64,000 bases of DNA from a bacterium. Lineage in GTDB: Bacteria; 4484-113. Positions 1 to 64,000 of this stretch are shown in pieces. Below the pieces are notes generated by a model, which had not been told where the DNA came from, did no database searches, and saw only the letters and a list, made by a program, of their open reading frames with translations. The position numbers and the translations under genes were made by a program. Location: positions 80,089 through 144,088 of the forward strand of contig JAGGTK010000099.1 of NCBI GenBank assembly GCA_021163765.1, written 5' to 3'. The number at the start of each line of letters is the position of its first letter. The stretch's first letter is position 1.

Positions 1-195
1 GACGTTTTCGCTGCCCAGTGCGCGGCAGCAGAGGTCGGCGAGCACCGATGTGTCAATGCCGCCGGATATGCCCAGCAGCACTTTCCCCTTGCGGCTCGCG
101 CTGACGGCAGCCCTGATCTTGGAAGCCACTGACTGCACGACACGGGGGATGTTTATCTCCGGCAGCTCAGGGGTTTCCTTGGTCCGTACAACCAT
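1..195 (-). CDS. nadE: NH3-dependent NAD+ synthetase, N-terminal fragment (gene runs off the window start)
   Basis: Reverse-strand translation from ATG (rc of 193-195) gives MVVRTKETPELPEINIPRVVQSVASKIRAAVSASRKGKVLLGISGGIDTSVLADLCCRALGSENV. It has the SGGxD(T/S)S PP-loop in the context typical of short-form NadE. Other PP-loop ATPases are not excluded. Confidence 0.5.
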   Translation of the reverse strand, partial: MVVRTKETPELPEINIPRVVQSVASKIRAAVSASRKGKVLLGISGGIDTSVLADLCCRALGSENV

Positions 196-302
196 AATCT
201 CGCCCGTTCTCCGTGCGGGCGCAGAGATTGTAGCACACCCGGGCGTTAAAGCGAAAAAGTGGAACCATTGTTATATGAAAGGCAGCGGAGTGCAGGTCAC
301 AG

Positions 303-1748
303 TTAAACGATTGGCTGAGACAGGTAACGTTCAATCAACTCGCGGGCAGCCTTTTCCGTAGCCTCGTCATCCGGAAGTTCGCCGTCAATCTTGCGCCACC
401 ACAACTCCTCCTGCGCTTTCCCCACGAGTGGCCCGGCTGGAAGGCCAAGGCTGATAAGGCGCTCACCTGGGAGAACGTTGCGCCTGGGGGAAAACTCGCG
501 GAGGTGTTTTATAAGGTTCGTTCTGAGCGGCTCCGTATCCTTTGCCAGGTAGCTGCCAAACGCTATAAACAGGAGCGTCTTCCGCGGATACTCCTGGCAT
601 ACACGGTAGATTCGTGAAGGCTGGAAGCCGGTGTGGTTCATGCGTGCGGCTACTTCATCGAACTTCTCGCGGGCTTCCACTATGCTTTGCGCCAACCGCG
701 CGTGCACGCCGATGCGCTTGAGTACGTCCGGCAGTGCGCTGACCCGGACATTCGCCAGAGACCACGAGAGCCGAACCAGCCATTGCGGAACCATGTCCTG
801 TTCGAGCAGCTCTTCCTGGTTGCGGATGCCGAGTTCCAGGACTTCCGCGTCAGAGCCGGACATTGTCGGGAGCTGGTTCCACTCAGGATGTAACGAAGCC
901 AGCAGGTCGCTCGTGTAAGCCGCCCAGAGGATGCCGAACCAGAAATCCTCGCTAAGCATGCACTCTAGCTCGTAGCGTACTCTTTCCGGGCTCAACTGGT
1001 CAAAATAGCTTTCCTCAAGGCCCTGAGTGAGGAGCAATGCGGTTTCCTCGTCAATCCGGTAATTAAGGCGCAGGCTATAGCGGATTGCGCGCAACATGCG
1101 CGTAGGGTCCTCAAAGAAAGACTGTGGGTGAAGTACCCGCAGAATCTTGCCGAAAATGTCCCCCACGCCGCCGGTCGGGTCGTATAGAGTCCCGAAGTCC
1201 TCCTTGCAGATTGAAATGCCGAGCGCGTTGAACGAGAAATCGCGCCTTAGAAGGTCTTCGTATATCTCTGCTTCCCCCAGCACTTCCGGGAGCTTCCCGG
1301 GAATCGGGTAGTGCTCGCGGCGGCACATCGTGACGTCGACTGCGTAACCTGAATCATCGATCCACTTAGCGGTCTGAAAGCGGTCGTTGCGGATGACCAC
1401 GCCGCCGTGTTCTTCGGCCAGCGCCTCTGCAAGCGCTATCGCGTCCCCCTCCACGGCGATGTCAATATCGAAGACGAAATGCTGCAATTTGTCGGTGGAT
1501 ATCTGCTCAACGAATGCGCGGGCCACTTCCCGTGCGCCGCCACCGACAAGATACGCCCTTAGGCTCCTTGCTTCCGCCAGGGCGCTGACCTGCCTGATAA
1601 TCTTCAGCGCGTATGCCGGCAGGTATGTCTCAATGAACTGCGGCAGTTTCGCAAAATCCCAGCGCGACACCGGCGCGATTATATCAAAGGCCTCGATTCT
1701 CGCGCCCCGGCGGAATGTGGGTCCAACATAGAGACAAGACGGCCCCAA
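303..1748 (-). CDS. tRNA nucleotidyltransferase (CCA-adding) / poly(A) polymerase family protein
   Basis: Head-domain motif LVGGGAREVA...DIDIAVEGD (GGxxR...DxD) and RRDFSFNAL motif. The start is TTG with no in-frame ATG nearby, so the 5' end is uncertain. Confidence 0.7.
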   Translation of the reverse strand: MGPSCLYVGPTFRRGARIEAFDIIAPVSRWDFAKLPQFIETYLPAYALKIIRQVSALAEARSLRAYLVGGGAREVARAFVEQISTDKLQHFVFDIDIAVEGDAIALAEALAEEHGGVVIRNDRFQTAKWIDDSGYAVDVTMCRREHYPIPGKLPEVLGEAEIYEDLLRRDFSFNALGISICKEDFGTLYDPTGGVGDIFGKILRVLHPQSFFEDPTRMLRAIRYSLRLNYRIDEETALLLTQGLEESYFDQLSPERVRYELECMLSEDFWFGILWAAYTSDLLASLHPEWNQLPTMSGSDAEVLELGIRNQEELLEQDMVPQWLVRLSWSLANVRVSALPDVLKRIGVHARLAQSIVEAREKFDEVAARMNHTGFQPSRIYRVCQEYPRKTLLFIAFGSYLAKDTEPLRTNLIKHLREFSPRRNVLPGERLISLGLPAGPLVGKAQEELWWRKIDGELPDDEATEKAARELIERYLSQPIV

Positions 1749-1833
1749 GAGCCTACAGCGGCGGTATAATAGTTGTTGGCCACGGTCTGCATTCTGGGAT
1801 CATGCGCGAACTTCTATTTGAGGGCGGAATCGT

Positions 1834-4800
1834 ATGCTCGTGAAACGACTATGGGTCTGGGTGCTCTTCCTCTCGCTGTTTGCGGTCTTTTCTGGCTGCG
1901 GCGGATCTTCGCATAAGAATCCAGGTGTCCTGCCATCTCTTTCCGGCCGGGACGCCGGCTCTGGCGAAGTGTCACAGCTCGATGATTACGGCTTCGGCAC
2001 CGAGGGATTCGTCCCCGGCGTGGACTACTACCCCGACCGCTTCGTTGTCGGCTTTAAGAACGGCGCAAAGGGCACCAGCGGTTCCCCGTCGCCGGTTGAT
2101 TACAACCCCAACTCAAAGCTGTATCGCAACACTGGCGTGGCATCACTGGCACGCGAGATCCGCGACCGTTACGCCGTGGCGCTCGACAAGGAAGCCTACG
2201 TTCGCGGGGTTAACTTCGCAAGCTACCAGACAGAGGGCGGCTCGTGCGCCAAAAGCGTAATGCAGCAAATTCAGTCGGACTACGCCGACGCAATCGAATA
2301 CATCGAATACGACGGGATTCGCTATCTGCAGTACGTTCCCAACGATCCCGATTATCCAGATAACCTCTGGGGCATGGTGAAGATTAACGCCGAGGACGCG
2401 TGGGACACCGAGAAAGGCGACAGCAACATAATGGTCTGTGTAATCGACACGGGCGTGCGCTACTCCGGCGATACCGTGGACGACGCGCCCGACCACGAGG
2501 ATCTAGCTGACAATTACCTGCACCCGCCTGACCACTGGCCGGACGAGCAATTCGATCTCTACGACGAGGATAATGTCCCTGAAGACGAATACGGCCACGG
2601 CTCACACTGCTCTGGCACCATCGGCGCGGTGGGCGACAACAGCAAGGGCGTCGTCGGCGTCAACCACGACATCACGATGGTGATGATCCGCGTGTTCGGG
2701 CCCAGCGGCGGCTGCCCCGATAGCTGGGTGGCGACAGCGATTGAGCTGGCTACGGAGATAGAATCCGATGTCATCAGCATGAGCCTTGCCGGTAGCTTCC
2801 CCAATCTGGCGACCAAGGAAGCCTGCGAGGACGCCTACGATGCCGGGATATTCATCGCTTCCGCAGCGGCAAACTCCTATACTGACGAGCCTTACTACCC
2901 CGGCTACTACGAAGTCTGCTGCTGCGTGGGTGCGACGACCTCATCGGACAACAGGGCCAGCTTCAGCAACTACGGGCAGTGGGTGGATATCGCCGCGCCA
3001 GGTGTTAGCATCAAGTCCTGCGGATATCTTTCAACCTCCTATTACATGTCTTGGAGCGGCACCAGCATGGCCACGCCCCACGTTGCAGGCGCAGCAGCCC
3101 TGCTGCTCAGCTATGACAGCACGTTGACCGTTGACGAGTTGCGTTCGGCCCTGGAAAGCACCGGCGCTGACCTGAGCGACTCCCAGTGGGGGAATCCGGA
3201 TATCAAGCGCCTTGATGTGGACGCGGCGCTGACATTTGTGGTGGACGATGAATTCGGCACGCCGCCCACCGTCAGTATTGACAGCCCCGACGGCACTTCT
3301 TCCGTCAGCGGCACCGTGACGATTGAAGCCAGCGCGTCGGACAGTGACGGCTCGATTCTGAAGGTGTTCTTCTACGCCGACGATGTCCAGATGGGAACTG
3401 ATGATACAGACCCATACACCTACGAATGGGACACAACTAAATACCTGAACAAGGCCTATACGCTGAAAGCCGTAGCGCTCGATAACCAGCATATGACCTC
3501 CGAGGATACGGTCTCGGTTACGGTGTCCAATACGGTCGAGACTCCGAATTACTTCATTGACTTTGAAAGCGGCTCCACGGATTGGTGGCACACCGACGAG
3601 AACGGCTCCGGCTACTGGCAGCTCGTGGACGATGACGGCGCCAGCGGAACGCACAGCTTCCACCAGGGCGGGGCGGGAGGCGGCAACTACGGTAATCGCG
3701 AGTTCGACCGCTTGTATTCGCCAGTGTTCGACCTATCAGCTCTCTCTGCCGTGCGCCTGAAGTTCAAGCACCACCGGGCTTTCGCCAGCGGGGATTATGG
3801 CTACGTTATCGTTCACGATGGGAGTTACGACTTCAATATCCTGGCGTGGTACGGCCCCGGCACGCAGTCGTCCTGGGCTGATGTAACGAAGAGCCTTAAC
3901 AGCTACATCGGCAAGTCAGTCCAGATAGTATTCCTTTTTGAATCCAATACTAGTGGTCAGGCGGCCGGCTGGTGGATTGACGACTTCGCAATTGAGAAGA
4001 AGACGCCCCCTTGCAGCATAGACATCACGTCACCAGGGGCCGACGCGGAGGTCAGCGGCACGGTGGATTTCGCCGCAGACGTGAGCGACGACATTGACGT
4101 CACGCTGGTGGAGATGTCCATCGACGATTCGCTGAAGGCGAGCTTCACCGACGACGGCCCCTACGAATACTCGTGGGTCACGACCGACTACCACGGCGGC
4201 CTGCACGACCTGAAGGTCTACGCGGAGGACGAATGGCCAACCTCCAGCGAGGAGAGCATCAGCGCCACGGTAAAGAACCACACCATCACCGGGGCTGACG
4301 TAACGTCGGGCATAGCCGGCACTGCCGTGACCATAGACGGCACCTACTTCATCGCTGACAGCGGCGATGCCTACAACGCTTCGACGGACAAAGTCTACTT
4401 CAGCGGAGCTTCCGGCTGGTGCGAAGCGGCGGTGAGTAGCTGGCAGAAGGAAGCAATCCAGGTGACCGTGCCCGGTGGCGCGGTGACCGGCCCGCTGATG
4501 GTGGATATAAACGGCGCGGAAGTTACATCCAGCTTCGATTTCACGATGCTTCCGCACCTTGACGCGCTCAATCCCGCCATCCAGATTGTTGGCGGTGACA
4601 TCACTATTGAGGGCACGGGCTTCGGAGCTTCGGCGAACGGGGACAGCGTCGTGGATATCGGCGGTCTCGAGGCGACCATTGTGTCCTGGGACACCAATGC
4701 GATTGAAGTTACTATCCCTTCAGGGGTCATCCAGTCAGACCTGACGGTGACCGTCACCTCGGGGACGAGCAACGCTTTAGTCTTTACACCGAAGCCGAAC

Positions 4801-5085
4801 ATCACGGGTCTTGACCCGGACCGAACCTGGCCGGGCAACGAGATAACGATTAACGGAACCAGTTTAGGAGATGAACAGGGCGATAGCGCGGTTACTTTCG
4901 CCGGTCCTGTCGAAGCCGCGCCGGAAGACATCGTTAGCTGGAGCGATACCGAGATTGTAGTTGTTCTGCCGGAGAGCTCCCTGCGGGGCGATGTTGTTGT
5001 AACGGTAAACGACGTTGACTCCGATGGCGAGTTCCTGATAGTAATACTGCCCCCGCCCAGCCTGGGTGGAGTGCAACAGTACTAA
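1834..5085 (+). CDS. Subtilisin-family (S8) serine protease lipoprotein with Ig-like, MAM/choice-of-anchor-like and 4x IPT/TIG domains
   Basis: ATG preceded by GAGGGCGGAA. Lipobox signal MLVKRLWVWVLFLSLFAVFSGC. I9-like propeptide (YYPDRFVVGF). Catalytic motifs VCVIDTGV (Asp codon 2445-2447), HGSHCSGT (His 2596-2598), SGTSMATPHVAG (Ser 3064-3066). These are followed by Ig-like domains, a beta-sandwich ending WWIDDFAIEK, four IPT/TIG repeats and the tail LPPPSLGGVQQY. Confidence 0.9.
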   Translation: MLVKRLWVWVLFLSLFAVFSGCGGSSHKNPGVLPSLSGRDAGSGEVSQLDDYGFGTEGFVPGVDYYPDRFVVGFKNGAKGTSGSPSPVDYNPNSKLYRNTGVASLAREIRDRYAVALDKEAYVRGVNFASYQTEGGSCAKSVMQQIQSDYADAIEYIEYDGIRYLQYVPNDPDYPDNLWGMVKINAEDAWDTEKGDSNIMVCVIDTGVRYSGDTVDDAPDHEDLADNYLHPPDHWPDEQFDLYDEDNVPEDEYGHGSHCSGTIGAVGDNSKGVVGVNHDITMVMIRVFGPSGGCPDSWVATAIELATEIESDVISMSLAGSFPNLATKEACEDAYDAGIFIASAAANSYTDEPYYPGYYEVCCCVGATTSSDNRASFSNYGQWVDIAAPGVSIKSCGYLSTSYYMSWSGTSMATPHVAGAAALLLSYDSTLTVDELRSALESTGADLSDSQWGNPDIKRLDVDAALTFVVDDEFGTPPTVSIDSPDGTSSVSGTVTIEASASDSDGSILKVFFYADDVQMGTDDTDPYTYEWDTTKYLNKAYTLKAVALDNQHMTSEDTVSVTVSNTVETPNYFIDFESGSTDWWHTDENGSGYWQLVDDDGASGTHSFHQGGAGGGNYGNREFDRLYSPVFDLSALSAVRLKFKHHRAFASGDYGYVIVHDGSYDFNILAWYGPGTQSSWADVTKSLNSYIGKSVQIVFLFESNTSGQAAGWWIDDFAIEKKTPPCSIDITSPGADAEVSGTVDFAADVSDDIDVTLVEMSIDDSLKASFTDDGPYEYSWVTTDYHGGLHDLKVYAEDEWPTSSEESISATVKNHTITGADVTSGIAGTAVTIDGTYFIADSGDAYNASTDKVYFSGASGWCEAAVSSWQKEAIQVTVPGGAVTGPLMVDINGAEVTSSFDFTMLPHLDALNPAIQIVGGDITIEGTGFGASANGDSVVDIGGLEATIVSWDTNAIEVTIPSGVIQSDLTVTVTSGTSNALVFTPKPNITGLDPDRTWPGNEITINGTSLGDEQGDSAVTFAGPVEAAPEDIVSWSDTEIVVVLPESSLRGDVVVTVNDVDSDGEFLIVILPPPSLGGVQQY
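4006..5082 (+). repeat. Copy A of a ~1.08 kb coding module (Ig-like + 4x IPT/TIG + C-terminal tail) shared with the C1 protease gene
   Basis: Colinear with 6770-7840 at protein level (roughly three quarters of residues identical by eye). There are runs of exact nucleotide identity, e.g. 36 nt at 4510-4545 = 7268-7303 (aacggcgcggaagttacatccagcttcgatttcacg). Confidence 0.85.
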
Positions 5086-5185
5086 GTCACAATGCCCGAC
5101 GGCGATTTACCGCCGGAGCATTGGGAGCTCTGAGTATAATAATGCTGCGGACAACGCTCGTATTCGGAAGGATAGGCGGCGCATC

Positions 5186-5740
5186 ATGACTAATTCACGC
5201 AGGACTGTTCTAAACCGACCCGGAGGAACTTTCACACTGCAAGCCCTGAAGGTGCTGTTGGTGGTTGGCGCTTTGGGACTTGTTAGCTGCGGCGGGCATA
5301 GCAAGCATGCGCCCACTCTCGTTAATACCGTAGAACTCGCAGAAACTGCCAATTCAGAGCCGATGGAAGTGGCGGCCCAGGCCCAGGAGCAAGAGTATAC
5401 GCACTTGGTGAGAGTGACAATGAGGCCGCAGGAACCGCTGGAATCCGGGCCGGGCCTGTCTTTGCCGTCTCCCCTGGAGGCTTTTGGCCTCTTGCCCGAT
5501 GTTAAGGGGGGATCGACCAGCGCAGAGCGCCTGATGCGGATGGGGTCGTCCTATGAGGAAATCCTGCCACACAACAGGATTGCGCGAGATGGCGACTATC
5601 TTGTTTTCAATGCTCGACCTGGCAACGACAGGGCTGCTCTCTCCAGCGAGCTGTCGTTCGCCGCTTACCGCTTCTCTCTTGCGGGATATGATGGAAGCCA
5701 GACGATAGGGTTTGACTGGGGGCTTCCGCCAAGCGGATGA
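5186..5740 (+). CDS. Lipoprotein signal peptide + pro-region fragment, in frame with the downstream C1 peptidase and separated from it by one TGA
   Basis: ATG 5186 gives MTNSRRTVLNRPGGTFTLQALKVLLVVGALGLVSCGG (lipobox). AAGGATAGG lies upstream. The frame is the same as 5744-7843 and the junction reads CCA AGC GGA TGA GGC ATG. The ORF-track start at 5066 would overlap the upstream gene. Confidence 0.55.
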   Translation: MTNSRRTVLNRPGGTFTLQALKVLLVVGALGLVSCGGHSKHAPTLVNTVELAETANSEPMEVAAQAQEQEYTHLVRVTMRPQEPLESGPGLSLPSPLEAFGLLPDVKGGSTSAERLMRMGSSYEEILPHNRIARDGDYLVFNARPGNDRAALSSELSFAAYRFSLAGYDGSQTIGFDWGLPPSG

Positions 5741-5743
5741 GGC

Positions 5744-7843
5744 ATGGACAGGCCTGAGTTCCAGGTCGGCTTTGGAAATGTCTCAAGTGACACCTGGGAA
5801 TGGTACGAGGGGCCGCGCGACGACGTTCTGACGCTTGAGTCCTATGAGCCTTACACTGCGGCTAACGGCGATGTGCTGGCAGTGGTTGTGCTGGATGACA
5901 CAATCGAGTTCACGCTCAAGCAACTGGCTGTGGGTGAATACGAAATCCGCGCGCTGGGTGATGAGTGGTCTGAGAGTGACATTTCCGAACTTGATAAGGA
6001 ACGCTGGGCATCTTCGGCGGAAGGGGATGCACAGCGCCAGGCTTCGGATTTGCCATCGTCAGTTGACCTTACCAGCGGTTGCTCGCCGGTGAGGAACCAG
6101 GGGAGTATTGGCTCCTGCACCGCCTTCGCCGTAGGCCCCGGCGCGTATGATTACGAGCTGGGGAGCATCTACGGTTATTACGGCTGGGACTTCGACAATG
6201 ACTTCAACCTGTCCAGCCCGAAGTGGCTATACCGCAAAACCGGCACCGGCTGTGGAGGAAGCTCAGGCCGAACTACCTGGAAAGTGGTGGATTTCCTGAA
6301 GACGGACGGCACGTCTTCCGAAGAGAACTGCCCTTACACGAACGTGTGCGGAAGCGATTGCACAAGCGACGACGCATACGATGATGCAGAGCTTCTACAG
6401 ATCGACAGCTGGTCTTTCGTATTCCGGTGCTGGACTGAGGACGAGATAACTCCCATCAAAGCAGTGCTTGCCAATGAAGAGCGTGTCCTCGTGATGCGCA
6501 CGGACGTTGACAGCTCTATTTTTGATTACAAGGCTGGCGATGTTTGGAATTTCACTGGGCCCAGTATCGGCGGGCACGCAATGTGCATCGTTGGCTATGA
6601 CGATTCTAAAGAAGCGTTCAAAGTCCGCAATAGCTGGGGTGCTGACTGGGGCGATAACGGTTATCTGTGGATTGGCTACGAAACTTTTCTGGACTATGAC
6701 GGTTCATACATCTATTGCTGCAAGATGGTGGATTCCTACAGCGAAGATGTTCGCCAACGGTTCCTGAAACCGCCGTCTATTACCATCACAGCGCCTTCAG
6801 ACGGCGCCACGGTTTCGGGAACGGCAGACTTCACCGCGGATGTAACCGATAACACCGGAGTCGATCTTGTGGAAATGTACATTGACGGCGATATGGTGGC
6901 CGACTTCAGCGCTGAGCCCTACGAGTATTCCTGGGACACCACTGACTACCATGGAGGGGCGCATACGCTAAAAGTCTACGCAGAGGATGACACATCCATA
7001 TGGTATGAGAAACAGATAACTGTTTATGTTGAAAACCACACTGTCACGAGCGTCAGCCCCGGTTCCGGAATCACCGGAACGACGGTAACCATTAGCGGAA
7101 CATCCTTCTTGGCCGGAAGCGGTGACACTTACGATGATTCGACGGATAAAGTCTATTTCAGCGGGGATTCCGGCTGGAGCGTGGCGACGGTGACAGACTG
7201 GCAGGAAGAAGAGATAGAGGCGGTCGTCCCCGGCGGTGCGGTGACCGGCCCGCTGAAGGTGGATATCAACGGCGCGGAAGTTACATCCAGCTTCGATTTC
7301 ACGGTTCTGCCCCATATAGACGCGCTTAATCCTCCAGCTCAGGAGATAGGGGGCAATATAACCGTCGAGGGGACAGGCTTTGGGGTGTCCGCCAACGAGG
7401 ATAGCTCTGTAGACATTGGCGGCATTGAGCCGACTATCGTGTCCTGGGCAAACACTGAAGTCGAGATAACTATCCCGTCCGGTGTTACCAAATCGGACCT
7501 GACGGTTACTGTTACGTCTGGCACGAGCAACGCCGTTGTCTTTAAGCCCAAACCGAACATCACCGGGCTTGATCCGAGCCGCACGTGGCCGGGTAAAGAA
7601 ATTACGATAACGGGAATCAGCTTCGGTAACGAAGTGGGTGACAGCACGGTTACTTTCGCGGGGCCGGTTCAGGCTGGCCCGGAGGACATCGTGGGCTGGA
7701 GCGACTCGGAAATAGTAGTTGTTCTGCCGGAAGGCGCAAAGCGGGGCGACGTTGTGGTGACGGTAGACGGCGTCGATTCGGAAGGCGAGTTCCTGATAGT
7801 CATCCTGTCGCCGCCGGTTCTGGGCGGCGTGCAGCAGTATTGA
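5744..7843 (+). CDS. Papain-family (C1) cysteine protease fused to Ig-like + 4x IPT/TIG module; lacks its own signal peptide
   Basis: NQGSIGSCTAFAV (Gln/Cys nucleophile), GGHAMCIVGYDD (His), VRNSWGADWGDNGYLWIGY (Asn-Ser-Trp). C-terminal module ~75 percent identical to that of the S8 protease at 1834-5085. Tail LSPPVLGGVQQY. Confidence 0.85.
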   Translation: MDRPEFQVGFGNVSSDTWEWYEGPRDDVLTLESYEPYTAANGDVLAVVVLDDTIEFTLKQLAVGEYEIRALGDEWSESDISELDKERWASSAEGDAQRQASDLPSSVDLTSGCSPVRNQGSIGSCTAFAVGPGAYDYELGSIYGYYGWDFDNDFNLSSPKWLYRKTGTGCGGSSGRTTWKVVDFLKTDGTSSEENCPYTNVCGSDCTSDDAYDDAELLQIDSWSFVFRCWTEDEITPIKAVLANEERVLVMRTDVDSSIFDYKAGDVWNFTGPSIGGHAMCIVGYDDSKEAFKVRNSWGADWGDNGYLWIGYETFLDYDGSYIYCCKMVDSYSEDVRQRFLKPPSITITAPSDGATVSGTADFTADVTDNTGVDLVEMYIDGDMVADFSAEPYEYSWDTTDYHGGAHTLKVYAEDDTSIWYEKQITVYVENHTVTSVSPGSGITGTTVTISGTSFLAGSGDTYDDSTDKVYFSGDSGWSVATVTDWQEEEIEAVVPGGAVTGPLKVDINGAEVTSSFDFTVLPHIDALNPPAQEIGGNITVEGTGFGVSANEDSSVDIGGIEPTIVSWANTEVEITIPSGVTKSDLTVTVTSGTSNAVVFKPKPNITGLDPSRTWPGKEITITGISFGNEVGDSTVTFAGPVQAGPEDIVGWSDSEIVVVLPEGAKRGDVVVTVDGVDSEGEFLIVILSPPVLGGVQQY
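6770..7840 (+). repeat. Copy B of the Ig-like + 4x IPT/TIG + tail coding module
   Basis: See copy A (4006-5082). Same domain order and high similarity, strongest over roughly 7130-7840. Confidence 0.85.
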
Positions 7844-7856
7844 GCCTTCGAGCCGG

Positions 7857-8426
7857 CTAGTTGCGCCCCTTCAGCGTGAAAAGGGGCATCTTAAACGCGA
7901 GGTCGTCCGCTAATTGAAGGCCAATCACCGCCGAGACCTTCATGTTGAATAGCAGGTGCGCATTGTGTGTCTCGATGAGCATTTTGCGCGTGCCGTGTTC
8001 ACCGAACTTGTAATAGTTGAGCACCTCACGGGAGCTGGTCCCCAGGGTGACGCCTGTCTTTGTGCGGATATTCGGGAACTCGGTGGCGAACTTGCTCGCG
8101 AGGAAGTCTATGTTTGTATCGCTGTTGATTGAGATTATTATCACGTCCACCCGGTTGTCCTGGTTGACATCTCCGATGATGAAGCTGTAGTTGTTGTAGA
8201 CATCCCTGAACTCGAAATACCGGCTGTCGCGGGAAACGTTGTTGTCCGCTATGCGCTGGCCGAGCGATTCGGCTATTCTCTCTTCGACCTGCGAGTAGGG
8301 GCTCCCCAAAGGCGTGCCCAGCCCGAAACTTTCGTTTTTCAGGAGCTCCCTGTAAGGGTCGGGTTTCTGGCAGCCGAGCGCGGCGCACATTAATACCAGA
8401 ACCACTGCAATCGGGGCTGCTCTCAT
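7857..8426 (-). CDS. Hypothetical lipoprotein
   Basis: Signal MRAAPIAVVLVLMCAALGCQ with lipobox. SD GGAGGGG lies upstream of the ATG. No recognisable catalytic motif. Confidence 0.6.
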   Translation of the reverse strand: MRAAPIAVVLVLMCAALGCQKPDPYRELLKNESFGLGTPLGSPYSQVEERIAESLGQRIADNNVSRDSRYFEFRDVYNNYSFIIGDVNQDNRVDVIIISINSDTNIDFLASKFATEFPNIRTKTGVTLGTSSREVLNYYKFGEHGTRKMLIETHNAHLLFNMKVSAVIGLQLADDLAFKMPLFTLKGRN

Positions 8427-8470
8427 CGGTATCCCCTCCAGGCTGAGGGATTCATCGGACTCCTCAGGAG

Positions 8471-8479
8471 ATTATACCA
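8471..8479 (-). promoter_or_regulatory. Extended -10 box TGGTATAAT for the lipoprotein gene
   Basis: rc of attatacca. About 45 nt upstream of ATG 8426, with an SD in between. Confidence 0.45.
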
Positions 8480-8500
8480 TCGTGCTCGCGGGCAGCAGCC

Positions 8501-8509
8501 TGCTAAAAT
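8501..8509 (+). promoter_or_regulatory. Extended -10 box TGCTAAAAT for the SpoIID-like gene (predicts a leaderless mRNA)
   Basis: The last T is at 8509 and the ATG at 8517, with 7 nt between. The expected transcription start therefore falls at or 1 nt before the ATG. There is no SD. Confidence 0.45.
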
Positions 8510-8516
8510 AGAATGT

Positions 8517-9902
8517 ATGCGACTCCTCGTTGTGATGGCGCTTTGCCTTACCCTCGTCAGCGTTCCGAGGGCTTACGCGGTGGAGGTGGGGCCTGCAAGC
8601 GGTGGCGGCATGGAGACTGAAAGCGAGGGCAAGGATGAGGAGCGTGTTTCCGACAGGGATCTGCACTGTGAGGGCAAACCGCTGTTTCTCCGGGTGTTGC
8701 TCAGTGCGCATCTCCCGCGCCTGGCAATCGGGTGCGATACTGCGATTACTGTCAGCAAGCCGGGCAGCAGCACGTTCGGCAAATTGATACCGCCGGTGAC
8801 GGTTGCCGTAGGAGCAGCACGGATAACAGTCAGTGATGTGTCAGGCAGCTTCACCGGTGCGGAGCTTAAGCTGGCTCCGCAACAGGGGGGCCTGCTGCGC
8901 TTCCGTAATGTCAGCTATCGCGGGACAATGCATCTGCGCGTCAGCTCGCAAGGCGGGGTGCTGCTGCTCAACGTGGTGGAGCTTGAGGACTACCTGCGCG
9001 GAGTGGTTCCGGCTGAAGTGCCGGCCCTGTGGCCGCCTGAAGCGGTAAAGGCGCAGGCGGTAGCGGCGCGCACATATGCGGTACAGCGCGCGAGCGCCAG
9101 AAAGAACTCTCCCTACGATGTAACGAATGATGTCAGCGACCAGGTCTACCTTGGCGTGGCCAGGGAGCATCCGGCGTCCGATGCGGCAATCGCAGCGACC
9201 GCTGGAATGGTAATTACGCACAACGGCGAACCCATCATCGCGTATTTCCACGCATGTTCGGGCGGTCACACACGGGACGGCCCGCAGCCCTATCTCGTTG
9301 GCGTTGAGAGCCCGGAAAACTCCCCCTACGACGCCTGGAAGCTGGAATACACCTTAGGGGAGCTTGGCGGGATTCTGGACAAGGGTGGCTTTGCGGTGGG
9401 CAGCCTGAGGGATGTTCAAACGGTACCCGCGCCGGAAGTGAGAGACGGATTCCGGGTTGTGTTCGCGGGAAGCCGGGCACGGGTGGAATTAACGCCCTCG
9501 CAGACGCGCAGCCTGCTGGGAGTTGATACGCTGCGCAGTCCGCGCTTCCGGGTTGAGCTTGTGGGCGGGGAAGCTGAAGGGCTGTCCGAACTTCAGCACT
9601 GGATGCGCACGAAGCTGGTGTCGGCGGAAGAAGAGACCGAAGTAAAGGTGCGCGGATGCGTCGTGACCAACGGGCGGAAGGCGCGGCGGCTGACCGGCAC
9701 CCATTATGTGCTTGTGCGCGTGCAACAGGTGGAGAAAGTGCGTTTCGCCGGCGGTGGCTACGGGCATGGTCTGGGTATGTCCCAGTACGGTGCGAAGTAT
9801 ATGGCGGAGCATGGAGCCGACTGGCGCGAGATAATACACCACTATTACTCAGACGTAGAAATCTCCGACCTGAGTGAGATAGGCCGTATGCCCGGATTTT
9901 AG
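8517..9902 (+). CDS. SpoIID/LytB domain protein (peptidoglycan lytic transglycosylase family)
   Basis: Signal MRLLVVMALCLTLVSVPRAYA. Motifs EAVKAQAVAARTYAV, DQVY, AYFHACSGGHT, GHGLGMSQYGAKYMAE. Confidence 0.8.
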   Translation: MRLLVVMALCLTLVSVPRAYAVEVGPASGGGMETESEGKDEERVSDRDLHCEGKPLFLRVLLSAHLPRLAIGCDTAITVSKPGSSTFGKLIPPVTVAVGAARITVSDVSGSFTGAELKLAPQQGGLLRFRNVSYRGTMHLRVSSQGGVLLLNVVELEDYLRGVVPAEVPALWPPEAVKAQAVAARTYAVQRASARKNSPYDVTNDVSDQVYLGVAREHPASDAAIAATAGMVITHNGEPIIAYFHACSGGHTRDGPQPYLVGVESPENSPYDAWKLEYTLGELGGILDKGGFAVGSLRDVQTVPAPEVRDGFRVVFAGSRARVELTPSQTRSLLGVDTLRSPRFRVELVGGEAEGLSELQHWMRTKLVSAEEETEVKVRGCVVTNGRKARRLTGTHYVLVRVQQVEKVRFAGGGYGHGLGMSQYGAKYMAEHGADWREIIHHYYSDVEISDLSEIGRMPGF

Positions 9903-10675
9903 GTGTTTGGCTGGCGCCAACCCCGGACAAGCTTCAGCGGATCCGCAATGCTCAGCGGGGTCTCACTCAAGAAGGCTTGTGCGTACCTGCATTTCACAAG
10001 GCGGCCGAACTGCCGGGCTATGCCCTCAAAGAATGCTCTCATCTGGGGATTCTTCTCCTGGTTGCCAAATTGCGAGCTGTGGGCCATTACGGAATCGATC
10101 CATCGGTCGTAATAATCGTCTACCGGCACGATGAAAGTGGGTGTCACAGTGGGCGGTAGGAAGTAATAAAACAGCGCCTGCGCCTGATGCGGGGGATGCC
10201 CCAGGCTCAGTTTCTCCAGGTGTGCGTAGTTGAAAGCATGGCTGGCGAGCAAGCCTGCTTTGATGTGGTCGTTGTGTCCGCGCCCGCGCCCAGGCGCTTG
10301 CCCGTAATACGGCGCGAAAACGATATCGGGGCGCAGCCTGCAGATAACGCGTGCCAGAGCAAGGCGGTATTCCGCCGTGTCGTCCAGCCCGCAGTCGGGG
10401 AGTCCCAGCGTGCCCCTGAAATCCAGCTTGAGGACTGCCGCAGCGCGCTTGCACTCCTCTCTGCGCTCGCCCAGTGTGCCGCCGCTGCTCATTTCGCCTT
10501 CGGTCAGGTCCACGATAGCGGTGGTGGCGCCTGCATCCTTCATCTTGGCCAGAACGCCGCCCGTCCCTATCTCCGCGTCGTCAGGATGTGGCGAGAAGAC
10601 CAGTACATTCGCCGTGAAATCATCGGGGAGCGGCTGATGGGGATACGTCTGGCGAAGAACGCCCGGTTGGGTCAT
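9899..10675 (-). CDS. PIG-L/LmbE family N-acetylglucosaminyl deacetylase (BshB1-like)
   Basis: VLVFSPHPDDAEIGTGG zinc-binding motif and HNDHIKAG. SD GGAGG lies upstream. The 3' end overlaps the convergent SpoIID-like gene by 4 nt. Confidence 0.75.
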   Translation of the reverse strand: MTQPGVLRQTYPHQPLPDDFTANVLVFSPHPDDAEIGTGGVLAKMKDAGATTAIVDLTEGEMSSGGTLGERREECKRAAAVLKLDFRGTLGLPDCGLDDTAEYRLALARVICRLRPDIVFAPYYGQAPGRGRGHNDHIKAGLLASHAFNYAHLEKLSLGHPPHQAQALFYYFLPPTVTPTFIVPVDDYYDRWIDSVMAHSSQFGNQEKNPQMRAFFEGIARQFGRLVKCRYAQAFLSETPLSIADPLKLVRGWRQPNT

Positions 10676-10836
10676 TATTGCCTCCTATTGGGCAGCGGTG
10701 CTGAAGGGCACTTAGCCAGCATTGCACGCACATGCATAATTTCACTGATTATAGCTTATCCTGACGGCACTGCAAGTTGACCCTCCGAATAATGCCCACT
10801 AAAATATCATTTTCAAATCGCAGGGAGGAAAGGCCT

Positions 10837-12129
10837 ATGACGGTGGTCGTAATAGTCGGTTCCCAGTGGGGCGACGAAGGCAAAGGCAAGCTCACACATT
10901 ACCTGGGACCTCAGTTCGACCTTGTGGTGCGATTTCAGGGCGGCAGCAACGCAGGGCACACTGTCAAGACTGGCGGTGAAACGTACCGCTTCAACCTGCT
11001 GCCCTCGGCTATACTCTACTGTGAACACACCTGCCTGATGGCTGACGGCATGGTGGTGAATCTGACGAGGCTGCTCAGCGAGATAAAGTTCCTGCAAGAG
11101 CGTGGCCTGTGGGGCGATAACCTTCGCATCGGCAGCCACGCGCACCTGGTTATGCCTTACCACATCTTCCTGGAAGAGCTGGAGGAGGAGCGGCTCGGCG
11201 GTCGTGCGATCGGCACGACGAAGCAGGGGATTGGCCCTTGCTATGCGGATAAAGCCGCAAGGCTCGGCATACAGGTGGGCGACCTGCTCCACCCGCCAGC
11301 TCTGAAGGAGCGGCTGGCAACGGCTGTAGAGTTCAAGAATGCTTTGATACGTGGCGTCTACAACCGCGACGAGACATACTCGGTGGACAAAATCTACGAT
11401 GAGCTTATGCGCGCCGGAGAAACGATAGGGCCGCTCGTAGTCAGCTCTGTGGAAATGGTGCGCGGATACATCGATGAAGGACGGGCCGTATTGTGTGAAG
11501 GGGCGCAGGGCGCGCTGCTGGATATTGACTACGGTACATATCCCTTCGTGACCAGCTCGCACACTGTTGCCGCCGGAGCCTGTCTGGGCACAGGTATCTC
11601 GGTTAACGATATCACCAAGGTTATAGGTGTCTCCAAAGCCTACACAACCCGTGTCGGCAACGGCGCATTCCCCAGCGAGCTGACCGGCGAGATTGGCGAT
11701 CATCTTCGGGAGAAGGGCCTTGAATACGGTACGACCACCGGGCGACCGCGAAGATGTGGGTGGCTTGACTTGGTGTTGCTGCGCTACACACTGAAGATAC
11801 ACGGGTGCACCGAACTCGCCCTTACGAAGATCGACGTGCTGGACGGCCTGGAGACGGTAAAGGTCGTCAATGCCTACCGCAGGAATGGAGACGTTCTGAC
11901 AGCCACCGAAGTCTCTAACGAGCAGCTATCGCAGTGTGAACCGGTCTATGAGGAGTTCGATGGCTGGGGAGGTCCTGTTTCCGGGCTGCGCGCAGAGGAG
12001 GATCTGCCGCCTCAGCTTGCGCAGTTCGTTGATTTCATTGAACGGGAAGTGGGCGTTCCCGTCAGAATGCTCTCCCTGGGGCCGGACCATGACGAGACTA
12101 TCTGGCGAACCCCCAAGTTAAAGCAGTGA
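10837..12129 (+). CDS. purA: Adenylosuccinate synthetase
   Basis: MTVVVIVGSQWGDEGKGK P-loop at the N-terminus, GGSNAGHTV, TTKQGIGPCY, GTTTGRPRRCGW. ATG 10837 is preceded by GGGAGGAAAGG. The ORF-track start at 10777 is unlikely. Confidence 0.95.
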   Translation: MTVVVIVGSQWGDEGKGKLTHYLGPQFDLVVRFQGGSNAGHTVKTGGETYRFNLLPSAILYCEHTCLMADGMVVNLTRLLSEIKFLQERGLWGDNLRIGSHAHLVMPYHIFLEELEEERLGGRAIGTTKQGIGPCYADKAARLGIQVGDLLHPPALKERLATAVEFKNALIRGVYNRDETYSVDKIYDELMRAGETIGPLVVSSVEMVRGYIDEGRAVLCEGAQGALLDIDYGTYPFVTSSHTVAAGACLGTGISVNDITKVIGVSKAYTTRVGNGAFPSELTGEIGDHLREKGLEYGTTTGRPRRCGWLDLVLLRYTLKIHGCTELALTKIDVLDGLETVKVVNAYRRNGDVLTATEVSNEQLSQCEPVYEEFDGWGGPVSGLRAEEDLPPQLAQFVDFIEREVGVPVRMLSLGPDHDETIWRTPKLKQ

Positions 12130-12205
12130 GCGGATGGCGGGCGGGCAAGTTCCCCGACTTGCGGAACGATGCAAGGCCTGTCCCGAAGGTATAATAATAC
12201 TGATA

Positions 12206-15200
12206 ATGGGTACGCCAAGGGGACAAGTGTCTCGCAGGATTGCTGCGCTTGCCATCGGGGCCTTTTCCGTGTTTATACTGGCGGTCGCGTGCGGCAAAAG
12301 GCAGGGCGCTATTCCACTCACTCCAAAGTTGTCCCCGACGCGCACAGCCGGGGTCGATGCGCAGCGGGATTATTACCCCGACAGGATAATCGTGAAGTTC
12401 GCGCGCGACGCCGCACCTCCAGGCGGCGCTGGCGCGGGAGGTGACAGCCTGCCGCCGTCGGTGCTATATCAGAACACGGCGCCTGCGCTCTTTGCGCGCT
12501 ATCTTGCAGAGCAGTATGCCCTGGACATCGAGCAGGAAGCTTATGTGCGGGAGGTCAACTGGGCATGTTTCTCGGTCGATTCCGCCGAACGGGCCTCGCA
12601 GCTCCTGGGAGAGCTTCCAGCGTCATACCCCAGGGAGATTGAGTACGCAGAGTACGACGGGCGCTTTGAGCTGGACTACGTCCCGAACGACCCATACTAT
12701 CCCGACAACCTGTGGGGGATTGAGAAGATAGGCGCCGAGGATGCGTGGGATACCGCAACGGGCAGCGGAATCAAGATAGCCGTAATCGACACAGGCATCC
12801 GTTACGATGGGAACTCCCCGGCTTCCGTGCCGGACCACGAAGACCTCAACGACAACGTGATGCATCCGCCGGACTACTGGCCGAACGAGAAACTCGACCT
12901 GGTGGATGATGACAACATCCCAAACGACGAAGCGGGCCATGGCACCCACGTTGCGGGAACAGCGGCGGCTGTGGGCGACAACGCGACCGGTGTCGTCGGA
13001 GTTGCGTTTGAAGCGGACATCATTCCCATAAAGATATTCTCCGCCGACGAGCTGCTTTACTACTCTCGCGCCATCCAGGCGGTCACACTGGCGACGGAAC
13101 TGGGCGCGGACGTGGTGAATATGAGCTTCGCCGGCAGCTGGCTCTCCAGAGCGCTCAGCGACGCCCTGACCGATGCCTACGACGAGGGCGTTCTGCTGGT
13201 GGCTGCGGCGGGCAACAAGGTTCTGACTAAACCGTGGTATCCGGCAGGCTACCAGGTGGTAATGGCGGTAGGCTCAACGGAAGGGCAAGACCACCGTTCC
13301 GATTTCAGCAACTACGGGCCTTGGCTGGACATAGCTGCGCCCGGCAGCGGCGTTAAGTCAACCTACTACTTCAACGCTGCTTCTTACTGGACGCTGAGCG
13401 GCACGAGCATGGCTGCCCCTCACGTGGCAGGCACGGGCGCGCTGTTGATGGAAGCGCATCCCGACCTTTCCGTTGGGGAGGTCCGCGCGATACTGGAAGG
13501 CTCGGGCGTGGACCTGCCAGACTCGGAGTGGGACAATACAACCATACGCAGGCTCGATGCCGGGGCTGCAATGAGCTTCAGCCTTGGCAGCGCTCCAACG
13601 GTCACCATCACCTCCCCGGATGACGGCTCTACCGTAGACGGTTTGGTCACCTATAGCGTGAACGTCTCTGACAGCGACGGAAGTGTGGTCAAGGTGTATT
13701 TCTACGTTGGCGATTACCTCCTGGCGATTGATACAACCGCACAGTTCTCGACGACGTGGGATACGGGCAAGTTTCCGAATACGGCCTACGAGTTGCGGGC
13801 TGTGGCATACGACAACCAGGCTCAGCGTACTGCGGCCACGATTACCGTTACGGTCTCCAATACTGCGCTGGCGCCCGATTACTTTACCGATTTCGAGAGC
13901 GGCATAAGCGGATGGTGGAACCTGGATGAGAGCGGGCCTACAAGCTGGCACCTGTCTACTGAGGAAAGCTACAGCCCGACACATTCGTTCAAGATGGGCG
14001 ACACGGGCGACGGCTCCTACGGCAACAGCGAGTACGACCTGCTGTTCTCCCCCGTCTTTGACCTTTCAGGTATCGAGCACGCGCGGGTGAAGTTCTACCA
14101 CCGCCACGTCTTTTCCGGTCCCTGGGATGCCGGCTACGTTACCGTCAACACCGGCGATGGCGAGTACCACGTTCTTGCGTCGTATACCTTCGGTCAGTAC
14201 GAGTGGAAGCTGGAAAACCTTCTGCTCGACGACTATCTTGGGAAGTCCATCCAGGTTGTTTTCCTGATGGAGTCCAACAACACGGTGAACAACGAAGGCT
14301 GGTATATCGACGACTTCCGCCTTGTGAAATCCACTGATCCGCCGACGGTCGCCCTGACCTCGCATCAGGATAACGATATTGTTAGCGGGACGATCACTGT
14401 AACGGCAACCGCCAGTGACGATGTCGGAATCAGCAAGGTAGAGCTTTACGTAAACGGCATACTCTCCGGCGCCGACACTATCCCTCCATACTCGTTTAGC
14501 TACAACACTCTTGAGCTTCACGGCGGCGATAACGTGTTTCGCGTTACTGCATATGACGAATTCCCTCTGACCGCGAGTGACGAGGTGAATCTCATCGTCC
14601 AGAATCACCAGGTAAACTCGTTCTGGCCGTTAAGCGCCACTGCTGGTTCGACGGTGGACATCAGCGGCAACAACTTTATCGCAGACGGCGACGATGCCTA
14701 TAATCCTGCCACGGATAAGGTGCGCTTCACGGGCGAGGAAGATCTGGTCGATGCTGAAGTCGGCAACTGGTACAAGAACAGCATTTCATGCACTGTGCCT
14801 GCGGGCGCTGTAATAGGGCCGGTTTACGTCGTGATCGGCAGCGCCTCTGTTGCTTCGAACGACGATTTCGCAATCAAGCCGCTGGTTGACAGCTTGGAGC
14901 CTGATGCTCAGGTTGTCGGCGAAAATATCCTAATTCACGGGAGTGGTTTCCTGGCCGAGCAGGGCAGCGGCTACGTCACATTCAACGGTCTCCAGGCGTC
15001 GAGTGTGGCCTCCTGGAGCACGCAGGCCATAGAGGTCGTTGTTCCGGGCGGAGTCACGGCAGGGCCGGTGAAGGTCAGCACGGAAGTGGGTGTAAGCAAC
15101 GGGGTCGAGTTTACTCCATTACCGCACATTACCATGCTCTCGTCCAGCCGGGCGTATGCCGGGAAGTTGCTGACGATATTCGGCACCAGCTTCGGCAGCG

Positions 15201-15409
15201 ACTCCAGTGCGGGTTCGGTTTGGTTCCACAATGGCGTTGAGGTGCCGGGCACGGATGCGATGTGGCAGTCCACGCAGATTGGCGTATTCGTGCCGGATGG
15301 CGCGGAAACCGGCGACCTCTACGTGACGGTGAATGGATGCGAGAGCAACAGAGCCTGGCTTACTATTACGCTTCCGCCGCCTCGTCTGGGGGGGCTGTAC
15401 CAGTACTGA
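12206..15409 (+). CDS. Subtilisin-family (S8) serine protease lipoprotein, paralog of 1834-5085 with the same architecture
   Basis: Start chosen at M25 (ATG 12206), which gives the lipoprotein signal MGTPRGQVSRRIAALAIGAFSVFILAVACG. YYPDRIIVKF propeptide. AVIDTGI, HGTHVAGTAAA, SGTSMAAPHVAG. Beta-sandwich ending WYIDDFRLVK, Ig-like domains, four IPT/TIG repeats, tail LPPPRLGGLYQY. Confidence 0.9.
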   Translation: MGTPRGQVSRRIAALAIGAFSVFILAVACGKRQGAIPLTPKLSPTRTAGVDAQRDYYPDRIIVKFARDAAPPGGAGAGGDSLPPSVLYQNTAPALFARYLAEQYALDIEQEAYVREVNWACFSVDSAERASQLLGELPASYPREIEYAEYDGRFELDYVPNDPYYPDNLWGIEKIGAEDAWDTATGSGIKIAVIDTGIRYDGNSPASVPDHEDLNDNVMHPPDYWPNEKLDLVDDDNIPNDEAGHGTHVAGTAAAVGDNATGVVGVAFEADIIPIKIFSADELLYYSRAIQAVTLATELGADVVNMSFAGSWLSRALSDALTDAYDEGVLLVAAAGNKVLTKPWYPAGYQVVMAVGSTEGQDHRSDFSNYGPWLDIAAPGSGVKSTYYFNAASYWTLSGTSMAAPHVAGTGALLMEAHPDLSVGEVRAILEGSGVDLPDSEWDNTTIRRLDAGAAMSFSLGSAPTVTITSPDDGSTVDGLVTYSVNVSDSDGSVVKVYFYVGDYLLAIDTTAQFSTTWDTGKFPNTAYELRAVAYDNQAQRTAATITVTVSNTALAPDYFTDFESGISGWWNLDESGPTSWHLSTEESYSPTHSFKMGDTGDGSYGNSEYDLLFSPVFDLSGIEHARVKFYHRHVFSGPWDAGYVTVNTGDGEYHVLASYTFGQYEWKLENLLLDDYLGKSIQVVFLMESNNTVNNEGWYIDDFRLVKSTDPPTVALTSHQDNDIVSGTITVTATASDDVGISKVELYVNGILSGADTIPPYSFSYNTLELHGGDNVFRVTAYDEFPLTASDEVNLIVQNHQVNSFWPLSATAGSTVDISGNNFIADGDDAYNPATDKVRFTGEEDLVDAEVGNWYKNSISCTVPAGAVIGPVYVVIGSASVASNDDFAIKPLVDSLEPDAQVVGENILIHGSGFLAEQGSGYVTFNGLQASSVASWSTQAIEVVVPGGVTAGPVKVSTEVGVSNGVEFTPLPHITMLSSSRAYAGKLLTIFGTSFGSDSSAGSVWFHNGVEVPGTDAMWQSTQIGVFVPDGAETGDLYVTVNGCESNRAWLTITLPPPRLGGLYQY

Positions 15410-15434
15410 GCCAGGCCACTTATGTGCGGTGATG

Positions 15435-15443
15435 TGCTAGAAT
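15435..15443 (+). promoter_or_regulatory. Extended -10 box TGCTAGAAT
   Basis: Intergenic, 28 nt before ATG 15472. GAGGAGCGGGAG SD lies between. Confidence 0.45.
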
Positions 15444-15471
15444 TTGGGCGCTTTCGAGGAGCGGGAGTTAT

Positions 15472-17190
15472 ATGAGGAATCCAGGACTATATCTTGTGTT
15501 GCTGGCGTTTTTGCTGCTTACGGCCTGTGGGCGAGGGGCTTCCGGCGTTTCTGTGCAGAACGTTAATCCAGGCGCCAACCTTGCCGCGCCGCTCCTGAGC
15601 GGCCTGGAGCTAACCCGTGAGAAGTCGGTGTCCGGCCTGCCAACCGGTGTCATAGTGACCTGGGAGCGCGTGGATGACCCGCTTGCCATCGGCTATTACC
15701 TCTATCGTGACACACAGCACATCGAGACTGCTAATCCTGCGCTGCGGACGAACGGCGGTGACATGATAGATCAGCCGGGCTCCGGCACAACGGTAACCTT
15801 CTACGACGAGTTCTATCCGGTGGTGGGACAGACTTATTACTACCGGCTTTCCGTGGTGGACATCTACGACGAGGAAAGCGATCTCAGCAATGAGCTAGTC
15901 ATAGAGATTTCCGCTCAGGAGGTGACCGGCCTTAACCCGGCGTCTGGCTACTACGGTGACACGGTGACCATCAGCGGCACGGACTTCGGCATCCATAATG
16001 TGGATGACGACTATGTTTTCTTCCCCACGGATTCGTCCGAGAGGGTCGAGGCTGCAATCTTATCCTGGGAGGATACTGAGATTCAGTGCGTCGTCCCGGC
16101 AGGCGCGATTACCGGGCGCGTCCAGGTTGAGATCGCAAGCACCGTCGCGGAAAGCGATGAAGACTTCGTGATACTGAATCCGTTTCTCATCTCGGTGAGC
16201 CCCAAGTACGCTAGCTATAACGAGGAGATACGTATCCTGGGGGACAATCTCACCGACTCGCCCGGACCGGCTGACGGCGTGACTTTCCCGGGCGATGTAT
16301 TCATCTCGTACGGCGCGGGATTCTTCGTTTCCTGGTCGGACACCGAAATAATCATGCGCGTTCCGCCAGCGGTAGGTGCGGACGGCGAGATAACTGCCAG
16401 AGTGGGCGGTGAAGACACGAACGGAGTAGCCTTTTCGGTGCGCCCCGCTATTGAGACGGTGACGCCGCGGAAGCTGGTCCCGGGTTCCCCCACAAAGGTC
16501 TCAGTCGTCGGCCTGAATCTGGGTAACATCCTTGTCAGCGAGCTATATATCGTGGACGCTTCCGACGTAGACCCCGTTCCGTCGGTCAAAGTGGACGATT
16601 CCTACATCGTTTCCTGGGATAACAACGAGGTAGTATTCCGCGTGCCCTTTGAGGAATACGGCGAACTCCCGGCTCTCAGGGTTAAGCGCGGGCCATACTG
16701 GAGCGACAGTTACTCTGTAATCATGCTTGAGCCCCTCCAGATTACCTTTCTGTTTCCCGCCCAGCATTCGACATTGGAGGAGCCTACAACAATCGCGGTC
16801 ACATCGATGATTGACGTCACCCGCGTGGAGTTCTATCTGGGATCAGCGACCTGGCCGCTGTACATTGATGCTGAAGGCCCGGATTATTCACTTGTGATCG
16901 ACCCGCAGGATTACACTAACGGGAGCTACTACTTAAAGGCTAAAGCGTACCGAGGCGCTGAGAGAGCGTACGCATTTCTCCTTTTTGACATACTGTCGCT
17001 CCCCGGGGATACAAACGGCGATGGCGTTGTGGACGATGCCGATGTTGAGAAGCTCAGGTTGCATCTCGGTCTGACGTCCGAAGACGCGCTCTATCACCGC
17101 TACCTTGACCCCAACGACGACGGCCAGATAGACGAGCGGGATGTCAGCTTTATCGGTTACCACTATACAGGCGCCTTTGAGGTACCGTAG
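15472..17190 (+). CDS. Non-catalytic lipoprotein: FN3-like + IPT/TIG repeats + Ig-like domain + C-terminal dockerin-type module
   Basis: Signal MRNPGLYLVLLAFLLLTACG. FN3-like YYLYRD...TYYYRLSVVDIYDEESDLS. IPT/TIG-like repeats (VTGLNPASGYYGDTVTISGTDFG...). Dockerin-like pair GDTNGDGVVDDADVEKL ... DPNDDGQIDERDVSFI. Confidence 0.75.
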   Translation: MRNPGLYLVLLAFLLLTACGRGASGVSVQNVNPGANLAAPLLSGLELTREKSVSGLPTGVIVTWERVDDPLAIGYYLYRDTQHIETANPALRTNGGDMIDQPGSGTTVTFYDEFYPVVGQTYYYRLSVVDIYDEESDLSNELVIEISAQEVTGLNPASGYYGDTVTISGTDFGIHNVDDDYVFFPTDSSERVEAAILSWEDTEIQCVVPAGAITGRVQVEIASTVAESDEDFVILNPFLISVSPKYASYNEEIRILGDNLTDSPGPADGVTFPGDVFISYGAGFFVSWSDTEIIMRVPPAVGADGEITARVGGEDTNGVAFSVRPAIETVTPRKLVPGSPTKVSVVGLNLGNILVSELYIVDASDVDPVPSVKVDDSYIVSWDNNEVVFRVPFEEYGELPALRVKRGPYWSDSYSVIMLEPLQITFLFPAQHSTLEEPTTIAVTSMIDVTRVEFYLGSATWPLYIDAEGPDYSLVIDPQDYTNGSYYLKAKAYRGAERAYAFLLFDILSLPGDTNGDGVVDDADVEKLRLHLGLTSEDALYHRYLDPNDDGQIDERDVSFIGYHYTGAFEVP

Positions 17191-17721
17191 GTGACAGCGA
17201 TATATACCCGTGGCGGCGATAGCGGCAGCACGTCGACTCCGGGTGGCGGCAGGACGAGCAAAGCGGATCTGCGCCTGGAGGCGCTTGGTACTATTGACGA
17301 GTTAAGCGCGGTTATCGGCCTGGCGTTGTCGCTGGCAACCCCTTCAGAGCGCTTTTCGATTCTCCAGGCCGTGCAGAAGAAGCTGATTGTGCTCGGTGCC
17401 GAGATCGCTGCGGACGGGGTGTCCGGGGCCCCTCCCGACCGCCGCATCGTGGATAATGACACCCTGGAGCTGGAGCAGGCGATTGATTCTTATGAAGCGA
17501 GACTGCCGAAGCTCAGGGATTTCATCCTGGCTGGTGGTGTTCCCGCGGCAGCAGCCCTGCACGTCGCCCGGACGGTATGTCGACGGGCCGAGCGCCGGGT
17601 TGTGGATCTTCACGGGCAAAGCCAGGTTAGTCTGGCAATACTGAAATACCTCAACCGCCTGTCGGATCTCCTGTTCGTGTTGGCGAGACTGGCGAACAAG
17701 GAAGTAGAGGGTAGTCCTTAG
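17191..17721 (+). CDS. ATP:cob(I)alamin adenosyltransferase, PduO/MMAB type
   Basis: GTG start immediately after the upstream stop. IYTRGGDSGSTS...ADLRLEALGTIDELSAVIGLA N-terminal signature. Confidence 0.8.
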   Translation: MTAIYTRGGDSGSTSTPGGGRTSKADLRLEALGTIDELSAVIGLALSLATPSERFSILQAVQKKLIVLGAEIAADGVSGAPPDRRIVDNDTLELEQAIDSYEARLPKLRDFILAGGVPAAAALHVARTVCRRAERRVVDLHGQSQVSLAILKYLNRLSDLLFVLARLANKEVEGSP

Positions 17722-17741
17722 GGCAAGGCGCAGCAGGTCTT

Positions 17742-18407
17742 TTAATTCAGATTGGGGTTTTCGACGGGCGGCACCTGCATAAGTACCCGGTTGAGCTTCC
17801 AGAGCCTTGCCATTTCCTGGCGCATGAGTTCGTAGCGCTTAATGAGGTCGTCCTGATTCAGCCACTCCTGCTTTTTGTGCGCGTCAGCGGGGAGGAACGC
17901 GGCTACCGCATTTACCAGTGTGCCGAAGAACTCGCGCCATTTCTCAGGTTTTGGCAGCGCAACCACCGGACGCTCTTTGGTCAGTTTGAATCGCTGAACC
18001 AGCTCTACGATATCGTTCAGCGTCTTGCGGAACTGTTCGGGCGAGGTAACGTGCAAATGGTCTGTCAAGACGGAAATGTTAGCCAGCGGATAAGGGCGAT
18101 GCCTGGTGACTCGGTTGATGCGGGCGCGGTATAGCCCAAGCATGGTTACATTGCACGAGCCGGAAGCGCAGGCTGTAAGCTCGATTATGCGGCCAAATGA
18201 ACCGAGCCGGGCGTATGGCTCGGGTTCATCCTCAGAGATAAGGCGCTTGGCCAGGAACACACCGACCGGCAACCTCTGGGACTGCGCCGTGAGGAACAAC
18301 TCCTGGTGATGGGGCAACGTCAGTTCGAGATCCATGAAGGTGTGCGGGAAGAACACAGTCTCCGGCAGCGCCAGGAAGGGCAGGTTGGTTGTGCGGTGCG
18401 TGCTCAT
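17742..18407 (-). CDS. Lon N-terminal (LON substrate-binding) domain-only protein
   Basis: LPFLALPETVFFPHTFMDLEL resembles the LPLFPLxxxVLFP start of Lon N-domains. No AAA+ or protease domain. The start overlaps the fetB stop (ATGA). Confidence 0.6.
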   Translation of the reverse strand: MSTHRTTNLPFLALPETVFFPHTFMDLELTLPHHQELFLTAQSQRLPVGVFLAKRLISEDEPEPYARLGSFGRIIELTACASGSCNVTMLGLYRARINRVTRHRPYPLANISVLTDHLHVTSPEQFRKTLNDIVELVQRFKLTKERPVVALPKPEKWREFFGTLVNAVAAFLPADAHKKQEWLNQDDLIKRYELMRQEMARLWKLNRVLMQVPPVENPNLN

Positions 18408-19207
18408 CGGCGAAACCTCGCTAGCTCGTCGTATCTAAGCTGGTGGCGCGGCGTAAAGAAGCTGCGAATCCGGACGAAAGCAATGCCAACCGCCGTAAGC
18501 GTGGCTCCGGCGGTGAGCATGTACATCACTACTATCTGGTATTTGGCGGCTTCGATTGCGGGCAGCCCGGCAAGCACCTGGCCTCCGAAGATGCCCGGTA
18601 TGTGCACCAGGCCGACCATCAAGAGCGCCGTGATTGTCGGTACCATACCGGTTCTAACCGCCTCCACCACTGCCGGATGGGCCGCCTCGCGCGCACTCGC
18701 GCCCAGAGCAAGCTTCGTTTCAACAATCGCCAGGTTGTCGTGAAGTAATTTACCCAGGCTGCGCTGCACCAGCAATCCGGCAGTAACCGAGTTGCCAATA
18801 AGCATTCCACCGAACGGAATGATGTACTGCGGTTGGTACCACGGCTTCGCCGCCAGGATCCATTTGCCGATAGGCAGCGTCACGCCCACGAAGACAATTG
18901 CGAGGACAGCGGCAAAAAGCCAGAAGGTGCTGAGCCTTCGGGGTGTGTCAATCAGGTATGCGTTTGCGGCACCGGCAACGATCATCGCAAGGAACACAAG
19001 GGTCGTCACCCAGGGGTTCTGAACGTCAAAGACGATGTCCAGGACAAAGCCCAGCAGAACCAGCTGGGCGAAAGCGCGGACGCCGCCGATGATAATGTCG
19101 CCCTCCGCTCCCAGCCGTAGGAACCGGGATACGATGAGCGCCACCAGTACGAATCCGGCGGCGTATCCCACCTGCAGCCATCCGACGGAGATGAAATCAG
19201 CGGGCAA
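18404..19207 (-). CDS. fetB: UPF0014/YbbM-family ABC permease (iron export FetB-like)
   Basis: Colinear with E. coli FetB by eye: IIPFGGMLIGNSV..., LALGASAREAAHPAVVEAVRTGMVPTI, AAKYQIVVMYML, RHQL near the C-terminus. Confidence 0.75.
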   Translation of the reverse strand: MPADFISVGWLQVGYAAGFVLVALIVSRFLRLGAEGDIIIGGVRAFAQLVLLGFVLDIVFDVQNPWVTTLVFLAMIVAGAANAYLIDTPRRLSTFWLFAAVLAIVFVGVTLPIGKWILAAKPWYQPQYIIPFGGMLIGNSVTAGLLVQRSLGKLLHDNLAIVETKLALGASAREAAHPAVVEAVRTGMVPTITALLMVGLVHIPGIFGGQVLAGLPAIEAAKYQIVVMYMLTAGATLTAVGIAFVRIRSFFTPRHQLRYDELARFRR

Positions 19208-19877
19208 CGCTTTCCAGCCTCCCCTTTTCCATCTGGAGTATGCGGTCCGTGATTCGAAGGTGCTGCTGTATGTGGCTGGTTAATATCGTGCTCAGGTTTT
19301 CCTTGTGACAGATTTCGGCGATGAGCTCGGTGATGTGTTCAGCATTCTCCTGGTCCAGCGCGGATGTAGGTTCGTCCAGCAGCAAGACCTGAGGTCGCAG
19401 AGCCAGGGCGCGCGCGAGTGCCAGGCGCTGTTTCTCTCCCACTGACAGGCTCACGGCTTCGTTGTCAATAAGGTCGCGCGGCAACCTCACCTTGTCGAGC
19501 AGTGTGCTGATGTCCGCTGGCGGAGTTAAGTCCCGGTGCAGGTTGAATACGTAGCGCAAATTATCCTCGACGCTGCCCGCCAGTGCGACCGGGATCTGGG
19601 GGAGAAGGCAAACGTGACGCCGGTATTCCTGCATGTCGATTTCGTTCCAGTCTCTGCCGGAGAACCACACTTTGCCGCTATCCGGTTCCTGCAGCCGGCA
19701 TAGCACCCGCATCAGTGTGGACTTGCCGCAACCGGATTGGCCGGCGAGTCCCAGGATTTCGCCGCGCAACAAGGTGAAACTCACATCATCCAGCAGGAGT
19801 GTCGCGCTGTTGGCCGACTTATTGGGGCTTGGCACGGTAACGCGAAGGTTTTCCGCCCTGAGTATGCCTGTGTTCAT
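19197..19877 (-). CDS. fetA: ABC transporter ATP-binding protein (FetA/YbbL-like)
   Basis: Walker A GQSGCGKST, signature LSVGEKQRLALARAL, Walker B LLLDEPTSALD. Start set to ATG 19877 (MNTGILRAENL), which forms an ATGA overlap with the upstream stop. Confidence 0.75.
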   Translation of the reverse strand: MNTGILRAENLRVTVPSPNKSANSATLLLDDVSFTLLRGEILGLAGQSGCGKSTLMRVLCRLQEPDSGKVWFSGRDWNEIDMQEYRRHVCLLPQIPVALAGSVEDNLRYVFNLHRDLTPPADISTLLDKVRLPRDLIDNEAVSLSVGEKQRLALARALALRPQVLLLDEPTSALDQENAEHITELIAEICHKENLSTILTSHIQQHLRITDRILQMEKGRLESVAR

Positions 19878-20827
19878 TCCCCGTCCTGTTGAGCCTGCAA
19901 GTCCAGCAGGCAATACGTCAATAGCGGGAATAGGATCTCCAGGTTGCCTGTGAAGGCGTATCCTTTACCGTGTGGGAGCGTTGGCCTGCGCACGATGTTT
20001 TCCTGCGGGCGATAATGCTGGATCATATCGAGGTTTACCGCGGTGAAGTCCGCAACTTTGTGGCCGAGGTTGCGAGCTATCGAAAGGCATTTCAGGAACA
20101 CTTCGGGCAGCACCACGGCTGAGCCCACGTTGAGAATGACGCCGCCTTCCAGTTCGCAAACGGTCGCGGCGAGCTTGCGAAAATCGATTTCCGTTGCCTT
20201 GCCCGTCGCGGCGCCATCGGCGCTGGGGTGCATATGGATAATGTCCGTGCCATATGCCACGTGCACTGTGAGCTGGGTTCCGCTCTTATAGCAGAAGTGC
20301 GCCAATGACAGCTCTGCAAAAGGCAAAGCGCTGTCCGCAACCTTGCGCCCGACGGCAGAGCCGATGCCTTCGCCGCTGTTTGCGCCCTCTGCGATTGCGG
20401 CGTTAAGGAACTCAGCGGTTTCCTTAGCCATCCCGAAACTCCCGTCCTGAATCGCTTCAGCAACATCTTCGCTGGTTTCGCCGATCATCGCTAGCTCCGT
20501 GTCGTGAATGATGCCGGCTCCATTCATTACGACGCACGTCACCAGCCCGGCATCAATGAGCCGGCAGATGTAGGGTCCCATGCCTATCTTGATCTGATGG
20601 GCACCGATTGCAAGGATGATCTTCTTGCCAGCACGCGATGCCGCGATTACGCGCGCGCACATCTCCTTGAGATCCCGCGCCCGCAGGATGTCCGGCAGCG
20701 ACTGAAGGAAGCGTGCGAACTCGCCATGCGGAGTAAACACTTCACCGAAGAGCTCCTTCTTCACGATGTTCTTCCGATGGCTAAGCGGGTATGTATGCAC
20801 CTTTCCGAGGTCGATTGGCTCCGTCAT
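19874..20827 (-). CDS. Deoxyhypusine-synthase-like (DHS-like NAD-binding fold) protein, tentative
   Basis: Segment VVMNGAGIIHDTELAMIGETSEDV resembles the archaeal/bacterial DHS-family STGANLVHD region. AAAGGAG SD. Assignment made by eye only. Confidence 0.35.
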   Translation of the reverse strand: MTEPIDLGKVHTYPLSHRKNIVKKELFGEVFTPHGEFARFLQSLPDILRARDLKEMCARVIAASRAGKKIILAIGAHQIKIGMGPYICRLIDAGLVTCVVMNGAGIIHDTELAMIGETSEDVAEAIQDGSFGMAKETAEFLNAAIAEGANSGEGIGSAVGRKVADSALPFAELSLAHFCYKSGTQLTVHVAYGTDIIHMHPSADGAATGKATEIDFRKLAATVCELEGGVILNVGSAVVLPEVFLKCLSIARNLGHKVADFTAVNLDMIQHYRPQENIVRRPTLPHGKGYAFTGNLEILFPLLTYCLLDLQAQQDGE

Positions 20828-20939
20828 AGTGGCTCCTTTTCCTTCCGTTCTCAGCTTACAGGATGCAGGGGTATTTCACAAGTGGCGGTGCTGTAGCGCT
20901 GCGGCGGGTGTCAGCTGGCCAAACAGTTCCGAGAAAAGG

Positions 20940-22238
20940 CTAGAAATACTTGTGCTTGATGGCGTACTCCTGGAGCTCCTCGCGGAAGTCGGGATGCGCC
21001 AGCTCAATGAGTGCCTTAGCGCGCTGCCGGCGGTTCATTCCGAAGAGGTTCACCATTCCAAACTCGGTGCAAACCCACCGCACATCAGCGCGCGTATCCG
21101 TCACGCCGGCGCCTTCCCTGAGCGATCCCACAATTCGCGAGAACTTACCGCCCTTGGCTGTGGCTGGCATGGCGATTACGGGTACGCCGCCCTTGCTGCG
21201 GGCAGCGCCCCGGATGAAGTCGAGCTGACCGCCAAAGCCGGAATATATGGAAGTCCCTATGGAATCGGAGTTTACCTGGCCCGTGAGGTCAATCGACAGG
21301 CATGAGTTGAGGGCGACCATTTTGTCGTTCTGGGCTATGATAAACGGGTCGTTTGTGTATTCCACAGGATGGGCTTCGATGAACGGATTGTTGTCCACGT
21401 AATCGTAGAGCTTCTCACTGCCCATCAGGAAACAGCAGATGACTTTGCCCTGATGAATAGTTTTTTTCTCTCCCGTGATGACTCCGAGCTCCATCAGTTC
21501 CATCGCGCCGTCACTGAACATCTCCGTATGAATGCCCAGGTCGCGCTTCTCCTTCAGGAAGAACAGCACTGCGTCCGGAATGGCACCAATGCCCATCTGC
21601 ATCGTGCTGCCATCCTCGATGTGCTCGGCGATTCTGCGCCCGATTTCGTGGGAGACCTCATCAATGTCGCCCGCGTGGTACTCGTATAGCGGGTGGTCAA
21701 CTTCAACGATACGGTGTAGCTTGCTGATGTGGACGAATGAATCTCCGAGAATCCGGGGCATTCGCGGGTTGATCTCGGCGATTACGTACTTGGAAGAGCG
21801 AATCGCCGCAAGTGTCATCTCGACTCCAACGCCCAGGCTGCAGAAGCCGTGCTCATCGGGTGGTGATACCTGCACCAGAGACACGTCCAGCGGAAGGATG
21901 TTCTCGTAGAAAAGCTTGGGGATCTCATACAGGAAAATCGGGATCCAGTCGGCCCGCCCCTCGTTGACTGCCTGGCGCACATTGTAGCCGCAGAACAAGG
22001 CGTTGTGGCGGAAATGGCCCTCCATTTCCGGATCGGCGTAGGGGCAGTCGCCGAACGTCAGGATGTGGATTATCTCCACGTTCTCCACCCGGTGGCGAAT
22101 GTCTACCAGGTGATCGACCAGGACTTTCGGTGTGGCAGTCCCGGGGTGGATATACACCCGCATTCCGGATTCGATGACGGATAGCGCTTGCTCGGCAGGG
22201 GTGACTTTGTCCTTGTACTTCTGAAGCCACGTGAACAT
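20940..22238 (-). CDS. Acetyl-CoA hydrolase/transferase family protein (4-hydroxybutyrate CoA-transferase-like)
   Basis: 432 aa. Overall resemblance to the AbfT/Cat2 family, with a central MQMGIGAIPDAV-type segment and C-terminal SGFGGQLDFIRGA. Confidence 0.7.
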   Translation of the reverse strand: MFTWLQKYKDKVTPAEQALSVIESGMRVYIHPGTATPKVLVDHLVDIRHRVENVEIIHILTFGDCPYADPEMEGHFRHNALFCGYNVRQAVNEGRADWIPIFLYEIPKLFYENILPLDVSLVQVSPPDEHGFCSLGVGVEMTLAAIRSSKYVIAEINPRMPRILGDSFVHISKLHRIVEVDHPLYEYHAGDIDEVSHEIGRRIAEHIEDGSTMQMGIGAIPDAVLFFLKEKRDLGIHTEMFSDGAMELMELGVITGEKKTIHQGKVICCFLMGSEKLYDYVDNNPFIEAHPVEYTNDPFIIAQNDKMVALNSCLSIDLTGQVNSDSIGTSIYSGFGGQLDFIRGAARSKGGVPVIAMPATAKGGKFSRIVGSLREGAGVTDTRADVRWVCTEFGMVNLFGMNRRQRAKALIELAHPDFREELQEYAIKHKYF

Positions 22239-22241
22239 GAA

Positions 22242-23366
22242 CTACTTGGCCTCCTGTGACGTTGTCGCATTTGCACGCTTCTGATGATGCAGCTCGTGCA
22301 GTGGCGGGTGAAGGATCTTTCCCTCAACGATGAACGCTCCGGACCGGAAGATTTCGCGCTCCTCGACCACTTTCAGTGGCTCACTTGCCGCTCCTAGCTG
22401 GCAGAGCAAGGGGGTAAGCGCGTTGCTGTGGGCACGCGAAGCGGTTCGGGCTACGTTGCTCGTGAGGTTGGGCACGCAGTAATGCAACACCCCGTCCACC
22501 GTATAAACGGGATTCGAAAGCGTGGTCGGGCGGCTGCTTTCGGCAATGCCCCCCTGATCGATTGCCGCGTCGATGATTAGTGCGCGCGGCATCATCTCCT
22601 TCAGCATGTCGTTGGTGATGAGCTTGGGGGCGGTCTCACCCGGCTTGTGGGCTGCGCCGATGATGACGTCCGCAAAAGACACGAGCTTGCGTATTGAACG
22701 TTCGGTGCTTATCAGCGTGTTGATTTGGCCAAGGAAATCCCGGTCTAGCCGCTGGAGCTTGCGGAAATCAGCGTCGAGAACGAGGACTGAGACGCCAGCC
22801 TGAATAAGAGTGAGGGCCGCGTGGTATCCGAAAACTCCGCCTCCAATGATGCCGGCGACGGCTGCGGGGACACCAGGTGTGCCGATAAGGAGCTTGCCCC
22901 GCCCGCCCTCGCAAGTTTCCATGTATCTGGCGGCGATTTGTGGCATCATGCGCCCGCCGATTTCGCTCGCCGGGGCGCGAAGGGGTGCGCAGTCACCCTC
23001 AGTCATCTCCTCATAGCAGAGAGTCGTCACCTTCCTTTCCGTAAGGGCGCCGAGGAGGGACTTCGGTGCCACCAGCAGGTGCATGAATGCGCCAATAATC
23101 TGGTCTTCGCGGATAAGGTCGTACTCCCGCGGTGTGGGGGCCTTTATTTTGCAGAGCACATCCGCGCGTCCGTAGACTTCCTCAGCTGAGAAAACGATTT
23201 CCGCGCCGCAAGCGTGGTATTCGCTGTCCGGGAAGCCGGCATCATTACCGCAGTTCTTCTCGCAGTAAACTCTGTGGCCCGCATTGGTCAAGACCCTAAC
23301 GCCTGTGGGAGTGAGCCCGACGCGGTACTCGTCGGATCGGACCTCCTTGGGAACGCCAAAATCCAT
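22242..23366 (-). CDS. ald: Alanine dehydrogenase
   Basis: MDFGVPKEVRSDEYRVGLTP N-terminus, NAD fold IIGGGVFGYHAALTLIQAGVSVLVLD, VIIGAAHKPGETAPKLI, IDAAIDQGG, YCVPNL. Confidence 0.85.
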   Translation of the reverse strand: MDFGVPKEVRSDEYRVGLTPTGVRVLTNAGHRVYCEKNCGNDAGFPDSEYHACGAEIVFSAEEVYGRADVLCKIKAPTPREYDLIREDQIIGAFMHLLVAPKSLLGALTERKVTTLCYEEMTEGDCAPLRAPASEIGGRMMPQIAARYMETCEGGRGKLLIGTPGVPAAVAGIIGGGVFGYHAALTLIQAGVSVLVLDADFRKLQRLDRDFLGQINTLISTERSIRKLVSFADVIIGAAHKPGETAPKLITNDMLKEMMPRALIIDAAIDQGGIAESSRPTTLSNPVYTVDGVLHYCVPNLTSNVARTASRAHSNALTPLLCQLGAASEPLKVVEEREIFRSGAFIVEGKILHPPLHELHHQKRANATTSQEAK

Positions 23367-23448
23367 ACCACTCCTCCTGAAGATTACATGTGAAGCATAT
23401 CACATAAGGCTGCCGGATAAAAGCCCAGACATTTCAGCCGCTAAACCG

Positions 23449-23457
23449 TGCTAGAAT
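23449..23457 (+). promoter_or_regulatory. Extended -10 box TGCTAGAAT
   Basis: Lies in the divergent ald/epimerase intergenic region, 30 nt before ATG 23488. Confidence 0.4.
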
Positions 23458-23487
23458 ACCAGAGACCACGCTCTGAGACAACATATC

Positions 23488-24429
23488 ATGGCACGATTCC
23501 TCGTTTCGGGAGGGGCCGGTTTTATCGGCTCGAACTTGGTCAGGCGCCTGCTCGCTGCTGGAGAGCGTGTGCGGGTGATAGATGACCTGTCGACCGGCCG
23601 GCTGGAAAACCTGGCGGATATCCTGCCAGACATCGAATTGCATCAGGATACGGTATGCGACCTGAAAGCCTGCCGGCGTGCGCTTGAGGGTGTGGACTAC
23701 GTGCTGCACCAGGCTGCGCTCGGGAGCGTTCCCCGCTCGGTCGAGGACCCGCTGGCGTCCAACGAAGCCAACGTAACCGGCACGCTGAACATGCTGATTG
23801 CCGCCCGGGACGCCGGGGTCCGACGATTCGTTTGTGCAGGGAGCAGCAGCATCTACGGCGATACGCAGGTGCTTCCCAAGGCCGAGGCGATGGCTCCGAA
23901 TCCCATTTCACCTTACGGAGTGACAAAGGTGGCCAAGACGCACTATTGCCACGTCTTCTCGCAGGTTTACGGGCTCCCTACGGTAGTGCTTCATTACTTC
24001 AACGTGTACGGCCCCCGGCAGGACCCGCATTCTGCGTATGCGGCGGTCATCCCGCGATTTGTGAGCGCACTGATGCGGGGCGAACGCGCCGTCATTTATG
24101 GAAACGGGCTTCAAACAAGGGATTTCACCTACATAGACGACTGCGTCCAGGCGAATCTGCTGGCCTGCGAAGCGGGCGAGGAAGCGGACGGGGAAGCTTT
24201 CAACGTATCGTACGGGGAGCAGGTTACTATTCGTACTGTCCATAACATCATCTGCGAACTCCTCGAAGTGGACTCAGAGCCTGAGTATGCCGATCCCCGG
24301 GCGGGCGACGTGCGCGACTCGCTTGCTGATACCGTCAAGGCCCGCGAAATCCTGGGATACCAGCCGCAGTACGACATCCGCGCAGGTCTAAGTAAGGCCA
24401 TCAGTTGGTATCGGGAGCACCTGGATTAA
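23488..24429 (+). CDS. NAD-dependent sugar-nucleotide epimerase/dehydratase (WbpP/TviC-like extended SDR)
   Basis: FLVSGGAGFIGSNL Rossmann motif, SPYGVTK (YxxxK), FNVYGPRQDP. Confidence 0.8.
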   Translation: MARFLVSGGAGFIGSNLVRRLLAAGERVRVIDDLSTGRLENLADILPDIELHQDTVCDLKACRRALEGVDYVLHQAALGSVPRSVEDPLASNEANVTGTLNMLIAARDAGVRRFVCAGSSSIYGDTQVLPKAEAMAPNPISPYGVTKVAKTHYCHVFSQVYGLPTVVLHYFNVYGPRQDPHSAYAAVIPRFVSALMRGERAVIYGNGLQTRDFTYIDDCVQANLLACEAGEEADGEAFNVSYGEQVTIRTVHNIICELLEVDSEPEYADPRAGDVRDSLADTVKAREILGYQPQYDIRAGLSKAISWYREHLD

Positions 24430-24539
24430 ATGGGGAGTAGTCCTGTCGCTTCTTGCTGTCCATGCCTGTTCAACGCAGTGCTTGCAGACAGTGACAGGGG
24501 CCGCTCCGGTGGCAGTGGAATCCCCAAAGGCCCAATGAG

Positions 24540-25859
24540 ATGAGCTTCGTCAGACAGGGAGTCGGTACTCTGACTAGCCGCGCTATTGTTTTTGCGGCGG
24601 CATTCTTCTCGAACGTACTGATCGCCCGTTTCCTCGGGCCCACAGGCAAGGGACAGATCAGCTTGGTCATATTCACGATCACCATTCTGATCAACGTCGC
24701 GGCCCTGGGCATCCCTTCGGCGCTGGTTTTCCACGTGGGCCAGAAGCTCCACAACGCGCGTCGCCTCTTTGGCGCGGGTCTTGTCCTCTACTTCTTCGCG
24801 GTCATCGTTTTTACCGCAATCTACTTGGCTGCAATTCCTTACTTGCAGGGAACGATATTTTCCGATCTCCCGCCGTGGCTGATGTACCTTGTCTTGCTCG
24901 TCTTCCCGACAACTCTGGCCGCCCGCTACGCACAGCACATAGCTCTGGGATTACGACACGTATTTCATTACAACCTGGTGATGGTGATCGACCGCGTCGC
25001 CTACGTAGTGCTGCTCCTGCTCATCTTGTGGGGCTTCGAGCGAAGTGTGGCCGGTGTCGTATACGCCGAAGTGCTGGGCAGGCTGACAGCGTGCGTCGTG
25101 GCCGTATGCTTGCTGCTGGGTGCGCTCAAGCCGCTATTCACCTTTGGCAGAAGGGAGCTGGGCGCATTGCTCGGTTATGGCGTGCGGGCTCATCTGATGC
25201 TGGTGATAGCCCTCATCTCTTACCGGATCGGTCTGTACGTCCTGCGCTACTTCCATGATGCAGCTATTGTCGGCCAGTACTCCATCGCGCTCAATGTGGC
25301 CGAGGTGCTGCTCTTTATTCCCAACTCCTTTGGCATGATCCTGTTTGCGCGTACGAGTTCGAGCACTGATGAAGAGGCGAGTCGCTTCACGCCTATCGCC
25401 GCGCGCAACGTGCTCGCGCTGACTTTGGCGTCCGCGCTGGTGCTTGGGCTTGTGGCGCCGGTACTGGTTCCCTTGGTTTTTGGGCAGGCGTTCCGCCCCT
25501 CAATTGCCCTCTTCCTGGTTCTGCTACCCGGCGTAGTCACATTCGCGCTTTACAGAGTGCTGTCGTACGATTTAATCGGCCGAGGATTCCCGCTGCGCGT
25601 TTCGCTGGCATCCGGTGCGGGCCTGGTAGCAAATGTTAGTGTTGCCATACTGCTGGTTCCGCGGCTGGGAGCAATGGGCGCTGTGTGCGGCAACCTGGCA
25701 GGCTACGGGCTGACGACAATCATCATCACATATATCTTTCTACGGATGACGGGGAATCGGCTTTCTGACCTCATCCTCTGGAAGCGAGAGGACTTCAGGC
25801 ACTACCGTAACCTGCTGGCCAAGCTGCGCAATGGTGGCCCCAATCTGGATGGCGAGTAG
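24540..25859 (+). CDS. Polysaccharide/oligosaccharide flippase (MOP/Wzx family)
   Basis: 439 aa, roughly 12 or more hydrophobic segments. The N-terminus GTLTSRAIVFAAAFFSNVLIARFLGPTGKGQ is typical of Wzx-like proteins. Confidence 0.65.
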   Translation: MSFVRQGVGTLTSRAIVFAAAFFSNVLIARFLGPTGKGQISLVIFTITILINVAALGIPSALVFHVGQKLHNARRLFGAGLVLYFFAVIVFTAIYLAAIPYLQGTIFSDLPPWLMYLVLLVFPTTLAARYAQHIALGLRHVFHYNLVMVIDRVAYVVLLLLILWGFERSVAGVVYAEVLGRLTACVVAVCLLLGALKPLFTFGRRELGALLGYGVRAHLMLVIALISYRIGLYVLRYFHDAAIVGQYSIALNVAEVLLFIPNSFGMILFARTSSSTDEEASRFTPIAARNVLALTLASALVLGLVAPVLVPLVFGQAFRPSIALFLVLLPGVVTFALYRVLSYDLIGRGFPLRVSLASGAGLVANVSVAILLVPRLGAMGAVCGNLAGYGLTTIIITYIFLRMTGNRLSDLILWKREDFRHYRNLLAKLRNGGPNLDGE

Positions 25860-25864
25860 GGGCT

Positions 25865-27085
25865 TTGGCTCAGGCATCGAATGATATAATCCCGCCCGTG
25901 ACTGACCGACCGGTGAAAGTCCTGCAGGTTGCCGGGCTTGACCACGTCTTCAAAGCCTTCCTGAAGGCGCTGGTTGTGGCGATGCAGGCTGAAGGATGGC
26001 AGGTGGATGCAGCAGCATGTTCAACGGGGGACAGCCAGTTCCTGCGGGAACGCGATGTCCGTTTCTTTGAACTCCCTTATGGCAGGGCACGCAACATAAT
26101 CACCAACTTCCGCAGGTTCCAGGCGCTTGTCAAGCTCATCCGCCGCGAGCGTTACGACATCGTACACACGCATAATCCACTGGCGTCCTTCATCGGCCGA
26201 GCGGCGGCGAGATTTTGTAGAGTTCCGGTCGTCGTCTATACCGTGCACGGTTTCAGCTTTTACGAAGACGCATCGCGGCTGCGCTATCACTTGGGCCTTG
26301 CCGCCGAGCGCCTTGCAGGGCGCTGGACACACCTGACATTTTCCCAGAGCAGGGAGGACCACGATCTGGTCGTGCGCAAATGCATCACCCCGCCAGGACG
26401 GGCTTTGTGGATTGGCAACGGTGTCGACCCGGCGCTGTTCGATCCTCGTCGGTTTGGCAAGGAGCAGCGTGGGCGCACACGCGCATCGCTTGGTATTCCA
26501 GAGAACGCTCGAGTGGTCGGTATGCTTACGCGCCTTTCGCGGGAGAAAGGCATTCGCGAGTTTATAGAGGCTGGAGCGAGAGTCCTGTCCAGAATGCCCG
26601 ATGCCTGGTTCTGTATTGTCGGGGGGCGCCAGTCAGGGGCTTACTGGCATATGACGCTTGACGAGATCAGGTCACTGGCAGAAAGGCATGGGCTAGCTTC
26701 CCGGCTGGTGCTGCCCGGTCATCGAGAGGATGTGCCGGAGATTCTGGCAGCGCTGGATGTCTTTTGCCTTCCTTCATACCACGAGGGCCTGCCGCGCTCG
26801 ATTATTGAAGCAATGGCTATGGAGCTTCCTGTGGTCGCAACCGATGTTCGCGGTTGTCGGGAAGAAGTCGTGGATGGCGAGACGGGATTCCTGATTCCGG
26901 TGAGGGACTCCCGCGCACTTGCGGAAAAGCTGCTCCATATTCTGGAAAACCCACAGGTCGCCTCCGAGTTCGGGCGTCGAGCGCGTCGAATCGTACTGGA
27001 GGACTTTGTCGAGGAGGACGTTGTGCGCAAGCAGATCACGGCGATAAAGCAGGCGCTCGCCAGAGATGAGCGCGGAGATGACTGA
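25865..27085 (+). CDS. Glycosyltransferase family 4 (GT-B)
   Basis: C-terminal EGLPRSIIEAMAMELPVVATDVRGCREEVVDGETGFL (E-x7-E type motif). The start is TTG and uncertain; GTG 25913 is an alternative. Confidence 0.75.
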   Translation: MAQASNDIIPPVTDRPVKVLQVAGLDHVFKAFLKALVVAMQAEGWQVDAAACSTGDSQFLRERDVRFFELPYGRARNIITNFRRFQALVKLIRRERYDIVHTHNPLASFIGRAAARFCRVPVVVYTVHGFSFYEDASRLRYHLGLAAERLAGRWTHLTFSQSREDHDLVVRKCITPPGRALWIGNGVDPALFDPRRFGKEQRGRTRASLGIPENARVVGMLTRLSREKGIREFIEAGARVLSRMPDAWFCIVGGRQSGAYWHMTLDEIRSLAERHGLASRLVLPGHREDVPEILAALDVFCLPSYHEGLPRSIIEAMAMELPVVATDVRGCREEVVDGETGFLIPVRDSRALAEKLLHILENPQVASEFGRRARRIVLEDFVEEDVVRKQITAIKQALARDERGDD

Positions 27086-27141
27086 TAACAAGTGATGACT
27101 CGAGTGAGCCATCATTACGGCTCTCAGGCGCAAGCCGGCGG

Positions 27142-28245
27142 TTATGCTCCCGGCCGGCCTTCACTAGCGGTCAGCATTCCGCAGGCTGCCGCAATATCCC
27201 GTCCCCGGCTGCGGCGGTAAGTCGCGTAGACACCAGCGGCTTTCAGGTAGTTCTGGAAATCCTCAGCCTTTGCGTAGGGTGTCGGCTGGAACTCCGCGGA
27301 TGGCAGGGGGTTGTATTCGATCAGATTTACGTGGCAGGCGTTGAATCCCCGAAAGCGGCTGCGAAGGCGGGACGGTGGGATGGCCTTACGCTGGCGCGGG
27401 ACCACGCCGTACGCAAGCGTCGCCAGTGCCGCAGCGTCTTCCCGCGTGTCGTTTACCCCTTCTAGCAGCAGGTATTCCAGTGTCACCTTGCCCAGCCCTT
27501 CAGACGTAATCAGTTCGTCGAACAGGTCGCCCAGAGGGAAGCGTTTTGCCGCCGGCATGTGTTGCTGGCGCTGGCCGTCGCCTGGGAAGTGGAGTGAAAG
27601 CGCAAGCTCCACTCCCGGAAGCTCGCGGGCCAGGTGGGAGATTCGCCCCCGGAGGCCTACCGTGGAAACCGTAATCCGCCGGGGAGAGCAGGCCTGGCCG
27701 TCGGGATGCACCAGGTGCTTCAGGGCTTTTATAACCTGCTGGAAGTTGGCCAGCGGCTCCCCCATTCCCATCAGAAGCACGCGGTAAGACGGCAGTTTGT
27801 GTTCGTTTGCGAGAAAGTACACCTGGTGCAGGATTTCGCCCGCAGTCAGGTTGCGCGTTAGCCCAAGCGTGCCGGTGGCGCAGAAGCTGCAATGGAAGGT
27901 GCATCCGGCCTGAGTGCTTACACACAACGAGGCTCCGCTGCGCGAAGGGAGGAACACTGCTTCAAAGCGTGCGCCGTCCGCGGCGCGCAGCAGGTACTTG
28001 ACGGTGCCATCGCGGCCTTTCGCTTTGTGCGAAGCATCGGGCGGCGACAGGGGGAACTGCTGTGCAAGCCGCTGCCGCAGCGACTTCGGCAGATTGGTCA
28101 TTTCCCCGTATTCGAGTACGCGCCGTGAATGGAGCCACGAGTAAAGTTGCCGCGCGCGGTAATCTGCTTCACCGAAGGTGGCGAACTCGCGCTGCCAGTC
28201 CATTGGCGAGAAGCTTAGCGGGCCGCTGTCACTGTCCCGTTCCAT
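27142..28245 (-). CDS. rlmN: 23S rRNA/tRNA adenine-C2 methyltransferase RlmN (radical SAM)
   Basis: YRARQLYSWLH, CVSTQAGCTFHCSFCATG (CxxxCxxC), MGMGEPLAN, C-terminal DIAAACG. Confidence 0.9.
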   Translation of the reverse strand: MERDSDSGPLSFSPMDWQREFATFGEADYRARQLYSWLHSRRVLEYGEMTNLPKSLRQRLAQQFPLSPPDASHKAKGRDGTVKYLLRAADGARFEAVFLPSRSGASLCVSTQAGCTFHCSFCATGTLGLTRNLTAGEILHQVYFLANEHKLPSYRVLLMGMGEPLANFQQVIKALKHLVHPDGQACSPRRITVSTVGLRGRISHLARELPGVELALSLHFPGDGQRQQHMPAAKRFPLGDLFDELITSEGLGKVTLEYLLLEGVNDTREDAAALATLAYGVVPRQRKAIPPSRLRSRFRGFNACHVNLIEYNPLPSAEFQPTPYAKAEDFQNYLKAAGVYATYRRSRGRDIAAACGMLTASEGRPGA

Positions 28246-28254
28246 CGGTCTGGC

Positions 28255-29529
28255 TTACTCCTTCTCCCACTGTGGCGTTACTATCGGGCAGTCAGCGGCT
28301 GAGAAACCCAGAATTTCCCTGACCTGCTTGAGCAGCCGCGTGTGGAGGTTGAGCACGGGCTCGATGATGTTCTCCTGCCGCCGGCAGCTCCGCTCTATTG
28401 TCAGAAGCTCAGGCTCGTCGGCAGAGCCGCTGCCTGAAAGCGGCAGGCCGGACAGCTCAAACTCGTCGCGAAGAGTAGCCGAGATGCCGTCGTAGAACTC
28501 AAGCGCCTGTTCGAGGCGCTGAGCCTTCTTGGCATCCCCCGTCTGCTCGTAGCAGTTTTTAAGCGCTTCCAGCGCCTGGCCGATGTGGTAGTGGTAAACA
28601 CGGTCAAGGGGGCGCGTCTCGCTGGCCTGGAACAGGAAGACGATAATTTTCCACAGCCTTTCCGGATCGCTACTGAAGCTCTCGTCATCCAGCATGGCCT
28701 CAACCATCTTCTGTATCGCCGCGTAGGAGTAAAGGCCGAAGTGCCACTGTAAATCAAAGAACTCGTCGCGGTCGGGCACAGCGCTCCACTTGTTGATAGT
28801 AAGCGGGAGCGGCGGGACGAAGACGAAATGTCCCTTCGGACGGCTGTTTCCCTGGACAATGTCCTCCCAGCACTTCTCAAGGTCTTTGTCCACCCGGAAC
28901 TGCTGAATCGCCATGAAATAAGGCACGAACCAGTTCTCCGGCCACATCCGCGCGGCCCGCCGCATGACGAGTTCGTACTTGTCCTCGTAGCGTTTCCAGC
29001 GAAGCTGGTCGATGCTGCCGAAACGATAGAAGTCGCCGCACCGCAGCGGTGCAACGTAGGCGTAGGCCATCAGGAACTGCCATGCCGGGTTGTCCTCTTC
29101 CATCGTGATGCCTTTCTGGATGTAATTCAGCGAGTTTTCGTATTCATCGCGCTTCGGAAGCAGGTAGTATCCGTACGATACGTAGTTGGCAGGCTCGTCC
29201 GGGTCTTCAGCGATGGCGGCCTCAAAGCTCTTCCGGGTGATGGGGTTTGCGGTGAAGTAGACCTTGTCCAGCTCGTCGCGCAGCTCTTTCTGGCCGGCCT
29301 TGTCAGTGCTGTCGTACTTCCGGATGAATACGCGATGCAGCAGCGTCTGCTGCGCCCACGCTTCGCGGATGCCGTCTCCGCCCAGTGGCTTTACCAGCCG
29401 GTCGCTTGTGAACTCGCGGTCCGGGTCTGTCGCGGGCGAGGTGGTATCCTGCTTGGAAGGAGCAGGGTTGCACGCGCCGAGCGTTAGCGCAAGTGAAGCG
29501 AGCAGCAACTTTAACAGTATGTTTTTCAC
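28255..29529 (-). CDS. Hypothetical helical-repeat lipoprotein
   Basis: Start trimmed to GTG 29529 (VKNILLKLLLASLALTLGAC lipobox), because the ORF-track extension to 29781 runs through tRNA-Glu and into phoU. No catalytic motif recognised. Confidence 0.55.
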   Translation of the reverse strand: MKNILLKLLLASLALTLGACNPAPSKQDTTSPATDPDREFTSDRLVKPLGGDGIREAWAQQTLLHRVFIRKYDSTDKAGQKELRDELDKVYFTANPITRKSFEAAIAEDPDEPANYVSYGYYLLPKRDEYENSLNYIQKGITMEEDNPAWQFLMAYAYVAPLRCGDFYRFGSIDQLRWKRYEDKYELVMRRAARMWPENWFVPYFMAIQQFRVDKDLEKCWEDIVQGNSRPKGHFVFVPPLPLTINKWSAVPDRDEFFDLQWHFGLYSYAAIQKMVEAMLDDESFSSDPERLWKIIVFLFQASETRPLDRVYHYHIGQALEALKNCYEQTGDAKKAQRLEQALEFYDGISATLRDEFELSGLPLSGSGSADEPELLTIERSCRRQENIIEPVLNLHTRLLKQVREILGFSAADCPIVTPQWEKE

Positions 29530-29589
29530 AGGTAGCAGATTATAACAGCGCCGGGCCTGCGCGCGCTTTGCGCGCCTGCGGGATTTATG

Positions 29590-29595
29590 TATAAT
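29590..29595 (+). promoter_or_regulatory. -10 box TATAAT upstream of tRNA-Glu
   Basis: atgTATAATccctcgcac followed by the tRNA 5' end at 29605. The predicted transcription start is about 3 nt before the mature 5' end. Confidence 0.4.
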
Positions 29596-29604
29596 CCCTC
29601 GCAC

Positions 29605-29677
29605 GGCCCCATCGTCTAGTGGCCCAGGACGCAGCCCTCTCAAGGCTGAAACACGGGTTCGACTCCCGTTGGGGCTA
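29605..29677 (+). tRNA. tRNA-Glu (anticodon CUC)
   Basis: Manual cloverleaf: acceptor GGCCCCA/TGGGGCT, D arm GTCT-AGTGGCCC-AGGAC (as in E. coli tRNA-Glu), anticodon stem CAGCC/GGCTG with loop CTCTCAA, T arm ACGGG-TTCGACT-CCCGT, discriminator A. CCA is not encoded. Confidence 0.9.
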
Positions 29678-29743
29678 TTGGGGAACTCATTTATTGCGTA
29701 ATGATAGTTCCCTCCACAGGATATGGGAATCCATGCTGCCGGT

Positions 29744-30415
29744 TCAGCTAACAGGAGCGTCGGGCGATTTATGCCGCACAATCTCCCCTTCGCTCATGTA
29801 GATTACATTCTCGGCGATGTTTGTGGCATGGTCGGCAATGCGTTCCAGGTGTCGTGCGATTCCAAGCAGGTCCAGCAGGTAAACTAGCTCGTCGGGATTA
29901 TTGCGGTGTCGCTCAAGGATGCAGTCGTAGGCATCGCGCTTCTTAGCATCAACCGTGTCGTCCGAAGTGCGGACTTCCTGCGCCGCATTTGCGTCCATAT
30001 TGATGAGAGCCTGAGTCGCCCGACGCAGCATCGACTGAGCTCTATCAGCCATGTCCACGAAGTCAAACACCTTGCTTGTGTGACTGTAAGTGCTGAGCCG
30101 ACCAGCCTTCTTTCCGATGCTGGCAGCGAAATCACCTATCCGCTCCAGATCGCTTGTGGTGCGAAGAACCGAAACGATGAACCTCAGGTCAATAGCGACC
30201 GGCTGGTAGAGAGCCAGGATTTTAAGGCAGTCTTCCTCGATCTCCACTTCCAGCTCGTCAATCTTGGCGTCTCCTTCATACACTTCTAGGCCCAGTAGGA
30301 CGTTGCTTTCAGACACCGCCGTAACCGCTTTATGGACAGCCTCGCCCACTTCGGCGCTCAGAGTAAGTACCTTTCTCTTCAGCTTCTCGATTTCGTTTCG
30401 AAAGTGCTCAGTCAT
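29744..30415 (-). CDS. phoU: Phosphate transport system regulator PhoU
   Basis: Two PhoU repeats with DLERIGDFAASI and HLERIADHATNIAE. GGAG SD. Confidence 0.9.
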   Translation of the reverse strand: MTEHFRNEIEKLKRKVLTLSAEVGEAVHKAVTAVSESNVLLGLEVYEGDAKIDELEVEIEEDCLKILALYQPVAIDLRFIVSVLRTTSDLERIGDFAASIGKKAGRLSTYSHTSKVFDFVDMADRAQSMLRRATQALINMDANAAQEVRTSDDTVDAKKRDAYDCILERHRNNPDELVYLLDLLGIARHLERIADHATNIAENVIYMSEGEIVRHKSPDAPVS

Positions 30416-30433
30416 GTCGGTCTCCTTGATTAC

Positions 30434-31333
30434 CTATCCAAATCGACCGGTGATGTAATCCTCGGTCTGCCTTTGCTCAGGATTGGTAAACAGCTGCTCA
30501 GTGGGCCCGAACTCCACGAGATGTCCTTCGTAAAGGAATGCCGTGAAATCGGAGACCCGAGCAGCCTGCTGCATGTTGTGCGTCACGATGATAATCGTGT
30601 AGTCTTGACGCAGCTCATTAATGAGATCCTCGATGCGCGCAGTGGACTGGGGGTCCAGAGCCGAAGCAGGCTCATCCATGAGCAAAATTTCGGGTCCCAC
30701 TGCCAGCGCGCGGGCGATGCACAGCCTTTGCTGTTGGCCTCCGGATAGGCCGAGCGCGCTATCCCGCAGTCGGTCCTTTACCTCGTCCCACAGTGCTGCT
30801 CGCCTAAGGCTAACTTCCACGAGTTGGTCCATCTGGCCCCTACTTAGAGCACCATGGAGACGCGGGCCATAGGCGACGTTGTCGTAGACGGACTTGGGAA
30901 AGACGTTCGGTTGCTGGAAAACCATTCCAACGGCGCGACGTAGGGAAACCACGTCCACATTAGAACCGTAGATATTCATCTTGTCCACCAGCAGCTCGCC
31001 TGTCACATGGCATGAGGGAATCAGGTCGTTCATGCGGTTGATGGCGCGCAGCAATGTGCTCTTGCCGCAACCGCTGGGACCTATGATAGCCGTAACCACC
31101 CGCTCGCGGAATGAGAGAGTAACTCCCTTAACAGCCTCGTTGTTCCCGTAGAAAACGCTGAATCCTTTGGCCTCGACCATTATCCTGCGCTGGCCAAGCT
31201 CCTGTTCGTTGAACGACTTACGCGTTCGGCTTCCCAGCAAACCCACATCGCCCGCCCGGTTCATCAGACTTATTGCAGCTACAGTTCCTTTATTCTCGTC
31301 GGAAGTTGTTTGGGTTGTTAATGCCTTTTCCAT
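30434..31333 (-). CDS. pstB: Phosphate ABC transporter ATP-binding protein PstB
   Basis: [45 protein letters not shown]. About 45 aa of N-terminal extension, so the start is uncertain. Confidence 0.9.
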
Positions 31334-31338
31334 TTGGC

Positions 31339-32961
31339 TTAACCTCTGAGCCTTTTGGATATCTTTGCGCGCATAAAGATTGCGAAGGCGTTGAGCAGCA
31401 GCACGATCACCATAAGGGAAAGCACCATGCCGTACTGCACGTGTCGGATCTCGTCAACCATCTGGTGTTCGGTTGCCAGGTTGTAGATTGTCCACGGCAG
31501 AGCCGGTGACGGCTTACTCAGCGTTTCCCACGCGCTGAGGGGAAGCCCCACGCTCACAGCCGCTGTAAAGATGATGGGTGCGGTTTCACCCGCTGCGCGT
31601 CCCATGCTGATGACTATACCGGTCAGCATGCCCGGCAATGCAGCAGGCAGCACCACGGTGAGGACACACCTGCCCTTGCTTGCTCCGAGACCAAGCGAAG
31701 CTTCGCGATAGGTAGTGGGGACCGTCTTGATGGCCTCTTCGGATGCGCGTATTACTGTTGGCAGCACGAGCAGTGCCAGCGTAAGCGCACCCGCTAGTAC
31801 GCTCTTTGAATCCGACACGCCGACTACGTTGATGAAGAACGCGAGTCCGAATAGGCCAAAGACAATGCTAGGCACTGCAGCTAATGTGTCAATGCAGGAG
31901 CGAATTATCCGGATGAAGGCGGTCTTCTTTGCATACTCGGAGAGATATACAGCCGCTGCGATCCCAAACGGTATGGCGAAGAGCAGCGCTCCGATAGTAA
32001 GGTATATTGTCCCCAAGACTGATGGCCATATGCCGCCGAAGAAATGGGCGTCGACTGACTCGTCTGTGATGAACTGCCAGTAAAAAACCCTTCGGGGCAG
32101 CATCATTTCTTCAAGGCTATTCTCTATCATCCCGAAGACCGGCTCAATGGCTGTTCCTCGGTACCGCTCCACTCGCGGAACTTTCTCGACTTTTCTCATC
32201 CCTGTTTCATCGTCGTCAACGTAGGTCTCTTCGTAGAGTATCTGATGGGCCACAAGTTGGGCGCGGTCCCACCTGGTCTCGCCGTACTGGTCACGCACCA
32301 ATGCGGGTTCCGGGTCATCGGGCAGCGGCCCGAATAGCCGGCGAAGGAGGAACTTGAGTTCTTCAAGGTCAGCCGCGTAGATCTCTCGATTGGACAGGTC
32401 AACGCTCTCGATTGTCTCAAGGTACGCCTCGGCCATTGAGAAGATCTCGCTCATGGCTGTATCGTTAAATCCGGCCCTGTACTTCGACTCGAGGAGTGAT
32501 TTTGCAAGGCGTGTAGCTTCTTCGTTGTTAGAAGATGTGATTACCTCCAGGAACTCATCACGCAGGTTCCTGGCAGTGTCGAGCATTCGCTCCGCGTCTT
32601 TCGAGCGCAGGCCTTCCGCTAGGCGTAATTCGCCCTTGTAGCTCCTGTAAACATCTTTGGCTGCGTCTTCGAGGTGGGCAACCGTGATGCCAGCTTCGAA
32701 TGACTTGACTGCATCAAACAAAGGCTGTCGGGCCATTTGGGCGCGTTCTAGCTCCGCCTTGATCTGCGTGGGATTCCCTCGGGAGAAGTGCTCCAGGAAA
32801 AGGGATCGACGCTCAATTGTGGCTTCGAATAGCACTGCTCCCATCCCCCGGGCCACTATGGGGCCGAGGACAACCAGCAGTGTTACGACGATTATTGCGG
32901 TGGAGAACCAGCCGGTAGCCGTGAAGGCCTTGTCAAGCGTCTTGCGCGTCGTAATCAGCAT
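31339..32961 (-). CDS. pstA: Phosphate ABC transporter permease PstA (long form with a large insert after TM1)
   Basis: C-terminal permease core with EAA loop [24 protein letters not shown]. Start set to ATG 32961 (MLITTRK), which overlaps the pstC stop by 7 nt. Confidence 0.85.
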
Positions 32962-34166
32962 TTCCGGTGTCTCCGCTTGGTTATACGGCGGCTGCTGGTT
33001 CTGTGGCCAACATGCTGAGCGGACCATTCACTAACGAGGTTGCACAGGAAGACGAACAGAAGCAGTACTGCCGCCAGGGCAAAGAGGACGCTATAGCGGG
33101 ATGCGCCTGTAACCTGGTCTGCTTCGCCCATTTCCCCGGCAATGGTTGCCGTTACCGTTCTTACCGGTTCGAGGAAGTTGTAAAACGGGCTGGGGATCTT
33201 GGATGCATTTCCGGAGGCCATCCACACAACCATAGTCTCACCGGAGGCGCGCATCACGCCTAGCACGACGGCGGCCAGAATGCCGCTCTTTGCAGATGGC
33301 ACGACCACCTTCAACAGCGTCTCAACGCGGGTTGCACCCAGGGAATAGCTGGCTTCCCGGAGCGTACGTCCCACCGCCGTGAGCGAGTCCTCTGAAACAC
33401 TGACGACCGTAGGTACTGCCATAATCCCGAGTATGATGGCCACGTTCAGCGCATTCGTGCCGCTGACTACTTCAACTCCCATCAGCGTTCTGACCATGAT
33501 GAAGGTCAGGATGGCTGTGACGCCAAGGAAAACGACGAGCAAGACTATACGCGACGCTTTGCCCCTGGATTCCGGGAGCCAATTGGCAATAACGTCCGCT
33601 CCTACCGTAGAGAGAATGATACCTACCGGTATCACTATCAGCGCAGCGCCTATAGCCAGCAGTGCGCCTCCGTGGCTCTGAAGTAACGGCGCAAAGACCA
33701 CAAGTGCAAAGAAGCCGTAAACTACGGACGGTATCGCCGCCAGCAGCTCGACTACAGGTTTGATTACCTGACGGACGCTGAAGGGAACCACGTCGCTGAG
33801 GAACAAAGCTATGATGAGACCCAGGGGAGCAGCGAACAGCGTCGCACCCAGCGTCACCATTGCGCTGCCGAAGAAGAGTGCCAGGGCGCCAAATTGGGGG
33901 GTGATGTTTGACGGAAACCAGTTGGTGCTTGTAAGAAACTCAGCGAGTCCCTGTTCTCTGAAAAAGGGAATCGCCTCGCGGATGATGAAGACGAAGATAA
34001 AGAATACGGCCAGAACGGAACTCGAAGCCACGACGAACAGCAAACCGTTGATGCTCTTTTCGATGAGCGCAGTTAGCTGTATCCTGCGCTTGCTGGCAGT
34101 GATTCTGTCGCCCAGCCTGCGAGGCTGGGCGACAGTCCTGCGACACAACGCGTTTCTAAGCATCAC
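32955..34166 (-). CDS. pstC: Phosphate ABC transporter permease PstC
   Basis: EAA loop VSEDSLTAVGRTLREASYSLGATR. Position between pstS and pstA. GTG 34166 or ATG 34163 start. Confidence 0.85.
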   Translation of the reverse strand: MMLRNALCRRTVAQPRRLGDRITASKRRIQLTALIEKSINGLLFVVASSSVLAVFFIFVFIIREAIPFFREQGLAEFLTSTNWFPSNITPQFGALALFFGSAMVTLGATLFAAPLGLIIALFLSDVVPFSVRQVIKPVVELLAAIPSVVYGFFALVVFAPLLQSHGGALLAIGAALIVIPVGIILSTVGADVIANWLPESRGKASRIVLLVVFLGVTAILTFIMVRTLMGVEVVSGTNALNVAIILGIMAVPTVVSVSEDSLTAVGRTLREASYSLGATRVETLLKVVVPSAKSGILAAVVLGVMRASGETMVVWMASGNASKIPSPFYNFLEPVRTVTATIAGEMGEADQVTGASRYSVLFALAAVLLLFVFLCNLVSEWSAQHVGHRTSSRRITKRRHRKC

Positions 34167-34169
34167 GGC

Positions 34170-35018
34170 TTAGTAACTGGTTAGTGGCACAAAGCCGAGG
34201 CTCTCGATGATTTCCTGCCCCTTCTCCGAGTAGTGCATAGTGACAAGCGCATGAACATGGCCACCCAGTTCGGGATAGCCGTTGGTGAACATGTACAGGG
34301 GACGGGCAATCGGGTAAGTACCCGCTGCGACTGTTTTCAGCGTGGCAGAGACTCCGTTTACCGGAAGGCTCTTGACCGTCTTGTCCACGAAGCCAAGACC
34401 CACGTAGCCGATTGCCGCCTGCGTGCTCTGAACCCGCTGGCGCACAGCGCCATTGCTGCCAACGTACTCCACGCCGGAACCCATTTTCTCTTTACTCATT
34501 ACCTTCTTCTCGAACGTCTCGTATGTGCCGCTATTCGTGTCACGGCTGATGACGACTATCTTCATGTCCGGTCCACCGAGTTGCTTCCAGTTGGTAATCT
34601 TGCCGGTATAAATGCCTTTGAGCTGCTTCATAGTCAGTGCCTTCACCCCATTGCTCGGGTGAACAATCGGTGCTACGCCGTCCATGGCTATTGTGTGTGC
34701 AACAGGCATGATACCCTTGGCAACGCACGCAGAGAACTCGTTTGGTTTCATAAAGCGGGAAAGATTAGCGATGTCACACTTGCCGTTAAGCAGGCTTTTC
34801 ACGCCGTTACCGCTGCCCGACTCGCTGATGGTGATGTTCACGCTCGGATGTGTTTTCATATAGTACTCGGCAAACGCCTTGGCAATCGGACCGACAGTAG
34901 TCGACCCGTCCATGACAATCGTCGTTGCGGCAAAGGCACTGCTGCCGAGCGCGACCATCCCTCCGATTACCACCGCTGATATCGTGGTAAGCAACGAAAT
35001 GCGAAATTGTTTAGTCAT
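34170..35018 (-). CDS. pstS: Phosphate-binding protein PstS
   Basis: Start at ATG 35018 (MTKQFRISLLTTISAVVIGG...), preceded by AAAGGAGAAAGGAGAA. GSTTVGP and SGSGNG phosphate-binding motifs. Confidence 0.85.
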   Translation of the reverse strand: MTKQFRISLLTTISAVVIGGMVALGSSAFAATTIVMDGSTTVGPIAKAFAEYYMKTHPSVNITISESGSGNGVKSLLNGKCDIANLSRFMKPNEFSACVAKGIMPVAHTIAMDGVAPIVHPSNGVKALTMKQLKGIYTGKITNWKQLGGPDMKIVVISRDTNSGTYETFEKKVMSKEKMGSGVEYVGSNGAVRQRVQSTQAAIGYVGLGFVDKTVKSLPVNGVSATLKTVAAGTYPIARPLYMFTNGYPELGGHVHALVTMHYSEKGQEIIESLGFVPLTSY

Positions 35019-35155
35019 TGAGGTTCTCCTTTCTCCTTTAGTGGTTTGTATCAAACCCATATTTCGTACGCCTCAACGTCTTGGCGCAATCGACCCGGCA
35101 GGACCCGGCTTAACAGTAGTGGCCGAGTCCCACATAGTCCGCAATAAAAGTACGC

Positions 35156-36475
35156 TTAGAACTTGAATTTGAAGTCGAACTGCAAGCGTTTGTAGCTCTT
35201 GCCACCAGCCAGACCGGCATCGTTCAGGAAGTAAGTGAGACCGGCGCTCGTGTTTTTCGTAAGCGCAACACCCAGGCCGAGCACGTGGCCTTTGCCGTCG
35301 GTGCCACCGCCAATGAAATCGGAGTCGCAGAAAGCACCGAGGACAGCGTCGGCTTCAACGCGGCGGTAGTTGTATTTGAACTCCCACTCGCCAGGATTCT
35401 TTGCCTTGCCCAGGTTCGCGCCGACCAGCCAGCCTTTATCATCGGTATCCGCATCGGTGTTGGTCACGTAGTCTCCGTAAACGGTGAACGGCGTGTTTCC
35501 CAGTTTTGTGGTTACCTCAGCAAAAGCCTCAAACTCCCTGAAGCCAGTGGTGTAAGTGATGTCACCGGTGTTCGGATCTGTGTTGACACTGTTGCCGAAA
35601 CTGTCGGTGGCATCGACAAGCGGCGTCTGGCCTTCTACGTTGGTGAACGCATAGTAGCCTACGCCCACAGTGGCCTTTGTATTGCTGCCACCTTTCAGGT
35701 GCAGGCCGGTCTGTGCTCCGAGTATCCGCGCATCCGCAGCGGCCTTTCGCTCGTCTGCCCAGAAGTGTGCCACGTTCAGGAACGGTTTCGTATCGCCGGA
35801 ACCTTCGAACCTCACGGCCAGACCTTCGGGATTCATATCCCCGTCCCAGAGTAACTGGCTCTTGGCGGGCTTGAAGAAAGGATTGGACATCTTGCCGCCA
35901 TAGACAGTCATGTTCTCGCTTGGGTGCCAGTCGAAGTAAGCGCGGTCAAGCCAGATGCTCTTGCTGGAAAACGCGCCGTCGAGTGTCTGGTTTGTGGATA
36001 CTGGATCCGCTGAACCTGATGCCAGGCGGACTTTGATGTCCACCTGGTCATTCACCTTACCGGTCAGCCCCAGGCGTGCACGAACACGTTCGCGGTTGCG
36101 GCTCTTTTTCCCCGTCTTGTTGATGTGTTCGTAGCGATAGCGCAAGTCGCCGCTCACCTTCACTTTCGGGACCCAGGACGGGAGCGGCTCCTGTTCCTTC
36201 AGCTTGTCCACCTTCTCAGTATTCGCGCTCAATCCACCTTCAACCGCGACCAGCCTTTCAGAAAGCTCCTCGATTTGAGACTGCTGCTCCTCAATGATTT
36301 TCATCAGGTCGGCTATGTCGAGACCGGCGTAGCTCTCGTCCGGGCCTTCGGTCGCCTCTTGAACAACAACCGCCTCGGTCGTATCGGAGTCGTCCGTTGA
36401 GGATGCTTCGTCAGCCCAGGCAATGACGGAAAGCGCTAGAAGCGCGGACAATGCGATTACGAGTGCTTTTTTCAT
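35156..36475 (-). CDS. Outer-membrane beta-barrel porin with N-terminal acidic/coiled-coil region; first gene of the pst operon (likely phosphate-related porin)
   Basis: Start ATG 36475 with GGAGG SD. Signal MKKALVIALSALLALSVIAWA. Coiled coil IEEQQSQIEELSERL. Alternating beta-strand pattern and C-terminal LQFDFKFKF (terminal Phe). Confidence 0.65.
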   Translation of the reverse strand: MKKALVIALSALLALSVIAWADEASSTDDSDTTEAVVVQEATEGPDESYAGLDIADLMKIIEEQQSQIEELSERLVAVEGGLSANTEKVDKLKEQEPLPSWVPKVKVSGDLRYRYEHINKTGKKSRNRERVRARLGLTGKVNDQVDIKVRLASGSADPVSTNQTLDGAFSSKSIWLDRAYFDWHPSENMTVYGGKMSNPFFKPAKSQLLWDGDMNPEGLAVRFEGSGDTKPFLNVAHFWADERKAAADARILGAQTGLHLKGGSNTKATVGVGYYAFTNVEGQTPLVDATDSFGNSVNTDPNTGDITYTTGFREFEAFAEVTTKLGNTPFTVYGDYVTNTDADTDDKGWLVGANLGKAKNPGEWEFKYNYRRVEADAVLGAFCDSDFIGGGTDGKGHVLGLGVALTKNTSAGLTYFLNDAGLAGGKSYKRLQFDFKFKF

Positions 36476-36662
36476 GAATCCTCCTGTGACTGTATGTTCA
36501 GTGAGGCATCGGACTGAAATGTATAAATCCTCCATGGCAGCCCGCTCGGTAGTTGGCCGGATAAGTTGACGCGAGTCTCTTAGCGAAGAAGACTTGGCGA
36601 GCCTTCATGCGGTATCTACGTGAACGTCGTCCGATTCTCACGGGTTCAAGCTATCCGGACTC

Positions 36663-36701
36663 AATTAGAGTTGGATTAGCCTTCTGTTAGTTTCCTGTTA
36701 G
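36663..36701 (-). promoter_or_regulatory. Four direct PhoP/PhoB-type boxes with exact 11-bp phasing upstream of porin-pst operon
   Basis: Minus strand reads CTAACA-ggaaa-CTAACA-gaagg-CTAATC-caact-CTAATT. On the plus strand the hexamers end at 36668, 36679, 36690 and 36701. This matches the TT(A/T/C)ACA-type 6-bp repeats with ~5-bp spacers of PhoP, and the CTGTxAx 11-bp Pho box periodicity. Confidence 0.6.
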
Positions 36702-36754
36702 CTTATGCGCCTTCGGGCGCTCCTGATCTGCACTCATCGAAATTCTGTCCAAAC

Positions 36755-38527
36755 TCAAGATGCCGGAAGATGTATGTAGAAGATAGAGCCCTTGCCTGGT
36801 GTGCTCTCCACGCTCGCGCTCCCTCCGTGGACAAGCGCTACATGCTTGACGATTGCCAGCCCCAGACCGGTTCCGCCAAACTGGCGGCTGGCCTGCTTGT
36901 CCGCCCTGTAGAACCGCTCGAAAATGCGGTCAATGTGTTCCCGGCTGATGCCATCACCCTCGTCAGCCACGCTGATGACTATCTCTCCATCCGTTTCCGT
37001 GGCTGTTACGTGTACTGATTTCCCACGCCCACCATACTTCACGGCGTTGTCGATAAGGTTCATTACTGCTTGTTCAAGCAATGAGGAGTTTATCCGTGCC
37101 TTGAGGTCGTTAGCGCAGTCGACCCGGACTTGGACTCCTAGCTGCACTGACAGTGTCGCCAAGCTCTCGGCGGCTCTCTCCAGAACTGGTTTGATCCGAC
37201 TCCGCGAGAGCGCAATCTGCTGTTGTTCAGCTTCTTGCTCGAGCCGGGAGAGGATGAGCAAATCTTCAATGATTGAATTCAATCGGTCAGCATGCCTGAC
37301 GATGGTTCTCAGGAATCGCTCAACATCCTCGCGTGCCTCCACGGATCTGTCCAGAAGCGTTTCGGAAAAGCCCTTAATGGCCGTGATAGGTGTGCGCAAC
37401 TCGTGTGAGACGTTGGCTACGAAGTCCTTGCGAATACGCTCAAATTTGGTTTCCTTGGTTACATCGGTAAGGACAACCAGAGTACCAATGGGATTTTGCG
37501 TGGAGTCCCTGAGCAAAGAAGCCGCGGCTTTAACTATCCGCTCATCTTCATCTCGAACGGTTATCAAAGTTTCCCCTTTGGTTTCTCCATCAAGAGTCCT
37601 GGACACCAGCTCCAGCAAAGCTGGTACCTGTGCAATCTCTTCAAGGTTTCTCCCTAAGCTCTCCGTGGGATCCACATTGAACAACTCGGCAGCCGTGCGA
37701 TTGGCAATGATGATGCGCCCGTCAATTCCAACTGCAACAACGCCCTCATTCATACCTGCCAGGACAACATCCATCTGGTTGCGTTGCTGGACGACTTGCG
37801 CCAGCATCGAATCCAGCCGGGAGGCCATGTCGTTGAGCGCCCGGCCGAGTCCGGCGATTTCCTCCGAGCCGTTAGTGACGATGCGGTGCGCAAGCTCCCC
37901 CTTGGCGAACTTCTCCGCCGAGAGCTTGATGTTCTCGAGAGGCCTGCTAATGTGCCGGGAGATGAACAGGCTAATTACCGCCGCGAACACAGCGGCCACA
38001 ATTGCCGCGGTCACTATCGCCCATTGGATGGCGCTCAATGCGCGATTCACCGAGGCAACCGGTATGGACACCCTCAAAACGCCGATTATTTCGCCGTCCT
38101 TGCTGATAGGTGCTGCAAGATAGAGCATTTGCTGTTGGACAGTTTTGCTGAAGCGAACCGAAGTCCCGATGCCGCCTCCCAGAGCCTTCGCTACTTCCGG
38201 GCGGTTAAGGTGATTGTCCATTACAGCCGGGTCTTCATCGGTATCACCTGCAACCGCGCCAACGGGAAGAATGACTGTAATGCGGGTGGTGGATTTTCCG
38301 CCAAGCTCCTTGCAGAGTTCGTCAACACGTTCAAGGTTGTCTGCCTTCAGGAGGGGGACAAATTCGTCGCGCAGGAGCCGTGTGCGGATTTGGAGCTGTT
38401 TGGCTGTCTCTTGTAGATAGAACTGGTGGAGAGATGCTATCGAATACCAAGTCACGCTCACAATCGCAACAAGTGAAATCAACAGATATGAGGGGAATAG
38501 CTGCCAGATTAGCTTCCTTCTGCGCAC
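36755..38527 (-). CDS. phoR: Phosphate regulon sensor histidine kinase PhoR-like (TM-sensor-HAMP-PAS-HisKA-HATPase)
   Basis: H-box VSHELRTPIT, N-box LIDNAVKY, G-boxes DEGDGI and GGTGLGLAIV. GTG start 4 nt after the phoB stop. Confidence 0.8.
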   Translation of the reverse strand: MRRRKLIWQLFPSYLLISLVAIVSVTWYSIASLHQFYLQETAKQLQIRTRLLRDEFVPLLKADNLERVDELCKELGGKSTTRITVILPVGAVAGDTDEDPAVMDNHLNRPEVAKALGGGIGTSVRFSKTVQQQMLYLAAPISKDGEIIGVLRVSIPVASVNRALSAIQWAIVTAAIVAAVFAAVISLFISRHISRPLENIKLSAEKFAKGELAHRIVTNGSEEIAGLGRALNDMASRLDSMLAQVVQQRNQMDVVLAGMNEGVVAVGIDGRIIIANRTAAELFNVDPTESLGRNLEEIAQVPALLELVSRTLDGETKGETLITVRDEDERIVKAAASLLRDSTQNPIGTLVVLTDVTKETKFERIRKDFVANVSHELRTPITAIKGFSETLLDRSVEAREDVERFLRTIVRHADRLNSIIEDLLILSRLEQEAEQQQIALSRSRIKPVLERAAESLATLSVQLGVQVRVDCANDLKARINSSLLEQAVMNLIDNAVKYGGRGKSVHVTATETDGEIVISVADEGDGISREHIDRIFERFYRADKQASRQFGGTGLGLAIVKHVALVHGGSASVESTPGKGSIFYIHLPAS

Positions 38528-38530
38528 GGC

Positions 38531-39214
38531 TTATCCCCTGAAACGATACCCCACGCCCCGGACTGTTTCTATATACTTACCGTAATTCCCTAATTTCTTT
38601 CTCAAACCCGATATTTGCACGTCCACTGCCCGGTCAGTCACAATGTACTCCTCTCCATGTATAGCATCCACGATCTGGTAACGGCTAAATACGAGTCCCC
38701 TGCGGCTGGCCAGAAAGCGCAGGACCTCGAACTCGCCACGAGTGAGTTCTACTGGCCGCTGGCCCAATCGGACCTCGTATTTCGATGGGTCGATTACAAG
38801 ATCTTCGACGACTATAGTTTCGCCTTTTCCCTCTGTCCCCTTAGCCTTCCGGCGAAGCACCGCTTTTACCCGTGCTGCCAAAACACGCGGGCTGAACGGC
38901 TTGGTAATGTAGTCATCAGCGCCAAGTTCCAGTCCGACTACGATGTCGGTGTCCTCGGACTTGGCTGTGAGCATGATAATAGGGATCGTTTTTGAAGATA
39001 CGTCAGCTTTGAGTCGTTTGCAGACCTCCAGCCCGTCGATGTCCGGCAGCATCAGGTCCAGGATGATAAGGTCAGGGGTATCCGATTTCGCGGAGTCAAG
39101 TGCTTCTGCGCCGGCTGACGCCTCTGAGACCCGGAAGCCCTCTCTGGACAGGCTGTGGCTTACCAGCTCCCGGATATCATCGTCGTCTTCTACAATGAGA
39201 ATAGCCTTCTTCAT
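38531..39214 (-). CDS. phoB: OmpR/PhoB-family response regulator
   Basis: Receiver domain ILIVEDDDDI...DLIILDLMLPDIDG...MLTAK, and winged-helix LTRGEFEVLRFL...VDVQISGLRKKL...IETVRGVGYRF. Confidence 0.85.
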   Translation of the reverse strand: MKKAILIVEDDDDIRELVSHSLSREGFRVSEASAGAEALDSAKSDTPDLIILDLMLPDIDGLEVCKRLKADVSSKTIPIIMLTAKSEDTDIVVGLELGADDYITKPFSPRVLAARVKAVLRRKAKGTEGKGETIVVEDLVIDPSKYEVRLGQRPVELTRGEFEVLRFLASRRGLVFSRYQIVDAIHGEEYIVTDRAVDVQISGLRKKLGNYGKYIETVRGVGYRFRG

Positions 39215-39434
39215 GGTTCCTTTGGGTATTGACCCACTGATCGCGCCCGCTCAAATGATATGTTACCACAGAAGCATAAGCAGACCTGCACAGCGGTCTT
39301 CCCCAATGTCCTGCATTCCTCAGATCTCAGAGAAGTTCTAAGATCATCCCGTAAGGATTGTTCGTCACTGCGGGCGAATGGCGCGACGCAGCCGTGCAAT
39401 CCACGCAGACGGGAATCGCCTTTCACCGCTTTCG

Positions 39435-39665
39435 TCAATTCTTTGTTATCGAGCCCGAATAGGTAACCGAGTGCGTCTTCAGCTTGATCCACTTCGCCTC
39501 TTCGATTCCGATGAAATTGCCGCAGGCGCATCTGACTTCGCTGCCCTCGCGCACGCTGTTATCCTCTGTTATCCGCTCCTTCCACAGGTGCCACAGTCGT
39601 CCTTTCCCGACCTTCTCATATCGGAACAGCTTCTTCCTGCAATTGGCGCATTTCACAGTTATCAT
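39435..39665 (-). CDS. Small zinc-ribbon-like hypothetical protein (76 aa)
   Basis: CxxC (CANC) near the N-terminus plus CAC later. Codon usage looks coding, but GC is visibly lower than the neighbours and the SD is weak. Confidence 0.35.
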   Translation of the reverse strand: MITVKCANCRKKLFRYEKVGKGRLWHLWKERITEDNSVREGSEVRCACGNFIGIEEAKWIKLKTHSVTYSGSITKN

Positions 39666-39908
39666 CTCTATGTCGCCGTCCGGTAGTGCTCACACGAGAG
39701 GAAGCGCCGCACGCAATCAAAACCATCGTCATTGGGATCGAACGGACTCAAGAATCCCCCGCGCAATCCACCGCACGACAATCGTCCCCGTTCGCCCCGG
39801 CTTAACCTTCCCGTTCACGTTTTGTCCCCCTGCGCCCGTGTTTGCGGCGAACCCATTATAGGCGTCTCGTAGAGCAGTGTCACTGCATACCAGCTCTTAC
39901 ATACTAAG

Positions 39909-41357
39909 TCACTGCCCCGCCAGCTCGCTGTTGTTCAGGAAGAACATCAGCGTTTGTTCCATAGGGCACGTCATCACAGCGTCTATGCCCTCGATATCGT
40001 CAAACTCCCCGATGGCTAGCCGGTAGGGATGGTGGTTGCCCAAGTTGAGATACACGAAATCCTCGAATGTTCCGTCACCGTTGCCCCTGGCGGTGGCTAT
40101 CGCCCGGGCACCGGACACCGACAGCACCAGGTCGAGATTCCCGTCCTGGTCGAAATCCGCGGAGCCGATATCCTCGCCGCCCGGGCCAATAATGCTCGCC
40201 TGCGACATGGTGAATGTGACCAGATTCTCCGTCTTTCCCTCGGGCACGCCGTTGTTTAGCTGCACTACAAGATAGGAGTCACAGTGGTAAACGGTGCCAA
40301 GAATGTTGTGATCCATTTCTCCCTGGAGAGCCCTGCAGAGCAGGGCGGTATCAGGCAGTTCATCACCGTTGAAATCACCGAGAGCAACGCGATATGAAGT
40401 AAGAACCAGCGTGCCCTGGTCTATCGCCTGTAGAACGTCGGGATCTTCAGTGGCTATGCTCTCGTCAGGGATGACGTCGTTCTCTTCCCCAGGCGTTATC
40501 GCGCAGTTTTGCCCTCTCAGGTCGTATTCCTCTTCTTCTTGGATCTCGCGCTCATACCCGAAGTAAATATCAAAGAACGTGAACCCATACATCGTAAGAA
40601 CCGCATCCTCCCTTCCGTTGCCGTCCATGTCAGCTTTTGCTGCGCACGAGTAGTAGACGTCAGCATCCGGATAATACGCTCCTGCGTAGAAACGATAAGG
40701 CTCAAGGTCGCCGGATGCACTGAAAAGACCTACTAAGCGTTTTGAAATGCTATTAGCAGTCACTATATCGATAACATCGTCATAGTAGTCGAGATAAAAC
40801 GGAAATAGGGCGGTTACCTCAATGTACGAGAGTATAGTCTCCTCTTCTTCAAACGAGCCACCCGATTGAACTACTAAGGAGACGGTATCATCGCCATAGC
40901 TGAAACCTCCTCCTCCCGCCAGCACATCGTCCACGCCATCGCCAGTGAAGTCCTCAGCCCACACTTCCGTAGCTTTGATAGATAGGGGTTTATAAGCAAC
41001 CTCAATCTCCTCTTCGGAGATGAAGTCTATCACTAGCAGCTCGGAAACGCTGGTTACAACCGCTGTGTCCTGGGATGCGCCAGACCTTCGTGCCGCGTCA
41101 ATATCCCCTATCAGGCGCGAGAGCTCGAACTGATACGGGTCCAGCACGATATCTCCAGCTCCTTCCTTGGAACCATCGGGTTGCTGCTGCTGGTCCTGCG
41201 GCTCAATTGGCGCAATCGTCAGCTGCGGTGGATGCGTCCGCCGGCCACGGGAACAAGAGACGAGATATACTCCAAGCATCGAGACTAGTGCTAATGCGAT
41301 GAGCACGAGAGCATAGCTTCGAGGCTTGATGCGTCCATATTGACTTAGCCTTTTCAT
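39909..41357 (-). CDS. FG-GAP/VCBS-repeat lipoprotein (beta-propeller-like)
   Basis: Lipobox LGVYLVSCS. Repeated Ca-binding-like DxDxDG motifs: DFTGDGVDD, ADMDGNGRED, GDFNGDELPD, ADFDQDGNLD. Confidence 0.65.
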   Translation of the reverse strand: MKRLSQYGRIKPRSYALVLIALALVSMLGVYLVSCSRGRRTHPPQLTIAPIEPQDQQQQPDGSKEGAGDIVLDPYQFELSRLIGDIDAARRSGASQDTAVVTSVSELLVIDFISEEEIEVAYKPLSIKATEVWAEDFTGDGVDDVLAGGGGFSYGDDTVSLVVQSGGSFEEEETILSYIEVTALFPFYLDYYDDVIDIVTANSISKRLVGLFSASGDLEPYRFYAGAYYPDADVYYSCAAKADMDGNGREDAVLTMYGFTFFDIYFGYEREIQEEEEYDLRGQNCAITPGEENDVIPDESIATEDPDVLQAIDQGTLVLTSYRVALGDFNGDELPDTALLCRALQGEMDHNILGTVYHCDSYLVVQLNNGVPEGKTENLVTFTMSQASIIGPGGEDIGSADFDQDGNLDLVLSVSGARAIATARGNGDGTFEDFVYLNLGNHHPYRLAIGEFDDIEGIDAVMTCPMEQTLMFFLNNSELAGQ

Positions 41358-41426
41358 TTAGGCTGCTTCTTCACCTGCCCCCCGGGATTTCTCAGTCCCG
41401 CGCAGTGATTATACTTCAGGCTCCCT

Positions 41427-43349
41427 CTAATAATAAAACCAAATCGTCCGATAATCCCTGATATTTTCCCCGCGCGCGGCCAATTCCTCCAGGTAGTTGT
41501 ATATTGGCACGTCCACATAGTTGTACGGCGGCATCGGGGTGATGTTCTTCTCCCAGGGGTGGAACTCGTAGACTCGCGACCCGTCCGGCAGTATCATTAC
41601 CAGGCGCCGGTCCTGCATCGCCCGCAGGTGGTTCTTCCCCAGCTTGGGCACGTTGAAGACGGGTTCGTCGGTGCGGTCAAGGCCCGGAAGCAGCCGCGCC
41701 TCCTCCTTGCGCTCCTGCAGGATGCGCGCAATCGGCACCATATAGCTTAGAGTCTCTTTCTTCCCCTTCATGTTGAAGACGTAATACGGGTCGATGCCGA
41801 CGGCTTTCAGGTCCAGCCTGAGCTTCGCTGTCTCGAAGCGGCGCGAATTCTCAACGGTGAAAACCTGCTGGTTATATACCGAAATGCCGCGCCGGCGCAG
41901 CTTCTGGATGGACTCCTGGAGTTCCGGCGTTATCTCGTAGGAGTGCTCGACGTGCGTCACCACGGTGACTTCTCGGCGGGGAGGCTCGTGATATTTCGCA
42001 AAGATGTCTACCAGCGAATCCGTGAACCTGAACGGCAGCACAACCGGCGTCCTGGTGCCTATGCGGATGCGATAAACGTGGTCTATTTTCGCCAGCGACT
42101 CAAGTATCCAGTCAATCCTGCGGTCGGTCATAACCGCCGGATCGCCGCCGGTGACGAGAATATCGCCCAGGCCGGGGTTGTCCGCAATCCACTCCACCGC
42201 CTGCTCAACAGCCTTGTTCGACGCCATAGCGTGCTTATCAAGGCACTCGTCAATCTCCCAGTTGCGCTGGCAGTAGACGCAGATCTGGGCGCAGGTGTTG
42301 TAGGGCTTGAGAATGCAGACAAGCGGGTAGCGTCGGGTTACCAGGTCAATCGGCGAGGTGTCGTGCTCGCCCATAAAGTCGAAGTACGTTTCCCTGTCCT
42401 TGCGGTGCGCCGACATAGCGTCAACATAGTCCGGTGGCGGAAGCACCTGTGCGCGCACGGCATGGTCGTAGCCGATGGCGGGATTGCGGTCCATCAGGCT
42501 CAGGTAATACGGGGTGATGCCAAACGGCAAGCGGTTCGCGAACGCTTTTTGCAGCGCTTCCCGCAGTTCAGGTGATACCTCAATAAGGTCGAGGACAACC
42601 TGGGGCTTCTTAATGACGTTCTTCAGGTGCCACCTGTAATCGTGCCAGTCCTCGTCGTTGCCGCCGAAGTATTTGAGGATGTGTTCGCGGTTCTCCTCCC
42701 GCCACGTGATTACTTCCTTCTCCATGCCAGAAGGGTAACGCTTGAAGTACTTGCGCAGGTTCGCCGCCATATCTTCAAGCTTGCCGCTGCGCTCGCGCGC
42801 CGCTTCCCTGCCCTCAAGCCGCAGAAAGTCCGGGATGCCCTTCATTATTTCCTCGTGCTCCCGGTAGATGTTTGACTTGCCGGCCACGCCGCGAAAGAGG
42901 TTTATGAACTCCAGGAGGAATCCTACCGACACCTCCCATTGGAGCTTGCTGCGCCTTCCCTTCGCGAGCTTCCACAGGCAGTCCAGGGCGCTCACGCCGG
43001 TGCGCTTTTCGTTGATGGGCCCGATGATGCTCTTGAAGACGCGGATGCAGTCGCGCACCGTCCCTTTCTCAAGTATGTGCAGCTCGTTATCCTCGGCGAA
43101 GATAGCGCGCTCGGCCGCTTCCAGGTACGAATACACGTTGTCCCGCGCCTGCTTGAGGCTTGCGCTTTTTTTCAGGACATCGTGAAGCAGCGGGTTCGCT
43201 TCCCACAGGCGGTTCAGGTACTCGTCGTAGTCCACAACGAAACGCGGCTTCTCCAGTTCCAGAACGTCGGTGAAGACCTCGTTCTCGACAATCCTGGTGG
43301 AGATGGCCCGCATCGCTTTCTTGGTTGTTTTCGCCTTCCGCTTAGGCAT
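41427..43349 (-). CDS. KamA-family (lysine 2,3-aminomutase-like) radical SAM protein with ~230-aa N-terminal extension
   Basis: WHDYRWHLKNVI...LPFGITPYYLSLMD (KamA N-terminal signature), CAQICVYC (CxxxCxxC), ILVTGGDP. The first ~230 aa have no counterpart in canonical KamA. Confidence 0.7.
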   Translation of the reverse strand: MPKRKAKTTKKAMRAISTRIVENEVFTDVLELEKPRFVVDYDEYLNRLWEANPLLHDVLKKSASLKQARDNVYSYLEAAERAIFAEDNELHILEKGTVRDCIRVFKSIIGPINEKRTGVSALDCLWKLAKGRRSKLQWEVSVGFLLEFINLFRGVAGKSNIYREHEEIMKGIPDFLRLEGREAARERSGKLEDMAANLRKYFKRYPSGMEKEVITWREENREHILKYFGGNDEDWHDYRWHLKNVIKKPQVVLDLIEVSPELREALQKAFANRLPFGITPYYLSLMDRNPAIGYDHAVRAQVLPPPDYVDAMSAHRKDRETYFDFMGEHDTSPIDLVTRRYPLVCILKPYNTCAQICVYCQRNWEIDECLDKHAMASNKAVEQAVEWIADNPGLGDILVTGGDPAVMTDRRIDWILESLAKIDHVYRIRIGTRTPVVLPFRFTDSLVDIFAKYHEPPRREVTVVTHVEHSYEITPELQESIQKLRRRGISVYNQQVFTVENSRRFETAKLRLDLKAVGIDPYYVFNMKGKKETLSYMVPIARILQERKEEARLLPGLDRTDEPVFNVPKLGKNHLRAMQDRRLVMILPDGSRVYEFHPWEKNITPMPPYNYVDVPIYNYLEELAARGENIRDYRTIWFYY

Positions 43350-43591
43350 ATCGGCTCCTTTGGCAGTGTTCTCCCTTCCGGGCAGCTAAGGCAAGCGACG
43401 CGTTCCCCCGCCGCATGACCCTTGAAGGGAGTCACAGGCGTGTGTTGCCGCTAGCAGTATAACCTATGTGCCGTCGAAGCTCTCGTTATCCGGTCGCGCA
43501 GCCACATTGCCGGTCCGCCACTCGCCCTGAGCGAAACGCGAGCCCCCGGTCCCCCATCGCAGCGACATGCTCGTCGCTTGCCGGGCTGCTC

Positions 43592-44506
43592 TCAGTAAAG
43601 CTCGCGCACAGGGATTGTCTCAAGCCTTCCCTCATCCCGTAGCCTTGCAGCATAGGCGCATATCTCATCAAATGCGGTCATCATTGCAGGTTTACTTGTG
43701 GCGAAGTCAATCGGGTGGTTCCACAACAGGAAAACGCCGCCGCTCTTCACCGCATGGTTCATCCCCTTGATTGCCCGGACAACCCGGCGAGACACGGGTA
43801 TCGCGCTGCGGTAGCGCCCGCGCCGGTTGAATAGCATTCCGCCTTCAACGTTCAGCATCCCTAATTCGTCACGCGCCGCAGTAACCAGGGGAGGAGTGCG
43901 AGCTAACGCCTCCGTGACGAATTGGCCAAGTGCCGACTTGAAACCTGTACCGGGGGACCGGGATGTCCGATACACCCGCACGCCCGCGTCCCTCAGGACA
44001 TCTAGGTGGCCTGTTCGACCGCGCGGGAAAATGTGCGTCTTCATTTCCTGCCCGAATTCAGATATGAGGTCGCGTGCAAGTTCAAGCTCCTGCGCCGCCC
44101 GCTTGCGAGACAACGCTGGATGGCTGAAATCCACGTGGCTGAAGGAATGCGACGCCAGCTCTTGGGGTGTTGGGCACGCGGCAATCTGCTTCACTAGATC
44201 GCGGCACATCCAGACTGAATCGCCATCGTCGACCCCGCCTTCGTCACGGCTGAACCAGTCCGGGCAGTGTTCCGGGCGGTACGGTTCAAGCTCGCTATGC
44301 ACGCCGTTGCACTCGCGCAGCATCAGGTGCCCCACCACCGCCCATGTCGCCGGCACGTTGTGCCTTTCGAGAACTGCGAGCAACGAGGGTACGACTTCCT
44401 TGCGGGTCAAGCGCACCTGCGAGAGATAGCTTTCGTCGAAGACCTTGTCGAACCGCCCCCAGGCCAGTTCGAAGTCAAAACAGACAATAAAGCGTCCTCG
44501 GGCCAT
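43592..44506 (-). CDS. Polysaccharide deacetylase-like (CE4-related) protein
   Basis: N-terminal FIVCFDFELAWG and later ELASHSFSH, resembling divergent NodB-fold deacetylases. No signal peptide. Confidence 0.5.
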   Translation of the reverse strand: MARGRFIVCFDFELAWGRFDKVFDESYLSQVRLTRKEVVPSLLAVLERHNVPATWAVVGHLMLRECNGVHSELEPYRPEHCPDWFSRDEGGVDDGDSVWMCRDLVKQIAACPTPQELASHSFSHVDFSHPALSRKRAAQELELARDLISEFGQEMKTHIFPRGRTGHLDVLRDAGVRVYRTSRSPGTGFKSALGQFVTEALARTPPLVTAARDELGMLNVEGGMLFNRRGRYRSAIPVSRRVVRAIKGMNHAVKSGGVFLLWNHPIDFATSKPAMMTAFDEICAYAARLRDEGRLETIPVRELY

Positions 44507-44512
44507 GGCCTG

Positions 44513-45544
44513 CTAGCTCACATAGTCAGAATCGCCGCCGCTGGTGTACCACTCGGAGACCTTGCCTGTATCGAGAGGCATATCGCTGCCGTTATAGATA
44601 CCGTTGACGCGCTCGGTTATGTGGGTCATGCCGCTGGCCTTCGCCGCGTGCGAAAGCTCCGAATTCCCCGTGTATATGCTGCGCGCGTTTGCGCCCATCG
44701 CAAGGGCTGCCTGGCGGTGGAACTGCAGGATTCGCCTGAGATCTTCCGGGCGCTGGCGGTTGTAGTATACATCGGCAAGCAGCAGTGTGTCTCTGACTCC
44801 CGTGCAGCGCCACACGAGCGCGAACACGGCCTGCGGCCCCCCGGATTCGCAGTTAAGCTGCAGCAACACGCCGAGGTCCTTTGGATGTTCTAGGTATCGC
44901 CAGCGAAGGTATTCGATGTCGCGCGCGCAGGCGAAAGGATACTGCAACTGGCAGCGCGTCAGCAGCTCGTTGATTTGGCTATCGTCGGCATCCAGGACCT
45001 TGACGCACGGGTCCAGGCGCTCCAATCGCTTTAGATGGGGTTTCATCTTTGGGCGCCGTCTGCATCTATGCCGAGTCACTTTTCGCCACGCGCACTGCAC
45101 AGTCGAGCGCATCGGAGCTAGGTGCTCAACAAGGTCGGCGATACCGCGAAGCCGGTCGAAGCCGTGCCTGAGTGCTGCCTTAATTGAAGGAGGGGATGAG
45201 AGAAAGTGCAGCTTGATCTCCGCTGGCCGGTTGGTGAAGTAAGGAATCAGCTTGTCGCCCATCCCTTTGCCGCGCAGCCGGGGCAGGATGTACCAGTCGT
45301 TGAACGCGCACGACATAAGCTTCTTCCCGTGCACGTAAACGGGGCATTCGGTGAATCCGAGGGTTCCCGCGATCTTGCCTTCGTCGATTACCGTTAGGAA
45401 CTGGCTCACGCCTCTCCGGGCTGCCGGTGACTGGAGATACTTCCAGCGGAAGACATCGGGCTCGCGGGCAAAACCGAGATTCATCACGCGGAAGAACTTC
45501 AGGAGATCCTCCCAGCGCTGCTCGTCGTATTCCACAACTTCCAT
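44513..45544 (-). CDS. GNAT-family acyltransferase (two-domain, FemAB/BioF2-like size)
   Basis: Acyl-CoA binding motif ILPRLRGKGMGDKLI (R/Q-x-x-G-x-G/A). 343 aa. Confidence 0.55.
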   Translation of the reverse strand: MEVVEYDEQRWEDLLKFFRVMNLGFAREPDVFRWKYLQSPAARRGVSQFLTVIDEGKIAGTLGFTECPVYVHGKKLMSCAFNDWYILPRLRGKGMGDKLIPYFTNRPAEIKLHFLSSPPSIKAALRHGFDRLRGIADLVEHLAPMRSTVQCAWRKVTRHRCRRRPKMKPHLKRLERLDPCVKVLDADDSQINELLTRCQLQYPFACARDIEYLRWRYLEHPKDLGVLLQLNCESGGPQAVFALVWRCTGVRDTLLLADVYYNRQRPEDLRRILQFHRQAALAMGANARSIYTGNSELSHAAKASGMTHITERVNGIYNGSDMPLDTGKVSEWYTSGGDSDYVS

Positions 45545-45553
45545 GGCGCACGC

Positions 45554-45562
45554 ATTCTAGCA
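45554..45562 (-). promoter_or_regulatory. Extended -10 box TGCTAGAAT for the GNAT gene (near-leaderless)
   Basis: rc of attctagca. Only 9 nt separate the box from ATG 45544 and there is no SD. Confidence 0.45.
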
Positions 45563-45570
45563 CGGCGCGA

Positions 45571-45579
45571 TGCTACAAT
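45571..45579 (+). promoter_or_regulatory. Extended -10 box TGCTACAAT for folC (leaderless prediction)
   Basis: 6 nt separate the box from GTG 45586, so the predicted +1 coincides with the G of GTG. Confidence 0.45.
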
Positions 45580-45585
45580 CTGCGC

Positions 45586-46914
45586 GTGAAGCTTTCTGAC
45601 GCTGAGAAGTTTCTGCTATCGCTCCAGCCGGGGAAGATTGACCTCGACCTGGGCCGCCTGCGCCGCGTTCTCTCAGGCCTGGGGTTGATTCCGCCGCCAT
45701 TCCCGGTGGTGCTGGTGGGTGGAACTAACGGAAAGGGCAGCGTCATAGTGTTTGCCGAAGCGCTGCTCAGATCGCAGCTTCGCGTGGGTGCGTTCATCAA
45801 GCCGCACGTCTACCGCATTACTGAACGTGTGCGTATCGACGGGCAGCCGCTGTCCGACGACAGCTTCGCGGAAGCTACCGGCCGTCTCAAGAAACACCTT
45901 GACGGCTCGGACGCAAAGGTGACGTTCTTTGAAGCTACGCTGATAGTAGCGCTGCTGGCGATGCAGTCGGCTGCGGTTAAGCTGGCATTAATCGAGGTAG
46001 GCCTGGGCGGGCGTTTTGATGCGGCCAACGCCCTGCCGCGCGTCCTTACCGGCATTACGAGCATCAGCCGCGATCACGAGCAGTATCTGGGATCGAGTCT
46101 AGCAGGTATTGCCGTAGAGAAGGCAGGGATAATGGCAGAAGGTGTGCCGGTTGTCCTTTCGCGCGGCATCCGCAGTGGAGAACCGGACTGCCGCGAGATT
46201 TTGCAAAAGCTCGCCGCGCTGAAGCGCGCGCCCGTTATTGAGCCCGGCGTGGAGCTGAAGCGTGTTGGAGGAGGACTGAGGCCGGCCCACCAGGACTTCA
46301 AAGTCTTTGGACGGCTGAAGGGGTTGGACGTGCCGCGGCAAGTGAGCGTCAATCAGCTTGGCCTATACCAGTCGCGTAACATTGAAGTCAGCTTGGCTCT
46401 GGCGTCCCGGCTCGCTGAACTCGGTCACATTAAGCCGCCTTTGTCAGTCCCTTCCGAGGTCAGCGCTGAAATGCCTGCCCGTTTTGAAGTCAATCGTACT
46501 GGTGCGGGCTGGATCGTCCTGGATGCAGCTCACAATGTGGAAGGTATGCGTATGCTCGCGGAAGCTCTGCAGGAGTATTTCCCCGGAGCCTCGCCCACGC
46601 TGGTCTTTGGCTGCCAGCAGGGGAAGGACGTGCCGCTGATGCTTGCCCCGCTGAAAGGCCTGGTCAAGCGAGTCGTGGCAATCGAGCTGCCCATATTGCA
46701 TCCGATGCCGCTGGGTGAAGTGCAGGACGGCGTGAGGGAAGCCGGATTGGAGCTGCGCCTGTCCGGGCAGGCGTTTTCCCACCAGATGAGCCGGTTGCTC
46801 GGTGAGGTCAAATCCGGCGGTATTGTGGTAGTTGCAGGCAGCATCTACTATCTGGGTTCTGTTGCTGAAGATCTGGGGCTGGGCAGCGCGTCTCATCCCG
46901 GGTTGAATCAGTAG
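45586..46914 (+). CDS. folC: Bifunctional folylpolyglutamate synthase / dihydrofolate synthase
   Basis: VVLVGGTNGKGSV P-loop about 45 aa from GTG 45586. ITSISRDHEQYLG. LDAAHNVEG. The ORF-track start at 45427 would overlap the divergent GNAT gene, and there is no in-frame ATG between. Confidence 0.85.
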   Translation: MKLSDAEKFLLSLQPGKIDLDLGRLRRVLSGLGLIPPPFPVVLVGGTNGKGSVIVFAEALLRSQLRVGAFIKPHVYRITERVRIDGQPLSDDSFAEATGRLKKHLDGSDAKVTFFEATLIVALLAMQSAAVKLALIEVGLGGRFDAANALPRVLTGITSISRDHEQYLGSSLAGIAVEKAGIMAEGVPVVLSRGIRSGEPDCREILQKLAALKRAPVIEPGVELKRVGGGLRPAHQDFKVFGRLKGLDVPRQVSVNQLGLYQSRNIEVSLALASRLAELGHIKPPLSVPSEVSAEMPARFEVNRTGAGWIVLDAAHNVEGMRMLAEALQEYFPGASPTLVFGCQQGKDVPLMLAPLKGLVKRVVAIELPILHPMPLGEVQDGVREAGLELRLSGQAFSHQMSRLLGEVKSGGIVVVAGSIYYLGSVAEDLGLGSASHPGLNQ

Positions 46915-47822
46915 ACGGGCTCTTCGCCCGGCGGTCTGGTTTTCCAGCGCCGGTGCATCCAGAGCCACTGCTCAGGCGCTTCACGTATCGTCTCCTCGTA
47001 CACGCGGTTCATCGCGGCCAGCACCCGCTTCTCAGCCTCTTCGCCCTTGCCGGGGGCCTCGCATTCAACCGGACGGACAATAAAGCGGAAGGAAAAGGGC
47101 TTTAGCCTCTTGGCGACAATGAGCAGCATTGGCGGGCGGAACTTAAGGTGCAGCACCGCCGGGCCGCGCACAGTTGATGCGGGCAGCCCGAAAAGCGGCA
47201 CAAAAGCCCCGTCGACACCGCCGTTCTGGTCCGACAGCAACCCGAGGACTTTATTCTCGCGCAGTGCCCTGAGCATGGCGCTGCCAATCTTCCCGCTGGC
47301 GATGTTCTCAATGCCCAGCCTCTGGCGGGTGAGGAATGCCAGCTCTGTGAAGAAGTCGTCCCGCTGCTCCTTGCCTACGGCTGCAAGCGCGACGCCGGAA
47401 AGCGTCAGGTACGCGCCGGAAAGTTCCCAGTTGCCAAAGTGCATTGCGAGTCCCAGCAGGCCTTTTCCCTGCTTGAGGGCATTCTCCAGGAGTTCCCACC
47501 CCTCAACTTCCTTCACCAGGCTGCGTATGCGCTCCAGCGGCCAGTGGATGAAGTACATAAACTCCAGCGCGGTCAGCGCAATCTGGTGTGCGCTTCTGAG
47601 CGCGAGACGCTCCCGCTGTTTCCTGTTCAGTTCGTCACCGAAGGCAAGTTCAATGTTGCGCAGGGAGGTCCGCCGGAGTGTGGGGTGAATCCGCCACGCC
47701 AGCGCGGTCAGCAGCCGCACGAGGGGAAGCGTCACGCCCGGCGGCAGGAATCTGGTGAGGAAGATGATCAGGCGCGTGACCGACCGGGACACAGATCTCC
47801 CCATATCACGCCCCCAGTTCAC
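46908..47822 (-). CDS. Lipid A biosynthesis (Kdo)2-lipid IVA acyltransferase family protein (LpxL/HtrB-like)
   Basis: HFGNWELSG active-site region and size typical of the Lip_A_acyltrans family. The 3' end overlaps the folC stop by 7 nt (convergent). Confidence 0.65.
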   Translation of the reverse strand: MNWGRDMGRSVSRSVTRLIIFLTRFLPPGVTLPLVRLLTALAWRIHPTLRRTSLRNIELAFGDELNRKQRERLALRSAHQIALTALEFMYFIHWPLERIRSLVKEVEGWELLENALKQGKGLLGLAMHFGNWELSGAYLTLSGVALAAVGKEQRDDFFTELAFLTRQRLGIENIASGKIGSAMLRALRENKVLGLLSDQNGGVDGAFVPLFGLPASTVRGPAVLHLKFRPPMLLIVAKRLKPFSFRFIVRPVECEAPGKGEEAEKRVLAAMNRVYEETIREAPEQWLWMHRRWKTRPPGEEPVY

Positions 47823-49600
47823 TGCCTGGCGCCTCCAAGCTCCGCGCAGAATCGCTTGAACTCCTCTTCAAGCCGCTTAAGTTCGCACAGCCTGACAGCG
47901 AACTGGATAGTTGTGCCGGACCGCAAGCGCGAACTGCGGAGCACAGGACGCACGATATCGCCTTCCTCATAGTAAATGGGCAGGGCGATGCTGCGGATCC
48001 TCTCCACGAACGGCTCCAGTGTAGGGATGTCGTGCTCGGTGGCGAAACGAACAAAGGTAATCTCATCGCGTTCAGCGGCCAGAGTCCATTCGGTCAGGTT
48101 AAACCGGCCGCCGAACGCCACCTTGATGTCCGACTCCGCCACGTGCCTGGCAATGCTCTCGTCCGTATCCGTCCGAAGTATCAATGCGCGAACCGGTATC
48201 CGAAACTCCCGCCGCGCGAACTGTGTTATAAGGATGTTCGTTTCATTGTTCTCAGTAAATGCCAGCAGCAGCCCGGTGCCGGCAGCGCCCGCGTCCATCA
48301 GCACTTCCTCGTCCAGCGCGCTGCCATACGCGACGTGCTTAAACTCTTGGCGTGTCACCACGCAGTTGTGCAGGTTGGTGTCCACAAACGACACGCGGTA
48401 TCCGGCTGAGACAATCCTTCGCGCGACAAGGCGCGAGAATGCGTGGGCGCCGACAATAAGAACCGAGCGGCGACGGTCGAGGAAGACGCCGGCGGCCTGG
48501 GCGAGGAGCTTCGTCAGGGGGGCCATCAGCAGCACCGTCGCGCCGATGGTCATAAATACCACCGTTACAATCGCGTCCGCGCCAACGTGGCCGCGCGCAG
48601 CAAGCTGGATCGCAAAGAGCGATGCGACCGAACCCGAGACGATGCCCCTGGGTGCCACTCCGGCAAGGAACACTTTCTCGCCAGTTGTCAGGTGGCTTCT
48701 GATGGTGCACAGGAATACGGAAAGCGGTCGCGCAACCAGCAGGAGCGCAGCAACGATGAGAACGCCGCTCCAGCCGACACGCGCTACGGAATCCAGGCTG
48801 ATACCCGCGGAGATGAGGACGAATATCACGGCAATGGTCAGAAGCGTGATCTGTCCTTTGAACTGCTTCAGCGAGGCTTTGCCGGCGAACTCCGACCCTG
48901 ATAGCATCAGCCCCGCCAGGACTACCGTCAGAATCCCGCTGTCAGGCGCCAGAGTCTCTGCGGCTCCGAAGGATCCCAGGACAACCGCCAGCGCGGTCAG
49001 GTTCTTGATGTCCTCTCTGGAGCTGATGTAGCGCAGGCCTTTGCGCAGAATCCATCCGGCCACAAGCCCGAAGACGCAGCCGATTGCAATGCTGTGCAGA
49101 AAGAAAGCGACCGCGCTGCGGGCGGTTGGCGATGTCGCTACGGCTATTTCAAAGAGGAGCGCTGCGAGCAGTATGCCAACGGGCTCAATCAGTATCGCCT
49201 CGCCGCGCAGGACGCACGACACGGCATCGCTCACCGGCACGCGTCTCAGCAATGGCTGCACGACCGTGGGGCCGGTTATTGCGACCAGCGCGCCAAAGAG
49301 GAGCGCAAGCAGCAAGTCAACACCCAGCAGCAGCGTAAACAGCGCGGCACCTGCGGCTACCGTGAGCGCGAAGCCCAGAGAGACAAGGTTCCGAATGACT
49401 TTGAAGTGTGCTCTCAGGCGCGCCATGCTGAGAGTCATCGCGCCCTCAAAGATGATGATGGCCACGCCCAGCTTGACAATGACCGGGAGAAACGGGCCGA
49501 ATCCGCCGGGGTCGACCAGGCCCAGGATGTCGGGGCCCGCGAGGATGCCAAGGACCATCAGCGGCGCAATGCTGGGTACCTTCAAGTACTCGGCAATCAC
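47819..49600 (-). CDS. Cation:proton antiporter (CPA family) with C-terminal TrkA-N/TrkA-C regulatory domains
   Basis: LKVPSIAPLMVLGILAGPDILG, multiple TMs, then VLIVGAHAFSRLVARRIVSAGYRVSFVD Rossmann (TrkA-N). The listed start is GTG 49600; the true start is probably upstream (see finding). Confidence 0.8.
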   Translation of the reverse strand: MIAEYLKVPSIAPLMVLGILAGPDILGLVDPGGFGPFLPVIVKLGVAIIIFEGAMTLSMARLRAHFKVIRNLVSLGFALTVAAGAALFTLLLGVDLLLALLFGALVAITGPTVVQPLLRRVPVSDAVSCVLRGEAILIEPVGILLAALLFEIAVATSPTARSAVAFFLHSIAIGCVFGLVAGWILRKGLRYISSREDIKNLTALAVVLGSFGAAETLAPDSGILTVVLAGLMLSGSEFAGKASLKQFKGQITLLTIAVIFVLISAGISLDSVARVGWSGVLIVAALLLVARPLSVFLCTIRSHLTTGEKVFLAGVAPRGIVSGSVASLFAIQLAARGHVGADAIVTVVFMTIGATVLLMAPLTKLLAQAAGVFLDRRRSVLIVGAHAFSRLVARRIVSAGYRVSFVDTNLHNCVVTRQEFKHVAYGSALDEEVLMDAGAAGTGLLLAFTENNETNILITQFARREFRIPVRALILRTDTDESIARHVAESDIKVAFGGRFNLTEWTLAAERDEITFVRFATEHDIPTLEPFVERIRSIALPIYYEEGDIVRPVLRSSRLRSGTTIQFAVRLCELKRLEEEFKRFCAELGGARQ

Positions 49601-49714
49601 CAGCCCCGCAACCCCGAGCAGAATGATGAGCGCTGTGGTTTGCAGGAGATGGCCGCTGGTTAGAACGTAGGTTTCTATCGCAGCCTCCTTGGCAACAGGG
49701 CTTGCAGCCTGACC

Positions 49715-50614
49715 CTAGTCGCCGAACAGGGCCATCTCGATTATCTGGTTGCTCTTGAAGCCCTCGAAGCGCAGGTAGTAATCCATGGATTTCACGAGCG
49801 CCTCCAGTGGGACTAAGCCGACGACCTCGCTGCCCACGATGTCCACTGCGTAGCGCGCGGCCTCAAGCCTCACCAGCTCAAAGACCCGGTACATCGGCGT
49901 GTCGAACGGACTGGTTAGATTCATCGAGATCTGCACCTGGTTGCGGTCCTCTAGCATAAGCGCCATAGCTTTTATGCTCACGAGTCCGCCTTTTGCCTCG
50001 CGTATGCACTTGACGATTTTCTTCCCGACTTTCAGGTTGTCTGTGTTCAGGTTGATGTTGTAGGCCACGAGGAAAGTGCGCGCCCCGACGGCCGTCACCC
50101 CCGCTGTCGGGTGAGGAGCATTCTCGCCGAAATCAGGTGCCCATTTGGCATCCTTCATCTTTTCGGCCATACCTTCAAATTCGCCCTTGCGGACGTTCGC
50201 AAGGTTCCGGCGCGATGGTTTGGATGCAGCCTGCTCGTAGAGGAAAACCGGGATTTTAAGTTCCTCCCACATCCTGGCTCCCAGAGTGCGCGCCAGCTCC
50301 GCGCAGTCCTCCATTTTTACGCCGCTTACGGGCACGAACGGGATAACGTCAACTGCGCCCATCCTCGGATGCCCGCCTTCGTGCTTCGTGAGGTCAATCA
50401 GCTCGGCGGCTTTCTGCGCGAGTCCAAACGCGGCATCAGCGCATCCTTCGGGAGTGCCGGCGTAGGTAATGACTGTGCGATTGTGGTCCGGGTCCGACGA
50501 ATAGTCCAGCAGCTTCACTCCGTCCGTTTGGCGGATTGGTTCAAGGCACGCTTCAACGGTCTCGGAGTTGCGGCCTTCACTGATATTGGGAACGCATTCT
50601 ACGATTTTGGCCAT
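49715..50614 (-). CDS. ftcD: Glutamate formimidoyltransferase
   Basis: MAKIVECVPNISEGRN N-terminus, HPRMGAVDVIPFVP, and ~300 aa size of the formiminotransferase domain. Confidence 0.8.
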   Translation of the reverse strand: MAKIVECVPNISEGRNSETVEACLEPIRQTDGVKLLDYSSDPDHNRTVITYAGTPEGCADAAFGLAQKAAELIDLTKHEGGHPRMGAVDVIPFVPVSGVKMEDCAELARTLGARMWEELKIPVFLYEQAASKPSRRNLANVRKGEFEGMAEKMKDAKWAPDFGENAPHPTAGVTAVGARTFLVAYNINLNTDNLKVGKKIVKCIREAKGGLVSIKAMALMLEDRNQVQISMNLTSPFDTPMYRVFELVRLEAARYAVDIVGSEVVGLVPLEALVKSMDYYLRFEGFKSNQIIEMALFGD

Positions 50615-50735
50615 TGGACAGCTCCTGTTTCCCCCCGGATGGGGTGTCTGCTACATAGCATAGAAGGATTTCGCCATTTGCGCAATCGCCCCCACAACAA
50701 GGCTTATTTGCGTAATCGCGCGCGCGCCGGTCGTT

Positions 50736-50744
50736 TGCTATAAT
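50736..50744 (+). promoter_or_regulatory. Extended -10 box TGCTATAAT for the 50772-56618 operon
   Basis: Intergenic, 27 nt before ATG 50772. Confidence 0.5.
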
Positions 50745-50771
50745 GGGCTACCTTCAAAAGGTCACAAACCT

Positions 50772-52139
50772 ATGAAGAATCTCATCAGACTGGCGGCATC
50801 ACTAGTTGTCGTTTTAATTCTTTTGCTCTGCTCAGCGGCCTTCAGCCAGGAATCGGATGTTGAACTGCCTGAAGAGCCGGCTGCTGCTGAAGAAGCCGGG
50901 CCGGAAGCGCTCGAGGGCGCCGACATAATCATCGGCTTGGAGCCAGCCGCAGAAGAAGTTCCTGCGGTCGAGGTGCCGTTGCCCTCGTACGTCACGGTCA
51001 GCGACCTCCCCAACGACGATGGCACGGGCATTGTAGTGGAGTTCGAAAAGGCCGAGGGCGAGACCGAAGCTCTCACTTACACTGTGAGCGTCGGAGCGGG
51101 GCCGGACGGGCCTTGGCAGGAGGTTGGCAGTTTCCCCGCGACGAAAAAGTGGAAGGAGGAGGCCGGTCATTACTATCCGGCGTTTTTCTGGTTCCAGAAA
51201 GGTCGCGCGGGCGTGAGCAATAACATCCACCTGTTCACCATCCAGAATCTGAGTGGCAACGTGCCTTTAGAGACGGGGGTGGAGTACTTCGTCAAGCTCA
51301 CCGCGAGCCTTGACGGTGCCAACCGGGATTACCCGGAGATTCTAAGCGCAACTCCTGAAGAGCAGTGGTTCGATACCGGGCGCACCAATGTGCTTATCCT
51401 CGCAGTGCTGTTCGGTGCGACGGTTCTTTACTTCATCGCCCGTGCGCGGCGCGACCCGAATCTGTTCATTCGCAAGATTAGCGGTCTGGACGCCGTGGAC
51501 GAGGCTATCGGTCGGGCAACCGAGATGGGCAAGCCCATCCTGTACCTGAACGGTATGTCTTCACTTGCCGATCTCAGCACGCTGGCAGCGCTCAATATTC
51601 TCGGCAGGGTCGCGCGGCGGGTGGCCAACTACGAGTCCAAGCTGACCGTCCCGTGCCGCGACCCGATTGTGCTGACTGTGGCCCAGGAGATTGTGAAAGC
51701 CGGCTACACTGATGCTGGGCGTCCGGATGCTTACAATGCGGACGACATATTTTTCTTGACCGAAGACCAGTTCTCGTATGCCGCAGCGGTCTGCGGCATT
51801 ATGATGCGCGACAAGCCGGCGGCCAACTTCTTTATGGGTTACTACTATGCTGAGGCCCTGATATTGACGGAGACCGGCGCGAGCACGGGGGCCATCCAGA
51901 TTGCCGGCACCGACGCGTCCACCCAGCTTCCGTTCTTCGTGACCACCTGCGATTACACGCTCATCGGCGAGGAGCTCTACGCGGCCAGCGCGTATCTCTC
52001 CCGTGAGCCGCTGGTGCTTGGCAGTTTGAAGGGCCAGGACATGGCCAAGGTCTTTATGATGGTTATGATTATTATCGGGACGCTGCTGATGACCTTCGGC
52101 GTCGTCTTTATCAAAGATCTCTTCAAGGCACTGGGGTAG
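50772..52139 (+). CDS. Hypothetical membrane protein: signal peptide, acidic linker, FN3-like ectodomain, TM, ~210-aa cytoplasmic domain, C-terminal TM
   Basis: MKNLIRLAASLVVVLILLLCSAAFSQ signal. TMs NVLILAVLFGATVLYFIA and VFMMVMIIIGTLLMTFGVVFI. No motif I can assign. Confidence 0.6.
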   Translation: MKNLIRLAASLVVVLILLLCSAAFSQESDVELPEEPAAAEEAGPEALEGADIIIGLEPAAEEVPAVEVPLPSYVTVSDLPNDDGTGIVVEFEKAEGETEALTYTVSVGAGPDGPWQEVGSFPATKKWKEEAGHYYPAFFWFQKGRAGVSNNIHLFTIQNLSGNVPLETGVEYFVKLTASLDGANRDYPEILSATPEEQWFDTGRTNVLILAVLFGATVLYFIARARRDPNLFIRKISGLDAVDEAIGRATEMGKPILYLNGMSSLADLSTLAALNILGRVARRVANYESKLTVPCRDPIVLTVAQEIVKAGYTDAGRPDAYNADDIFFLTEDQFSYAAAVCGIMMRDKPAANFFMGYYYAEALILTETGASTGAIQIAGTDASTQLPFFVTTCDYTLIGEELYAASAYLSREPLVLGSLKGQDMAKVFMMVMIIIGTLLMTFGVVFIKDLFKALG

Positions 52140-52142
52140 CAA

Positions 52143-52775
52143 ATGCAGTTTCTCAGGAAGCAATTTCCGGTGATGCTGGCTTTCGTGATGGGCATGGCGA
52201 TGTTCATCAGGGAATTCGTGCCCTCAAAGTTCTCGGAACAGCTGTACTACGGGTTCACCGACTGGGCCATCGTGATTGTCGGATTCTCTGCGGTCTTCGC
52301 AATCCTCTCGCTGCTGCATCACCATATGAACAAGGTGCGCCGGCGTGTGGAGGGTTACGGGTATTCGGTAATCACCATCCTGGCGTTCATCCAGATGATT
52401 ATCCTGGGGCTCATCTTCAGCGTGCGGCCCGGGACGCCTGCCGGATGGGAATACCAGTGGCTGTTCGTTCCGATGCAGGCAACGATGTTCGCCACGCTGG
52501 CGTTCTTCATCGCTTCGGCCGCTTTCCGGGCGTTCCGGGCGCGAACCTGGGAGGCTCTGGCGCTGCTCCTTGCAGGGCTCATCGTAATGATAGGGCGCGT
52601 GCCCATCGGCGAGTTCATCAGCCCCCACTTGAGCACGTTCTCTGATTGGATTATGAACAATCCCAGCATGGCCGGTTTCCGGGGGATAATTCTGGGTGTT
52701 GCCCTTGCCCAGATAGCCATATCGGTGCGCATCATCTTCGGCATTGAGCGCACCTACATGGGAGGTGGCGACTGA
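52143..52775 (+). CDS. Hypothetical polytopic membrane protein (about 5 TM)
   Basis: Starts 3 nt after the upstream stop. Hydrophobic segments throughout. No recognisable family motif. Confidence 0.6.
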   Translation: MQFLRKQFPVMLAFVMGMAMFIREFVPSKFSEQLYYGFTDWAIVIVGFSAVFAILSLLHHHMNKVRRRVEGYGYSVITILAFIQMIILGLIFSVRPGTPAGWEYQWLFVPMQATMFATLAFFIASAAFRAFRARTWEALALLLAGLIVMIGRVPIGEFISPHLSTFSDWIMNNPSMAGFRGIILGVALAQIAISVRIIFGIERTYMGGGD

Positions 52776-53638
52776 TGGAAAAGGTGCAGAAACCAAGTTT
52801 CATCGAGCGCTTTCTTCAGTTGGACCGCCGCATCATCTACACGCTGGTTGCTCTTGCGGTTGCCATACCACTGCTGTTCCCGCTGGGATTGCCCATCAAG
52901 GTTACGCCGGAGGTTCAGAGCGTCTACGATATGATTGAGGACCTCCCCGAAGGATCCAATATTCTTATGAGCGCCGACTTCGACCCCGCTTCAATGCCCG
53001 AGCTCTACCCGATGATGAAATCCGTGATGCGCCACATCATACGGAAGCACCACAAACTGGCCATCACGGTGCTCTGGCCCAACGGCCCCAATCTCGTGGC
53101 CCAGTGCATCGAGGAACTGAAGCAGGAATATCCCGAGTGGACGAACACGGTGGATTACGTCTTCCTGGGCTACCAGGTCGGGGGTGCCATCGTAATTATC
53201 TCAGTTGGAGATAGCTTCTCCGGTACGTTCCCCAAAGATTATTACGGAGAGTCGACTGACGGAATGCCGATTATCAAGGAGTTCAACCAGCTCGGCCAGG
53301 CCGACTATATGGTGATGTTCGAGGCCGGCAACTCCGGCGACTGGTGGATTGTTTACGGCACCGAAGTGCACGATGTGCCGGTTGGCGGCGGCGTCACTGC
53401 GGTTGTGGCGCCGATGTACTACCCGTATCTGCAGGCCAAGCAGCTAAACGGCATCATAGGCGGTCTGAAAGGCGCCGCTGAATACGAGAAGCTGACCGAC
53501 GTGCCTGCGCTGGCAACATCCGCAATGGACTCCCAGTCTATGGTGCACGCCCTGATATTCGTTGCCATTGTGCTTGCCAACATATTTGCGCTAATGCTCG
53601 TGGGTCAGAAGCGTCGTCAGGCGCGGGAGGAGATGTAG
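52775..53638 (+). CDS. Hypothetical bitopic membrane protein with central soluble domain
   Basis: The ATG overlaps the upstream TGA by 1 nt (TGATG). N-terminal TM IIYTLVALAVAIPLLFPLGL and C-terminal TM VHALIFVAIVLANIFALMLV. Confidence 0.6.
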   Translation: MEKVQKPSFIERFLQLDRRIIYTLVALAVAIPLLFPLGLPIKVTPEVQSVYDMIEDLPEGSNILMSADFDPASMPELYPMMKSVMRHIIRKHHKLAITVLWPNGPNLVAQCIEELKQEYPEWTNTVDYVFLGYQVGGAIVIISVGDSFSGTFPKDYYGESTDGMPIIKEFNQLGQADYMVMFEAGNSGDWWIVYGTEVHDVPVGGGVTAVVAPMYYPYLQAKQLNGIIGGLKGAAEYEKLTDVPALATSAMDSQSMVHALIFVAIVLANIFALMLVGQKRRQAREEM

Positions 53639-53640
53639 CC

Positions 53641-54417
53641 GTGACGCACCTAGGAATCATCTTGCTGCAGAATAACGGCTTGCTGCCCTGGCAGGAAGCA
53701 ATGGGCACCTTCTTCACTGAGGGTGGGATGATCGTTGTGGGTACCTGGATTGCCGCAGGCCTGACCCTCTTTATGTTCTCTTTCGTTTACAAGGACAACC
53801 CGTTCTTCCGCTTTGGCGAGCACCTCTATCTGGGCATCTCAGCGGGCTATCTTATGTCCCTGTACTTCTTCAACAACATGAAGCCCAAGTTCTTTTACCC
53901 CCTGATGCCCTTCCTGGACGCCAGCGGCGACAGCACACTGAACCTGTGGGTTATCATACCGGGCATACTTGGATTGTTCATTATCTTCCGGCTGATACCG
54001 GGCTGGGGCTGGCTCTCCCGCATCACCTTCGCTTTCTATATAGGCGGCTTCACCGGCATCTCGTTCCCCAAAGTGCTCAATGGCCTTCTGCTGCCGCAGT
54101 TTTACGCCACGATGCAGTCTATCCCGTGGCAGGTAAATTCACTTGACTCCGCCGTGTTGCTGCTAAACTCGCTCGTTTTATTCGTGGGCGCGCTGTCGGT
54201 GCTCGTGTACTTCTTCTTCTCGATGGAGCACCGGGGGTTTATTGGAGGCGTATCGCGAGTCGGCATCTACACCCTGATGATAGCCTTCGGCGCGTCCTTC
54301 GGCTACACGATTATGGCGCGCATTTCGCTGCTCATCGGCCGCATGCAATTTTTAATGTTCGACTGGATCGGCGACGAAATAGTGGCCCGAATAGGGTCGT
54401 TGTTCCACGGCGGCTAG
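53641..54417 (+). CDS. Hypothetical polytopic membrane protein (about 6-7 TM)
   Basis: GTG start 2 nt after the upstream stop. Hydrophobic throughout. Confidence 0.55.
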   Translation: MTHLGIILLQNNGLLPWQEAMGTFFTEGGMIVVGTWIAAGLTLFMFSFVYKDNPFFRFGEHLYLGISAGYLMSLYFFNNMKPKFFYPLMPFLDASGDSTLNLWVIIPGILGLFIIFRLIPGWGWLSRITFAFYIGGFTGISFPKVLNGLLLPQFYATMQSIPWQVNSLDSAVLLLNSLVLFVGALSVLVYFFFSMEHRGFIGGVSRVGIYTLMIAFGASFGYTIMARISLLIGRMQFLMFDWIGDEIVARIGSLFHGG

Positions 54418-54419
54418 GA

Positions 54420-56618
54420 ATGGCCCAGAGCCGGCCCCTGGCTGCTGCGCGTCCTACGGCGCTGCTGGTTGCCCTGATATTCTTCCTGCTGCTATGCCCG
54501 CTGCCGGCGCGCGCGGCTCCTGGCGGAATCGTGCGCGACGAATGGGGCGTTCCGCACATCACCGCGGACACAATCCCGGAGCTATTCCGCATGCTTGGCT
54601 ACGCCACCGCCGAGGACCGGCTGGTGCAGGTCGACATCTCACGGCGCAAAGCCTGCGGCCAGCTTGCGGAAATAGGCGGCGAAGGATACCTGCGGGGTGA
54701 CATAGAGATGCGCCGGCTGAATCTGCGCAAGCTTGCCGGGCGCGACCTGGCCCGGCTGGCCGAAACCGCTCCTGATGCTCACGCGGCGCTGCTCGCCTAC
54801 GCTCAGGGAATCAATGACTGCGTGGCCGATGAAGGGCTGCCGCCCGAGTACTTCGCGCTGCCGGAGTTCACGCCGTGGCTTCCTGAGGATACGCTGGCAA
54901 TCGCGGCACTGATGCACGTCTACCTTTCCGGCGACCACTACGATGAGCTTGCCAGGCTGCGTGCCCGAAGGCGCGGCGGGGATTGGGCGCTGATGCAGGA
55001 GACGCTTGATGGTCTCGCGGCGCGGCGGGAATGGTGCTCAGCAATCGCTGAACCGTGGGACGGGCTTACGCTGATGTCTGGTTGCGGTGATAGCGGACGG
55101 GTGCTGGGAAGCAACGCCTTCGTGGTTTCGGGGGAGCTCACCGCCAACGGGCGTCCCATTGTCGCAGGCGACCCGCACCTGGACGTGACCTACCCCGGTA
55201 TCTGGTACGAAGTCGCGCTGGAAGTGCCTGGCGAGATGCGTGTGCGCGGGATAACAGTGCCGGGTGCCGCTCTCGTCGCGATGGGCGAGACTGCGAACTA
55301 CTCCTGGGCGCTAACCGCGCTGCAAGCGGACAATGAAGACATCCTCATCGTTCCCAGGGAAAACGTCGTTGCGGTCTTCGGCGGGGAACTCACATCCCGC
55401 GAGGAAACAATCCGCGTCCGCGATGGCCTGGCTGTCCGCGAAGAGAAGGCGACCATCCTTGACTCGCCGCTGGGGCCGGTTGTGGAAGCCGACGAGGACA
55501 GCTACTACATACTCCACTGGGCGGGCTTTTATCCCAACGACGAGGCGCTGGGCTACTTCTCCATCAACTGCGGGAGTTCGCTGGACGACTTCCAGGCGGC
55601 GCTCACAAAGCTCGCAACCCCCTGCAACTTTGTCTATGCGGATGTAAGCGGGAACATCGCCTACTTCGCTGCGGGATTAGTGCCCCGGCGGGATTACGAC
55701 GGGAATGATGCCCGGCTGGTTGCCACGCCGGAGCAGGCGGCGGATTACCACTGGGATTTCGTCCCGATTGAGGAAATGCCGCACGCCGTCAATCCACCTG
55801 AAGGCTTCCTGGTCACCTGCAACAACCCTCCGGCACTGACCGCATGCGGCCGGCCCGTGTTCCCCGGGAACTACGCCCCCGGGTACCGTGCACGGCGCAT
55901 TAGCGAGCTGATACTTGAAGGCGCAAGCGGCAGCAATCTCACATTGGAAGATGTAGCGCGAATACAACTGGACGTTCACTCCAGCTTTGCGGAAGAAGCC
56001 CTGCCTCCGCTCCTGAGCAGGCTTCGCTCACTGGAAGGCGGGATGCCCGGCGCTGAGCGCAAGGCGCTGCAAGTGCTGTCTGGGTGGGACTTCGAAGAAA
56101 ATACGCAATCGCATGGCGCGCCGCTATACGAGCTGATGCGGCGGGAGCTTACGGCATCCCTGCGAACCGCGCATCGCGTATCAGGTCATTATGACATCGC
56201 CCTCCTGGCCGCGCTGCAAGGGGCTGATTGGATATCGCTCAGTGATTCGGAGCTTTCAGCCGCATGGCATGGCGCGGTGGGCAGGGCACTGTCCCACGGC
56301 CGTTCAGGACTGCCGGCATACGGCGAAATCCACCGCCTGCCGCTGGTGAGCCCGCTTCCATTCTACGCCACGCAATCGCCAGGGATGCTGCCGGCGTCGG
56401 GCGGCTACCGCACGGTGAACGTGTCTGCGGTGCGGTGGGATGGCGCTTATTTACTCAAGAGTTTCGGTCCCACCGCGCGCCTGATAATGGCCCCTGGGGC
56501 AACAGGCGCTTACTGGTCGGCGCTTCCGGGCGGAAACAGCGGGCGCCCCAAAAGCCCCAACTGGGCTGACCAGGTGGCTCTATTCCTGGCTGGGGGATAC
56601 AAGTATCGGCGGCGCTGA
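54420..56618 (+). CDS. Penicillin/AHL acylase family Ntn-hydrolase (peptidase S45), secreted
   Basis: Signal ...LLVALIFFLLLCPLPARA. WGVPHI near the N-terminus. Autoprocessing/nucleophile site G-SNAFVVSG followed by GRPIVAGDPHL. The ATG is 2 nt after the upstream stop. Confidence 0.8.
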   Translation: MAQSRPLAAARPTALLVALIFFLLLCPLPARAAPGGIVRDEWGVPHITADTIPELFRMLGYATAEDRLVQVDISRRKACGQLAEIGGEGYLRGDIEMRRLNLRKLAGRDLARLAETAPDAHAALLAYAQGINDCVADEGLPPEYFALPEFTPWLPEDTLAIAALMHVYLSGDHYDELARLRARRRGGDWALMQETLDGLAARREWCSAIAEPWDGLTLMSGCGDSGRVLGSNAFVVSGELTANGRPIVAGDPHLDVTYPGIWYEVALEVPGEMRVRGITVPGAALVAMGETANYSWALTALQADNEDILIVPRENVVAVFGGELTSREETIRVRDGLAVREEKATILDSPLGPVVEADEDSYYILHWAGFYPNDEALGYFSINCGSSLDDFQAALTKLATPCNFVYADVSGNIAYFAAGLVPRRDYDGNDARLVATPEQAADYHWDFVPIEEMPHAVNPPEGFLVTCNNPPALTACGRPVFPGNYAPGYRARRISELILEGASGSNLTLEDVARIQLDVHSSFAEEALPPLLSRLRSLEGGMPGAERKALQVLSGWDFEENTQSHGAPLYELMRRELTASLRTAHRVSGHYDIALLAALQGADWISLSDSELSAAWHGAVGRALSHGRSGLPAYGEIHRLPLVSPLPFYATQSPGMLPASGGYRTVNVSAVRWDGAYLLKSFGPTARLIMAPGATGAYWSALPGGNSGRPKSPNWADQVALFLAGGYKYRRR

Positions 56619-56624
56619 TATAAT
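56616..56624 (+). promoter_or_regulatory. Extended -10 box TGATATAAT upstream of the CcdA-like gene
   Basis: Overlaps the acylase stop codon. 42 nt before ATG 56667, which has an AAGGAG SD. Confidence 0.4.
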
Positions 56625-56666
56625 ACCGGGCTATTCATATTACACGTGAATTATACAAGGAGATAG

Positions 56667-57605
56667 ATGAACCGCACCATTATTAAGGCGTTTAGCCACT
56701 CGCTTGCCTTTGTGCTGGGCTTTTCGATTATCTTCATAATCCTTGGCCTGCCGGCCAACCTGATAGGCGAAATAATCAACAAGCATCCCCGGTGGTTTGG
56801 TTACGTCGGGGGCGTCATAGTCATAATCCTGGGCCTGCACATCTTTCTCAGCACCTGGGGCCTGTCTCCGCTCAGGTTTCTTTATGTGGAGAAGAAGGCC
56901 CATGTTCAGGCGGGGAGCGGCTACCTGTCGTCGCTTCTAATCGGGATTACCTTCGCCGCCGGCTGGACGCCCTGCCTGGGGCCGATCCTGGCGGTCATTC
57001 TTACTCTCGCCGCCAGTTCTCCCGGCCAGGGTGTGCCAATGATGATTGCGTATTCACTGGGACTGGCGATTCCATTCCTCCTGGTGGCGCTGCTCATTGG
57101 CTCGGCGCTCGGCTTCATCCAGAGAATCGCGCGTTATGTGGGCGCAATCAACGTAGTCAGCTCGCTGCTGCTCATCGCTGTTGGCTTCGTGCTGTTTTTT
57201 GGCTTCCTGTCGCGTTCTTACACGGTTGACCCCGGCCTGCTGCTCCGCATCGCGCTCTATGTCGCTGCCGTGACACTGGTGTTGCTTGTGGTGCTGCTCG
57301 CTGCGAAATGGGTCGCTAAAGACCCGGAGATTGCGAAAAAGACGTTCGTTCCAGCGCTTGCCGCCGGGGCGGTATTCGGCCTGGCGGTATTCTTCTGGGG
57401 TGTGGCGCAACTGGTGATGCTTATGGGCGAAACCACGCTGAACGCTGAGGTCTGGCTGCAGGGGGCTGCGGTGAACCTGGGAATTGCGTTCGTAGCCGGC
57501 ATCGCCTCATTCCTCTCCCCCTGCGTCCTGCCAATGGTGCCGACGTATATACTGATAATCGGCGGGCTGTCGTTTGACGACATTCAGCCTAAGCCGGCGG
57601 CTTAG
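56667..57605 (+). CDS. CcdA/DsbD-family thiol-disulfide transporter, apparently circularly permuted (8 TM)
   Basis: Begins at the CcdA TM2-like segment HSLAFVLGFSIIFIILG. Contains the TM4 motif AAGWTPCLGPILAVIL. Ends with the TM1 motif GIASFLSPCVLPMVPTYILIIGG. An in-frame TAG lies immediately upstream of the ATG. Confidence 0.7.
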   Translation: MNRTIIKAFSHSLAFVLGFSIIFIILGLPANLIGEIINKHPRWFGYVGGVIVIILGLHIFLSTWGLSPLRFLYVEKKAHVQAGSGYLSSLLIGITFAAGWTPCLGPILAVILTLAASSPGQGVPMMIAYSLGLAIPFLLVALLIGSALGFIQRIARYVGAINVVSSLLLIAVGFVLFFGFLSRSYTVDPGLLLRIALYVAAVTLVLLVVLLAAKWVAKDPEIAKKTFVPALAAGAVFGLAVFFWGVAQLVMLMGETTLNAEVWLQGAAVNLGIAFVAGIASFLSPCVLPMVPTYILIIGGLSFDDIQPKPAA

Positions 57606-57659
57606 GAAGGCTTGCCGAGGGTTGTTCGGAGCGTAGCAGACGGCGTCCGCTAAGCGCGG

Positions 57660-58520
57660 CTAGGTTGCCGGTATGCTGGTCGTGAACTCGTCGGGGAATT
57701 CGCTCTGTGCGGCTTCTCCCTCGTCGGCCGGAGCCACTTCGAGCTTGGAACGGCATATGCCGCGCTCACTGCTTCGGTAGAATTCCAGCAGGTAGCTGAG
57801 TTCATCGCTTGATGGCAGCGTCTCCTCAATCTTGGCGATTGCCTTGGTCGTACTCAGGCTCTGTCGGTAGAGGATGTGGAACGCTTGGCGCAGGTGGAGC
57901 CTCACTTCTGGGTCCACTCCGCGCCGCTTCAGCCCGATGTTATTAACGTTAACGACCCTGGCCGGCGCCGGGCCGAATACCATCATGAACGGCGGAGCGT
58001 CCTGCATAAGGCCGCTTGTCCCGCCCACCATCGCAATCTTGCCCACGCGAACAAACTGGTGGACGACGGCCATCCCGCCCAGCACCGCGTAATCCTCAAT
58101 CGAGCAGTGGCCGCCCAGCGTGGCGAGGTTTGCCATAATCACTTCTTTGCCCACATGGCAGTCGTGCGCGATGTGCACGCCGGCCATCAGGAGTGACGAA
58201 TCCCCGACGCGCGTGACCGAGTCTTTTCTGCTTCCGCGGTTGATGGTGACGAACTCGCGGATTTGCACGCCGTCGCCGATCTCAACGTGTGAGATGTCCC
58301 CGTTGTACTTGAGATCCTGCGGCTCGGTGCCGATGACGGCGTGGGAGTATATCTTGCAGCCGGTGCCGATGGCCGTGTTCTCGCCGATGACCACGTGGCT
58401 GGCGATGTTCGTGTCCGCGCCTATGGCCACGTTTCGCCCGATGACCGAGTAGGCGCCGACTTCAACGCCCGGTTCGATACGGGCTTCAGGATGCACAATG
58501 GCGGTGCGATGTATAAGCAT
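57660..58520 (-). CDS. lpxA: Acyl-ACP--UDP-N-acetylglucosamine O-acyltransferase
   Basis: Left-handed beta-helix hexapeptide repeats colinear with E. coli LpxA: PQDLKY, VEIGD, IAHDCHVG, GGMAVVHQF, VGGTSGLMQDAPPF, GLKRRG. Confidence 0.9.
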   Translation of the reverse strand: MLIHRTAIVHPEARIEPGVEVGAYSVIGRNVAIGADTNIASHVVIGENTAIGTGCKIYSHAVIGTEPQDLKYNGDISHVEIGDGVQIREFVTINRGSRKDSVTRVGDSSLLMAGVHIAHDCHVGKEVIMANLATLGGHCSIEDYAVLGGMAVVHQFVRVGKIAMVGGTSGLMQDAPPFMMVFGPAPARVVNVNNIGLKRRGVDPEVRLHLRQAFHILYRQSLSTTKAIAKIEETLPSSDELSYLLEFYRSSERGICRSKLEVAPADEGEAAQSEFPDEFTTSIPAT

Positions 58521-58633
58521 ATCCGTTTCCAGATGGAGACTGTTGCTAAATGTTCGCGTTCTCGTGCTAAGAGTTAAACGAATGTGCTATATTTCTCTAT
58601 CCAGGAAACCGGGCCAGGGGGTTTATCGTCACA

Positions 58634-59398
58634 TTGAAGGCCAAGCCTGTATTTGACTTCACCGGCGGTGTCGCGCTGGTCACCGGCGCAAGCCGGGGCA
58701 TAGGCGCGGTAACCGCACGGATGCTTGGCGCCGGGGGCGCGAAGGTCTACGTCAACTACCTGACGCACGGGAGCGAAGCTGACAGCGTTGTCGCAGCCAT
58801 CCGGGATGCGGGCGGCTCGGCTGAAGCTGTGCGGTTCGACGTGTCCTCACCCCAGGAGGTGTCGCCCGCCATCGCGAGTATATTCGAGCGTGAGGAGGGT
58901 ATTGACTACCTGGTAAACAACGCCGGAGTCCGCTATAACAGCCTCACCCACGCGACCAGCGATAAGCTGTGGCAGGACTGCCTGAGGATCAATCTGGACG
59001 CGGCCTTTTGTGTTACGCGCCAGGTTGTCAAGTCGATGGCGCGGCGGCAGAAAGGCAGCATAGTAATTGTGAGCAGCATTGCCGGTTCCATTGGCAGTCT
59101 TGGCCAGAGCGCATACGCGGCGGCGAAAGCCGGCCTGGTGGGTTTCGCCAAGTCCGTGGCGCTTGAATACGGCCCCAAGGGTGTCCGCACCAATGTGGTT
59201 ATCCCGGGCATAATAAACACGGATATGACGAAGAACCTGCGCGAGGATTTCCGGAAGTCGGTGCTTGCCCAGATTCCCTGCAACCGCTTCGGCGAACCGG
59301 AGGAGGTTGCGGGGCCGATTTGCTTCCTGCTCTCGGACGCAGCGAGCTATATTAACGGCGCGACTCTGCACATCAACGGCGGTGGATCGCGCCTCTAG
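58634..59398 (+). CDS. fabG: 3-oxoacyl-ACP reductase
   Basis: ALVTGASRGIG, NNAG, SSIAGSIGSLGQSAYAAAKAG (S...YxxxK), PGIINTDM. TTG start, uncertain. Confidence 0.85.
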   Translation: MKAKPVFDFTGGVALVTGASRGIGAVTARMLGAGGAKVYVNYLTHGSEADSVVAAIRDAGGSAEAVRFDVSSPQEVSPAIASIFEREEGIDYLVNNAGVRYNSLTHATSDKLWQDCLRINLDAAFCVTRQVVKSMARRQKGSIVIVSSIAGSIGSLGQSAYAAAKAGLVGFAKSVALEYGPKGVRTNVVIPGIINTDMTKNLREDFRKSVLAQIPCNRFGEPEEVAGPICFLLSDAASYINGATLHINGGGSRL

Positions 59399-59429
59399 TG
59401 AAGGGCATTATGCAGAAGGGGAACTTCTA

Positions 59430-60683
59430 ATGAAGCGACGGGTGGCGATTACTGGAGTAGGCGCGGTGACAAGCTACGGGACGGGTTTGGCGCCACTGCT
59501 GGACTCTGTTTTCAGCGGAAAGAGCGGCGTTAGCCGCATAGACACATTCGACGTGAGCAAGTATCCGGTCCAGATCGGAGCCCTGCTAAACGAGTTTACC
59601 CCGGCGGACTTTATGAATCCCAAGGATGCCCGGCGCTACGACCTTTATATCTCTGTTTCGGTTGCCGCAGCGAAGATGGCTGTGGAGCACAGCGGGCTGG
59701 TGATAGACGACGGCAACCGTGACCGCGTTGGCGTGTACTTCGGAAGTGGCATCGGCGGCATCCGTACGATACTCAACCAGTCCAAGTCCCTGCTTGAAAG
59801 GGGCCCCGGTCGGGTAAGCCCCTTGTTCATCCCCAACAGCATCAGCAACTCCGGATCGGCCGTCATAGCGATGGAGCTGAACGTGACCGGCTCCAACTTC
59901 TGCATCGTCTCGGCATGCAGCACAAGCAACCACACCATCGGCGAAGGCTTCCGGGCGGTGCAGCACGGGTATCTGGACGTCTGCATTGCCGGAGGAGCCG
60001 AGACTGCGATTAACCCCCTTGGGCTGAGCGGCTTCTGCGTGATGAAAGCCATATCCCCAAGCTGGAATGACGAGCCGCACCGTGCCTCAAGGCCGTTCGA
60101 TGCCAAGCGTGACGGGTTCGTGATGGGCGAGGGCGGCGGGGCGATGGTGCTGGAAGCTTACGACGATGCGGTGGCGCGCGGCGCAAAGATCTACGGCGAG
60201 GTTGTGGGCTACGGCAGCAGTTGTGACGCCTACCATATCACCGCGCCCGCTCCGGGTGGCGTAGGGGCGGCGCACGCCATGGAGTTGGCGATTGCGGATG
60301 CCGGGATTGCGCAGGCCGATATCAGGTACATAAACGCGCACGGTACTTCAACAGAGCTCAACGACAAGAACGAAACCGAAGGTATCAAGCGCGCCTTCGG
60401 TGATTACGCATACAAGCTGAAGATTTCCTCAACCAAGTCGATGCACGCCCACCTGCTGGGCGCCGCCGGAGTCGTGGAGGGCATTGTCACCGTGGCCGCG
60501 CTCAACCGGCAAATCGTGCCGCCTACAATCAACTACGAGAATCCCGACCCGGAATGTGACCTCGATTACACGCCAAACGAGCCCGCACCGCTGGACTTCG
60601 AGTACGCGGTGAACAACTCGTTCGGCTTCGGCGGACATAACGCGGTGCTCGTCTTCCGGCGTGGCGAGCACGATCTGGCCTAA
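59430..60683 (+). CDS. fabF: 3-oxoacyl-ACP synthase II
   Basis: Start at ATG 59430 (MKRRVAITGVGAVTSYG). Active-site ACSTSNH, HGTST, NSFGFGGHNAVLVF. Confidence 0.9.
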   Translation: MKRRVAITGVGAVTSYGTGLAPLLDSVFSGKSGVSRIDTFDVSKYPVQIGALLNEFTPADFMNPKDARRYDLYISVSVAAAKMAVEHSGLVIDDGNRDRVGVYFGSGIGGIRTILNQSKSLLERGPGRVSPLFIPNSISNSGSAVIAMELNVTGSNFCIVSACSTSNHTIGEGFRAVQHGYLDVCIAGGAETAINPLGLSGFCVMKAISPSWNDEPHRASRPFDAKRDGFVMGEGGGAMVLEAYDDAVARGAKIYGEVVGYGSSCDAYHITAPAPGGVGAAHAMELAIADAGIAQADIRYINAHGTSTELNDKNETEGIKRAFGDYAYKLKISSTKSMHAHLLGAAGVVEGIVTVAALNRQIVPPTINYENPDPECDLDYTPNEPAPLDFEYAVNNSFGFGGHNAVLVFRRGEHDLA

Positions 60684-60704
60684 TTGGCTGGCTGGCTTAG
60701 CCCG

Positions 60705-61547
60705 TCAGTAGCTGATTACCTTCCATTCGTCGCTGCCGTTTACCTTGTGGCCGTTCAGGACATCGCTGTTGGCATGCGCCATCATCTGGCTCATCGTGAC
60801 GAAGGAGTAGCCTCGCCGCTGCAATGTCTCAATCAGGCGCGGCAGCATCTCAATCGTGGCTTCGGAGCCGTCGTGCATCAGGATGATCGAACCGGGCTGC
60901 ACTTCTTCGAGGACACGACGGTACATTGCGTGCTGCTCGCAATCCGGGGCGGTGTCGTTGGAGTTAATAGTCCACAGTCCCAGCGCCATGCCGTTTCGGT
61001 TCATCAGCTCAACCGTGAACTGGTTGTACCGTCCGCCGGGCGGCCGGAGCAGGCGCGGGCGCTTTCCGGTAATGTCGCAGATGAGGTTTGAGAACTCCTC
61101 TATCTGGTAAATCTGCTCGTCCAGCGGGAGATTCACCAGGCGGAAGTGGTCATAAGTGTGGCAGCCGATCTCGTGCCCCTCCTGGTGAATCATCTGCACC
61201 CATTCGGGATACCGTTCAGCCTGCACTCCCACCAGGAAAAACGTGGCAGGCAGCCGGTAGTAGCGGAGGATGGACAGGAGCCTGGCCGTGTAAAGCGGGT
61301 GCGGGCCGTCGTCGAAAGTCAGGGCGACTTCTTTGAGATACGGGTTGCCGCGGCGCAGTTCTTTGATTATCAGCTCGCCGTCGTCTCCCTGGTTGAAGTC
61401 CGCGATATTCTCGGGCAGCACGTCGTGGATAAACGGCAGCATCGGGTAGTCGTTGTCCTGGGTGTGAGCAGGGGTGTGCGCGCCGAGCATAAGCGCGGCG
61501 ATACAGCCAAAGAAGATGCCGGCCCGCCTGAACATGGGGGAGAACAT
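60705..61547 (-). CDS. Secreted polysaccharide (peptidoglycan-type) deacetylase, NodB homology domain
   Basis: Signal peptide. ALTFDDGP, TFFLVG, HEIGCHTYDH, LRPPGG, IILMHD motifs of CE4. Confidence 0.85.
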   Translation of the reverse strand: MFSPMFRRAGIFFGCIAALMLGAHTPAHTQDNDYPMLPFIHDVLPENIADFNQGDDGELIIKELRRGNPYLKEVALTFDDGPHPLYTARLLSILRYYRLPATFFLVGVQAERYPEWVQMIHQEGHEIGCHTYDHFRLVNLPLDEQIYQIEEFSNLICDITGKRPRLLRPPGGRYNQFTVELMNRNGMALGLWTINSNDTAPDCEQHAMYRRVLEEVQPGSIILMHDGSEATIEMLPRLIETLQRRGYSFVTMSQMMAHANSDVLNGHKVNGSDEWKVISY

Positions 61548-61723
61548 TATAAGCCTTCGCGCAGTGAATAACTAGGCTTGCCCGGCAGGATTGCAGCCGC
61601 AGGAAGCCGTTTGCGTGGCAAGATTAGGGCTGCTATGTGGGGGGCTGCCTGGATTTTATGGATTCAGAGCTTTGCACAGGGGCGCATTGCCTATACAATT
61701 AGGCTTTGCCTGTGGGGCGCCAT

Positions 61724-63031
61724 ATGTGCGAGACAATCCAAATCCGGGACGCGAAAGGACACATCGGCCAGAAGGTGCGGCTGCGAGGGTGGCTGCGCAA
61801 CAAGCGCAGCGGGAAAAACCTCCATTTCCTGATAGTGCGCGACGGCAGCGGCGAATTGCAGTGCGTGGCCGCAGGCGGGAGCCTGCCTGCTGACACGATG
61901 GGCCTGTGCGAACGGATGGGTATTGAGACGTCGCTTGAAGTATGCGGCGAGCTCAGCGCCGATGGCCGCGCGCCCGGCGGGGTGGAACTGCAGGTGTCGC
62001 AGATAGGCGTGCTGCAACTGGTCACAGACTACCCCATCACGAAGAAGGAGCACGGAACAGAATTCCTGATGGAGAACCGGCATCTGTGGCTGCGTTCGAG
62101 CAAGCAGATAGCGATAATGCGGGTGCGCGACGAGGTGGAGAAGGCCTGGGCCGATTTCTTCTACGACCGGGGCTTCGTGCGCGTGGACACGCCGATATTC
62201 ACCCCTAACGCCGTGGAGGGCACGACCACGCTGTTCGATGTGGACTACCACGGCGACAAGGCGTATCTCTCGCAGACAGGGCAGCTCTACAACGAGGCCA
62301 CGGCTGCCGCTCTGGGGCGCGTTTACTGCTTCGGCCCGACGTTCCGCGCGGAGAAGAGCAAGACCCGCCGCCACCTCCTGGAATTCTGGATGCTCGAAAT
62401 GGAAGCGGCGTTCTTTGACCACGAGGACAACATGCGCTTCCAGGAAGAACTGATACTCGATACTGTCCGAGCAGTGCTGGAGAACTGCGAAGCCGAACTG
62501 GAGACCCTTGAGCGTGGCACGGAGAAGCTTAAGGCGATTGAAGCGCCGTTTCCGCGCATGCACTACCGGGATGCGGTGAAGTTGATAAACGACAAGATGC
62601 CCGGTCGCGGGGAGGAGTTTGAGTATGGCTCCGATTTCGGTGCACCAGAGGAGACCTTTCTCGGCGAGCAGTTCGAGAGCCCCGTATTCATAACCAACTT
62701 CCCCGCGCACACAAAAGCGTTTTATATGAAGCGCGACCCGGATGATCCAGAGACCGTGCTTGCTTCCGACCTGCTGGGTCCGGAGGGATACGGCGAACTC
62801 ATCGGCGGGAGCCAGCGGGAGGACGACCTTGAGGTTATCCTTGAGCGGGTGAAGGAGTTCAAGCTGCCCGAAGAAGCGTTCCAGTGGTACTTCGACCTGC
62901 GCCGCTATGGCAGCGTCCCGCACTCAGGCTTCGGGATGGGGCTTGAACGCACGCTTACCTGGCTGTGCGGCGTGCCCCATATCCGTGAAACGATTGCGTT
63001 CCCGCGGATGCTTCATCATATGTACCCGTGA
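61724..63031 (+). CDS. asnS: Asparagine--tRNA ligase
   Basis: Class II motifs FGPTFRAEKSKTRRHLLEFWMLEME and GFGMGLERTLTWLCG. OB-fold N-terminus KVRLRGWLRNKR. About 435 aa. ATG 61724 chosen. Confidence 0.85.
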   Translation: MCETIQIRDAKGHIGQKVRLRGWLRNKRSGKNLHFLIVRDGSGELQCVAAGGSLPADTMGLCERMGIETSLEVCGELSADGRAPGGVELQVSQIGVLQLVTDYPITKKEHGTEFLMENRHLWLRSSKQIAIMRVRDEVEKAWADFFYDRGFVRVDTPIFTPNAVEGTTTLFDVDYHGDKAYLSQTGQLYNEATAAALGRVYCFGPTFRAEKSKTRRHLLEFWMLEMEAAFFDHEDNMRFQEELILDTVRAVLENCEAELETLERGTEKLKAIEAPFPRMHYRDAVKLINDKMPGRGEEFEYGSDFGAPEETFLGEQFESPVFITNFPAHTKAFYMKRDPDDPETVLASDLLGPEGYGELIGGSQREDDLEVILERVKEFKLPEEAFQWYFDLRRYGSVPHSGFGMGLERTLTWLCGVPHIRETIAFPRMLHHMYP

Positions 63032-63219
63032 TGGCGATGGAAGAATCTGAATTCAGCCGGAGAAAAATCATTAAAGCGCTGGAGGAGCTGAATACAGCAC
63101 TGGAGGGTCAATCACTCGACGACCTTTCGCCCGAAGTGGCGGACAAGGTCAGGCCATTGCGCAATAATGTGCGTTCGTTGCTCGAGCGTCTGCGTCAGGA
63201 GCGGGAAGAGCGGGACTGA
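63028..63219 (+). CDS. Small acidic coiled-coil hypothetical protein (63 aa)
   Basis: The ATG overlaps the asnS stop (GTGATGG). Helical heptad-like sequence. No family recognised. Confidence 0.3.
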   Translation: MMAMEESEFSRRKIIKALEELNTALEGQSLDDLSPEVADKVRPLRNNVRSLLERLRQEREERD

Positions 63220-63228
63220 TGCTAGAAT
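63220..63228 (+). promoter_or_regulatory. Extended -10 box TGCTAGAAT upstream of the ABC exporter gene
   Basis: 23 nt before ATG 63252. Confidence 0.4.
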
Positions 63229-63251
63229 AGGCGCACTTCGGTCAAGTGACT

Positions 63252-64000
63252 ATGCCGACAGCCAACCGCGCAAAGTGGACTTCCAGCCGGGGCTGGTGGG
63301 AGCTTCGTAGAATCCGTCCGCTGCTTGCCCGCCACATGAAATACATCTATGTGGCGCTGGCTGCCGCTGCTGTCTTCTCCCTGGCCCAGCTCTCGCTGCC
63401 TGTCGTCATAAAATACCTGTTTGACGAGGTTATTGCGAAACGGCGCGACCTGGTGTTGTTATGGTGGACCCTGGGTGGCCTGGTACTGGCATTGCTCGTC
63501 CGCTCGCTGGCGCTTTCGGTGCGCATCTACAGCATCAACTGTCTGGCGCATACGGTTACAGCTCAGCTCAGGCAGCGGCTGTTCGACCACCTCCAGCATC
63601 TGTCCTATTCCTTCTTCGACCGAAGCCGCGTCGGCGACCTGATGTCCCGGCTTACAAACGACGTAATCACGCTTCAGAACTTCGTGGTCACGTCCCTTGA
63701 GGACTTTTTCGTCGCCCCGCTGATGCTGACGGGCGCGCTCATTATCCTGTTCGTGCGGAGCTGGCAGCTCGGACTGACCATCCTCATAGTATCTATCGTT
63801 GTAGGCTTTGGGCTGCGATTCGTCGGGGGCCGCCTGCGCAAGATTAACCAGCGCATCCAGGATTTCACCGGCGAACTCACGGGCGTGCTCTCAGAAGGGC
63901 TGAACGTTATCCGGCTGACCCAGTCCTTCAATATGGAGGCGAAGGTAAGCGACAAGTTCCACGACGTGAACTGGCGCACGCTGCGGGAGAACCTGAGGGC
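63252..64000 (+). CDS. ABC exporter, fused TMD-NBD type (MsbA-like), N-terminal part; continues beyond window end
   Basis: Open frame from ATG 63252 to the window end. Type I exporter TMD pattern: ...LSYSFFDRSRVGDLMSRLTNDV..., QDFTGELTGVLSEGLNVIRLTQSF. Confidence 0.65.
   Translation, partial: MPTANRAKWTSSRGWWELRRIRPLLARHMKYIYVALAAAAVFSLAQLSLPVVIKYLFDEVIAKRRDLVLLWWTLGGLVLALLVRSLALSVRIYSINCLAHTVTAQLRQRLFDHLQHLSYSFFDRSRVGDLMSRLTNDVITLQNFVVTSLEDFFVAPLMLTGALIILFVRSWQLGLTILIVSIVVGFGLRFVGGRLRKINQRIQDFTGELTGVLSEGLNVIRLTQSFNMEAKVSDKFHDVNWRTLRENLR

What the first reader, a model, noticed from the sequence alone, without database searches (positions are those of the whole stretch)
56667..57605. Circularly permuted CcdA/DsbD-type transmembrane reductant transporter
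Seen in sequence: the ORF has a strong AAGGAG SD, and an in-frame TAG directly precedes the ATG. It begins with the segment that normally follows TM1 of CcdA (SHSLAFVLGFSIIFIILG). It continues colinearly through the second-cysteine motif AAGWTPCLGPILAVIL and the remaining helices. It then adds two extra hydrophobic helices (LLRIALYVAAVTLVLLVVLLAA and PALAAGAVFGLAVFFWGVAQLVML). It ends with the canonical first-cysteine helix GIASFLSPCVLPMVPTYILIIGG.

Established knowledge: CcdA has six TMs with catalytic Cys residues in TM1 and TM4. Its termini lie on the same side, so a permutation needs an even number of linker helices, and two are present here.

Inference: this is a natural circular permutant (order TM2-6, two linker helices, TM1) that keeps both catalytic cysteines. 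I am not aware that this has been described.
Basis: partly seen in the sequence, partly recalled or inferred. Interest (0 to 1): 0.6.

Follow-up and report, generated by a model that had tools for sequence, protein, structure and literature searches.

The report
Circularly permuted CcdA membrane reductase
This gene encodes a CcdA-type membrane protein (it carries reducing power out of the cell interior) whose first helix has moved to the end of the chain; the same rearrangement arose many times in bacteria and I found no paper describing it.

Summary
ORF 56667-57605 (+, 312 aa) matches CcdA out of order by three methods: TM2-TM6 come first, then two extra helices, then TM1. Both catalytic Cys motifs (GWTPC, SPCVLP) are invariant in the family.

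It is not an assembly artefact. The identical protein sits on 9 contigs, and orthologues of 50-92% identity keep the order under purifying selection.

- The two extra helices are not needed for the permutation. Sister genera carry a 249-aa, six-helix permutant that joins TM6 directly to TM1. The hairpin is most simply a later, weakly constrained insertion.
- The permutation is not unique. Among the nearest CcdA clusters I found about 11 further permuted lineages, always broken in the TM1/TM2 loop. They are common in Anaerolineae and are already deposited simply as "CcdA". A tree needs at least 10 separate origins, and an AU test rejects a single origin (p 8e-6).

The genome has System II cytochrome c biogenesis (CcsB-CcsA), a cytoplasmic thioredoxin and an exported TlpA-like thioredoxin. 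No other DsbD-family gene was found in its genus. The protein most likely does the normal CcdA job.

I found no paper describing a permuted CcdA or DsbD. Verdict: real, a new variant of a known kind, moderately interesting.

The parts
56616..56624 (+). Extended -10 promoter-like element TGATATAAT, overlapping the TGA stop of the upstream acylase gene
   Evidence: Read directly. GCTGATATAAT is conserved at the same place in orthologous loci of genera g1 and g3. The two-hexamer scan found no -35/-10 pair, so this is an extended -10 only. Its function is inferred.
56657..56662 (+). Shine-Dalgarno AAGGAG, 4 nt before the ATG
   Evidence: read directly.
56667..57605 (+). Whole ORF: circularly permuted CcdA, 312 aa plus stop
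56667..57221 (+). Residues 1-185: second half of the TM1/TM2 cytoplasmic loop, then TM2-TM6 of CcdA, including TM4 with GWTPCLGP (Cys103)
   Evidence: Matches Pfam DsbD_TM profile 39-214 and 5VKV residues 42-204. dN/dS is 0.09-0.20. In the model the TM4 helix is broken at residues 98-104.
57222..57434 (+). Residues 186-256: inserted helical hairpin, helix X about 190-214, Lys-rich cytoplasmic loop 215-228, helix Y about 229-252
   Evidence: Absent from the 249-250-aa sister forms. Predicted helices at 189-216 and 220-255. The loop carries 2-4 K/R. dN/dS is 0.26-0.59. An HMM of the segment hits only this family.
57435..57602 (+). Residues 257-312: periplasmic linker, TM1 of CcdA with SPCVLPMVP (Cys286), and the first half of the TM1/TM2 loop as a cytoplasmic tail
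   Evidence: Matches Pfam profile 3-34, 5VKV residues 3-35 and canonical CcdA residues 1-44. dN/dS is 0.07-0.17. The helix is broken at residues 282-290.

Best explanation
The gene encodes a working CcdA-type transmembrane thiol-disulfide transporter with a circularly permuted chain. The break lies in the cytoplasmic TM1/TM2 loop, and TM6 is joined to TM1 on the periplasmic side.

The most likely route is tandem duplication of ccdA, in-frame fusion, then loss of the first TM1 and of the second TM2-6. This gave a six-helix permutant with both termini in the cytoplasm. In the ancestor of genera g1, g3 and g4 a two-helix hairpin was then inserted between TM6 and TM1, giving eight helices.

I infer the protein folds into the usual CcdA core. 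There the broken helices TM1 (Cys286) and TM4 (Cys103) meet in mid-membrane. The pair is reduced by cytoplasmic thioredoxin and in turn reduces an exported TlpA/ResA-like thioredoxin. That thioredoxin keeps apocytochrome c cysteines reduced for the CcsBA (System II) haem ligase, and possibly serves other envelope thiols.

Shown here: the permuted order, its conservation under selection, the six-helix sister form, the repeated origins, and the presence of the partner genes. Inferred: the fold, the direction of the hairpin event, the electron donors and acceptors, and the duplication route.
For: - Order: split, out-of-order matches by BLASTP, Pfam and the solved CcdA.
- Real gene: the identical protein is on 9 contigs from JGI and ENA assemblies. 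Orthologues occur in 7 of 9 genomes of family f1, with open frames and no internal stops.
- Selection: dN/dS is 0.09-0.20 for the core, 0.07-0.17 for the TM1 part and 0.26-0.59 for the insert. Both PC motifs are invariant.
- Topology: K+R counts are 9-16 on the predicted inside against 1-4 outside, in all 15 members.
- Model: pLDDT 77.3, pTM 0.71, eight TM helices, with TM1 and TM4 broken at the Cys motifs.
- Six-helix sister clade has support 99/97 and the whole family 100/100.
- Duplication footprint in another lineage: in permuted P0174 the TM6-TM1 linker reads as the C-terminal tail plus the N-terminal head of its canonical sister P0224.
- Pathway parts in this genome: CcsB-CcsA at C36:8814-11239, thioredoxin with WCPPC at C1:3167-3481, and an exported TlpA-like protein with WAKWCAPC at C60:3554-4579.
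- No other DsbD-family match was found in the three genomes of the genus.
- Other permuted lineages sit in ordinary CcdA contexts: next to a Redoxin gene and a Glrx/DUF2085 gene, or after a ccmD-like ORF.
Against:
- The fold comparison failed. Foldseek found no significant PDB match for either model, so the 3D claim rests on sequence homology and secondary structure only.
- I could not see model coordinates, so Cys-Cys proximity is unchecked.
- The genome is 78.6% complete, so a canonical ccdA could be missing from it. The two other genomes of the genus (88% and 91% complete) also lack one.
- The thioredoxin-like acceptor is not adjacent to the gene.
- The direction of the hairpin event (gain or loss) is not resolved by the tree: the 8-TM group has only 86/73 support and sits as sister to the 6-TM clade.
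- One near-identical contig (L110) carries 42-nt and 111-nt deletions in this gene.
Confidence: 0.8

Rival explanations
1. Assembly or annotation artefact: two tandem ccdA copies joined by a mis-assembly or frameshift, or a wrong start codon that hides an upstream TM1.
For: One near-identical contig (L110) shows internal deletions in this gene and a split acylase gene, so assemblies of this population are not all clean.
Against: An in-frame TAG directly precedes the ATG, and the upstream 2.2 kb is an S45 acylase gene. The identical protein is on 9 contigs from separate assemblies. Orthologues at 50-92% identity in seven species-level genomes keep the same order under purifying selection. The only two Pfam DsbD_TM matches in the genome are the two pieces of this ORF.
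Confidence: 0.02
2. The eight-helix form is ancestral. An eight-helix CcdA/DsbD-beta-like protein (TM1-6 plus TM7-8) was permuted, so helices X and Y are homologues of TM7-8 and not an insertion. The 249-aa form then arose by losing them.
For: Canonical CcdAs with two extra C-terminal helices exist (P0187), and DsbD/ScsB beta domains have eight TMs (PMC3322552). On the tree the 6-TM and 8-TM groups are sisters, so one gain and one loss are equally parsimonious within the family.
Against: An HMM of the X-Y segment hits nothing outside the family, including P0187. The nearest canonical neighbours on the tree are short (239-296 aa), though only P0134 and P0137 were read directly. All other permuted lineages lack such helices. 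This route needs three events against two.
Confidence: 0.12
3. The protein has left the CcdA job. It serves the conserved upstream operon (DUF6754, three unknown membrane proteins, secreted S45 acylase), for example by keeping cysteines of the acylase or another operon product reduced. It would not serve cytochrome c maturation.
For: The operon-ccdA adjacency is kept in every family member examined, 6-TM and 8-TM alike, while the downstream genes differ. The acylase has eight cysteines.
Against: The operon is present, mostly in two copies, in 22 of 24 genomes of the phylum, including families that lack the permuted gene. The gene has its own conserved extended -10 element. The genus has System II and no other DsbD-family protein found. 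The two roles are not exclusive.
Confidence: 0.15
4. Decaying or non-functional remnant: the permuted order cannot fold and the gene is drifting.
For: The L110 variant has lost the start region and helix X.
Against: dN/dS is well below 1 in all three parts. Both Cys motifs are invariant at 50% overall identity. Frames are open in all orthologues.
Confidence: 0.02

Closest known systems
CcdA (six-TM thiol-disulfide transporter; solved structure: Thermus thermophilus 5VKV; prototype Rhodobacter capsulatus CcdA)
   Same: It has the same domain: Pfam DsbD_TM at 35.8 bits against a cut-off of 27.1, and phmmer E 7.5e-34 to 5VKV. It has the same two Pro-Cys motifs in TM1 and TM4 and about 45% identity over TM2-6. 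The genome has the same kind of partners (thioredoxin, TlpA-like protein, System II).
   Different: The chain order is TM2-6 ... TM1 instead of TM1-6. Both termini are predicted cytoplasmic instead of periplasmic. There are two extra helices, so eight TMs, and the protein is 312 aa against about 230-250.
DsbD / ScsB beta domains (eight-TM members of the DsbD superfamily; PMC3322552)
   Same: It has eight transmembrane helices and the same two membrane cysteines.
   Different: It has no periplasmic alpha or gamma domains. Its extra helices lie between TM6 and TM1, not after TM6 at the chain end. NCBIfam DsbD matches only the TM1 segment, at 8.4 bits.
The 249-250-aa permuted CcdAs of sister lineages (P0016, P0017, P0019, P0022) and the permuted CcdAs of Anaerolineae and other groups (P0135, P0289, P0172, P0174, P0089 and others)
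   Same: They share the same break point in the TM1/TM2 loop, the same TM2-6 then TM1 order and the same motifs. P0016-P0022 also share the upstream operon.
   Different: They have six helices and no hairpin. The non-family lineages arose separately and sit in classic ccdA contexts.

Membership tests
CcdA / DsbD_TM (PF02683) | Significant match to the family profile above the curated cut-off | tested here: met
   35.8 bits against a cut-off of 27.1. DsbD_2 also passes, at 28.2 against 24.9. The match to 5VKV has E 7.5e-34.
CcdA / DsbD_TM (PF02683) | Two redox cysteines in Pro-Cys motifs inside TM1 and TM4 | tested here: met
   GWTPC103 and SPC286VLP are invariant in 15 family members. The modelled helices are broken at both motifs.
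CcdA / DsbD_TM (PF02683) | Colinear TM1-TM6 order with periplasmic termini | tested here: not met
   Profile positions 39-214 precede positions 3-34 in the ORF. K/R counts place both termini inside.
CcdA / DsbD_TM (PF02683) | Transfers electrons from cytoplasmic thioredoxin to an exported thioredoxin-like protein | not testable with these tools
   Candidate donor and acceptor genes exist in the genome. There is no assay.
CcdA / DsbD_TM (PF02683) | Genome encodes a cytochrome c maturation system that needs it | tested here: met
   A CcsA-type PF01578 match occurs in all 11 genomes tested. A 519-aa ORF that I read as ResB/CcsB-like (not scanned against a profile) lies directly upstream of it on C36.
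DsbD / ScsB (three-domain reductases) | Periplasmic alpha and gamma (thioredoxin-like) domains flanking an eight-TM beta domain | tested here: not met
   The protein has only 312 aa and no domain other than DsbD_TM/DsbD_2. NCBIfam DsbD scores 8.4 bits against a cut-off of 330.
Natural circular permutant (duplication-truncation type) | Two segments each homologous to the parent, in swapped order, with the new junction made from the parent's old termini | tested here: met
   Searches show the swap. The junction footprint is seen directly in the P0174/P0224 pair. In the window's own family the parent is too distant for this to be visible.

The most novel reading that the evidence does not exclude
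CcdA has been circularly permuted at least ten separate times in bacteria, always at the TM1/TM2 loop. That would make it an unusually recurrent natural permutation of a polytopic, inverted-repeat membrane protein. The recurrence suggests a selective benefit. My conjecture is that a chain starting N-in with TM2 as an ordinary signal-anchor avoids having to translocate the N-tail of canonical CcdA, and that it leaves both termini free in the cytoplasm. The window's lineage then went a step further by tolerating a two-helix hairpin just before the catalytic TM1, and it uses this form as its only DsbD-family reductant conduit.
Probability: 0.55. Interest if true: 0.7.

Novelty: new variant of a known kind. 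Interest (0 to 1): 0.6.

Why it matters
Few natural circular permutations of multi-pass membrane proteins are on record, to my knowledge. In this case the moved piece is one of the two catalytic, half-broken helices at the centre of the fold. If the permutants work, they show that CcdA's core can assemble with TM1 inserted last instead of first, and even when TM1 is separated from TM6 by an extra hairpin.

That gives a ready-made natural test set for questions on membrane-protein folding order and on the alternating-access mechanism of CcdA and DsbD. The set contains canonical, six-helix permuted and eight-helix permuted forms, some in close sister pairs.

There are two practical consequences. 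Profile-based annotation scores these proteins weakly, or splits them, so they can be missed or mislabelled. Cytoplasmic termini also make them convenient scaffolds for fusions.

Tried and rejected
- The first AlphaFold run, with 15 family rows, was poor (pLDDT 63.8). The second, with 63 rows, was usable.
- I tried to name the phylum through cluster names, paper searches for accession numbers and an LpxA homologue search.
- The AU test on the 156-row tree did not finish in two 300-s runs. It was replaced by the 58-row test.
- An internal-duplication or DsbD-TM7/8 origin for the hairpin found no support: its HMM finds nothing outside the family.
- The two-hexamer promoter scan found nothing. 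Only an extended -10 is present.

Full report
**1. The observation**

The window has a 312-codon ORF at 56667-57605 on the + strand. Reading the DNA gives:
- AAGGAG at 56657-56662;
- an in-frame TAG at 56664-56666;
- the ATG at 56667;
- a perfect extended -10 (TGATATAAT) at 56616-56624, overlapping the stop codon of the upstream gene.

Upstream lies a 732-aa secreted S45 penicillin-amidase-like protein. Downstream lies a convergent lpxA. So there is no room for a hidden TM1 upstream or for a second ccdA copy.

**2. The order really is permuted**

Three independent comparisons agree.
- BLASTP against a canonical 243-aa CcdA (P0048) gives two HSPs in swapped order. Query 2-182 matches subject 48-225 (45% identity, E 4e-34). 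Query 264-307 matches subject 1-44 (50% identity, E 2e-12).
- A whole-genome search with Pfam PF02683 finds just two matches, both inside this ORF. Profile positions 39-214 come first and positions 3-34 lie 277 nt further downstream.
- phmmer against the PDB finds the solved Thermus thermophilus CcdA (5VKV, E 7.5e-34). Query 11-182 matches chain 42-204, and query 269-301 matches chain 3-35.

The break is therefore in the TM1/TM2 loop. The C-terminal tail GLSFDDIQ corresponds to the first half of that loop in P0048. The N-terminus NRTIIKAFSHSL corresponds to its second half.

**3. It is a real, selected gene**

The identical protein was read on 9 contigs, and the four places shown come from one JGI and one ENA assembly.

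The search for homologous proteins returned full-length relatives of 308-317 aa at 50-92% identity, and 249-250-aa relatives at about 52% identity. In a 15-sequence alignment both motifs (AGWTPCxGP and SFLSPCVLPMVP) are invariant. The segment between residues 186 and 256 is poorly conserved and is missing from the 249-aa forms.

Pairwise dN/dS among orthologous loci:

| Part | dN/dS |
|---|---|
| TM2-6 | 0.09-0.20 |
| TM1 part | 0.07-0.17 |
| Inserted hairpin | 0.26-0.59 |

K+R counts follow the positive-inside rule in every member, with 9-16 inside against 1-4 outside. This fits cytoplasmic termini and a cytoplasmic, Lys-rich X-Y loop.

An AlphaFold2 model built with 63 aligned rows reached pLDDT 77.3 and pTM 0.71. 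It shows eight long helices, with TM4 interrupted at 98-104 and TM1 at 282-290, that is, at the two Pro-Cys motifs. From my own knowledge of the CcdA structures, their cysteine-bearing helices are likewise broken. The 3D claim therefore remains an inference.

**4. Where the family sits**

The genome is a 1.9-Mb, 78.6%-complete MAG of a small uncultivated phylum with 24 species genomes in the held set. I could not obtain the phylum's name.

The permuted gene is found only in family f1. Genera g1, g3 and g4 have the eight-helix form. Genus g5 (G008) has the six-helix form, and family f2 has no match.

In all members examined, six- and eight-helix alike, the gene follows the same five-gene block: a DUF6754 protein, three unrecognised membrane proteins and the S45 acylase. 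The downstream genes differ. That block is present in 22 of 24 genomes of the phylum, mostly in two copies, including genomes without the permuted gene. The gene also has its own extended -10, conserved in g1 and g3. I therefore treat the linkage as conserved neighbourhood with possible read-through, not as proof of a shared function.

**5. Likely function**

All 11 genomes tested carry one CcsA-type gene. In this genome it lies next to a 519-aa ORF that I read as ResB/CcsB-like, at C36:8814-11239. This is System II cytochrome c biogenesis, which in other bacteria depends on CcdA plus an exported thioredoxin (my own knowledge; the family background is in PMC3322552).

The genome also encodes:
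- a 104-aa thioredoxin with WCPPC;
- a signal-anchored TlpA-like protein with WAKWCAPC.

The three genomes of genus g1 have no DsbD-family match other than the permuted gene.

Other permuted lineages sit in textbook contexts. P0089 lies beside a Redoxin gene and a Glrx/DUF2085 gene. P0135 lies behind a ccmD-like ORF. The simplest reading is that the permuted proteins do the ordinary CcdA job.

**6. The permutation is recurrent**

The exhaustive representative search listed 150 clusters. By domain order, those outside the window's family included P0135, P0164, P0172, P0174, P0188, P0204, P0245, P0252, P0256 and P0276. All of them start at the TM1/TM2 loop and end with TM1. No other break point was seen.

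A search seeded with P0135 showed that 50 of the 116 clusters I classified are permuted. One is deposited in nr as 'cytochrome c biogenesis protein CcdA [Anaerolineae bacterium]'.

I built a maximum-likelihood tree on homologous columns (TM1 plus TM2-6), with 58 rows:
- it needs 11 changes of architecture;
- starred branches force at least 10;
- none of 200 bootstrap trees has a single origin.

The AU test rejects one clade of all permutants (delta lnL 430, p 8e-6). The window's family is one clade (100/100). Its six-helix members form a 99/97 clade that is sister to the eight-helix group (86/73).

The closest pair is permuted P0174 and canonical P0224 (100/100, short branches). It shows the footprint expected from duplication, fusion and truncation. 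The TM6-TM1 linker of P0174 reads as the C-terminal tail of P0224 followed by its N-terminal head.

**7. The two extra helices**

Canonical CcdA has both termini on the same side, so TM6 can be joined to TM1 by a loop, and the 249-aa forms do exactly that. The hairpin is therefore not required.

Gain of the hairpin after the permutation needs two events. The alternative, permutation of an eight-helix ancestor followed by loss, needs three. That alternative has no sequence support, because the hairpin HMM hits only this family. The tree itself cannot polarise the event.

Hairpin insertions elsewhere in the family (between TM3 and TM4, or after TM6) are seen in several canonical clusters. This scaffold evidently tolerates them.

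**8. Literature**

Full-text searches found only unrelated papers, or none, for three queries: 'circular permutation' with CcdA, 'circularly permuted' with DsbD, and permut* with DsbD and CcdA. [quoted passage not shown] Subscription-only papers were not searchable, so 'undescribed' is provisional.

**9. Verdict**

It is a new variant of a known kind. Confidence is about 0.8 that it is a functional permuted CcdA. Interest is 0.6.

Noticed in passing
window 50772-56618; also G000:C6:11584-12315: The five-gene block (DUF6754 protein, three unrecognised membrane proteins, secreted S45 acylase) is near-universal in this phylum: 22 of 24 genomes, mostly with two paralogous copies. DUF6754 matched none of 14 well-known control genomes. 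Its function is unknown.
   Followed up: partly
L110:2890-3800 (JGI 3300033153, 24-kb contig): A near-identical copy of this locus (1 SNP) has a 42-nt deletion that removes the SD, the start codon and 7 codons. It also has a 111-nt in-frame deletion removing helix X, and the acylase gene is split in two. This is either a poor assembly or a decaying strain variant.
   Followed up: partly
proteins P0137, P0152, P0176, P0254, P0270, P0187: Canonical CcdAs exist with extra hydrophobic segments inserted between TM3 and TM4, or with two extra helices after TM6. Helical-hairpin insertions seem to be a common theme in this family.
   Followed up: no
G000:C60:3554-4579 (+): The exported TlpA-like thioredoxin (WAKWCAPC) carries an unrecognised C-terminal extension of about 170 aa.
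   Followed up: no
G002:C39:16498-17058, G003:C262:1074-1637, G006:C12:3-497: Some sister genera have an additional colinear ORF (238 aa in G002 and G003, 198 aa at a contig end in G006) with a weak DsbD_TM match of 30-33 bits. It was not found in genus g1.
   Followed up: no
window 56616-56624 and orthologous loci L087, L096, L098, L099: The extended -10 GCTGATATAAT overlaps the acylase stop codon and is conserved across two genera.
   Followed up: partly
protein P0330: A canonical CcdA of Anaerolineae is labelled 'sulfite exporter TauE/SafE family protein' in nr. This is probably a mis-annotation.
   Followed up: no
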